Shown piece after piece: positions 1 through 37,144 of a stretch of DNA of 37,144 nt. The notes beneath the pieces are model-generated. The model was not told the DNA's origin and ran no database searches. It was given only the letters and a program-made list of their open reading frames with translations. Position 1 is the stretch's first letter. Each line of letters starts with the position of its first letter. The stretch is from a virus (lineage: Duplodnaviria > Caudoviricetes): the IMG/VR virus record IMGVR_UViG_3300016467_000217, positions 1 to 37,144 of that record; one strand, written 5' to 3'. A program made the position numbers and the translations under genes.

Positions 1-90
1 GAGTCTTTGGCCGTTATTCTTTGAGTCTGTCGGTCTGTCGCCTAAAAGTTCCCGAACGATCTCCGGGAAGTATTGATTGAATTCGCTCAT
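1..90 (-). CDS. Probable N-terminus of the primase-helicase gene, truncated at the window edge
   Basis: ATG at 90-88 preceded by AGGA; reads MSEFNQYFPEIVRELLGDRPTDSKNNGQRL open to base 1; the primase ORF at the other window end lacks its N-terminus. Confidence 0.6.
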   Translation of the reverse strand, partial: MSEFNQYFPEIVRELLGDRPTDSKNNGQRL

Positions 91-172
91 CGTCCGTCCT
101 GATGAACCGTCAGAAAAAATGCCCCAGCCCATGACGGTGACGGGTTTTCGGTAGCGAACCTAGGGGCGTGGT
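91..172 (-). ncRNA. Structured leader / C4-like attenuator RNA upstream of the primase start
   Basis: Stem GCCCCTAG/CTGGGGC (167-160 / 127-121) followed by U6; loop ACCGTCA is complementary to TGACGGT just after the U tract. Confidence 0.45.
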
Positions 173-176
173 TATT

Positions 177-482
177 TTACCCTATGAGGTCAAGTGCATC
201 TTGAACACTCCTCACCACTCCGGCAATGCCTCCGCAGTATTGAACGCGCCAGATGAAGTTTTCCTGATCCTTTGTTGTCCTGCCTGTTTTGGTTTTGACC
301 TCAACGGCAAGGAACCGGCCATCTGGCGCAATGCCGATAATGTCGCTTGACCCTCTGCATAATCCAAACTTGACCGGCCTGCCGTACTTATCCGCAAGGG
401 CTCCCGTGTTGTTACGCCAAACCATGCAGCCTGCTTCTGAAAGGGCAATCATGATCTCGTGCATGAGAGTTCGTTCGGTCAT
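177..482 (-). CDS. VRR-NUC domain nuclease
   Basis: MTE..., WRNNTG, GSSDIIG, FLAVEVK, Q..F..V...GG.AGVVRS pattern typical of phage VRR-NUC proteins. Confidence 0.9.
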   Translation of the reverse strand: MTERTLMHEIMIALSEAGCMVWRNNTGALADKYGRPVKFGLCRGSSDIIGIAPDGRFLAVEVKTKTGRTTKDQENFIWRVQYCGGIAGVVRSVQDALDLIG

Positions 483-1882
483 ATTGCTTTTGGCTTACCT
501 TTTGGAAGAGTCATGCCTGGAGCCGAAAGCAAGTTTGGCTTGAGATAGTAAGGAACGCCTCTGGCCTTGCATTGACGTACCACGTCCCAAACCCATTCAA
601 AATCTACCGGCTTTTCTGGCACATAGCCATCAGGCTGATTGGTTGCAGTTTGAGCACCAATGACCACTAGATCGCACCATGACAAGTCGCTGAACGTGAT
701 CGGCTCTAGCATTGGCTCAAGTGAGATCCATTTCACGCCCGTAGTCTCAAATGCTTTCATCTCACGCTCAACACGATCAACATCCGCCTGTTTGATGACC
801 GAAGCGCCAAACCATGCTTTCGGCAGTGACTCAAGCATTTTGTACCGATTAGGCCACTTGGTCAGGAACAGGTATTCCCATTCCGGATTATCCATGCAGG
901 ATTCAAATATCCGCTGAATCCATTCATCTGGAACCCACTTACCAAACACATCCGCCATTGACCCAACAAACACGCGCCCATTGGCTGGATTGTCGCTTTT
1001 CGGTACTTTGGTGTTCCTTGGAGCTTTCAGTCGATATTCATAGAATGCCGGTTCAAACCCAAACGGGTAATTGGCTGCCATCTGTCCATTGTGAGTAATG
1101 GCCCGCGCATAACAAAAATCGCAACCATGCAGGCAGCCCGTGATCGGGTTCCATGTCCATGATGCCCACTCGACGTTGCCATTGGTGCTATTGAATTTCG
1201 TTTCTTGCGGTCTTGGTATCTCTTTAACCTTGCCATCTACCGTTACCACTGGAACCATTTCGCGCTGTGGTTTAGGCTCAGGCTTCGGAGCGTGTTTGGT
1301 TTCCGTTGCCAATGCAGCCACGACTTTTGCCACCGCCTCCTTGATCGGGATCTCTCCTGCCAGAACCGACTCCTTCAGCTCCGGCACTTTGTCCAGAGTC
1401 TTGGCGTCTGATTCCCATCTCTCGACAGTCGGCTTACTGACGCCTATTTCGGCTGCGTACTGTTTGGCTGAAGGTGAAGAGCCTCCATCATTTGATGGAC
1501 GCTGATTAGACCCAACCGGCTTAGTCCCCCTCATCTCCCTCAGCTTCAAATACAGCACTTTCCTTTCGTCCGCGCTCATGTGACGTCGATGGAGGTTAAG
1601 TCGCATGACGTAGCCCGGATAATCGGCAGCGTAAGCCTCGCCCAACGTAGTAAACCTTTCCGTGGCTCCAGTGACCAGTAGCGCCCGCAAGCGGTTTCTG
1701 CCGTCAAGCAAATAGCCGTCATGCGTCAGTACGACCGGGATCTCTAGTCCTTGATTGCCGATGGACTCGCACAGGTCTTGAAATTCCTGACCAGTAATGA
1801 GCGGGAAAAGATCGGCAGCAGGATGAACGCCTGCCAGATTGTAGGCTTTGACGCATTCGTCAATTGTAGGTTCTTCATACAT
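479..1882 (-). CDS. ParB-like N-terminal domain fused to DUF5131 (Gp37/Gp68) radical-SAM-like domain, 467 aa
   Basis: HPAADLFP...L..SI...G...P...LLDGRNRLRA...NLHRRH (ParB/Srx-like), HTH (AAEIGVSKPTVERW), then WNPITGCLHGCDFCYA, VFVGSMADVF, FLTKWP, WISLEPML, V.YYLK; start reassigned to ATG 1882 (AAGGAG RBS, ATGTATGA overlap). Confidence 0.88.
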   Translation of the reverse strand: MYEEPTIDECVKAYNLAGVHPAADLFPLITGQEFQDLCESIGNQGLEIPVVLTHDGYLLDGRNRLRALLVTGATERFTTLGEAYAADYPGYVMRLNLHRRHMSADERKVLYLKLREMRGTKPVGSNQRPSNDGGSSPSAKQYAAEIGVSKPTVERWESDAKTLDKVPELKESVLAGEIPIKEAVAKVVAALATETKHAPKPEPKPQREMVPVVTVDGKVKEIPRPQETKFNSTNGNVEWASWTWNPITGCLHGCDFCYARAITHNGQMAANYPFGFEPAFYEYRLKAPRNTKVPKSDNPANGRVFVGSMADVFGKWVPDEWIQRIFESCMDNPEWEYLFLTKWPNRYKMLESLPKAWFGASVIKQADVDRVEREMKAFETTGVKWISLEPMLEPITFSDLSWCDLVVIGAQTATNQPDGYVPEKPVDFEWVWDVVRQCKARGVPYYLKPNLLSAPGMTLPKGKPKAI

Positions 1883-2648
1883 TGGAAAGCTCCTTCTTTG
1901 TCTTAAACAAGGCGTGAACCAAATGAGAAAAAGCATTGGTCTCGGTCTTGAACCATGCACCAACGACTTCGTATCCGGAATCCTTAAACGCCTGACTAAA
2001 AGCCTTCTCTGTTTGCGCTCGCCACTTGTCTGGCTGATTGACCAGATAAGCCCATTGCGCAGCATCTCCCTTAAGCGTGACCAGATATGCGTCATGCCAC
2101 GACTGCAATAGCGCAAGTTGCGCATTGAGGTGGTCATACCATAAATTCCTTTGCTCTTGCGGCAGTCTTTTAAGACCTCCTACATTGCAACCTAGCGTTG
2201 AAAATACAGTGGTTAATTGCGGGGCATACCGAAGCGCATCAGGCAGCGCCCAATCGTTGATTGTGTTTGGGTCATTGGAAACAAACAAAACCGAATCCCT
2301 GCGCCAGATAGGAATCATATTGTGCGAATCACCATGAATAACATTGCGATGCGGAATAGCCAGCTTAAGCGTTTCTATTGATCCCGGAGTCTTCTCGTAA
2401 AAAACCGATTCAGTTCTAATGCCTTTTGACTCTAGCCACAACAAATGCCGATCAATGATTCCTGGACTTGTGGCTGTGCTGAATTCACTTGATATGCCAT
2501 CCCCTGCTGTGCAATCCACAGCCGAAAATAACTTGTTTTTGAACTTGATTGAATGTACACCAACGGTCATTCCTAAGATTCGATCTAAGGCGCTGTGTTT
2601 CCCCGGTGTACGGTGTGACTTACCGACTCCACCTTCAATTTTTGCCAT
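1875..2648 (-). CDS. Three-Cys-motif partner (TcmP-like) SAM-dependent methyltransferase-fold protein, 257 aa
   Basis: T..KH..L, VDCTAGDG (motif-I-like), SPG, FYEK, GDS, NDP motifs; adjacent to DUF5131 as typical for this family; start ATG 2648 with GGAG RBS. Confidence 0.7.
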   Translation of the reverse strand: MAKIEGGVGKSHRTPGKHSALDRILGMTVGVHSIKFKNKLFSAVDCTAGDGISSEFSTATSPGIIDRHLLWLESKGIRTESVFYEKTPGSIETLKLAIPHRNVIHGDSHNMIPIWRRDSVLFVSNDPNTINDWALPDALRYAPQLTTVFSTLGCNVGGLKRLPQEQRNLWYDHLNAQLALLQSWHDAYLVTLKGDAAQWAYLVNQPDKWRAQTEKAFSQAFKDSGYEVVGAWFKTETNAFSHLVHALFKTKKELSNV

Positions 2649-2661
2649 TTCTAACTCCAAT

Positions 2662-2766
2662 AAAAAAGCCGTCTTACTTTCTCCGGTAGCTATTGGGTGA
2701 GTGAACCCTCGGAGTCGGCAAGGCGGCTTTCCTAAAAGCACTCATATCAGGCTAGCTACAGCCCAA
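2662..2766 (-). ncRNA. C4/CI-like structured antisense-type RNA with terminator stem
   Basis: 13-bp stem (2730-2718 / 2677-2665, one mismatch) plus U6; internal CACTCA and TAGCTAC are complementary to upstream TGAGTG and GTAGCTA. Confidence 0.55.
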
Positions 2767-2770
2767 ACCA

Positions 2771-2779
2771 ATTATATCA
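2771..2779 (-). promoter_or_regulatory. Extended -10 sigma70 promoter TGATATAAT
   Basis: Perfect TGn-TATAAT overlapping the upstream TGA stop, directly before the structured leader. Confidence 0.65.
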
Positions 2780-2938
2780 CCTTCCAAGCATCTCCTTCAG
2801 CGCCTCAGCCCTCGCCGTTGCCTCGCTTGTGCCGTCAGCCATCTTGATAGCCACGCGCTCGATAAATGCCTCCAATTGCTCAAGCGTTGCCAATGGATAG
2901 GCGTTCGTGAGCCACAGCTCGTCCTGATATGCGCTCAT
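2777..2938 (-). CDS. Small hypothetical protein, 53 aa
   Basis: ATGA overlap with helicase stop; F.ER.AI...DG motif seen in small phage replication-region proteins. Confidence 0.65.
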   Translation of the reverse strand: MSAYQDELWLTNAYPLATLEQLEAFIERVAIKMADGTSEATARAEALKEMLGR

Positions 2939-4344
2939 AAATACTGCCTCGCTTCCGTAAACATGGCAGGCGTATGCTTCACGCGCATTCGTGCCGCATA
3001 GGTCATCACGGCCCACTCAGCTGGTTTACTGAGACCTCGACGCTTGCCTAATTCCACCAGGTCTCTTAAGGTTCGCGCCGATGCCTGCTCTTTCTTTTTA
3101 GCGCGTCTAGCCGCTTCAATATCAATGGCTTTGAGTTCGCCTTCCTGAAACTTGATCTCTCGGTTTTCGGTAAGCAATGACTCTGAGCACACTGGGCATA
3201 CTTTTGGTCCCGGCCTAAATACCGAATAGCATTTTGGGCACTGTTTGATCGTTGGCTTGTCGCTATCTGATGATCGCTTTTTCTTAGGGTCAGGATTGAG
3301 ACTCCATTCTCGCTCATCATCGGGTAGCCCATGCCTATGCCAATTGCCGACGTGATCCAAAATAATCAACGCGGGCTTGCCATCTGCCGGTCTAAACCCA
3401 CGCCCATTGCCTTGCATCCAGATGATGAGGCTTGCTGTCGGTCTCAGCCATTGCACCGCTTCAATCGCAGGAACGTCCACACCTTCAATGAGTAGCTCCA
3501 CATTTGTAAGAACCTTAGTCTCACCTGATGCAATACGCGCAAGGATGGCCTGCCTTTCAGCTGATGGCGTTGCGCCGTCCATATGCTCTGCCTTGATGCC
3601 TTTACTGTTGTAAGCCTCACAAACGTGTTCGGCGTGTTTGATCGTCGCGCACATGACCACGCACCGCTTGCCGTTCGCATATTTCAGATAATGCTCAACC
3701 GCATCGCCGGTCACGGTCGGCTTGTCCATGATATTTTCAAGGTCGCTTGCCGCATAGTCGCCCATGCGCGTTTTGATGCCTTCCATGCTGACCTTGGTTT
3801 CAGTTCCATAAAGCTGATAAGGACAGAGATAGCCCGTCCCGATCAAATCGCCTACCGATGGCCCGATAACCATATCCTCAAATACATCAGCCAGTCCTTT
3901 TCCATCCGTCCGTTGAGGTGTTGCCGTGAGGCCAACAATTCGCGCTTTTGGATAGGCTTCAATAATCGTTCTATAAGTATTCGCCGCTGCTCGATGCGCT
4001 TCGTCAATGATAATCAACCCAGGCGCTTGCACCTTGTCCAGTCTCCTTACAAGCGTCTGCACCGATGCCACCTGTACCGGCGTCCGCGTCATGGTCTTAC
4101 CGACTGCGATAATGCCATGCTGCAACTTTTGCTCCCAAAGCGCACGGCTGGTCTGCGTCAGTAGCGTGTCACGGTGAACACAAAAAATGCTACTGATGCC
4201 CTTTGATGCCGCCGCCGCCATCATATGAACGGTAAGAGCAGTCTTACCGGCCCCGGTTGCCGCCACCAATAGCGTTGATCGATGTGACTGGAGGGATAGG
4301 CGGGCCGAGGTGATGAGGTCTTGCTGATATGGCCTGAGCTTCAT
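2935..4344 (-). CDS. SF2 DEAD/DEAH-box helicase with C-terminal zinc finger
   Basis: LRPYQ, ATGAGKT, DEAH, LTATP, EGVDVP, QGNGRGFR; CPKC...CPVC. Confidence 0.95.
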   Translation of the reverse strand: MKLRPYQQDLITSARLSLQSHRSTLLVAATGAGKTALTVHMMAAAASKGISSIFCVHRDTLLTQTSRALWEQKLQHGIIAVGKTMTRTPVQVASVQTLVRRLDKVQAPGLIIIDEAHRAAANTYRTIIEAYPKARIVGLTATPQRTDGKGLADVFEDMVIGPSVGDLIGTGYLCPYQLYGTETKVSMEGIKTRMGDYAASDLENIMDKPTVTGDAVEHYLKYANGKRCVVMCATIKHAEHVCEAYNSKGIKAEHMDGATPSAERQAILARIASGETKVLTNVELLIEGVDVPAIEAVQWLRPTASLIIWMQGNGRGFRPADGKPALIILDHVGNWHRHGLPDDEREWSLNPDPKKKRSSDSDKPTIKQCPKCYSVFRPGPKVCPVCSESLLTENREIKFQEGELKAIDIEAARRAKKKEQASARTLRDLVELGKRRGLSKPAEWAVMTYAARMRVKHTPAMFTEARQYL

Positions 4345-4508
4345 CTCCCCTCCAAATACTCCCGCAACTTTTGCACCGTGGCATAGGCTGGGTTTTTGGT
4401 CCTGCCAGTCAAAATCTTATGCAACCCTTGGCGTGATATGCCGGTGGCTTCAACAATGCGTTCCGGCCTGATGTCTTTCAGCTTTTCAATCATTTCATCT
4501 AGGTTCAC
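4341..4508 (-). CDS. Cro-like HTH regulator, 55 aa
   Basis: ATGISRQGLHKILTGRTKNP XRE-type HTH; GTG start with GGAGG RBS; first gene of the leftward operon. Confidence 0.8.
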   Translation of the reverse strand: MNLDEMIEKLKDIRPERIVEATGISRQGLHKILTGRTKNPAYATVQKLREYLEGR

Positions 4509-4532
4509 TTGTTTTCCTCCTGTCAAAACCTG

Positions 4533-4561
4533 TTGACAAGATAACACCAAGCATTTACAGT
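4533..4561 (+). promoter_or_regulatory. Rightward sigma70 promoter
   Basis: TTGACA-17 bp-TACAGT. Confidence 0.7.
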
Positions 4562-4566
4562 TTCAA
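4538..4566 (-). promoter_or_regulatory. Leftward sigma70 promoter overlapping the rightward one
   Basis: TTGAAA-17 bp-TATCTT with TG extension. Confidence 0.6.
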
Positions 4567-4604
4567 CCACTGGCAAGTGATGCCAGCTTTTACAGGAGCC
4601 TTTT

Positions 4605-5384
4605 ATGATTACGGTTGACCTGTCCAATAAGGACTATCACGCGCATCCCGCGATTTCAAAGTCTGGTCTTGATCTGATCGCACGATCACCCGCTCATTAT
4701 CGTTACCGCGCACCGAAGGAACCATCTCGCGCTATGGAGATTGGGACCGCCATCCACACGGCATTGCTTGAACCGCATCGTTACGCGGCTGAATACGTCA
4801 TTGTGGACTGTGAAGCCAGAACTGCATCTGTTTATAAAGAGGCTGTCAAAGTGCATGGCTCTGAACGTGTTCTGACGCGCTCTGAGGCTGACAAGATCGC
4901 GGGAATGTCTGAATCTGTTCTTGGCAACATCCATGCGCAAGCCATCTTGAAAAATGCCGATACGGAAGTGTCGATCATTACAAAAGATCCAGTCACAGGC
5001 GTTGACGTTAAAGCTCGTTTTGACGTGTTGCAGTCCATGCGCTCACTGGATCTTAAAAAGACCCAGGACGTGCGCCCGGACGCTTTTGCAAAGTCGATTG
5101 CAAACTACCGTTACATGGTGCAAGCGGCTTTCTACTCTGACGTGTTTGAGTGGGAAACCGGCGACAAGCTTGACGCTTTCGGGTTTCTTTGTGTTGAGGA
5201 GGAAATGCCTCACGCATCGGCTATCTATGTGCTAGATGATGATGCGCTTGAGTATGGTCGCAAGCTGTATCGACGTGATCTTAATTTGTACGCTGACTGC
5301 CTTGTTGCTGACGTATGGCCGTCTATTGATACGTCACCGCAAGTTCTGAGCTTGCCAAACTGGGTTTATAAGGAGGTGCTGTAA
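4605..5384 (+). CDS. recE: RecE/exonuclease VIII-like PD-(D/E)XK nuclease (DUF3799-like)
   Basis: YH...AISKSGLD, GTAIH..LLEP, KARFD, DLKKT, Y..QAAFY; upstream of RecT. Confidence 0.9.
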   Translation: MITVDLSNKDYHAHPAISKSGLDLIARSPAHYRYRAPKEPSRAMEIGTAIHTALLEPHRYAAEYVIVDCEARTASVYKEAVKVHGSERVLTRSEADKIAGMSESVLGNIHAQAILKNADTEVSIITKDPVTGVDVKARFDVLQSMRSLDLKKTQDVRPDAFAKSIANYRYMVQAAFYSDVFEWETGDKLDAFGFLCVEEEMPHASAIYVLDDDALEYGRKLYRRDLNLYADCLVADVWPSIDTSPQVLSLPNWVYKEVL

Positions 5385-5590
5385 TGAAAATTGCAAAGAC
5401 CGATACGACCGCTTATTGCCGGTCACAGCTTGAGATTGCCTTATCTGCCGACAAGTCACGGCTTGCTATTGAAGATCTTAAAGCTATATCTGGCGCTCTT
5501 GGATGTTTTCAGGCGTTAATCAATGCGTATGAGGAGATTTACGCCGTAGCCTATCCATACAGTTCAAAAATTGAGGAGGTTGACGCATGA
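5384..5590 (+). CDS. Hypothetical protein
   Basis: Overlapping start/stop coupling at both ends, AGGAGG RBS. Confidence 0.75.
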   Translation: MKIAKTDTTAYCRSQLEIALSADKSRLAIEDLKAISGALGCFQALINAYEEIYAVAYPYSSKIEEVDA

Positions 5591-6357
5591 ACGCCATCGT
5601 CCAAGTACGTCAACAATTAACGGCTATGGCCCCAGAGCTTGCCAAGGTTCTGCCCGATCATGTTACGCCTGAGAAATTTGAGCGCGTAACGCTGACCGCC
5701 TTACAGCGCAATCCTGACCTTTTGGCTTGCGACAGGAAGTCATTGTTTGAATCGGTCATGCAGTGCGCCCAGGATGGCTTGATCCCAGACGGACGCGAAG
5801 CCGCTCTAACCAAGTTTGGTCAGAAGGTCGCTTATATGCCGATGGTGTCAGGCATTCTGAAGAAAATCCGTCAGTCGGGAGAACTGTCTACGATTATGGC
5901 GCAAGTGGTCTACGCAGGTGATGAGTTCCGCTACTGGATTGATGATGATGGAGAACACGTTCAGCATACACCCATGATCATGTCGGATCAGGATAAACCG
6001 ACTGCGGTCTATGCAATTGCTTGGACGAATGATGGTGCGCGTTATGTTGAAGTCATGCGGATTCAGGATGTGATGAAGATCAAGTCCGCATCACGAAGCG
6101 GAAATTCTGGCCCGTGGGTTCAGTGGTTCGATCAGATGGCCCGCAAGTCAGCCATTCGCCGCCTTGCTAAACGCCTTCCCATGTCTACCGATCTAGAATC
6201 CGTCATCAGCCGTGATGACCAGTTCTATCCGTATCAGGAACGCCAAGTTGAGCAGGCCAACAAAGCCGTATCAGCATTGACGGCAACAACTCAGGATGAC
6301 CCTGAGATTATTGAAACCGAACCAACAACAGTAGAAACCGAAGGAGAAATTTTCTAA
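5587..6357 (+). CDS. recT: RecT single-strand annealing recombinase
   Basis: LP.HVTPE, NP.L..C, AQDGL.PDGREA, SGPW..W.DQMARKSAIRRLAKRLP. Confidence 0.95.
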   Translation: MNAIVQVRQQLTAMAPELAKVLPDHVTPEKFERVTLTALQRNPDLLACDRKSLFESVMQCAQDGLIPDGREAALTKFGQKVAYMPMVSGILKKIRQSGELSTIMAQVVYAGDEFRYWIDDDGEHVQHTPMIMSDQDKPTAVYAIAWTNDGARYVEVMRIQDVMKIKSASRSGNSGPWVQWFDQMARKSAIRRLAKRLPMSTDLESVISRDDQFYPYQERQVEQANKAVSALTATTQDDPEIIETEPTTVETEGEIF

Positions 6358-6659
6358 TGGCTAAAAAGCTATACGATCTTGCAGTCAAGACTGGGACTTA
6401 TAACGCAGGCGGTCAAGAAAAAGGCCGCTATGAAAATGTCGGAGCTGTCATGCAGTCAGATGACGGCGGTAAGTTCATCATGCTAAAGCGCACATTCAAC
6501 ATTGCAGGCGTTCCCGATTTGTCAGGACGTAATAGCGACTCTGTTTTGGTGTCCATGTTCCCACCGAAGGATGGCGAGCAGCAGCCTCAGCAACAGGCAG
6601 CTCCTGCGCGTCAAACGCCGCAACAGCAACAGGGATATGTGGACGATATTCCGTTCTGA
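6357..6659 (+). CDS. Putative single-stranded DNA-binding protein
   Basis: Q/P-rich linker and acidic DDIPF tail; follows recT. Confidence 0.75.
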   Translation: MAKKLYDLAVKTGTYNAGGQEKGRYENVGAVMQSDDGGKFIMLKRTFNIAGVPDLSGRNSDSVLVSMFPPKDGEQQPQQQAAPARQTPQQQQGYVDDIPF

Positions 6660-6676
6660 TCTGAGTCCCTAACTTG

Positions 6677-6704
6677 CCCCGGTTTAATCGCCGGGGATTT
6701 TTTT
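6677..6704 (+). terminator. Rho-independent terminator
   Basis: CCCCGG-8 nt-CCGGGG followed by ATTTTTTT. Confidence 0.8.
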
Positions 6705-6726
6705 GTGCCGATTACAGGAGATAGGC

Positions 6727-6957
6727 ATGGAATATGATCAATTTGTGGCCAACAAGCGCCGCGCCGAAATTGCAACTGGCCATGCGCCAGGCGCCCTCAA
6801 CAGTAACCTTTTTGACTTTCAGCAGGCCATCGTAGCTTGCGCCGTTCGTATGGGTCGTCGATTTATTGGGACAGAGCTTAAGCCTCAGTATTTTGATCTG
6901 GCCTGCCAAAACCTTGCCGAAGCATCAGGCGCACAACAGGCCGACCTATGGACATAA
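6727..6957 (+). pseudogene. In-frame deletion remnant: N-terminus of an SNF2-type phage helicase joined to the C-terminus of an N4/N6 DNA methyltransferase
   Basis: MEYDQFV..K...G......LFDFQ.AIV..AVR followed by GRRFIGTELKPQYFDLACQNL. Confidence 0.7.
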
Positions 6958-7289
6958 AGCGCTGTTCCCATTGCAAACAAACAAAATTAGTCTCGGAGTT
7001 CCATCGCAATTTTTCGCGCAAGAACGCTTATCAATCCTGGTGCAAGATTTGCAAAGCTCAAGGAATGCGTGATTCTCGCTTGCTTAGGCCAACGCCCCCT
7101 GAGCGCATCCGAGTCATGCCTAAATTTTGCGAAACACGCTACAACGCAAAGCTGACAAATGAAGACGTTCGCTTGATCCGTGGGCTTTTTGATGACCTCT
7201 CATGCGCTGAGATAGCTCGCAAGTTTGAAGTGGCAAGAACGACTATTAGCTCCATTAAACACGGTAAGAACTGGTATCGACTAAAATAA
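6948..7289 (+). CDS. Zinc-finger plus HTH DNA-binding protein (HNH-endonuclease-associated domains, no nuclease core)
   Basis: KRCSHC.....EF......SWCKIC and NAKLT.EDVRLIR...EIARKFEV....ISSIK.GK.W. Confidence 0.75.
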   Translation: MDIKRCSHCKQTKLVSEFHRNFSRKNAYQSWCKICKAQGMRDSRLLRPTPPERIRVMPKFCETRYNAKLTNEDVRLIRGLFDDLSCAEIARKFEVARTTISSIKHGKNWYRLK

Positions 7290-7291
7290 TC

Positions 7292-7331
7292 GTCAACAAT
7301 TGTTGACAAGATGACAATAGGCGATTAGGAT
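7292..7331 (+). promoter_or_regulatory. Sigma70 promoter with palindromic operator
   Basis: TTGACA(7303)-17 bp-TAGGAT; perfect palindrome GTCAACAATTGTTGAC 7292-7307. Confidence 0.7.
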
Positions 7332-7350
7332 TTATCCGTGTCTAAGTTTA

Positions 7351-7414
7351 TGGCCCCGTTTCGTTAACCCTGATCGGGAGCGCGGACAAGAGCAGCGGGG
7401 CCACCCTTTTATTT
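7351..7414 (+). ncRNA. Structured leader RNA
   Basis: TGGCCCCG/CGGGGCCA closing stem, inner CCC-TGATC-GGG hairpin, T-rich tail. Confidence 0.4.
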
Positions 7415-7425
7415 GGAGAGCTTGC

Positions 7426-7602
7426 ATGACCGACCTAGGCCCAAACACCCTCCCAGGCTATTGCCCCAACTGTTCCATGAAAGCCGACATCTGGAACGAC
7501 ACGCGCAATGCTTGGGAATGCACTTACTGCAACTGGATCGGCACAACGCCGGACCGCGAACCTAAACTGAAGAGAGAGGACTACATCAATGAAATTTTTT
7601 GA
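7426..7602 (+). CDS. Small zinc-ribbon protein, 58 aa (not in ORF track)
   Basis: MTDLGPNTLPGYCPNC...WECTYCNW...; GGAG RBS. Confidence 0.7.
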   Translation: MTDLGPNTLPGYCPNCSMKADIWNDTRNAWECTYCNWIGTTPDREPKLKREDYINEIF

Positions 7603-7804
7603 TCGCTTTGGAGCATGGCTCCTGGACACCAAGGCCGGGATGATCTTCGGCATCATCATTGCCCTGACCGGCGCAAGCATTACAGGCTATAAACTCATTA
7701 CTGGCCCCAAAGCCGTGACGCTATCGGCATCTGAGTTCGTCTGCGTACAAGCAGAGCCTTGGGGCATTACCACACGCTGCACAGCTTATGCGAGGGTTAA
7801 GTAA
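7589..7804 (+). CDS. Small membrane protein
   Basis: One hydrophobic helix; GAGG RBS. Confidence 0.7.
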   Translation: MKFFDRFGAWLLDTKAGMIFGIIIALTGASITGYKLITGPKAVTLSASEFVCVQAEPWGITTRCTAYARVK

Positions 7805-8103
7805 TGGGAACTCCACACAAACACCGTGACGTCATCATCGCTTGGGCAGAGGGGGAGGAAATTGAATGGAAATATCAGACTTCTGAGCGTTGGTTTTCTT
7901 TGTGCGGGGACAGCCCTGATTGGGGTAGTAGCGATTGCAATTTTCGCATCAAGCCCAAGCTCGTGAAGCGCGAGGGGTGGGTGAATGTTTATGGTGAATT
8001 CATATCAGGCGGGGCTATTCATCCTACAAAAGAGTTGGCAATAGCACGGGCATCGTGCCCTATAACCGCCACAGTCCGCATCGAATGGGAGGAGGAAGTA
8101 TGA
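7804..8103 (+). CDS. Hypothetical phage protein
   Basis: PHKH..I.AWAEGE.I...P.W....FRIKP pattern; translationally coupled. Confidence 0.8.
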   Translation: MGTPHKHRDVIIAWAEGEEIEWKYQTSERWFSLCGDSPDWGSSDCNFRIKPKLVKREGWVNVYGEFISGGAIHPTKELAIARASCPITATVRIEWEEEV

Positions 8104-8339
8104 GCATCCTCACCATGACCATCAACGACTGCCAAGTAGAGGTCGAGTTCACGTTCTGGAAAGGCTACGAAGCCACGTTTGATGATCCCGGTTGCCATGA
8201 CGAAGCAGAGGTTGGCAAGGTCTGGTATCCAGCCAATAGCAAGGAATCCGTCAACATTTTGCCCGTCATGCACGAGGATGACATTCAGGCAATCTATGAT
8301 CACATTTATAACTGTGCTGGGAGTGAGTCAGATGATTAG
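8100..8339 (+). CDS. Hypothetical acidic protein
   Basis: ATGA overlap, GGAGG RBS. Confidence 0.75.
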   Translation: MSILTMTINDCQVEVEFTFWKGYEATFDDPGCHDEAEVGKVWYPANSKESVNILPVMHEDDIQAIYDHIYNCAGSESDD

Positions 8340-8439
8340 AATCATCAAAGTGCTACTGGTCATGGCGTCCATTTGGGGCTACGCCTACATCAGCAATCAG
8401 GATTTTGAAGATCAACAAAAGGCCGAGGCCGTTCGATAA
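8332..8439 (+). CDS. Small membrane peptide, 35 aa
   Basis: MIRIIKVLLVMASIWGYAYISNQDFEDQQ... Confidence 0.6.
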   Translation: MIRIIKVLLVMASIWGYAYISNQDFEDQQKAEAVR

Positions 8440-8538
8440 ATGAAATCACTCCGCGCAATTCGCATGGCTATCATCTACTGGCAGATTGACTGGTTAATGG
8501 CGCGAGTGAGCAAACTAATTAACCGTACGCGGGTATAG
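8440..8538 (+). CDS. Small hypothetical peptide, 32 aa
   Basis: ATG abuts the previous stop; GAGG upstream. Confidence 0.4.
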   Translation: MKSLRAIRMAIIYWQIDWLMARVSKLINRTRV

Positions 8539-8637
8539 AGCGGTCAATGATCCCCGAGGCGCAACAGTGCGGCGGTCTCTCTCCACGAACCACCATACCG
8601 CAATGCGTGGGTGCGCCATTCTTACTACAGGAAACCA

Positions 8638-8748
8638 ATGAACTTTGAAGCAAAAATGACGGGGCTGATGATTATCGGATTCATTCTGGTCATCATCATT
8701 GAATTTGTAGTCGGCAAGCATTGCCTGAAAGATGATGAGGAGGATTGA
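8638..8748 (+). CDS. Small membrane peptide, 36 aa
   Basis: AGGA RBS; hydrophobic core GLMIIGFILVIIIEFVV. Confidence 0.6.
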   Translation: MNFEAKMTGLMIIGFILVIIIEFVVGKHCLKDDEED

Positions 8749-8903
8749 TGGCTTCACACGGCGATCAGTTCACAAAGAAGGACAAAAGCGCACTACGCAA
8801 TAATCCTGTTGATTACCCGCCACCCTGCGACTCATGTGCAAAGGATGGCAAGTGCAAGGACATTTGCGCCAGTTACAGGACTTGGGAGAAAACAGGAGTC
8901 TGA
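8748..8903 (+). CDS. Small four-cysteine protein, 51 aa
   Basis: GAGGAGG RBS, TGATG coupling; PCDSCAKDGKCKDIC. Confidence 0.65.
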   Translation: MASHGDQFTKKDKSALRNNPVDYPPPCDSCAKDGKCKDICASYRTWEKTGV

Positions 8904-8908
8904 GTTAC

Positions 8909-9135
8909 GGCCCCCTACCATTTAATCAATGGTTGTTGGGAGACACTGGGGGCCACCCTAAACAGAAGCGCATTGCACCTCAGATGGCGATCCGGGGTTT
9001 TCCAATGTCAGTGCGCTTCTTTTTGAGGTAAAATAAGCCCGTCAGCGTTGCACCTGATGAAAGCCTTTAATTGATAGTCGGCCCGGTCGCTTTGGATTGG
9101 GGTGCAACCCGGCTATCAACTTAAGGGCTTTTTTA
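8909..9135 (+). ncRNA. Cluster of three stem-loops with mutually complementary loops (C4-like antisense/target array)
   Basis: Stems 8909-8954, 8964-9020 (+T tract), 9060-9131 (+T tract). Confidence 0.55.
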
Positions 9136-9150
9136 TTGCCCGGAGAAAAG

Positions 9151-9402
9151 ATGAGCGAACCAAAATTTACGCCAGGGCCTTGGAATGCAGATGGGGTTTA
9201 TGTCTGTGATGAAAACGATTCTGAAGTTGCGCTGTGTGATGGTGATAACTGGGAGCCAAACTCTTACCTCATCGCCGCCGCACCGGAGCTTTATGAGGCT
9301 TTGGAAGCAATGCTTGATTTGGTTCGAGCAGAAAATGACGGAGAGCTTTTGATAGCTCACGAAGCCAAAGCCGCACTCGCCAAGGCCAGAGGTGAAGTAT
9401 GA
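9151..9402 (+). CDS. Hypothetical phage protein (TPGPW...LIAAAPELYEAL type)
   Basis: Widespread phage motif; GGAG RBS before ATG 9151. Confidence 0.85.
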   Translation: MSEPKFTPGPWNADGVYVCDENDSEVALCDGDNWEPNSYLIAAAPELYEALEAMLDLVRAENDGELLIAHEAKAALAKARGEV

Positions 9403-9749
9403 CTGACAAAGAACTGATGCTCAAAGCCTACAAAGCATTAGGCGTATTCAATGAGCGCAACCCCACCCAGACAGTCGAGAATATCCTCATGGAACTGGAT
9501 GACCGCATTCAGGAGATCACTGAGGAAGAAAAGCATTACAAGATGAGCAAGGAATCCCGTGACAAGATGCGCCTTGCTGCTCTTGGTAATAGGCATACAT
9601 GGAACCCTGCCTACGATGCACCATATCTCGAGATCAAGGCATTGGTCGCCAAAGGCGTATCCGTAACCTGTGCGTGTAAAGCTGTCGGTATGGGGTCTGA
9701 TGCTTACTACAGACGTAGGCGGATTGAATTGAATGGGAGAGATAGATGA
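9399..9749 (+). CDS. Hypothetical DNA-binding protein with NUMOD3-like motif and HTH
   Basis: MSKESRDKMRLAALG; GVSVTCACKAVGM...YYRR. Confidence 0.7.
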   Translation: MTDKELMLKAYKALGVFNERNPTQTVENILMELDDRIQEITEEEKHYKMSKESRDKMRLAALGNRHTWNPAYDAPYLEIKALVAKGVSVTCACKAVGMGSDAYYRRRRIELNGRDR

Positions 9750-10018
9750 ACGCACCAAAAAAGATTTGGATGGCAGCAGATGATGCGTTTCAAGAGTATT
9801 ACCACCAGTTTGATGGAGACATTGGATACATCCGCGCCGACATTGTTGATGAGTTGGTGGAGGCGTTGAAATTTGCATGGCCAATCATTGAGCACGAACG
9901 CTATAAATGGGATGGCTCATACGGTAAAAATTTTGACTCCGCCAAAGCTGATCGCGCAAGACAAGCGAGTGAGAAAAGCAGAGCCGCACTCGCAAAGCTG
10001 GAGGAGAGCCATGACTAA
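9746..10018 (+). CDS. Hypothetical phage protein
   Basis: APKKIW...YIRADIVDELVEALK; coupled. Confidence 0.8.
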   Translation: MNAPKKIWMAADDAFQEYYHQFDGDIGYIRADIVDELVEALKFAWPIIEHERYKWDGSYGKNFDSAKADRARQASEKSRAALAKLEESHD

Positions 10019-10325
10019 GAAAGACAAACTAGACGTACTGATGCTTCTATCTGCGTTGGAGTCGTATTGCCTGACTAGCATCGATGGAAAGCGGTGTTTT
10101 CCTGATTACTTGCTGGAACTGATTGATAGGTCTACGGCGGTGCTGAAGGCTGATGTGTTGGAGGAGAGCCATGAGTGAAGGATTTATGTTACTCCAACAG
10201 CGAAAAACTGTTGGCTACATGGTTCTGTGGGATGGTTTCAAAATATCTACTTACAAGAAACCAAGTTGGTTCTATTTAGCCATGATGCGGTGTTGCTTTG
10301 GGTGGAAGTGGGAGGAGAGCCATGA
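10000..10325 (+). repeat. Three copies of GGAGGAGAGCCATGA at consecutive gene junctions
   Basis: 10000-10014, 10160-10174, 10311-10325. Confidence 0.9.
10011..10178 (+). CDS. Hypothetical protein, 55 aa
   Basis: Starts in the junction repeat; ends EESHE. Confidence 0.75.
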   Translation: MTKKDKLDVLMLLSALESYCLTSIDGKRCFPDYLLELIDRSTAVLKADVLEESHE

Positions 10326-10329
10326 CTGA
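10171..10329 (+). CDS. Hypothetical protein, 52 aa (not in ORF track)
   Basis: MSEGFMLLQQ...KKPSWFYLAMMRCCFGWKWEESHD. Confidence 0.7.
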   Translation: MSEGFMLLQQRKTVGYMVLWDGFKISTYKKPSWFYLAMMRCCFGWKWEESHD

Positions 10330-10582
10330 CAAAGCGCGTGAGTTGTTGGAACGGGCGTGTGATGTTTGGGATGAAGCAAATTACAGTCATACAGAAATGC
10401 ACGTGGTATTTAATGCAATCCGCGCCTATCTCGCAGAGCCAGAGGTGAAGCGGGAAAGGCTAAGTGACGCATTTATTTACCAAGTAGGAAACAAACGCGT
10501 TATCGCGGAATTTAACGATGAATTTCATGCAGGTGTCCGTTTCGCAGAATGGCGCCACGGGATTGGAGGTGGGGATGAATAG
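10322..10582 (+). CDS. Hypothetical protein
   Basis: MTDKARELLERA...IRAYLAEPE...GVRFAE..HGIGG. Confidence 0.75.
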   Translation: MTDKARELLERACDVWDEANYSHTEMHVVFNAIRAYLAEPEVKRERLSDAFIYQVGNKRVIAEFNDEFHAGVRFAEWRHGIGGGDE

Positions 10583-10955
10583 GGAAAGAGAGTTGCTGGA
10601 GCGCATAGTCACCGCTTGGGAAGATGATAGGTACGAACTAGGTGATGCGTTGTATCCATTAATTGACGATGCTCGCAAACTCCTAGAATCAGAAAAACAA
10701 AATCAGCCGGAGCCTGTGGCGTACATCCAAAGAGATCAATTGGAAAAGGCGGTGAGAGCGCCAATGCTTTGTGAAGTCTCACCAGAACCGAGACAAGACC
10801 GTGTTGGTATTTATCTCTACCCCGCCCCACGGAAGCCTTTTGTGCGGTTGAGTGAGGAAAAAATGAAACGGCTAATTAACGAAAATTTAGAAAGCCTTTC
10901 GTTTTATGAAATAGCCCGAGCCATTGAGGATGCGTTGGAGGCCAGAAACTCATGA
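10575..10955 (+). CDS. Hypothetical protein
   Basis: MNRERELLER...EPVA...LY.AP...LSEE...ARAIE.AL..RN; GGAGG RBS. Confidence 0.75.
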   Translation: MNRERELLERIVTAWEDDRYELGDALYPLIDDARKLLESEKQNQPEPVAYIQRDQLEKAVRAPMLCEVSPEPRQDRVGIYLYPAPRKPFVRLSEEKMKRLINENLESLSFYEIARAIEDALEARNS

Positions 10956-11080
10956 CCGCCATCATTATCCTTGCCTCAATGACCTTAGAAGAAGCCAAGG
11001 CCAAGCATCACGCTTATATTGCTTGTTTGAAGCATCACAGCGTCAGGTACTGCAACGTCAAATATCAGGTGAAATCGTGA
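10952..11080 (+). CDS. Small hypothetical protein, 42 aa
   Basis: ATGA overlap, GGAGG RBS. Confidence 0.55.
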   Translation: MTAIIILASMTLEEAKAKHHAYIACLKHHSVRYCNVKYQVKS

Positions 11081-11211
11081 ACAAGTACGAAATACGTTTC
11101 TGGTGCTGTCAGATTATTTCGTATCTGGCGTTTCTTGAAGACGGCACAAAAGGGTTGTTCCTTGGCTTTGCGTGGGGACTGTGTGGACTTTTTTACTTGA
11201 CAAAAGCATGA
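11077..11211 (+). CDS. Small membrane protein, 44 aa
   Basis: GTGA overlap, AGGTG RBS, two hydrophobic stretches. Confidence 0.55.
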   Translation: MNKYEIRFWCCQIISYLAFLEDGTKGLFLGFAWGLCGLFYLTKA

Positions 11212-11396
11212 CCAACAAATATCAAGCCGGGAACTATATGCTTGTCCTGTTTGACCGCTACGGCACGAAACTGGATACGGTGATGGTCGATGAAGGTGGG
11301 CTACTTACAGCCCAAGAGCGGGGATCAGAGATGCGTAACGAAGGACTCTGCGCTAGTTTCTGCGTCATCAGAGTCCTTCATAACAGTCTGGACTAG
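11208..11396 (+). CDS. Hypothetical protein
   Basis: ATGA overlap; last gene of the + strand arm. Confidence 0.6.
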   Translation: MTNKYQAGNYMLVLFDRYGTKLDTVMVDEGGLLTAQERGSEMRNEGLCASFCVIRVLHNSLD

Positions 11397-11617
11397 CGTC
11401 CTTTGATGGCTTCGACTTTGGTCTCAATGCGTTCGATAGCTATCTCAATCCGGGATAGCTTGTCGTACGCTTCTTTCGATTCCTTTTTATGCTCGTCGGT
11501 GTGAGCCTTCATGTCTGTTTCGAGACGGTTAATCTTGATGTCATGGCCCTGAATCATGACGTATGCGGAAAGGATTGCCGCTAATACCGGCAGTCCAACC
11601 TTGATCCATTCGGCCAT
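11393..11617 (-). CDS. Single-TM coiled-coil protein of the lysis module, 74 aa
   Basis: AGGAGG RBS; N-terminal TM then heptad coil. Confidence 0.7.
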   Translation of the reverse strand: MAEWIKVGLPVLAAILSAYVMIQGHDIKINRLETDMKAHTDEHKKESKEAYDKLSRIEIAIERIETKVEAIKGR

Positions 11618-11631
11618 TGCACAAGCCTCCT

Positions 11632-11793
11632 TTAGTCTTTCCAGAAGACGCCTAGCAAGCCCGTCAGAGCCATCCCAGCCGTAACTATGGCTTCCGATTG
11701 CTCCTGATCCAGACTGACTCCTGCGGCGGTTAAGATCCACACTAATCCTGCCCATGTTGACCTCTGATTCAATGCAATGCCAATGTTCTTCAT
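11632..11793 (-). CDS. Putative holin, 53 aa (not in ORF track)
   Basis: MKNIGIALNQRSTWAGLVWILTAAGVSLDQEQSEAIVTAGMALTGLLGVFWKD; two TM segments; ATGA overlap with the lysozyme. Confidence 0.75.
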   Translation of the reverse strand: MKNIGIALNQRSTWAGLVWILTAAGVSLDQEQSEAIVTAGMALTGLLGVFWKD

Positions 11794-12224
11794 GATGCTT
11801 CACCCAAATAGAGATTCCGTTCAGCCTTGCGCCTGTTGACCAGTCCCGCAATGATCTTGCCCCCGGCCTTGTTCCATAACAAGAACGCAGAAGCTGCTCC
11901 TGTGTATTGTCCTGCCTTATGCAATCGTGCCACTGACGATTTGCTGAAATTGCCTATGCCGATGTTATAGCACAAGCTGACCATCGCATCGAACTGATTC
12001 TGATGGGCTTTCCCAGCGTACTTATCAACGGCCTGTTCGTATTTCACGAGGGCATTAGCAAGCAAGGCTTCAGCCTGAGATTCAGTGATCGTCATTCCGA
12101 GTTTAATGTCTGGCCCAGTCTGGCCGTAACCAACAGTTGCTATCCCCGCTGGGCACAAGTAGGCCGTCAGGCGTAAGCCCTCAAACCGCTTGATGAGGTC
12201 TATCCCTTCAATGCTGGTTTTCAT
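11790..12224 (-). CDS. Endolysin, GH24 phage lysozyme
   Basis: IKRFEG.RL.AY.CPAG..T.GYG, QFDA.VS..YNIG, W.KAGG...GL..RR.AE. Confidence 0.95.
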   Translation of the reverse strand: MKTSIEGIDLIKRFEGLRLTAYLCPAGIATVGYGQTGPDIKLGMTITESQAEALLANALVKYEQAVDKYAGKAHQNQFDAMVSLCYNIGIGNFSKSSVARLHKAGQYTGAASAFLLWNKAGGKIIAGLVNRRKAERNLYLGEAS

Positions 12225-12227
12225 TTT

Positions 12228-13265
12228 TCATCCTAACAAGAGAAAAAAATTACCTTTTGACGCACCAAGAAAATTCCACCCTGTGTTATTCCCAGAATCG
12301 ACGGAATTTAACCCCGCAGTCCATGTTGCGCCACCTGTAACGTTTGAATCTTTGATATTTAAGTAGTCGCAGGATATAGATCCAGAAGAGCAGGATAGTG
12401 TTGCCTGACTTCCAGTAACACTAGAATTTAACGTAACCAAATTTCCTACAGTTCCATTAACATTAAACGAAGTTACTGTTTGCGTGGTTCCGGCGGTCAG
12501 CGTCAACGTGGTCGGCTGGACTGAATTGGTAATGTTGTTAAATATATTCGACCCGGAGATCGTTTTTGCATAAGAACTTCCAAGATTCAAGTTGTAATAC
12601 GTTTTTGATCCACCGATAAATGTAGTGGCTCCTGAATTCGCAAGGTTAATGGTTGATGTTCCACAATTTACTGTCAACGAGCCGACCACATTCCAATTAG
12701 ACCCTGAACCCGTAATTGTCCATGTACCAGACCCCATATTAAGTACGCGACCCGCGCCAGATGGGGATGAATAAGCTGATGCCTGAACGTTAAAAGTCCC
12801 CGCCGTAATCGTCCCAGCGGTATGGGTGATCTGCCCGTTGGTGGTCAGGTTGCTTGCAAGCGTTCTTGTTCCAGTCCCTGAGAATATGAGCCCAGAGGCG
12901 AGCGCCATCGATCCAAAGTTAAGAGAAAAAGGCCCCGGTCCGCTTCCTCCAAAAGTTATAACTCCAGTATAAGTCCGACTCGAAAACGCCGATACCGTGA
13001 CATTTCCACTAATACCGAGCGTACTGGTTCCAGCCAATGTCATATTTGCGTTGGCTATTGTCAGGTTGGCACAATTCGCCGCCGCTGCAATCGTGACGGT
13101 AAAGGCACTCGACCCTGAATAGGAGCCGAAATTTGCATTGTCTGCGGTGGTAGGCGCTGTTGTGGAAACATATGACGCAGAAGAACTTGACCAGTTAGTC
13201 GTGGAACTCCATGCCCCTGTAGATGAGCCTGTACCGCCAGAAGGCCACCAATATTTATCAGCCAT
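12228..13265 (-). CDS. G/S/T/N-rich beta-solenoid-like virion/adhesion protein
   Basis: Small-residue beta repeats; located in the fibre region. Confidence 0.6.
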   Translation of the reverse strand: MADKYWWPSGGTGSSTGAWSSTTNWSSSSASYVSTTAPTTADNANFGSYSGSSAFTVTIAAAANCANLTIANANMTLAGTSTLGISGNVTVSAFSSRTYTGVITFGGSGPGPFSLNFGSMALASGLIFSGTGTRTLASNLTTNGQITHTAGTITAGTFNVQASAYSSPSGAGRVLNMGSGTWTITGSGSNWNVVGSLTVNCGTSTINLANSGATTFIGGSKTYYNLNLGSSYAKTISGSNIFNNITNSVQPTTLTLTAGTTQTVTSFNVNGTVGNLVTLNSSVTGSQATLSCSSGSISCDYLNIKDSNVTGGATWTAGLNSVDSGNNTGWNFLGASKGNFFLLLG

Positions 13266-13273
13266 GATTTACC

Positions 13274-14470
13274 TTATGCGACAGCAACACAACGCCATTT
13301 TGTTGTTGCGGAGTTCCAAATAAAACCTACATCAAGACGGTTGGTAGTCACGGTTGTAGTTGGAAGTGACGCAGTTGATGATTCAAAAGAAGCTCCCCAT
13401 GTAATTGCTATAGCAGTTGTCCCCGTTATCGCAATCCACAATTTTTGTCCGTTGTTCGGAGTGCCGCTTAAATTTGTAGTAAAAGACGTAATCGCTGCTG
13501 ATTGCCCTGTTATCACCATCATGTCGTAATTATCGGTGTTTAACGTAGGCGTGGCAGAATTTGCGGAAGAAGATAAAACTCTTTGGACAATGCGCTTATT
13601 CGAAAGACTTTCAGCGCCTGTTGGACTTGTGTAATCCGTTCCAGGGGTTGCTAACGCGGCATTAGCGCCGTCGCCTTTGATTAGACCTGAAATGGAACAG
13701 GTCGTTGACGTAGAAATCGTATTCGGTCCTGCCGGACCTGTATCACCTTGGATGCCCTGGATGCCTTGGATTCCTTGAATTCCTTGGATTCCTTGATCTC
13801 CAGTATCACCCTTAATTCCTTGTATCCCTTGTACCCCTTGTGGCCCCTGAATTGACCCACCATCGACATAAGCAGGGGGAATTGCGGTTGAATCATATAC
13901 CCACAATGAGTCATCTGATTGAACAATATACGCATCACCATGCACTGCTGGTAATGGCAATGACGCAACGTTTGGGACTTGGCCTTTGAATGTTATGCCA
14001 AGCCCCGGATCTCCTTGAATCCCTTGAATCCCCTGCGGTCCAGTATCGCCTGTATCACCCTTTGGACCCTGTATACCCTGTATACCCTGTTCGCCTTGGA
14101 CTCCTTGCGGACCTTGAATCCCTTGAGGTCCAGTGTCCCCGGTATCACCTTTTGGACCTTGTATACCTTGTTCACCTTGGATTCCCTGCGCCCCGGTATC
14201 TCCTACGTCACCTTTTGGCCCCTGTATACCCTGTTCGCCTTGGATTCCTTGCGGACCTTGCGGTCCAGTTTCTCCCTGCGGTCCAGTGGGTCCAGTGGGT
14301 CCAGTGGGTCCAGTGGGTCCAGTATCTCCTTGCGGACCCTGCGGTCCTGTGGAACCTATATTGATTTCAACTGTTGGTGATTGTCCCTCTTCTTGAATAA
14401 CAAGAGTCGGGCTATCTGTTGGTAATACAGTAACCGATCCAGCAACGGTTTCAGTGACTTCAACAATCAT
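13274..14470 (-). CDS. Collagen-like tail fibre protein
   Basis: Two Gly-X-Y tracts (GPQ, GIQ, GDT) split by a FKGQV...LP...GDAYIV...LWVYD module. Confidence 0.85.
13735..14350. repeat. 9-bp periodic collagen-coding repeats
   Basis: For example GGTCCAGTG tandem copies at 14280-14323. Confidence 0.85.
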
Positions 14471-14847
14471 CTGGTAGCCTCTGGATAAATGAATGCAGAA
14501 CCTTGCAAGATGCGAGTCACAACACCCGCAATTTCAAGTTCAATATCCCACACCATCTGCTGACAAGGTTTACCGTCATTATTTGTAAGCGTTGCAAGAT
14601 CCAATGCAATCTGACTTGTTTCAAGTGCAGTAGCCGTTACATCTATAGTTCCTAATGCGCCGCCTAGAACAATTCCTGAATCAGACGTAAGACTCAAAAC
14701 AACGGGTCCAGAATACGATTTACGAACTTTCATCCGCGCTTCATACCCAGTAAGGTCAATGGGGTTTCCCGCATCATCCTTCCATGTCAAATTAAGACTG
14801 TAGGTCGATCCTTGCTCAATATGGATATTGTAAATTCCTGCCAGCAT
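14467..14847 (-). CDS. Virion structural protein (BppU-like Ig fold)
   Basis: I.QG.T...W.D..G.PIDLTGY.ARM.VR...WDIEL...V.RIL.G......PE.TR. Confidence 0.7.
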
Positions 14848-14855
14848 TGAAGTTC

Positions 14856-15029
14856 CTATTCAGGGTTTTCTTGGTGTTCAGCCGCTTCAAAAGCATCAAA
14901 TTGTTCTTTAGCCTGACGTTCGATTTCCATCAGGATGCCATAGGAGTTTGACTTGTTTGGAAGTTCAGCCAGAATTGAGACAAGATGGTTATAAGCCTGT
15001 GCATTGAGCGTGATCTGTACGGTTTCCAT
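14856..15029 (-). CDS. Small tail-region protein, 57 aa (not in ORF track)
   Basis: AGGA RBS; METVQITLNAQAYNHLVSILAELP... Confidence 0.65.
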   Translation of the reverse strand: METVQITLNAQAYNHLVSILAELPNKSNSYGILMEIERQAKEQFDAFEAAEHQENPE

Positions 15030-15053
15030 AGTGATTCCTGTGTTGAGTTGAAA

Positions 15054-15386
15054 TTAAGCCCAAGGAAGGGCAGGAGTGATGATCTTCGGACTAATCTGGT
15101 CCTGAATCTGAGCATCAATGCTCTGGTAAATCGCGCTTACTTGCTCTTCGCCTAAGGCATCTTTTGTCCACTGAATCACTTCATCCTTGGTAAGTTGGTC
15201 ATAGGGCTTAAATGCGCCCTTTGGCTGGTCATCCGGGAAGGTGAATGTCGCATACACCCTGCCACTATTCCCGTCCGAATCTGTCCGTGCGCAGGACCAG
15301 TGAGAGGTAATGATCTGATTGGCTCTGCCATCGACTTGGGGTATAACCTCTAGGGCTGAGATTTCCCATTCGTATTGGTTGCTCAT
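15054..15386 (-). CDS. Tail fibre-associated/assembly protein
   Basis: Y.W.I..L...HW...F.PY.QLT...VI.W...ALG...LPW pattern common after fibre genes. Confidence 0.7.
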   Translation of the reverse strand: MSNQYEWEISALEVIPQVDGRANQIITSHWSCARTDSDGNSGRVYATFTFPDDQPKGAFKPYDQLTKDEVIQWTKDALGEEQVSAIYQSIDAQIQDQISPKIITPALPWA

Positions 15387-15402
15387 GGTTTTTCTCTATG
15401 TG

Positions 15403-16437
15403 TTAAGCGGGACCAAGCGTGGTTATTGTTCCAGATGAACCTTTATATTTTAAGGCGCCGGCTTCAACGTAAATAACCCCACCGCCAGACGGTGTACCGG
15501 GAACGATTCCTCTATTTGCGATATAAAGCGCATTTGAACCGCCGGGGTCAGAAGTACCGCCAAGCAGTAAATTTGGTGCTGCTGTTAAAGTAAGCGCCTG
15601 AGTGAAGGAGATCGCATTTCCTGCTGTGCCGGAGACGGCGTTGAACCAAGCATGGACACCAGTACCATTTGCTCCGCATTCATATCTTGCCGCTGGGTTT
15701 GTCGTTTTATAAACCCAGCCAGCACCTCCGGCGCTACCTTGGTATGCATTGAAGGTTGTAATAAGTGCGCCAGAACTGTTTTGCGCTATTGCTCCGAAAG
15801 AGGCAATGTCTAGTGCGCGGGCAGAGCTGTACCAAGCGCTCGGCTTTACACCCAGACCGAGATTGCCTCCAGCGTCGAGACGCATACGCTCAGTAGCTGC
15901 ACCAGACGACCACGACCTGAAAGCAAGCGCAGAAGTTTCACCGGCGACACTTTCCATAACGGCGCCGATGGAATACCGCGGATTAGCGCCGCCGGGGGTT
16001 GATGCGTCTGCTGAATAGAACTGTAACTGGGTGAAATCGGTAGTCGTACTCCATGTGCCTGCCCCACCATCACCAGTGCTAAGATCAGAGATTCGCAGAA
16101 CAATCGGGCTACCAGAACCTGTTCCAAGAGTCGTAGTTCCGGCAACATCTAATCTGCCACCGGGAGAAGCAATTCCTACACCTACATTTCCTGTAGTCGT
16201 TAAGGTAGTAAATTTTCCTGTATTTGGAGTCGTAGACCCCATTGGAGGAGGTGATGCAAACGTCGAAGTCTGGGCTGTATAGCTGACCATGTAATCAGCA
16301 ATGTTGACCAGATTGGTGAAACAGGGAATGAATCGTGTGCGCCATCCACCATTACGAAGGCCAGTGGTTGCGTTATCGTCATCCGATACAGTCGAACCAT
16401 CGCCGCCAATGGCCGTTGGGAAAGTGACTGAGGTCAT
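15403..16437 (-). CDS. Tail fibre protein
   Basis: GNVGVG..SP...LDV, TERMRLD..GNLGLG fibre repeats. Confidence 0.8.
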   Translation of the reverse strand: MTSVTFPTAIGGDGSTVSDDDNATTGLRNGGWRTRFIPCFTNLVNIADYMVSYTAQTSTFASPPPMGSTTPNTGKFTTLTTTGNVGVGIASPGGRLDVAGTTTLGTGSGSPIVLRISDLSTGDGGAGTWSTTTDFTQLQFYSADASTPGGANPRYSIGAVMESVAGETSALAFRSWSSGAATERMRLDAGGNLGLGVKPSAWYSSARALDIASFGAIAQNSSGALITTFNAYQGSAGGAGWVYKTTNPAARYECGANGTGVHAWFNAVSGTAGNAISFTQALTLTAAPNLLLGGTSDPGGSNALYIANRGIVPGTPSGGGVIYVEAGALKYKGSSGTITTLGPA

Positions 16438-17291
16438 TAGAGCAACTCCTTGATTTCATAACTGGTGGCAAACCGTGTTGCATACGGTTGCTCAATGGGG
16501 GAGAGCGTCCTGATTCGCCCAAGGAAAGACCGACGATGACGGTTCACAGCATCTGCTGGGTCATAGATGAACAAAACCTCTGCATCAGTCCCGCAGATTT
16601 TCTGAATATCATTGTTCAAAATAGCTTCTTCGTTGGTCAGATGATCCAAACGAAAACGAGCAACTCTGTAGGATTCACGCCGATCAAAGTATTCAGCACC
16701 TGACATGGAAACGTCAATCTGTGTGCCTGATTCGTACCCAATCGACGCTCCGAGATCCATGTTATAGAACGGCTGATAGACTGCGCCTAGAAAAACCCTT
16801 CCCAATTCAACATAGCCATCTGCGTTACCTACGTCAAAAAATTCGACTTGGTAATACTGCTCAGAAACCGATGCGGTTGGAATGTGAATCAGAGTCTTGG
16901 TAAACAGTTCTAGGTCTTCATCCGTTGCGGTGAGATCCCAGAATCGAAGGTCTTCCCATTCATATGTGCCATATGGCATCTGGGGCCAAACGTCTAGCGT
17001 CCCAGAGTCGTATTCAAGGCTGGTGTACGCGCTATCTGAATAAATTCTGAACCGATATTCTGCTGATGAAGACAAATTATGATTCACGAACCCTATAGCA
17101 CCAATGATCCGCGCGGTATCAAGCGCAAAACGAAAACGAGTGCTTGCGTTTGCATCATCAGTAGACCGAGCAACCTTAGAAAGTGACCTGTTTTTGAGAT
17201 TCATCAGAGGCAATGAAGCCTCCCATGATCCATAGGCAGCAAACGTCGATGCGTCAATGCGATTCTGATATGAGAGGATCATGTTTGACAT
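16437..17291 (-). CDS. Tail tip/minor tail protein
   Basis: Position; GYVELGRVFLG motif of phage minor tail proteins. Confidence 0.65.
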   Translation of the reverse strand: MSNMILSYQNRIDASTFAAYGSWEASLPLMNLKNRSLSKVARSTDDANASTRFRFALDTARIIGAIGFVNHNLSSSAEYRFRIYSDSAYTSLEYDSGTLDVWPQMPYGTYEWEDLRFWDLTATDEDLELFTKTLIHIPTASVSEQYYQVEFFDVGNADGYVELGRVFLGAVYQPFYNMDLGASIGYESGTQIDVSMSGAEYFDRRESYRVARFRLDHLTNEEAILNNDIQKICGTDAEVLFIYDPADAVNRHRRSFLGRIRTLSPIEQPYATRFATSYEIKELL

Positions 17292-17292
17292 A

Positions 17293-18822
17293 TCAACCCC
17301 AGAGCGTCAGCGTAGCGCGATTGATCGCGTAGTTGGATGAAATCCCGATAATTCTGAATAGCTTACCAGAGTCAAGGCCAAAACGATTCAACGTGACTTT
17401 GGCAATATCATTGAGGTCTGGCAAATGCTCGGTTACATCCAGAGCAATCCGCACCTGATACATATAACGATTGGTTTTGTAGAGCGTCAAAAGCCTTGAG
17501 GCTTCTGTGCTGGCATTGGCAGAGGTTGTCAGAAGCGTATCTCGGGTAATTTCAGCGGCATACAGGAATTGGCTTTTGACCGTTGCATCTTCTGTTGAAA
17601 CGGACAACCGCTCCTTTTCCAAGAAACTGCGCCTATCGGCTGTAACTGCCCCCGCTATATCCGAGTTTTGTACGCTGTAGTTCTTGAGGTAGCTCAGAAT
17701 GACCTTGTATGCAGGAAGCCCACGGTCGGTGTCATTCGGTCTGATTGTCTCAATGCTCACGATGTTGTCATCGCTAATTTCAATATCAGTGGCTCCTGAC
17801 GGCGCTTCAAACCGCCCCATCCTGAACTGCCCCGCTGCGTCAAATCCGTACCATGCGCCAACTGACTGTGCTATCTGGTCAATGACGGTCATTGCTGAAT
17901 CATCGCCTTGAACCCAGATTCCAACCACTGAGGAATTCGCGGTATCCAATGCTGTCACATCTGATGCGTTGATATCGCCTGATGACACGCCACCTTTGAT
18001 GGCGATAGCTTTTATGAGTTGAGCAGCGGTTCTATCAGCGCTTGTGGAGCCTTGTACGGCGTCACAAGTGATTTGGCCTGATGCAGATACGCCAAGACGG
18101 AAATACGAGCCTGTAGAGGTCTTCAAGACGCGATAATAGCCAGATGACGGAGCATTTGTGGTCATATCGGTCATGTTGGTGTAATCAGAGCCTTTGGTAA
18201 GCCCTAATCCACGGTCATAGACCGCTGATACGTCATTGATGAGTAAATCTGAAACCTGATAAATCAACTTCGAAGTGTTGACTATCGGGGGCGATATGTT
18301 GAAAACCTGACCGTATAGCAGAGGTTTTTTCTGGCCTTTAATGTCGGTCGTACCTTCTACGCCATTGGGTAGGCTGTTGTTTCCTGCAAATTCAGTTTTC
18401 TGCAAAGGCAGTTCAAGCATAGCCAGTTTGTCACGCGCCAGGATGGTCACGGTCTGAAAGCTGAATTCGACCTGTTCCATCGTCCCGGCAAGGATGGTGG
18501 TGAAGGACGAATACGCATCGCCATGATTGCCAACTTTGATGGTCAATGATCTGCCATCGAAACCGTAAGCGTTCATGTAATCAAGGCCACCATCGACATT
18601 CGCCAATTCGACTACACCATAGCCAACCCTTGATGCGCCTGAAGTGGTCCCATTGGCAAATAAATTGCGCGTAATGTCAGCAGGAGTCTTGACCCTTGGC
18701 TCATAGTAAGTATTGGCCGGTGATTCGGAAGGACCTGTGTTGTAAGCCTCAGATGAAAAGCGCAAGACTGTTGTCGTTCCTGCGCTGTCTATGGCGGCTG
18801 TGACTTCGACAAGGTAAATCAT
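17293..18822 (-). CDS. Tail tip/hub protein
   Basis: Follows tape measure; KPLLYGQVFNISP, VYDRG. Confidence 0.7.
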   Translation of the reverse strand: MIYLVEVTAAIDSAGTTTVLRFSSEAYNTGPSESPANTYYEPRVKTPADITRNLFANGTTSGASRVGYGVVELANVDGGLDYMNAYGFDGRSLTIKVGNHGDAYSSFTTILAGTMEQVEFSFQTVTILARDKLAMLELPLQKTEFAGNNSLPNGVEGTTDIKGQKKPLLYGQVFNISPPIVNTSKLIYQVSDLLINDVSAVYDRGLGLTKGSDYTNMTDMTTNAPSSGYYRVLKTSTGSYFRLGVSASGQITCDAVQGSTSADRTAAQLIKAIAIKGGVSSGDINASDVTALDTANSSVVGIWVQGDDSAMTVIDQIAQSVGAWYGFDAAGQFRMGRFEAPSGATDIEISDDNIVSIETIRPNDTDRGLPAYKVILSYLKNYSVQNSDIAGAVTADRRSFLEKERLSVSTEDATVKSQFLYAAEITRDTLLTTSANASTEASRLLTLYKTNRYMYQVRIALDVTEHLPDLNDIAKVTLNRFGLDSGKLFRIIGISSNYAINRATLTLWG

Positions 18823-21800
18823 GCCGCTGCCTCAAGTTTGGCTTTCCGCGCCAATTCAGCCATCTCGCCTTTAAGTTCCTTCATCTCTTTAATCAATTGC
18901 TGATTAGCTGCGCTCTGAAGTCTGACAAGTGCTTGCAGTTCTGTGGTTTGTTCAGCATCTCCTTTTTCAATCGCTGATTGAATCCCGCTGAAAAATCCGC
19001 GAGTCTGGTTTGCTGTTGAAACATGAGCCGTTGATCCAAAACTGACCAGTTCTGGGCCTTGCTCACCGACAAGTGCAAGTCCGGGTGACGCCATGCCGCC
19101 TTTTGCAAAGCCGGGGATAAAGCCTGTGCGAATGAGTTCTTGATATTCAGGAGAATTCTTAAATTCCTGTGCGATTTGATACGGAGAAGCCAATCCTGTT
19201 TCAAGTCTCCACGCCCCCGTGTTTACAACTTCACCTGATTCGGGTTCACGTCCAAGCAACTGACGGTACATTTCAGTGACAAACGCCTGCCCTTCCTCCA
19301 TAGAATACAAATGAGGCATCGCCTCTTTTCCGAGGTTCTCAATAGTGAACCCGGATGCTCTCCAAGGATTATCAACAACTCGTCCTGAAGTATTTGTATT
19401 AGCTGGTGGAGCCGGTGTCGGCGCTGGTATAGGGGCGGGAGCAGGAGCAGGAGTAACAGGCTCCAGGTTATTGATGTCTGAATTGCCTTTTGCAACTACC
19501 TGTTTGATGGCTTCAAGAATGCCATTGGCAACGGCAGTTGCACTTGAATACTCAGCTTGTGCATTTGTGTAATTTGCAATGGCTGCATTCATGTTGTTGA
19601 TGGCGTCCTCTACGCTCATCGTATTTCCATCAAGATCTCCCAGCTTGTCGTAGCTCATCCGAGCAACCGCCAACTGTCTGTTCATGATCTCGATCTGCGT
19701 ATCAACCGCAGTCATGCTGTTCTTCAGAACGCCGAGAACTTCATTAAAATCGGTCTGGTATTGAGCGCCTGATGCGTTGTATTGTTTAGACGCTTCAAGG
19801 AATGCTTTCGATACATCAGGAAGATCCGCCAAGGCTTGCTGAGAGCCTTGAACTGCCATTGACGCCGTTTCCCTAAACGTTTTTGCCGCCGCTTGATATT
19901 GAGCCAAAGGAGATGAATTTGGCCCTGCTGCTCCAGTCAGTTCGTCGTAGAACTTTCTAAGGTTTTGACCCAGAGAAACATATTTGTCTCTAAGCCCAAG
20001 TAAAGACTTGTAAGCAGTTTCGAGGCCTTTCTGGGATTCAGCCAATGCCGTTTTAGCGTCCTGCAATTTATACAGGGCTTGCGCGTAGCTTCTGGTAGCA
20101 TCATCCATGCCTTCCATCGCTTTTTCACGCTCAAGACTCAATGCTTTTTCTTCGTCACCCAGCAAGCGAGTAATCTGGATCTGATAACTCATTGCTGAGT
20201 CGATCTTCTTCCTGATTTCTTCCATGGCCTTAGTGACAGCATCAGCAGCTTTCTGCGCCTCATCTGCCTGAGTCTGTGCTAATTCCTCAGTAGCATCCTG
20301 CAAATCAGAGAACTGCTGATTGAGGTTGAGGAATTGAGCAAATAGCTTTTTGCCTTCTTCAGTAGAAGTATTGATCGCCATCGCCATCTGATAGAACTCA
20401 GCGCGATTCCTTGGCATAGCTTGACCAAGTTTTCCGAATGCTTTTTCGAGGTCCGCTGTTTCTGCCGCTATCTTTTGCTCATCGGACATGAAATTGTCGC
20501 GGAATGACTGTAAGGCTTCTTCAAATGCTGACAAACCACCAGCCGCATTGATCATGGTGCGATCGATGTTTTCTGTTCCAAATCCTGCACCTCGCATTAA
20601 TTTGGTGATGTTGAGGATCTGCTTATATGATTCAATTATGTCGGAAGCGCCTCCTTGCAATTGCTTGACATATTTGCGCGTACCTTCTGACAAATCACCC
20701 TGAGCCATGATGGTTTGGCGAGTAATTTCAGCAGCAACATCCCCTTGTTTGTCTGTGATTTGCGTGTAATCGATCGCAGTCATCCCAAGCAATTCAAGAC
20801 TGCCTTTGGCGCGATTGATGCCTTCTGCTACGCGAACAATGGTTTCTTTATACCCTTCACCCGCTTTGCGAAATTCCATGAACTCAGGCAAGGCTTTCGT
20901 TGCCATCGTATCGGAAATGGCTGAAAAGGCAGCTTCTAGTTTCTTTGCTGCTTCCTCGGCGCTGAGTCCGGCCACGTCTATAACTTGGCCTTTAATCTTC
21001 ATTCCTTTGAGGCGTTGTGTGATTTGTTCATCAGTAACGCCTATGACTTTTCCTGCTTCGGCTATAGATACGCGAATTGCCTTAAATACCTCGCCAAAGG
21101 CTTCTTCAAATGCTTTTCCAGCCTTTGTTACTAATGTTTGACCTTTTTTAATTTCAACGCCGGGGAGCATGGACGCGCCAGATGATGTTTCAACTCGTGC
21201 GCCGATATAGGCTTCGTACCTACCAGAAGCCAAAATCTTGTCTAGCTTTTGATCCCTGAATATGAACCCCGCTTGCTTTACTGCATCTGATCCGTATTTG
21301 GAGGTTAAATTTGCAATCGCAGGGGATATTTTTGCCGCGACCAGTTCACCCACGCCGCCAAGTGCATCCCGAATCTGGTACAGCGCATCAAGCATATCGG
21401 CTGAATAATTTAAGTCGTTGCTTGAATTTTCCTCAATGATCTTGATTGAATTACCGATGCTTTCGGAAACGGCTGTCGGATCTCCGAATACGGTCCCTGC
21501 TCCAGTTTCAGGAGGTGGAGGAGCAGACGCACCGCCACCACCGCCACCGCCACCGCCAACCATGATTCCTAACCCCGCCATTAATGCTACCCAAGCGGCT
21601 ACACGGGCGAATGCTGTGTATGGATCTCCGCTTGTACCTTGCTGTGCAGCACCTTCCGCAGCTTTTGCAACTGCCTTTGCATTTGACTGTGCAATTTCCT
21701 TGGTAGTTTCTGCCGCAGAAAGAACCCCCATTTGCGTCAGCATCGTGGTGAATGAGGTGAATAACCCATCCATTTCACCTAGTTGCTTAACAAATGACAT

Positions 21801-23759
21801 GGCAGACTGTGCCATTTCAAAGGCTCTGAATACTTTGACTGCTGCGCCCATAGCCTCATAGCCCTTCGATCCTTTCTTGAAGAATCCTTGGGCTGCTTGG
21901 GTCATATCACCATAGGCTTTGATCTGGGCTTTGGCTTGCTTCTTTGTTGCATCGTCATTGATTTCGGTGATGCGCTTCTGATCGCCTTCAGCCTTATCGA
22001 CGGCTTCCTTGCGGGCAATTTCAATGGTTGCAGATTGCTTATCGTACTCAGCCATAGCGACTGACATACCGCCAATGGCCGCGCCGACTTCACCAAAGGC
22101 TTCGGCAAGCCCTCTAGCAACTTCCCTGCTGTATTCCAAATTTGATGACAAGACTTCTAAGGTTCGCAATGCTTCTTCGCGTACCTTGGCCTCTCCATCA
22201 GCAGCTTCAGCTTTTAGCTTGTTGACTTCGCTGTAGGCATTCTGCAATTCGCGCATAGCTTCAAGCTCAACCTGTGCGCGTTCTTCTGGGAAAATCTCCT
22301 GCTGAGTTTGCAAAGATTGAAGTTCGGCTTGCAGACGAATCCTTTCAGCTTGCGACAGGTTATAACGATCAGCCATTGCGATTTCTTGCTCAACTCCTGC
22401 AATTCTGGATTGCAAAAGCTGCTCATCTTGCGTGATCTGTTCCTGACGGAGTTCAGTCTCACGAATAATGATTGATTCGTACTTTTTCGCTAATTCATCT
22501 TGAATCTTGATCTTTGCCTGATCGCCTTTGGCAGATTGCATCTGAATATCTGCTGATGCTTTGGCTTGCTCTAATTCGATTTGCAGTCTTTTTTCTGCTG
22601 TCCTTGTCTGTGCATCCTGAACCTTATTTCGGTCCTGTACGGCTCTTAGATTGGCTTCAATCGTCGCTGTATAAACAGCTTCAGCCTCATGCAATGCTTT
22701 TGTTTCTGCTGCTTGTTGTTTTTTGCTTTTAGTGACCGCCTGATCTGAACCAAGTAGCTTTTTTCTGGCTTCTTCAGCCTTGGCTACGCGCTCATCTTCT
22801 GCCTTATTTTGTTCAACGGTAATTTTGTCTTGCTCTGCCTGTGCTTTCTTTGCAATCTCAAGCTGACGTTCTACCTCTGCAATCGGTACGTCATATCCTG
22901 GAGTCTTTCGAAGGCTTGCAAGCTGTGCCTCTAGCTTCTGGACTGGGTTCATGTTGATTGATGCAGTCATACGGTTGATCTGGGCCGTAATCCCGTCAAC
23001 GATGTCCTTGATAATGCCTTCGCTTTTATCGTTGAGCAGGGCATCTTCAAACTGATGCCAAGCATCTGACAGATTGCTGATCTTGCCGTTGAGCGTATCC
23101 ATTGCAGCAGCATTTGCACCTGATGCCGCCTGATTCATTGTTGCAATCAGCTTTTCAATGGTTTGGCGGGTCAGTTCACCCTTGCTTGCCATTTCCTGTA
23201 GCTGTGCCGCATTTTTCCCAGTGACTTGCGACAGAAGGTCATAGACAGGAACGCCACGCTCCGCAAGCTGTAGCATTTCTTCAGCCTGTAGTTTGCCTTT
23301 GGCATAAGCCTGTCCCAATGCACGAACAATACCGTCTAGCGTTTCCTGTGATGCGCCTAGCTTTGATGCTTGATTGGTTACGGCTTCCATTACCTGTTTG
23401 GTGGGTTTGATGCCGTAGTTCTGAAGCATGATGAATGCTTTCGTCAGGCCATCAATCTCGTATGGAGTTGACGTAGCAAAGTTTTGTATGAAAGAGAAAG
23501 CTCTTTGAGCGCCGACTGCTGATCCAGTAACAGCGACAAGCTGTGCGCGTAGGGCTTCCATAGCGCGGTTGGTGTCGAGAATGCCCTTGGCAACATTCCC
23601 GATCTTATCCAAGGCAACCAGACCGACTGCGGCTCTGGTGAGGTTGGTTAATGCCCGTTCTGCTCCGTTGGTAGCCTTCTCCATATCGGAAAGGTTACGA
23701 GTCGCTTTCTGGGCATCAGTGGAGTCTACTTTGATGTGTATGCTGTGGGTTTCAGTCAC
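18819..23759 (-). CDS. Tape measure protein, 1646 aa
   Basis: N-terminal tape-measure domain (FA..TPY, ALGQ...KGKLQAEE..QL.ERGVP), long A/E/K/Q helices, C-terminal FAKGG...LVGEQGPELV. Confidence 0.95.
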   Translation of the reverse strand: MTETHSIHIKVDSTDAQKATRNLSDMEKATNGAERALTNLTRAAVGLVALDKIGNVAKGILDTNRAMEALRAQLVAVTGSAVGAQRAFSFIQNFATSTPYEIDGLTKAFIMLQNYGIKPTKQVMEAVTNQASKLGASQETLDGIVRALGQAYAKGKLQAEEMLQLAERGVPVYDLLSQVTGKNAAQLQEMASKGELTRQTIEKLIATMNQAASGANAAAMDTLNGKISNLSDAWHQFEDALLNDKSEGIIKDIVDGITAQINRMTASINMNPVQKLEAQLASLRKTPGYDVPIAEVERQLEIAKKAQAEQDKITVEQNKAEDERVAKAEEARKKLLGSDQAVTKSKKQQAAETKALHEAEAVYTATIEANLRAVQDRNKVQDAQTRTAEKRLQIELEQAKASADIQMQSAKGDQAKIKIQDELAKKYESIIIRETELRQEQITQDEQLLQSRIAGVEQEIAMADRYNLSQAERIRLQAELQSLQTQQEIFPEERAQVELEAMRELQNAYSEVNKLKAEAADGEAKVREEALRTLEVLSSNLEYSREVARGLAEAFGEVGAAIGGMSVAMAEYDKQSATIEIARKEAVDKAEGDQKRITEINDDATKKQAKAQIKAYGDMTQAAQGFFKKGSKGYEAMGAAVKVFRAFEMAQSAMSFVKQLGEMDGLFTSFTTMLTQMGVLSAAETTKEIAQSNAKAVAKAAEGAAQQGTSGDPYTAFARVAAWVALMAGLGIMVGGGGGGGGGASAPPPPETGAGTVFGDPTAVSESIGNSIKIIEENSSNDLNYSADMLDALYQIRDALGGVGELVAAKISPAIANLTSKYGSDAVKQAGFIFRDQKLDKILASGRYEAYIGARVETSSGASMLPGVEIKKGQTLVTKAGKAFEEAFGEVFKAIRVSIAEAGKVIGVTDEQITQRLKGMKIKGQVIDVAGLSAEEAAKKLEAAFSAISDTMATKALPEFMEFRKAGEGYKETIVRVAEGINRAKGSLELLGMTAIDYTQITDKQGDVAAEITRQTIMAQGDLSEGTRKYVKQLQGGASDIIESYKQILNITKLMRGAGFGTENIDRTMINAAGGLSAFEEALQSFRDNFMSDEQKIAAETADLEKAFGKLGQAMPRNRAEFYQMAMAINTSTEEGKKLFAQFLNLNQQFSDLQDATEELAQTQADEAQKAADAVTKAMEEIRKKIDSAMSYQIQITRLLGDEEKALSLEREKAMEGMDDATRSYAQALYKLQDAKTALAESQKGLETAYKSLLGLRDKYVSLGQNLRKFYDELTGAAGPNSSPLAQYQAAAKTFRETASMAVQGSQQALADLPDVSKAFLEASKQYNASGAQYQTDFNEVLGVLKNSMTAVDTQIEIMNRQLAVARMSYDKLGDLDGNTMSVEDAINNMNAAIANYTNAQAEYSSATAVANGILEAIKQVVAKGNSDINNLEPVTPAPAPAPIPAPTPAPPANTNTSGRVVDNPWRASGFTIENLGKEAMPHLYSMEEGQAFVTEMYRQLLGREPESGEVVNTGAWRLETGLASPYQIAQEFKNSPEYQELIRTGFIPGFAKGGMASPGLALVGEQGPELVSFGSTAHVSTANQTRGFFSGIQSAIEKGDAEQTTELQALVRLQSAANQQLIKEMKELKGEMAELARKAKLEAAA

Positions 23760-24142
23760 TTTTTTCGACTCCGTTTTTTAATTTCATCCGCTTGGACAGA
23801 CATATAGGCTGCATCAAGAGCCATGATTGCCTGTACCTCTAGCGGTTCTGGATCAACTCCTGTCAGTTGAGACCATGACACTATTTCGGTGTAGCTTATC
23901 GGGTTTTGGCCGAATCCGTTACTGGCACGAGTCCTATTGAGTTCAATGAACCAATGCCAGCAATGGATAACGGCCTCTGGTGGTTTGAGTGATTGATATT
24001 CCTCTGGCATCTGGCCTGTGGCTTTGAGTATGCTTTGTGCATGATCTCTTAGCCTACTGCCATCCTCCTGCGGTGCATCTAACTCAAATTCACGTTTCCC
24101 GAATTCTACCAAGTCCCGTATCAGGTCTTGGTAAAGTTTCCC
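23756..24142 (-). CDS. Tail assembly chaperone C-terminal (gpT-like) frame, reached by -1 frameshift
   Basis: Open from GGGAAAC: LYQDLIRDLVEFGK...W.WF.EL...R..NGFG..PISY.EI..W. Confidence 0.8.
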   Translation of the reverse strand, partial: GKLYQDLIRDLVEFGKREFELDAPQEDGSRLRDHAQSILKATGQMPEEYQSLKPPEAVIHCWHWFIELNRTRASNGFGQNPISYTEIVSWSQLTGVDPEPLEVQAIMALDAAYMSVQADEIKKRSRKK

Positions 24143-24525
24143 AAGTTGTTCGACGCCTCAAAAATCTGGTCCCTGATCTCTGAATTGTTGGCACAAAGAA
24201 TCAATGCCGCTTCTGGTGTGTAAGGCTCTGAGATTCCTTTCCATCCGCAAACACGGATAGCAGCAGCCTCAATACCGAACTGCTCGTCATCTTCTACAAG
24301 GCGCTCTACTTCCTTGCCTCGCTTTGCAGCAATGGCTTCCTGCGCCCTGCGTCGATTTAGCGTCTTTCTGATCCATTCCTGCACCTTCGGAGCCTGTGAA
24401 CCCAAGACGCTGATAAATACGCCTGTTGGCCTTCCATCCGAACGCAGATATTCGAATTCGTATGAGTTTTCACTCGCAGCGACCAAATTAAGATCATCCA
24501 GCGAGAGTCCTGTGGTTTTGCTCAT
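24121..24525 (-). CDS. Tail assembly chaperone (gpG-like)
   Basis: Between tail tube and tape measure; AGGA RBS before ATG 24525; ends LGNF. Confidence 0.85.
   Translation of the reverse strand: MSKTTGLSLDDLNLVAASENSYEFEYLRSDGRPTGVFISVLGSQAPKVQEWIRKTLNRRRAQEAIAAKRGKEVERLVEDDEQFGIEAAAIRVCGWKGISEPYTPEAALILCANNSEIRDQIFEASNNLGNFTKT
24136..24142 (-). other. Programmed -1 frameshift slippery site G GGA AAC
   Basis: XXXYYYZ heptamer in the correct phase; the -1 frame joins the downstream ORF. Confidence 0.85.
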
Positions 24526-24549
24526 GAATATGTCCTGTTGCTGATACAT

Positions 24550-24575
24550 AAAAAAGGGGGAGGGTCACTCCCCCG
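24550..24575 (-). terminator. Rho-independent terminator after the tail tube gene
   Basis: GGGGGAG-TGACC-CTCCCC followed by a T tract. Confidence 0.7.
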
Positions 24576-24591
24576 ATGGTGACCGCGACAA

Positions 24592-25806
24592 TTAAGCCGC
24601 TGAATCCTGAACCATGATGGTCGTAGCATGGTTCGCCAATGCCGCACCGCCAGAGGTGTTCTTGAGAGCGACAAAGGGGAAGGTACGGGTCAAACCGTTC
24701 TGTCCGTCCGTTACGTCTGCACCGCCAACCTTTACACGGCTCATCTGGAAGCTAATGAAATCAGCCGTACCCGCAGAAGAGGTGGTCAGAACAACATTCA
24801 CGGCGACTTCAGTTTCATTGATGAAATAATCGCGGAAAGTGGCATCGGTGAAATAGACGCTCATATTGCCAGTGACGTTGACGGTTCCTTGGAATACATC
24901 AGGACGGGCATTTGAGCCGACCACTGCATCAGCAGCAACGGTGTTGCCGTTAATGTCGAAGTCGATGGAGGTGATGACCGCAACCGCCTGACCCGCAACG
25001 TACATCAGACCATTTGCGCCAGCGACTGCACCAGTGGTGCTGATAGCTGAAGGCGTAGTCAGGATCTGAGATGCACCAGTGCTGATATTGAGACCGACAA
25101 CTGGGAAGTTGATCGTAGACAGACCAGTTGCTGCGATGGATACCGCTGCATTGGTGATATTTACATCAGTGAAAACTTCAGACTGGCTAATGTCGCTGAA
25201 CCAATGCTCAATGGTGTAATAGTCATGGGTCTGTGAAGACTCAGGAACGTATGAAACCTTACCAGGAACGGATACGGTAACAGAGGTCACTGAGGTGGAT
25301 TCGTTGACCAAAGCCACGCCATTGATCGGAGCAACCGTCAAAGTGGTTGAAGTCACGCCAAGAACGAGAAGATTCTTAGAAACGTTGGCTGCGTTAAGCC
25401 CTGCGCCAGCAAGACGAACAACATTGCCGATCTTGATGCCACCAGTTAGCGGGTTTCCAGTCTGGAACGTAATCACTCCAGTTGATGCAACCAGAGTAAT
25501 TGCAGCGCCAGTAACGGAGGTGACTGCGGTGAAATCCTGACGAAGAACCGAACCAAGAAAATCCTTGTAGGTTCCCGGTGATACCTCACCAGAGACCGTA
25601 CCCGTGACCTGACGGGGGCCATGACGGTAATCAGCAATCTGCTGGTCAGAGCGGATTTCTGCCGACTGGTAGGCTTCCTTGGTCAGATTGATGGTGGAAG
25701 TGGTACGGCGAAGTTCCTGACCACCTGAACCAGAAGCGGCAGAGCCGAGTCCAGTCTGCTTTTTGTAGGCGAGAACCTTGCTCACGCCCTGTGCGATATT
25801 TGCCAT
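24592..25806 (-). CDS. Major tail tube protein
   Basis: Position; S.EIRSD.Q..D.RHG...V.G motif. Confidence 0.85.
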   Translation of the reverse strand: MANIAQGVSKVLAYKKQTGLGSAASGSGGQELRRTTSTINLTKEAYQSAEIRSDQQIADYRHGPRQVTGTVSGEVSPGTYKDFLGSVLRQDFTAVTSVTGAAITLVASTGVITFQTGNPLTGGIKIGNVVRLAGAGLNAANVSKNLLVLGVTSTTLTVAPINGVALVNESTSVTSVTVSVPGKVSYVPESSQTHDYYTIEHWFSDISQSEVFTDVNITNAAVSIAATGLSTINFPVVGLNISTGASQILTTPSAISTTGAVAGANGLMYVAGQAVAVITSIDFDINGNTVAADAVVGSNARPDVFQGTVNVTGNMSVYFTDATFRDYFINETEVAVNVVLTTSSAGTADFISFQMSRVKVGGADVTDGQNGLTRTFPFVALKNTSGGAALANHATTIMVQDSAA

Positions 25807-25819
25807 TTGTGTCTACCTC

Positions 25820-26230
25820 TTAAGAAGGAAAAATGTCTGCCGAAAAATAGATGGTCACCGGGAGTCGGTAACGATCTGCGTCAATGATTGCGGGTGCAAT
25901 CGTTGGGGTTCGATCAATCAGCACCTCAATGCCACCTGACGATAGACCCAAACCACGGAAGAACCAGTCACGAACCAGTTCTGCCCTTGTTGATGCCGCC
26001 TTCGGACCTGTCCCCGGTGGATAGCACAACAAAACCTGTAGGAATCCATTTACGCGATACATCTTGTCACCGAGCGTAGGATTTTCTGTCTCTGACAGAA
26101 GCATATTGACTTGCTGATACGGTGTACCAGTAACAGGCGTAAATGGTACGCCTTCCCAAGCCGTAGCCAATGATGGAGACATGGCATTCAGTCTGGTCTC
26201 AAGTGCTGCCCTGATGCTGACGATGCTCAT
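25820..26230 (-). CDS. Tail terminator protein (DUF4128-like)
   Basis: IRAALE.RL, AWE...F.P, G.LQV...P.G.G, F.RG. Confidence 0.8.
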   Translation of the reverse strand: MSIVSIRAALETRLNAMSPSLATAWEGVPFTPVTGTPYQQVNMLLSETENPTLGDKMYRVNGFLQVLLCYPPGTGPKAASTRAELVRDWFFRGLGLSSGGIEVLIDRTPTIAPAIIDADRYRLPVTIYFSADIFPS

Positions 26231-26607
26231 GCTTCCCTCAGAATGCTGGCAAACCGTTGAATGTTGATCCTGACCATGCCGCTTGGAGCCTGTTGACTTG
26301 ATCCATATTCAAGTTTGCGGATATACGGAAGATTGTTAGCAAGCCAGACAACATTTCCTGATTTTGGAACTGTCGATACAACATCGGAATAAGCCTTTGA
26401 TCCTTGCAGCGATTGCCTTGATGATCCATCAATTGCATCGGTTGATGATGTTGCAGGACTTCCAATCGTGCATTGCCAGTTACCTTTTGCGCGTCCTGTA
26501 TCCACAGGAGTCATCTTTATGACTGACCCAAACAATTCAATTGTGGCTTTCCTAATCTGAGTATCCACTCTGGCATTAGTGCGGCTTACGATTTCGCTCA
26601 TGCTCAT
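26227..26607 (-). CDS. HK97 gp10-like neck/tail completion protein
   Basis: TPVDTGRAKGNW, NNLPY..LEYG.S.QAP.GMVR. Confidence 0.85.
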   Translation of the reverse strand: MSMSEIVSRTNARVDTQIRKATIELFGSVIKMTPVDTGRAKGNWQCTIGSPATSSTDAIDGSSRQSLQGSKAYSDVVSTVPKSGNVVWLANNLPYIRKLEYGSSQQAPSGMVRINIQRFASILREA

Positions 26608-26966
26608 TTGCGGACCTGCGATTCGTAGATAGCCGCTTGCTCACCTGACCATATCGTTTTGACTGAAACGACCGTATAAACGTCTGATCCGACTGTGAAT
26701 CGGTCATTAGGCAATGGCTCTGAGTATCCTGATGCTGGAGTGGTAATTTTCCTGTCACCCTTTTCAACCAGACCCGACAAGTAATCATTGCCATTAAAGT
26801 CCTCAATGATGGCTTTCGGAATCTCAGTCGTGGTACTGGATGCGGAAACATCCCCCGTAGTGGGGTCATAAGTACCCTCCGTGACGCGAGTCAAGGTAAC
26901 GCTCTTGCCGAACTTGTTGATCAGCTTGAGTGCGGTTGCTCTGGCTTTTGCGTCAAGTGCAGCCAT
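26604..26966 (-). CDS. Head closure/head-tail joining protein
   Basis: A..LI.KFG..VTL...G.YDP.TG...GDRK...QVR. Confidence 0.75.
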   Translation of the reverse strand: MAALDAKARATALKLINKFGKSVTLTRVTEGTYDPTTGDVSASSTTTEIPKAIIEDFNGNDYLSGLVEKGDRKITTPASGYSEPLPNDRFTVGSDVYTVVSVKTIWSGEQAAIYESQVRK

Positions 26967-27487
26967 TACGTCCTCATCAACTTCACTTGATTGGCACTAG
27001 AAGCAAAATAAATGCTTAAAGTGCTTTCAATCTGCAAATATCGCTTAAATTGCGGGCTGAACTTGTCGTATTCCACTTCAATTGGCCCGACCTTTTCCCG
27101 AATCGTACCTTGAGTCTGATCGGCAAGAAGCGTCTCTGAATTGGCTTTCAGCGCAAACTCTGCACAAGCATTGGCTACCTGAATCGGCACAACATCAAAA
27201 TCAACATACTGCGGAAAAGCATTGACTGAGCAAATATCCCTGACAGGCACATAAATTCTTGGCCAGTCTAGTGCTTGCGTATTAACGTATCTGTAACCGT
27301 CCCAGCGGAGCCGATAGACCGCAACCATGTAGTCAGTAGCGATACGAAGCAATCGCTCCTTCTCAGCCGTTGTAAGCGCCGCCCAATCGGTGTTGCCACG
27401 ATTGCTATGGTAGGTGTCTGCATCCGCTACGCTGATGTAGCTTTCAGCGTTCGATTTGCCTGTACCGTCTTCAACTACGAGTGTCAT
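26966..27487 (-). CDS. Head-tail adaptor (DnaT-like annotated family)
   Basis: LVVEDGTG...AESY.SVA.AD.Y, QALDWPR, EKVGPIEVEY. Confidence 0.85.
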   Translation of the reverse strand: MTLVVEDGTGKSNAESYISVADADTYHSNRGNTDWAALTTAEKERLLRIATDYMVAVYRLRWDGYRYVNTQALDWPRIYVPVRDICSVNAFPQYVDFDVVPIQVANACAEFALKANSETLLADQTQGTIREKVGPIEVEYDKFSPQFKRYLQIESTLSIYFASSANQVKLMRT

Positions 27488-27966
27488 TCTTCACCCCACT
27501 CAAGCAAACCATAAACGCCTGACCCGTCAATCACGGTGTTGTCTGCAAAAATGCAAAGTCCTTCACCGGGAAGCAGGATAAATCCTTCAAGGTGGTCAAA
27601 ATCAATTGTTGACGCTGAACCCGTTGACTTGCTGATAACCGACCGTTCAAGGAAATAGGTTTCCCGAGTTACGCCCGTCATGGTCAATCCTGCATTCTTG
27701 CGAAGGCAAGTCATCAACGAAGGTTCATTATTGTTGTCGTACCGAGTTGGAACGATAACATCAGCGCCTGATGATGATGGAGTGCCTACAATTCTCTGCC
27801 ATCCAAAGATTGAATTTCCGTTACCGCCAGCATCAGCGGAGTCAAGCTGAATATGCATCCGTATGAGCCGCATAGACTTGGTGTCTGTGTTGACCCATGC
27901 CTGATAAACCGTATCCTCAGTAAATACGGTCGGCTTGACTGCGATGCGTGTGCAATAGCGTTTCAT
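27484..27966 (-). CDS. Hypothetical virion-region protein
   Basis: Coupled ORF in the head-tail module; beta-rich. Confidence 0.65.
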   Translation of the reverse strand: MKRYCTRIAVKPTVFTEDTVYQAWVNTDTKSMRLIRMHIQLDSADAGGNGNSIFGWQRIVGTPSSSGADVIVPTRYDNNNEPSLMTCLRKNAGLTMTGVTRETYFLERSVISKSTGSASTIDFDHLEGFILLPGEGLCIFADNTVIDGSGVYGLLEWGEE

Positions 27967-28103
27967 TTTTTCGCCTTTTTCTTGGCTGTCTTAGCCACTG
28001 ACAAGGCAATGGCAACTGCTTGCTTTTGCGGCTTTCCAGATTTCATTTCGGTCTTGATATTCGACGAAATGCTCTTTTGTGAGTAGCCTTTTTTCAATGG
28101 CAT
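27963..28103 (-). CDS. Small basic protein, 46 aa (not in ORF track)
   Basis: MPLKKGYSQKSISSNIKTEMKSGKPQKQAVAIALSVAKTAKKKAKK; QAVAIAL motif common in phage head regions. Confidence 0.8.
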   Translation of the reverse strand: MPLKKGYSQKSISSNIKTEMKSGKPQKQAVAIALSVAKTAKKKAKK

Positions 28104-28169
28104 AGCAATTACCTCAAATTAGGTGGCCCCCAAGAACCGGCACAGGAATCCGGGAGGGAGCCGATTTGT

Positions 28170-28316
28170 TTACACCGGCTCGTAACCGCCAGCCTTGTAG
28201 TTTTCGACCTCTGATGGAGGTACGGCAACTTCGTAAGGAGGTGCATAGATTTCTGGATCTCGTTTGAGAACCACAAAACCTTGAGCCTTTGGTGCTTCCT
28301 GTTTCTTTTCAGCCAT
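28170..28316 (-). CDS. Small protein after the major capsid gene, 48 aa (not in ORF track)
   Basis: GAGG RBS; MAEKKQ...AVPPSEVENYKAGGY. Confidence 0.7.
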   Translation of the reverse strand: MAEKKQEAPKAQGFVVLKRDPEIYAPPYEVAVPPSEVENYKAGGYEPV

Positions 28317-28328
28317 AGTGACCTCGCT

Positions 28329-28352
28329 AAAAGCGGGGCCGAAGCCCCGCCC
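28329..28352 (-). terminator. Rho-independent terminator after the major capsid gene
   Basis: GCGGGGC-TTCG-GCCCCGC-TTTT. Confidence 0.85.
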
Positions 28353-28357
28353 ATTGA

Positions 28358-29500
28358 TTAGCCGAGCAGAAGCGCAACGTGGTTGGGCTTCCAGACCTTC
28401 ACGCCGTAAAGAGCGCGAACTTCGATCATGGTCTTCATGTAGCCTTTGTAGACTGCAATTTCGAATACCAGACCAGAGTAGGGGTCTTGTACGGTCATCA
28501 GGTCAACTGCTGCATCACCACCAGCCGGGAGTGCCGGAGGACGAATACCCAGTTCAACAGCGGTGCGATGGAATGCTACGTTTGCGGTATAGCTGTTGCC
28601 GATGGTGATTGCATCATTGTCAGCTTCAGCATAACGCAGACCCGGAGAACCGATGGTGAATGAACCACCAGACAGGGCTGAGTTTGCAACGTAGATGTCA
28701 GAGGTTCCTGCGAAGGTTACGCAGTCACCAGCCAGCAGAGTGCCAGACCCGGTATCGACATTGATGGTGGTATCGCCAACAGAACCAGCAGCAGAAAGCT
28801 GATAGCTCGTACCCGTTCCCTTGGTGTGACTTGCAACACCAGCAGATTCCTTAATCATCAGACCCTGAAGGTCAAGGAGCGTACCCTGACGGAGAAGGTC
28901 AGTGCCACCACCTTCATTTGCCTTCTGAAGCTGTGCAAGGTTACGCAGCTTGGTTCCAGCGGCTGAATTAAGAACCAGAGTGATCTGGTTATCAGTCGGG
29001 CAACCATTGTCTACAAGGATCTGACGAACTTCAGCAACCGTGTTGAAGTTGGATGCAAAAGGAGTCGTACCAGCAGAGCCAACAGCGCGTGAAGCGCCCT
29101 TGTATGCAGCAGTAGCCATCGTAGATTCGATGCTGTTGCAGATGGCCCGCATAGCCTGTTTGATCTGGTCGCCGTAGATGGTTTCAAAGCCTGAACCATT
29201 GTTGACGTGCTTGATGTCTTCACCAGTCCAAGGAATCTGGACAGATGCGTAGTTGTCAAGCGTCATGGTCTTGTTGTCAACCGTCTGATCGGTTCCTTCA
29301 GGAATCGTCATAGACGGAGCAAACGAAGTGTTTACGCTAGGGGTGCGGGTAAATGCAGCGCGGATCGTATCGCCTTTAGCAGCACGAACGGTTGCATCGC
29401 CGTTGATGGTAGATGAAGGAATGAAGCCGACAAGTTCGCGGCCTACAACGTCAGCCGCCTTGTAAATGTCGGCTGCGAGTGCGGTTAAGGTGTTACTCAT
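28358..29500 (-). CDS. Major capsid protein (P22 coat-like, HK97 fold)
   Basis: V.RELVGFIP, N.AFHR.A..L..R.P, DP.SGL.F...Y.GY, ..GVK..KP. Confidence 0.9.
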   Translation of the reverse strand: MSNTLTALAADIYKAADVVGRELVGFIPSSTINGDATVRAAKGDTIRAAFTRTPSVNTSFAPSMTIPEGTDQTVDNKTMTLDNYASVQIPWTGEDIKHVNNGSGFETIYGDQIKQAMRAICNSIESTMATAAYKGASRAVGSAGTTPFASNFNTVAEVRQILVDNGCPTDNQITLVLNSAAGTKLRNLAQLQKANEGGGTDLLRQGTLLDLQGLMIKESAGVASHTKGTGTSYQLSAAGSVGDTTINVDTGSGTLLAGDCVTFAGTSDIYVANSALSGGSFTIGSPGLRYAEADNDAITIGNSYTANVAFHRTAVELGIRPPALPAGGDAAVDLMTVQDPYSGLVFEIAVYKGYMKTMIEVRALYGVKVWKPNHVALLLG

Positions 29501-29510
29501 AAAAATACCT

Positions 29511-30224
29511 CTATTGAGCAGTTAATTTTCTAGCGGCTAATGTAGCCATCCGAGAAGCAATTCGCTTTTTGACCCATTCAGGATCTTGCTTCTTGCCTTT
29601 GTGAGCCTCCGACATCAGCTTGCGCGTTTCATCGGATAGCACATTACCTAAAGCGCGACTGTTACCAATGAGGCTAGCGGAAACTTTCCGCTTTGTCTCA
29701 TCGGAATAAGTCTTGCCTAGATTTGCTTGGCGCATTTTTTCAATCTGCGCCTGTGATTTTGGTTTTCCTGTGTGTGCAGCAGACAATTTGGCGCGTGTTT
29801 CGGCAGACTTTATTCGCCCGGTAGACGCAAGACCTATAGCTTTACGATGTTCGGCTGATAGCTGAACACCCTTTTTTGCTGTGGAAATTTTGGCCTTTGT
29901 TTCTTTGCTGCGCCTTATTCCCAAACTTGAACCCGCGTTTGGAGCCGAGTTGTAGCCTTGACGATATGCGTTTGCATGATCCATAACTAACTGCTCATAC
30001 ATGAGCAAATTTTCTGGATCGCAAATAATGACTGGATCAAAAGAAAATGCGTCTGCGCCGTATTTATTCCATGCGCGTTGCAATTTGATGGCGTGGTGTG
30101 CGCCTTTGACTAGTGCGTTTTTGTGTTTTCTGAATCGCGCATGAAAAGACTTGGCAGAGCCAATATATGTCTTTCCGTTGATGTTATTGCGGATCTGATA
30201 GATGCCGCCTTGCGCCGTAATCAT
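29511..30224 (-). CDS. Free-standing GIY-YIG homing endonuclease with NUMOD3 repeats
   Basis: GIYQIRN...YIGSA...R...H; about six (S.ET+.K.S....G) repeats. Confidence 0.92.
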   Translation of the reverse strand: MITAQGGIYQIRNNINGKTYIGSAKSFHARFRKHKNALVKGAHHAIKLQRAWNKYGADAFSFDPVIICDPENLLMYEQLVMDHANAYRQGYNSAPNAGSSLGIRRSKETKAKISTAKKGVQLSAEHRKAIGLASTGRIKSAETRAKLSAAHTGKPKSQAQIEKMRQANLGKTYSDETKRKVSASLIGNSRALGNVLSDETRKLMSEAHKGKKQDPEWVKKRIASRMATLAARKLTAQ

Positions 30225-30255
30225 ATAGCCACCTAGTTTGGTGGCTATTATGCCA
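30225..30255 (-). promoter_or_regulatory. RBS-sequestering hairpin with overlapping extended -10-like element
   Basis: ATAGCCACC-6 nt-GGTGGCTAT ends at the ATG; TGGCATAAT at 30255-30247. Confidence 0.6.
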
Positions 30256-30259
30256 CCGT

Positions 30260-30883
30260 TTAACCTTCCACCTTCCCGCCAGCTTTAGCAAATTCAGACC
30301 GCTCAAAGTGTGATGCAGCATCAAACCTTTCGCGGGTCCAAACCTTGGCGTTGGAACCGTTTCCGGCTCCTCCACTTGCACCACCACCACCGTTACCGGG
30401 GGCAGCAATGTAGTGCTTGCCTTCATCACTGGTTGCCCAAGATGAGACAAACTCGCTCAGTTCCTTGTCTCCGATGACTGCTTTTCGAGCATCACCATCG
30501 ACAATGATCTTTGCCTGAGTACCAAACATGGCCTTAACTGCGGGGAGGAACTGATTAGCAACCCCAACCTTGACCAATGCGTCTGTCAACCCGTTATCGA
30601 GAAGAAGTTTCTGAGTAAAGCCAGATTCAGATGCCAAGGCATCCTGCGCTTGCTTCAGCAACTTTGCCTGTTCCTTGCTGGATTTGTTGGCATTTCCAAG
30701 ATCCACCTCTAGGGCATCAATCTTGGATTGCAAACGGTCCAGTTCGGCAGGGTCAATTGCTCTACCCTTTCGCGCTTCTTTAAGTTCAGTCAGAAGTTCC
30801 TGATTCTTCTTAGCTAAACCGCCAGTCGCAGCTTCTACGGCCTCGTCAATTTTGGCCTTCAATTCTTCTTCAGTGATGTCCAT
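30260..30883 (-). CDS. Capsid scaffolding protein
   Basis: Coiled coil GL..KN.ELL.E.K, GGGA.G tail; upstream of the capsid gene. Confidence 0.85.
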   Translation of the reverse strand: MDITEEELKAKIDEAVEAATGGLAKKNQELLTELKEARKGRAIDPAELDRLQSKIDALEVDLGNANKSSKEQAKLLKQAQDALASESGFTQKLLLDNGLTDALVKVGVANQFLPAVKAMFGTQAKIIVDGDARKAVIGDKELSEFVSSWATSDEGKHYIAAPGNGGGGASGGAGNGSNAKVWTRERFDAASHFERSEFAKAGGKVEG

Positions 30884-30973
30884 CTATACCTCTGGCGTTG
30901 ATGGTTGTCCCTCTGGGACGGGGTTGAGTTACTCAGTAACCTATGGATATGCAAACAGATTTATAAAAAACTG

Positions 30974-32023
30974 TCAAATTCCTGCCTTTCTAAATGCCGT
31001 TGCATCCTTTGATCTTAATTGCTTCAACGTGTATTCCTTACCAGACTGATCTACAAATCGATCTAATTCCATTCCTTCCCTGAATAGTTTTGCCCTTGTT
31101 GGCCCTAATACTTCATCCTGAAATGCTGCTGGTTTTTTCTTCAGCCAAGACTGATATGTTTCTGCTTCAGGGACTTGTCCATCCATCGAAGCTCTGGTTC
31201 CTGCTGGGGCTTCGTCGAGATTAATCCCAAGCTCTTTATACGACTTGAGAACAGGAGCCGTGGAACTTCTGCACCGAAAATGCGCTGGTGGTCTAGGCCC
31301 AGAGTCAACAGGGTATATAGTTCCATCCCGTGACTGGCATATCGGAGTTGTCCTTGCATCCAAAGTGCTAATCCACTGAACACCTTTGATAAGGTCATCG
31401 TTTGCCCCGTAAAAAGTCTGTCTTGCCTCATTTGCCGTGTGTGCTACGGCTGTCGATACCAGTGCTTGCGCTTGCCTTTTGTTCAAGGCTGTTACGCCAT
31501 CTGTGTAGTTCAGTGCTTTGGTCCCAATCACTCGCTTTGTGATCTGGCCATAGGATTCACCTTCGACGATACCCATTCGGACTGCATCGCGAATTCTGGT
31601 GTAGCTGTCCTCGTCTAGCTTTTCGATCCATTCTTTCAGCAATTTTCCTTCAAATGGTTTCGATTCAACGGCAGCAATCAGAGTTTCTGCTGATGGACTA
31701 ACCATGTTGAGTTCAACAGGGGTTGATTCCCTGATGACTTGCTCTTGATGATTGGCTTCGTATTCAGCCAAGTCTGTGAGTTCTGAAGCGAGATCGCGGG
31801 ATGCTTCTTCCCATGACGCGCCGATGATATTTCGAATGCTTTCAAGCCTTGCATCAATTTCGGCAATGCTCATGCCTGATTCAAGATCAGATAGCTGGGC
31901 TGTCAGGTCTTTGTCGGCCTTGCCTAAGACCTTCAGAATTCGGGATACCACACCAGATTCATACCGTAACAGGTAGATCTGGTGCGCTATTGCTCTGTCT
32001 CTGATTTCGTCGTTTGAGGTCAT
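30974..32023 (-). CDS. Head morphogenesis protein (SPP1 gp7 / Mu gpF family)
   Basis: W.STLD.RTT.IC..RDG...PPAH.RCRS. Confidence 0.92.
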   Translation of the reverse strand: MTSNDEIRDRAIAHQIYLLRYESGVVSRILKVLGKADKDLTAQLSDLESGMSIAEIDARLESIRNIIGASWEEASRDLASELTDLAEYEANHQEQVIRESTPVELNMVSPSAETLIAAVESKPFEGKLLKEWIEKLDEDSYTRIRDAVRMGIVEGESYGQITKRVIGTKALNYTDGVTALNKRQAQALVSTAVAHTANEARQTFYGANDDLIKGVQWISTLDARTTPICQSRDGTIYPVDSGPRPPAHFRCRSSTAPVLKSYKELGINLDEAPAGTRASMDGQVPEAETYQSWLKKKPAAFQDEVLGPTRAKLFREGMELDRFVDQSGKEYTLKQLRSKDATAFRKAGI

Positions 32024-33408
32024 GCGCTAGTCGGCATACCGGGAGGAGTCATGTCGATGCGTTCCTTTTCATCCATAAATGAAACACCCGGAGCAATCAA
32101 ATCACCGCGCACAAGATTATCGAACAAAGTTTCATGGCTGATGGCTCCTGCTTGCCATGATTTAACCAGTTCAGCTACGTCCTGATAGGTCATGCTGTTT
32201 GGCAGATAGTCACGATTGATCTCTATCTTTACTTCACCAGCAATTCCAGACCAATTAGCCATCCATTCAAGGCAATGAGTTAGACCAATGCTGATAGCTT
32301 GCGCCATTGATGCTAGGACTGAATTTTCACCAGCACGATGTATTGCTGCGGTCTGCGCTGTTTCTTGGATACGCTTTTCAGGTGCAAGGATTCTGGCTCC
32401 AAGCGTAGCCATCATTGATTCCTTGGACCTCAACGCTTCTCTGAGTTCTGATAGCCCTTGTCCTGAAAATTCCAGATAGAAGGCTTTGGCTGCTGGGTCA
32501 GGCAAAATCCAAGCTGTTCCTGATCCAATCCGAAAAGAAGTGGTCTCATCTGGATAGAATCCTGTGACAACAGGAGTCGGAAGCCCTGTAAAGTGGAGTC
32601 CGTGTTCGTAATCGGCTGTAGTTCGATAGTGGGACAGGTTGACATCAACAAGATCAAGGAGAGGAGGCTTGTCCACACATGGCGTATTGTCCCTGACACC
32701 AAAGAATTCGAAGGGGATTCTGGCAATCGATTTGCCTTGACTTTGCGGGAAGTATTCAGATTCGACATACCAATCACCCTTGTCATTCTTCCTGAAGACT
32801 CTTTGACGATAGATTCCTTCAATCAGGTCAAGTACGCGATACTGGGTTTTGCATTCTGATTCGAATTCGTCTTCCTGTATTTCGTATTCTTCCTCAAGAA
32901 CAACCATCACAAGCGTTTCCGATCCTGCAATGCGCTGGGTCTTCCAGTTGATGATGGATTCAGCATCGTAGAGGCGCATATAAGGACGCATACCGAGCGC
33001 CTGTGCTTGCGCTAGGGTTATGGCATCAGCCATTGGAGGATGGTCTACAAGGACACCACATCGACCGATCTTGACCACTTCCTCTGCAATCATTTCTGCA
33101 AACTGGTGCATAGATACGCCAGTCATTGAAATGTCTGCAATGAATGCTTCAAGCCCAGCGGGTGACTCAATCACAGGTGGCTTTAGAAACATCAGGCCGG
33201 TAAGCCCGTCAATGGTGCGCTGAGTAGCGTTATAGAACAATGCTCTGTTCTTGTAGGCTTTGTATTCTTCGTCGGTCTGCCCTGACAGCCGAGGCAAATA
33301 CTTGATGCCGTATTCGTGAATCTCATCCTGACCTTCGGCAGCGTGTTCGCACCGTTCCCATTGGTCATAGTGTTCTGAGTATTCTTCGTGCTGTGTGTCT
33401 ACGGCCAT
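32020..33408 (-). CDS. Portal protein (DUF4055-type)
   Basis: YLP...Y..Y..RA.FYN.T.RT, KPPLLDL...N..HYR..AD. Confidence 0.92.
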   Translation of the reverse strand: MAVDTQHEEYSEHYDQWERCEHAAEGQDEIHEYGIKYLPRLSGQTDEEYKAYKNRALFYNATQRTIDGLTGLMFLKPPVIESPAGLEAFIADISMTGVSMHQFAEMIAEEVVKIGRCGVLVDHPPMADAITLAQAQALGMRPYMRLYDAESIINWKTQRIAGSETLVMVVLEEEYEIQEDEFESECKTQYRVLDLIEGIYRQRVFRKNDKGDWYVESEYFPQSQGKSIARIPFEFFGVRDNTPCVDKPPLLDLVDVNLSHYRTTADYEHGLHFTGLPTPVVTGFYPDETTSFRIGSGTAWILPDPAAKAFYLEFSGQGLSELREALRSKESMMATLGARILAPEKRIQETAQTAAIHRAGENSVLASMAQAISIGLTHCLEWMANWSGIAGEVKIEINRDYLPNSMTYQDVAELVKSWQAGAISHETLFDNLVRGDLIAPGVSFMDEKERIDMTPPGMPTSA

Positions 33409-33409
33409 G

Positions 33410-34663
33410 TTAGATACCTATCACTCGCGCAAATTGCGGTCTACTTGTCTGAATAGGATAGCGGTATACCACGAAATAGCCTGCGCCGTCATTGATATGG
33501 TCAAATCCGCTTGCCTTATCTGGCTCGCCGTTTTTGTTGTATGCCTGTTTTTCTAAAGCTTCAGCCAGTGACGGGCATCGATCCACATTGACCTTGTAAC
33601 GCCGCTCTTCAAGCATTTTGTTCATGGATAACACGCGATCCTTAACTGCTGGGTTTCGTCCATCAACACAAACCTGGAAACCGGCAGCGCGTAGTAGCGC
33701 ATGATCCGACACTGAGGCGTTGTTGGTCTTGCGTGATGATCCGCTAGCATCCGGGTAGATCATAACGTGATGGCCTTCGTATCTCTCCTTGATGATGCGG
33801 ATCATGTCCGGCGTATCAAATCCCTTCACAATCTCATCAACCGCGTGCGGTTCATCATTTCTGATGACGTGGATAGCCGCTGCCATGTTGGTCACGTTAA
33901 AGTCCATCCCGATATGCAAAGGCTCTTTTAGTTTTGGTGTTGCATCTGATGCATTAAGCCGTCGGTCAAATGACGGATAGACCGATCCTGTATTGAGATT
34001 GACAAACTCACCGTCCAAATAAGCCGCAAGCTGTGCACTTGAATAACTGGCTTTGAGTTGCTCAATGTAACCGGCTGGAAGATATGGATTGCTTGATGTT
34101 GGCGCTCTGATTAGCTCATAGCCTGGGCGAAGTTGCTTGCCAAATGTTTCATACATCCAAGAAAAGCCTTCAGGCGTTGAGACGGCTCCAAGCGTATTGG
34201 GTGCGCCGTCAGGCTTTTTCTGTCGGCATCTGCCAAGCATTTTTATCCAGACATCAGCGGCCTGATCTTGTCTGAGCGTGTCCGCTTCGTCGATGATTCC
34301 GTCCGCTATCTCAAAACCAACTAGTCGCGATGGATTGTCGGCTGATCGAAAAATGATCTGGCTTTCATTCTCAAGCGTCATGATTGAATCTGATTTGTTG
34401 AGCTTGTATCCGACTCCCCAGTTCGTCAGAAGCTCCTCAAATCGCGGCCATGCAATCAATCGGACAAGATCAAATGTTGGCTCGACAAAGCCAAAGTCCA
34501 TCTTGCGATATTTAAGCGCAAGAACGGCTAACCTTGTGACGGCTGCCTGTGACTTTCCTGCGCCATAACCCGCCACCATTCCAGGATGAACGGCATCAGA
34601 AAAGACAAAGTCCTCTTGTGGCTTAGTGAGGACTAGTTTTATCCGATTGATATTCGACTTCAA
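33410..34663 (-). CDS. terL: Terminase large subunit
   Basis: AGYGAGKS Walker A, IIDEAD, STPEGF, GMDFN, YPDASG, DH..D; exact start uncertain. Confidence 0.95.
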   Translation of the reverse strand: MKSNINRIKLVLTKPQEDFVFSDAVHPGMVAGYGAGKSQAAVTRLAVLALKYRKMDFGFVEPTFDLVRLIAWPRFEELLTNWGVGYKLNKSDSIMTLENESQIIFRSADNPSRLVGFEIADGIIDEADTLRQDQAADVWIKMLGRCRQKKPDGAPNTLGAVSTPEGFSWMYETFGKQLRPGYELIRAPTSSNPYLPAGYIEQLKASYSSAQLAAYLDGEFVNLNTGSVYPSFDRRLNASDATPKLKEPLHIGMDFNVTNMAAAIHVIRNDEPHAVDEIVKGFDTPDMIRIIKERYEGHHVMIYPDASGSSRKTNNASVSDHALLRAAGFQVCVDGRNPAVKDRVLSMNKMLEERRYKVNVDRCPSLAEALEKQAYNKNGEPDKASGFDHINDGAGYFVVYRYPIQTSRPQFARVIGI

Positions 34664-34979
34664 TGGGTGGCCTTTCGATGGCGAAATGATAACCGGCAGT
34701 CACGGCCACTTCGCCGGTTTGCTCGACGCGAGAAAGTTTTGGCGCGGCGTATTCGGCTAATTTTGCAAGGATGTCGAGCGCCTTATAGGGATCGGTCTCT
34801 GCAACCTTGTTAAGCCAAATTGACACGTTATCGGCATTATCCTGAAGCAATTGATTGATGGTCTCTCTAAATTCGCGTGTTGCATGATTAAGAGCGCCTT
34901 TGGGCCTTCCTTTGCCCATGTTGCTTAGATTGCCTGTATCCCTCTGTATTTTAGAGCCTTGATTTTCTGTTGACTTCAT
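34623..34979 (-). CDS. terS: Terminase small subunit
   Basis: GRPKG..N..T, P..A......EY..PKL.R.E; directly upstream of terL; GAGG RBS. Confidence 0.75.
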   Translation of the reverse strand: MKSTENQGSKIQRDTGNLSNMGKGRPKGALNHATREFRETINQLLQDNADNVSIWLNKVAETDPYKALDILAKLAEYAAPKLSRVEQTGEVAVTAGYHFAIERPPIEVEYQSDKTSPH

Positions 34980-35307
34980 CCCATTCCTCCGGGCTTGCAT
35001 CATCAATAGACTCTTTGACAAATAAGCCGTTAATCATTTTTCCTTTTCGGTCTTTGATTTCCTGCCATGCCGCTTCAATACATTCATCAATGCTCATATT
35101 CCACATATGAGCCTGAATAACAAGCGTGACAAATATATCCCCGATAGCATCCATTGCTGATGTTATTTGAGCGTCATGAATAGCATCAAATAACTCATCA
35201 AGCTCTTCCTGAGTTTTATCTGCCTGCCTTTTTCGAGTCGATCCATGAACAGGATCAAATATCCCTCTGGATTTTGCCCATTCGATAATGTCATTTTCTC
35301 TGTGCAT
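34951..35307 (-). CDS. MazG-like nucleotide pyrophosphohydrolase
   Basis: WA..RGI, K..EE..EL, DAIGD..VTL, C...A..EIKDRKG.M.NG.FVKE. Confidence 0.88.
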   Translation of the reverse strand: MHRENDIIEWAKSRGIFDPVHGSTRKRQADKTQEELDELFDAIHDAQITSAMDAIGDIFVTLVIQAHMWNMSIDECIEAAWQEIKDRKGKMINGLFVKESIDDASPEEWDEVNRKSRL

Positions 35308-35497
35308 TCAATATCTCCATTGCCTGTTGTCTGATGCTGTCGATTGTATCCGCGTCCAGTTCCTTGCGCCAACGATCTAGCCATCCTTTGCGCTGATCGT
35401 TTGATGGCAGCGCAGCCAAAAAACGCGCCCGACAGGTCATGCAGCGCCAGTTGTATTCGTAAATTGAAGGTTTACCTGTTTTTTTTATAGGTTGCAC
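35291..35497 (-). CDS. Hypothetical protein with CxxC
   Basis: Y...C.TCRAR.L...P....R..WL..W; start uncertain. Confidence 0.6.
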   Translation of the reverse strand: MQPIKKTGKPSIYEYNWRCMTCRARFLAALPSNDQRKGWLDRWRKELDADTIDSIRQQAMEILNAQRK

Positions 35498-35735
35498 TGG
35501 CTGTATCCCTTGCGTGGCGTGGCTTTCAGCGATTTCAGTGTAACCAGTGCAAGTGAAACACGTTTTCTACTATGTATTTTTTTACGCGCATATTGCGTGT
35601 GCTGTAGCCCTTTTTTTTATTTATAGTCTTTTATAGATATAGGTTACACTGGTTACACTATAGGTATAAAAATAAGCAAAATCAGCAACTTATGACAGTG
35701 CAACCTAGAAATCAGGTTGCCCTGAGGTTGCCCTG
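35490..35735. repeat. Iteron-like GGTT(G/A)C(A/C)CT repeats around an AT-rich core; putative replication origin
   Basis: Copies at 35490, 35642, 35651, 35715, 35726 (+) and 35536, 35545 (partial), 35696 (-). Confidence 0.65.
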
Positions 35736-37144
35736 TTTTTTGGCGCTTTGACCAGACTAAGGCCATTTGACCGTTTGCGTTGGTTCCCGTTGCGCCTTCC
35801 GATGTAGCCACCGGCTGCTGTTGCATCGGATCGAGTTGGTCGGTCAATGCCAACACTAATCAAGATGTCGGTGACGGTTTTCCACTCCCAAAGTGACTCT
35901 GGATCGTCCCAGGCAAGGCGCGTATCAATGCGCTCAGCAATAGGATCGATGGATGTAAATTGCTCATTGTGAGCATTTAAAAGATCCATTTCCTCAGCGG
36001 TAAGAAAATAGGATTCGCCTTCTCTGTAGTAATGAAGAATTTCGGCCCAAAGCTGCTGCATATCAATATCATGCGTATGCTTAATGGTTGCCGCTTCAAT
36101 AGTCCAAAATCGTCGATTACCTGTTGGATCATTTAGAAATTGTTTTGGATTGACTGATCCAAAAAATACAGTTCGACGGGCATAGTGGGATTTTTTTCGA
36201 GCGTATGCTCTTCGCAATACATCCGACTTATTGGTGATGAACGCTTTCAAAGCCGCAATATCGGACTTTCTAAAAGTTGAATCCAGTTCTCCCAATTCAA
36301 CCATCCAAAATGAACAGGCTTGCTCTACAGAATCCTTGTCATCAGGTCTCAACATCATGCCTTCCTTCAAAAGCTCAAGCTCTTCAGGAACTAATGACTT
36401 GAACCATTTCGTCTTGCCAAGATACTGATCGCCTTGGATCACAAGAATGCCTGGCGCGGCTACACCTGTTGGTGAGAATGCAGCGGCAATGGCAGACAAA
36501 AGCCATCGACGGATGAGGATCTCTTTTAGATCATTGTCTTGATTGTTGACGCAAGTGATGGTTTCGAACAAAGAAACGATGCGTTCTTGGCCGTCCCAAG
36601 GCTTTGATTCAATCCAAGTTGCAACCGGGTTGTAGAGATTCTGATCGGCCAGGAATGTCAAAAACTCTGGCACTTTGGCGGTTGGATAGCCAAACCTTGA
36701 GCATTCGGAGATGATCCATGCAAGGCTTGCGTTGTCTTTGTTATCGACGCTAAATGACTTGCCTGGAATAAGGATCTCGTCATCCTTGCTGATGACGTTA
36801 TAGCGAACATTAACGCCTAGCCTGTCGATGATTTGTTTTAGGTTGTCGATATGCGCCAATGGCTTTCCTTTATCGTTGCAATGCTTGAGAGGTTCCCAGT
36901 AATTAACGACAACCTCAGGAGCCTGAATGGTTGCCTCGGTCTGTATTGGCTCCTGATACTCCCAAAGCGGCGCCGCCTTGCAGATGTTGACTAGAGTTTC
37001 TTTTGTCCCTCCTGCCGCAATCCAGTCCGATATATCGCCTTTTTCTGGTAGCCCCGGCAACTCAATGATGCGGATGGACGTGGCCACGTTGCGTAGCTTG
37101 CAGGCCACCATGTGAGCGTGATCGGTCCCGGCTTTGTCATTGTC
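35705..37144 (-). CDS. Primase-helicase (TOPRIM end plus VapE-like P-loop domain), 5'-truncated
   Basis: Open from the edge: DNDKAG, KGDISDW; G.QYLGKT, VELGEL, YAR, FL.DPTGNRRFW, QLWAE. Confidence 0.92.
   Translation of the reverse strand, partial: DNDKAGTDHAHMVACKLRNVATSIRIIELPGLPEKGDISDWIAAGGTKETLVNICKAAPLWEYQEPIQTEATIQAPEVVVNYWEPLKHCNDKGKPLAHIDNLKQIIDRLGVNVRYNVISKDDEILIPGKSFSVDNKDNASLAWIISECSRFGYPTAKVPEFLTFLADQNLYNPVATWIESKPWDGQERIVSLFETITCVNNQDNDLKEILIRRWLLSAIAAAFSPTGVAAPGILVIQGDQYLGKTKWFKSLVPEELELLKEGMMLRPDDKDSVEQACSFWMVELGELDSTFRKSDIAALKAFITNKSDVLRRAYARKKSHYARRTVFFGSVNPKQFLNDPTGNRRFWTIEAATIKHTHDIDMQQLWAEILHYYREGESYFLTAEEMDLLNAHNEQFTSIDPIAERIDTRLAWDDPESLWEWKTVTDILISVGIDRPTRSDATAAGGYIGRRNGNQRKRSNGLSLVKAPKNRATSGQPDF

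Follow-up and report, generated by a model that had tools for sequence, protein, structure and literature searches.

A two-gene accessory cassette of an uncultured phage pairs a predicted RlmJ-like methyltransferase with a ParB-linked radical-SAM domain and likely targets DNA

What does a small, optional gene pair among the replication genes of an uncultured phage do, and on which substrate does it act? The window analysed here is the whole stretch of 37,144 nt from that phage. A sequence-only reading had singled out two coupled genes as a candidate DNA-modification or conflict system, a TcmP-like methyltransferase followed by a ParB-HTH-DUF5131 radical-SAM fusion, inserted next to a VRR-NUC gene with a promoter and leader of their own. 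Both open reading frames were confirmed.

1875..2648, minus strand: gene 1, 257 aa, a divergent TcmP-related protein with a predicted RlmJ-like class I methyltransferase fold (K17, H18, D45, S61, E85, D107, D126-P127-N128)
479..1882, minus strand: gene 2, 467 aa, a ParB-like N-domain, HTH, linker and DUF5131 radical-SAM domain; its start overlaps the gene 1 stop (ATGTATGA)

Gene 1 (2648-1875) and gene 2 (1882-479) are coupled, overlapping by 8 nt within ATGTATGA, and the end of gene 2 in turn overlaps the VRR-NUC start at 482. Of 61 loci that extend at least 1.4 kb downstream (not de-duplicated), 59 have the two genes side by side, and both evolve under purifying selection, with dN/dS of 0.06 and 0.05. 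In some actinobacterial loci a short gap separates them.

The insertion is real. Two phages whose helicases are 90-92% identical to that of the window lack the cassette together with its promoter and leader: L266 is missing window positions ~477-2788 and L267 positions ~468-2785. The cassette is therefore an accessory insert. In one contig the same slot carries other cargo. No gene-1 match was found among 50,697 GenBank phage records, and most of the cassette is present in three sequencing runs from freshwater metagenomes of two studies, one perhaps the source itself. The one RNA run shared 7% of words and gave short contigs only 90-99% alike, and thus provides no evidence of expression.

The earlier reading had also connected the cassette with the loss of a conventional methylase elsewhere in the window.

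6727..6957, plus strand: SNF2-helicase/DNA-methylase remnant after internal deletion; context, outside the cassette

The deletion itself stands: in the remnant, the beginning of an SNF2-type gene, 91% identical to L001 across 44 aa, runs into the closing part of an N6/N4-type methylase. The proposed connection does not. L001/L265 carries the cassette as well as a separate PHROG-757 methyltransferase and an SNF2-type ORF that runs without interruption for at least 341 aa and is still open at the locus edge, in L026 the cassette is directly preceded by an intact SNF2 gene and methylase gene, and L266 has an intact SNF2-methylase without the cassette. Since a close relative has both the cassette and methylase genes, we rejected the idea that the cassette substitutes for the deleted enzyme. 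Within the fetched flank, 14 of 72 pair loci have a conventional methylase, compared with 29 of 97 DUF5131 loci of other kinds; methylases are therefore not enriched near the pair.

The identity of gene 1 emerges from its relatives. Direct scans of Pfam, NCBIfam, PHROG and PADLOC gave no match, and TIGR04474 does not match the window protein at E<=0.1; the same profile matches 39 of 90 gene-1 homologues at this threshold (best 3.4e-8). D45, G49, G51, S61 and D126 are invariant in an alignment that includes five above-cut-off TcmP members, and gene 1 is encoded beside a PF07505 gene, the genomic context of the TcmP family. These alignments indicate that gene 1 is a remote TcmP relative, detectable through its homologues only.

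The proposed Rossmann methyltransferase fold was borne out by structure prediction. The gene 1 model (pLDDT 92.8) has as its top match RlmJ, the 23S rRNA m6A2030 methyltransferase (PDB 6qe5), with a Foldseek E of 2e-9 and a VIA Z of 14.3 (rmsd 3.3, 204 residues; next unrelated row 12.0), and model and alignment together predict a class I methyltransferase fold that includes SAM-binding motifs I-III. An alignment of 19 rows places D45/S61/E85/D107/D126/P127 opposite D40/S100/E118/D143/D164/P165 of RlmJ. According to the RlmJ study (PMC3814359), SAM is contacted by S100, E118, D143, D164 and H19, the catalytic residues are K18/D164, and the active site is most similar to those of DNA m6A methyltransferases; the substrate there is RNA, and ssDNA is not methylated by RlmJ. 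K17, H18, D45, S61, D126, P127 and N128 are invariant in all 90 homologues; the helix 1 KH pair, K17-H18, sits one column off RlmJ K18-H19 in the MAFFT alignment.

The likeness has limits. Gene 1 is only 15% identical to RlmJ, its partner is a radical-SAM fusion, and the RlmJ helical insert is absent from it in the alignment. Run against PDB sequences, the gene-1 profile returned nothing below E 0.2, profile comparison with E. coli RlmJ was not significant (hhalign probability 0.6%), and Pfam RsmJ did not match. Motif IV reads DPN, with N128 invariant, unlike the DPPY of RlmJ and the D/N-P-P-Y/F pattern in general, and RlmJ Y4, H6, Y167 and W195 have no counterpart. The base-binding side therefore differs, and adenine methylation by gene 1 may not occur. 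C154, near the active site of the predicted fold, is also invariant (90/90).

Gene 2 has the ParB-HTH-DUF5131 architecture that had been proposed for it.

1517..1852, minus strand: ParB/Noc-like N-terminal domain, about aa 11-122, with a DGRNR motif
1388..1474, minus strand: predicted helix-turn-helix, about aa 137-165, helices 139-146 and 150-164
539..1177, minus strand: DUF5131 (PF07505) domain, aa 236-448, with Cx3Cx2C at 1135-1112

The match to PF07505 is unambiguous (129.9 bits, HMM cut-off 28.9). The ParB relation is seen only with a family profile, whose Noc/ParB match spans positions 28-209; Pfam ParB_N does not match gene 2 itself. D60, G61, R62, R64 and N96 are invariant in 103 of 103. 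As in the CTP-dependent ParB/Noc clamps, a GxxR-type motif, part of an arginine-rich patch, lies in a predicted ParB N-domain fold and an HTH follows. Unlike in those clamps, the motif is GRNR rather than GERR and the cargo is a radical-SAM domain. The Glu of GERR, replaced by Arg in gene 2, has a hydrolytic role. No clear parS-like palindrome or repeat array was found in positions 400-3000, and a scan of 34 ORFs detected no ParA. Phage ParB-linked methylase loci (PMC4738411) offer a comparison for this arrangement.

The C-terminal domain is a predicted iron-sulfur radical-SAM enzyme. Its partial TIM-barrel model has radical-SAM enzymes as its top VIA rows, led by spore photoproduct lyase (SPL; PDB 4fhc), a DNA-acting radical-SAM enzyme that shares Cx3Cx2C (Z 13.9, rmsd 3.6, 220 residues; next 11.2) and is 12% identical. 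SPL lacks the N-terminal ParB-HTH and the methyltransferase-fold partner. By sequence profiles, PF04055 (Radical SAM) stayed below its cut-off (19.6 versus 29.5 bits), as did rSAM_mob_pairA (88.7 versus 355), and no SPL family HMM was among the Pfam/NCBIfam matches. C250, C254 and C257 are invariant in 145 of 145 domains. The canonical spacing noted earlier (CLHGCDFC, 1135-1112) is present and differs from the Cx6Cx2C of four of the five GenBank phage DUF5131 proteins checked, yet it is no special trait of this phage: a gene-2 profile search, whose sample leans towards relatives, gave 160 loci, and 159 of them have Cx3Cx2C, which thus marks a large subfamily.

The pair is already catalogued. 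TcmP (TIGR04474) and DUF5131 (phage Gp37-Gp68, PF07505) occur together as the PADLOC candidates PDC-M30/PDC-M41, and the cassette likewise joins one member of each family as coupled neighbours; gene 2 matches PDC-M41B (E about 5e-36) and PDC-M30B (E about 4e-35), and PDC-M30A is matched by 18 of 90 gene-1 homologues. Unlike the catalogued pair, gene 1 escapes TIGR04474, gene 2 is a Cx3Cx2C protein fused to ParB-HTH, and the cassette sits in a phage replication module. A full-text literature search, to which the PADLOC preprint supplements that would define PDC-M30/M41 did not belong, returned no functional study of TcmP or DUF5131.

Natural fusions bear on the substrate. Among the 120 proteins listed, DUF5131 carries ParB_N on 16 and DUF3102 on 22, and three are Dam-DUF5131 fusions, few in number and perhaps of one lineage; one locus (L119) encodes TcmP and DUF5131 as a single chain. 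At the majority of short unfused DUF5131 loci, the gene-1 profile finds no match. The ParB fusion of gene 2 points to DNA as the substrate, and the TcmP-DUF5131 and Dam-DUF5131 fusions point to a joint action that would take place on DNA. DNA is thus the likely target of the cassette, as had been suggested, and the gene pair likely places a chemical modification on DNA of the phage itself.

How would such a pair be expressed? The leader region holds the following elements.

2771..2779, minus strand: extended -10 promoter-like element TGATATAAT, called from sequence, with a weak -35; identical in L001
2747..2766, minus strand: leader 5' hairpin P0, whose loop and 3' side hold segment a (2759-2753)
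2662..2730, minus strand: long terminator-like stem P1, arms 2730-2710 / 2685-2665, with inner hairpin P2, a bulged segment a* (2692-2686) complementary to a, and a U-tract at 2667-2662
2655..2658, minus strand: Shine-Dalgarno GGAG, called from sequence, 6 nt upstream of the ATG at 2648

TGATATAAT is the sole TGnTATAAT of the window; with 0.83 expected by chance, the motif on its own proves nothing, and a sigma-70 scan of the window did not list it because its -35 is weak. The candidate gains support since it lies 4 nt ahead of the leader hairpin and adjoins the insert boundary. By eye, -35/-10-like hexamers stand at the same place in many relatives. The leader alone folds modestly (z -1.69), but its architecture covaries across relatives, and segment a and its complement carry a compensatory change relative to L001. 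An exact search with the 3' 18-mer of the leader hit 26 loci, 25 of which are unrelated terminator-plus-RBS sequences.

In type, this self-pairing, covarying hairpin/terminator RNA is C4/CI-like. As in C4 (RF01695) and the P4 CI RNA, its exposed segment covaries with a complementary upstream site and varies between close relatives. The P1/P7 C4 antisense RNA (PMC5320573) is a promoter-proximal multi-stem leader, and its exposed part is the complement of a stretch that lies upstream. Unlike C4, the cassette leader has no Rfam covariance-model match (window and 15 related loci), its cargo is an enzyme cassette rather than an antirepressor, and it has one complementary segment with no second target downstream, exact matches to the 7-mer in the window being the two paired segments only. 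By analogy with these RNAs, the leader likely gates read-through into the cassette. Pairing of the two segments in cis would prevent the terminator stem from forming, and accumulated short leader RNA, bound in trans to the loop of segment a, would bring termination back; the outcome may be a burst of expression after entry, then shut-off.

We tentatively propose, as an explanation with a serious but not commanding chance of being right, that the cassette carries out ParB-tethered methylation and radical elaboration of a base in the phage's own DNA by two coupled SAM-dependent steps. Gene 1, being RlmJ-like, is predicted to methylate an exocyclic amine, most likely adenine N6; the ParB-HTH module would hold the radical-SAM domain on DNA; and this domain would then elaborate the methylated base via a 5'-deoxyadenosyl radical. 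Such a product, made in cis through the ParB clamp, might serve anti-restriction. Counted against this proposal are that the cassette is dispensable in close relatives, that RlmJ itself is an RNA enzyme, that motif IV and the base-binding side of gene 1 depart from RlmJ, that methylases are not enriched near the pair, and that the gene-1 profile goes unmatched at the majority of short unfused DUF5131 loci. It is further tempting to speculate, though we find it doubtful in this full form, that a CTP-type ParB clamp carries the radical-SAM enzyme along the phage genome, that the base methylated by the RlmJ-like TcmP protein becomes an undescribed nucleoside, and that an uncatalogued self-pairing leader RNA, with an address that differs between close phages, sets the timing.

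The PADLOC matches of gene 2 and of gene-1 homologues would fit an outward role, in which the phage-borne pair acts on competing DNA that enters the cell, by damage or by marking, or sets off abortive infection, a role put forward for PDC-M30/PDC-M41. An optional insert in a slot with other cargo, and the short gap in actinobacterial loci, would suit such a conflict system. We nevertheless consider it unlikely: PDC status is a prediction based on location inside defence loci, and the source, in the part available to us, neither names M30/M41 nor describes a test of them; the cassette lies among replication genes; and a domain search of it found no nuclease or pore-forming domain. Repair of a DNA lesion is less probable still. 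Here the radical-SAM domain would fix a spore-photoproduct-like cross-link, ParB would scan the genome and the TcmP-like protein would be a SAM-binding lesion reader. SPL is indeed the best fold match, DUF5131 and SPL share radical-SAM Megacluster 5 (PMC9477430), and the runs with most of the cassette are freshwater metagenomes. However, when the motifs are matched by eye and without gaps, with the mutagenic primers of PMC3467042 as the guide to SPL, its H-donor C140 falls on S308, a position that is Ser in 144 of 145 domains, and C140S SPL leaves an unquenched radical adduct (PMC3467042); the neighbouring residue is Cys in 126 of 145 domains but Gly (G307) in gene 2. Lesion repair would also leave the kept methyltransferase catalytic residues and the Dam fusions unexplained.

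A small molecule, nucleotide or RNA could instead be the substrate, with a viperin-like nucleotide or an altered SAM cofactor as an example of the product, and with ParB-HTH serving only autoregulation or localisation. RlmJ acts on rRNA, gene 2 also gives Z 10-11 with viperin and other radical-SAM enzymes of small molecules, and the invariant C154 could serve other chemistry. The fold matches of gene 1 include 8yf3, a DNA carboxymethyltransferase that uses Cx-SAM, which indicates that altered-SAM routes exist. Yet C154 is not conserved in the wider TcmP rows, and the interchangeable DNA-binding N-modules (ParB, DUF3102) and the Dam fusions fit DNA better, so we regard a substrate of this kind as rather improbable.

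TcmP and DUF5131 occur widely, in phages and archaea as well as in defence loci, and the cassette offers residues for mutation in both proteins: K17, D126 and C154 in gene 1, and C250/C254/C257, S308 and R62/R64 in gene 2. Its leader is a natural switch for studying the timing with which such enzymes are produced. If a modified base is made, radical chemistry would join the repertoire of phage DNA modification and two PADLOC candidate systems would be explained. If a ParB clamp does carry the modifying enzyme along the genome, TcmP and DUF5131 would gain their first function, and duplex DNA would have a radical-SAM writer.

The cassette lies on the minus strand of a single virus record of 37,144 bases (~80% complete, tailed-phage genes present), in the order ResIII-type helicase, 79-aa ORF, gene 1, gene 2 and VRR-NUC. 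In keeping with the coupling claimed in the sequence-only reading, the two genes overlap, sharing ATGTATGA.

Features of the cassette and the methylase remnant
2648-1875, minus strand: gene 1, 257 aa
1882-479, minus strand: gene 2, 467 aa
2766-2747: first hairpin of the leader
2730-2710 and 2685-2665: arms of the leader's long stem, with an inner hairpin between
6727-6957: SNF2/methylase remnant ORF, 44 residues 91% identical to the SNF2-type N-terminus of the close relative L001, joined to a methylase C-terminal stretch

The proposed insertion between the helicase region and VRR-NUC is borne out by two close relatives, L266 and L267 (helicases 92% and 90% identical to that of the window). Both lack the whole unit, including its promoter, and the small ORF directly abuts VRR-NUC where the window carries the cassette. 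In sequencing run X4, one contig links 485 to 2654 via 799 other letters; this hints, on a side match no longer than 31 nt, that the slot accepts other cargo. By approximate counting against L001, gene 1 has a dN/dS of 0.06 and gene 2 one of 0.05, with 0.02 over the ParB part and 0.03 over the radical-SAM part. A VapE-like primase/helicase (35705-37144 and 1-176) runs off the window end; since relatives place VapE directly after VRR-NUC, the record probably wraps round.

No library model scanned matched gene 1 directly. Its TcmP likeness, claimed earlier, holds only through homologues: 101 proteins were found, and among the 90 near-full-length ones aligned (query included), 39 match TIGR04474 TcmP at E<=0.1 and 18 match component A of the PADLOC candidate system PDC-M30. 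In the Atlas, a TcmP-named cluster ranked third at 0.92. The AlphaFold model (pLDDT 92.8) predicts the class I methyltransferase fold that had been proposed, with RlmJ as the top structural match (Foldseek E 2e-9; Z 14.3, rmsd 3.3, 204 aligned in VIA). In a 19-row alignment holding TcmP members and E. coli RlmJ, D45/S61/E85/D107/D126/P127 of gene 1 align to RlmJ D40/S100/E118/D143/D164/P165; according to PMC3814359, SAM is contacted by S100, E118, D143, D164 and H19, and the essential residues are K18 and D164. However, the invariant K17-H18 of gene 1 sits one column off RlmJ K18-H19, motif IV is DPN, RlmJ Y4, H6, Y167 and W195 have no counterpart, and the profile comparison with RlmJ is not significant. 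Thus, gene 1 falls outside the RlmJ family, although the model suggests that it is built like an amino-methyltransferase.

The fusion claimed for gene 2 was recovered: residues 236-448 match DUF5131 (129.9 bits), and the N-terminal part resembles ParB, Noc and Spo0J both in profile comparison (E 2e-5) and in fold, with DGRNR and N96 largely invariant across 103 rows. Gene 2 also matches PDC-M41B/M30B. The best fold match of its model (pLDDT 92.4, pTM 0.64) is spore photoproduct lyase (SPL; Z 13.9, rmsd 3.6, 220 aligned), and RadicalSAM.org, as tabulated in PMC9477430, places DUF5131 in Megacluster-5-2 with SPL alongside in 5-3. The Cys spacing had been considered unusual for the family. Four of five GenBank phage DUF5131 members picked from 167 records indeed have Cx6Cx2C, but Cx3Cx2C is common to 159 of the 160 loci that the gene-2 profile retrieved.

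The gene-1 search yielded 87 loci (some contigs present in both collections), 61 with at least 1.4 kb downstream. A complete 435-534-aa Cx3Cx2C ORF directly follows in 59/61, mostly overlapping, and 57 of these 59 also match the ParB part. Behind the homologue in L086 (4672 onward) lies an unrelated ORF of 698 aa, and behind that in L044 one of 408 aa with the ParB part only; neither ORF has the three-Cys motif. Streptomyces and other actinobacterial genomes carry the pair as well; 50,697 GenBank phage records gave no match to gene 1. At more distant DUF5131 loci, TcmP is matched by 14 of 38 selected neighbours (6 above cut-off), and single chains fuse DUF5131 to TcmP (L119) or to a Dam methylase (L118). 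Among the 120 proteins listed in a search with the L118 protein, Dam occurs on 3, ParB_N on 16 and DUF3102 on 22; in one Dam-DUF5131 fusion, P0224, an intein-like (Hint) insert separates the methylase match from the radical-SAM match. Recurring neighbours of the pair are helicases, primases and replication initiators. DNA methylases or Mom make up 8/80 upstream ORFs, but loci with the pair show no excess of methylases (14/72 vs 29/97 other DUF5131 loci, each of at least 6 kb). Elsewhere, L204:2142-3041, the ORF that immediately precedes a ParB-DUF5131 gene, scores above cut-off as a TIGR-Tas RNA-guided endonuclease (NF052498, 203.5 bits), and thyX directly follows the cassette at L002:7191-7949 (cluster also in L003-L005). 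A gp37/ParB fusion is already named in one JGI record. Full-text literature searches, covering few subscription papers, gave nothing on PF07505 and nothing joining TcmP, radical SAM and phage; TcmP appears in annotation tables in the passages found, and neither M30 nor M41 is mentioned in the main text of the PADLOC preprint.

The structured leader was likewise confirmed. TGATATAAT is followed by a small hairpin and, beyond a linker, by a long stem that encloses an inner hairpin; a U-tract and GGAG come next. Segment a, seven bases of the first hairpin, is complementary to the seven-base segment a* in a bulge of the long stem, and L001 has one matched change in each. A detector designed after the pattern was seen found this layout in 21/90 distinct upstream regions vs 11/270 shuffles, with ~6 of the 21 looking like chance. 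The mean longest complement in 20 leaders is 9.2 nt with self vs 4.9 nt across leaders, a contrast inflated by hand-picking. RNAalifold on 10 alignable leaders, which leave out the window's own, more distant one, called 16 pairs, of which 15 show two-sided changes. With a:a* included, 81% of cells are paired and 19/21 pairs have two-sided changes; none of the 500 shuffles and none of the slid controls reaches this level, although three rows are one column out of register. Most cassette loci are without this leader, and the same layout, each time with a/a* letters specific to the site, stands ahead of an SNF2-type gene that a DNA methylase follows (L026:197-290) and ahead of a 96-aa ORF (L057:60-165); thus, the leader is a general phage module. 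The L026 and L057 contigs have two such leaders each, and L002-L005 phages carry a small ORF upstream of the cassette in place of the leader. Rfam gave no match to the leader, which is similar in logic to C4 RNA (as described in parts of PMC5320573 and PMC2864571) and may work as an attenuator. A related contig in run X2 has small indels at 2699, 2703, 2748 and 2767 (window 2655-2770); these adjoin a* or fall within or close by the first hairpin, which suggests another address variant. Window 2619-2630, early in gene 1, is complementary over 12 nt to 2711-2722 in the long-stem 5' arm, which may be chance.

The phage had also been thought to have lost its conventional methylase. The deletion at 6727-6957 is real, but its link to the cassette was rejected: L266 lacks the cassette but has an SNF2-methylase fusion of at least 542 aa; L001/L265 combines the cassette with a PHROG-757 methyltransferase and an SNF2 ORF that stays open over at least 341 aa, its methylase part lying past the fetched edge; and in L026 the cassette comes directly after SNF2 and methylase genes. 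A terminator-like inverted repeat with a U-tract (6660-6712), nearly identical in L001, precedes the remnant.

We tentatively propose, at somewhat below even odds, that gene 1 would transfer a methyl group to the amine of a DNA base and gene 2, held on DNA via ParB-HTH, would elaborate that base by radical chemistry, both being expressed in a leader-gated burst, probably to evade restriction. Methylases encoded at phage ParB loci are, according to PMC4738411, predicted to modify the DNA of the phage. That the pair is instead an outward-directed conflict system seems unlikely, and a small-molecule or RNA target is slightly more doubtful still. Lesion repair is as improbable as the latter. Across 145 DUF5131 domains, S308 and D311 hardly vary, and residue 307, a Cys in 126 of them, is Gly in the window's gene 2. 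In an ungapped by-eye reading of the SPL motif, taken from primers in PMC3467042, the H-donor C140 falls on S308; since C140S SPL leaves a radical adduct (same source), this speaks weakly against a lyase cycle.

Together, these results describe a genuine, conserved accessory insert whose biochemical role is putative. It joins a leader RNA that is not catalogued to a variant of a catalogued pair, one marked by Cx3Cx2C and fusion to ParB.
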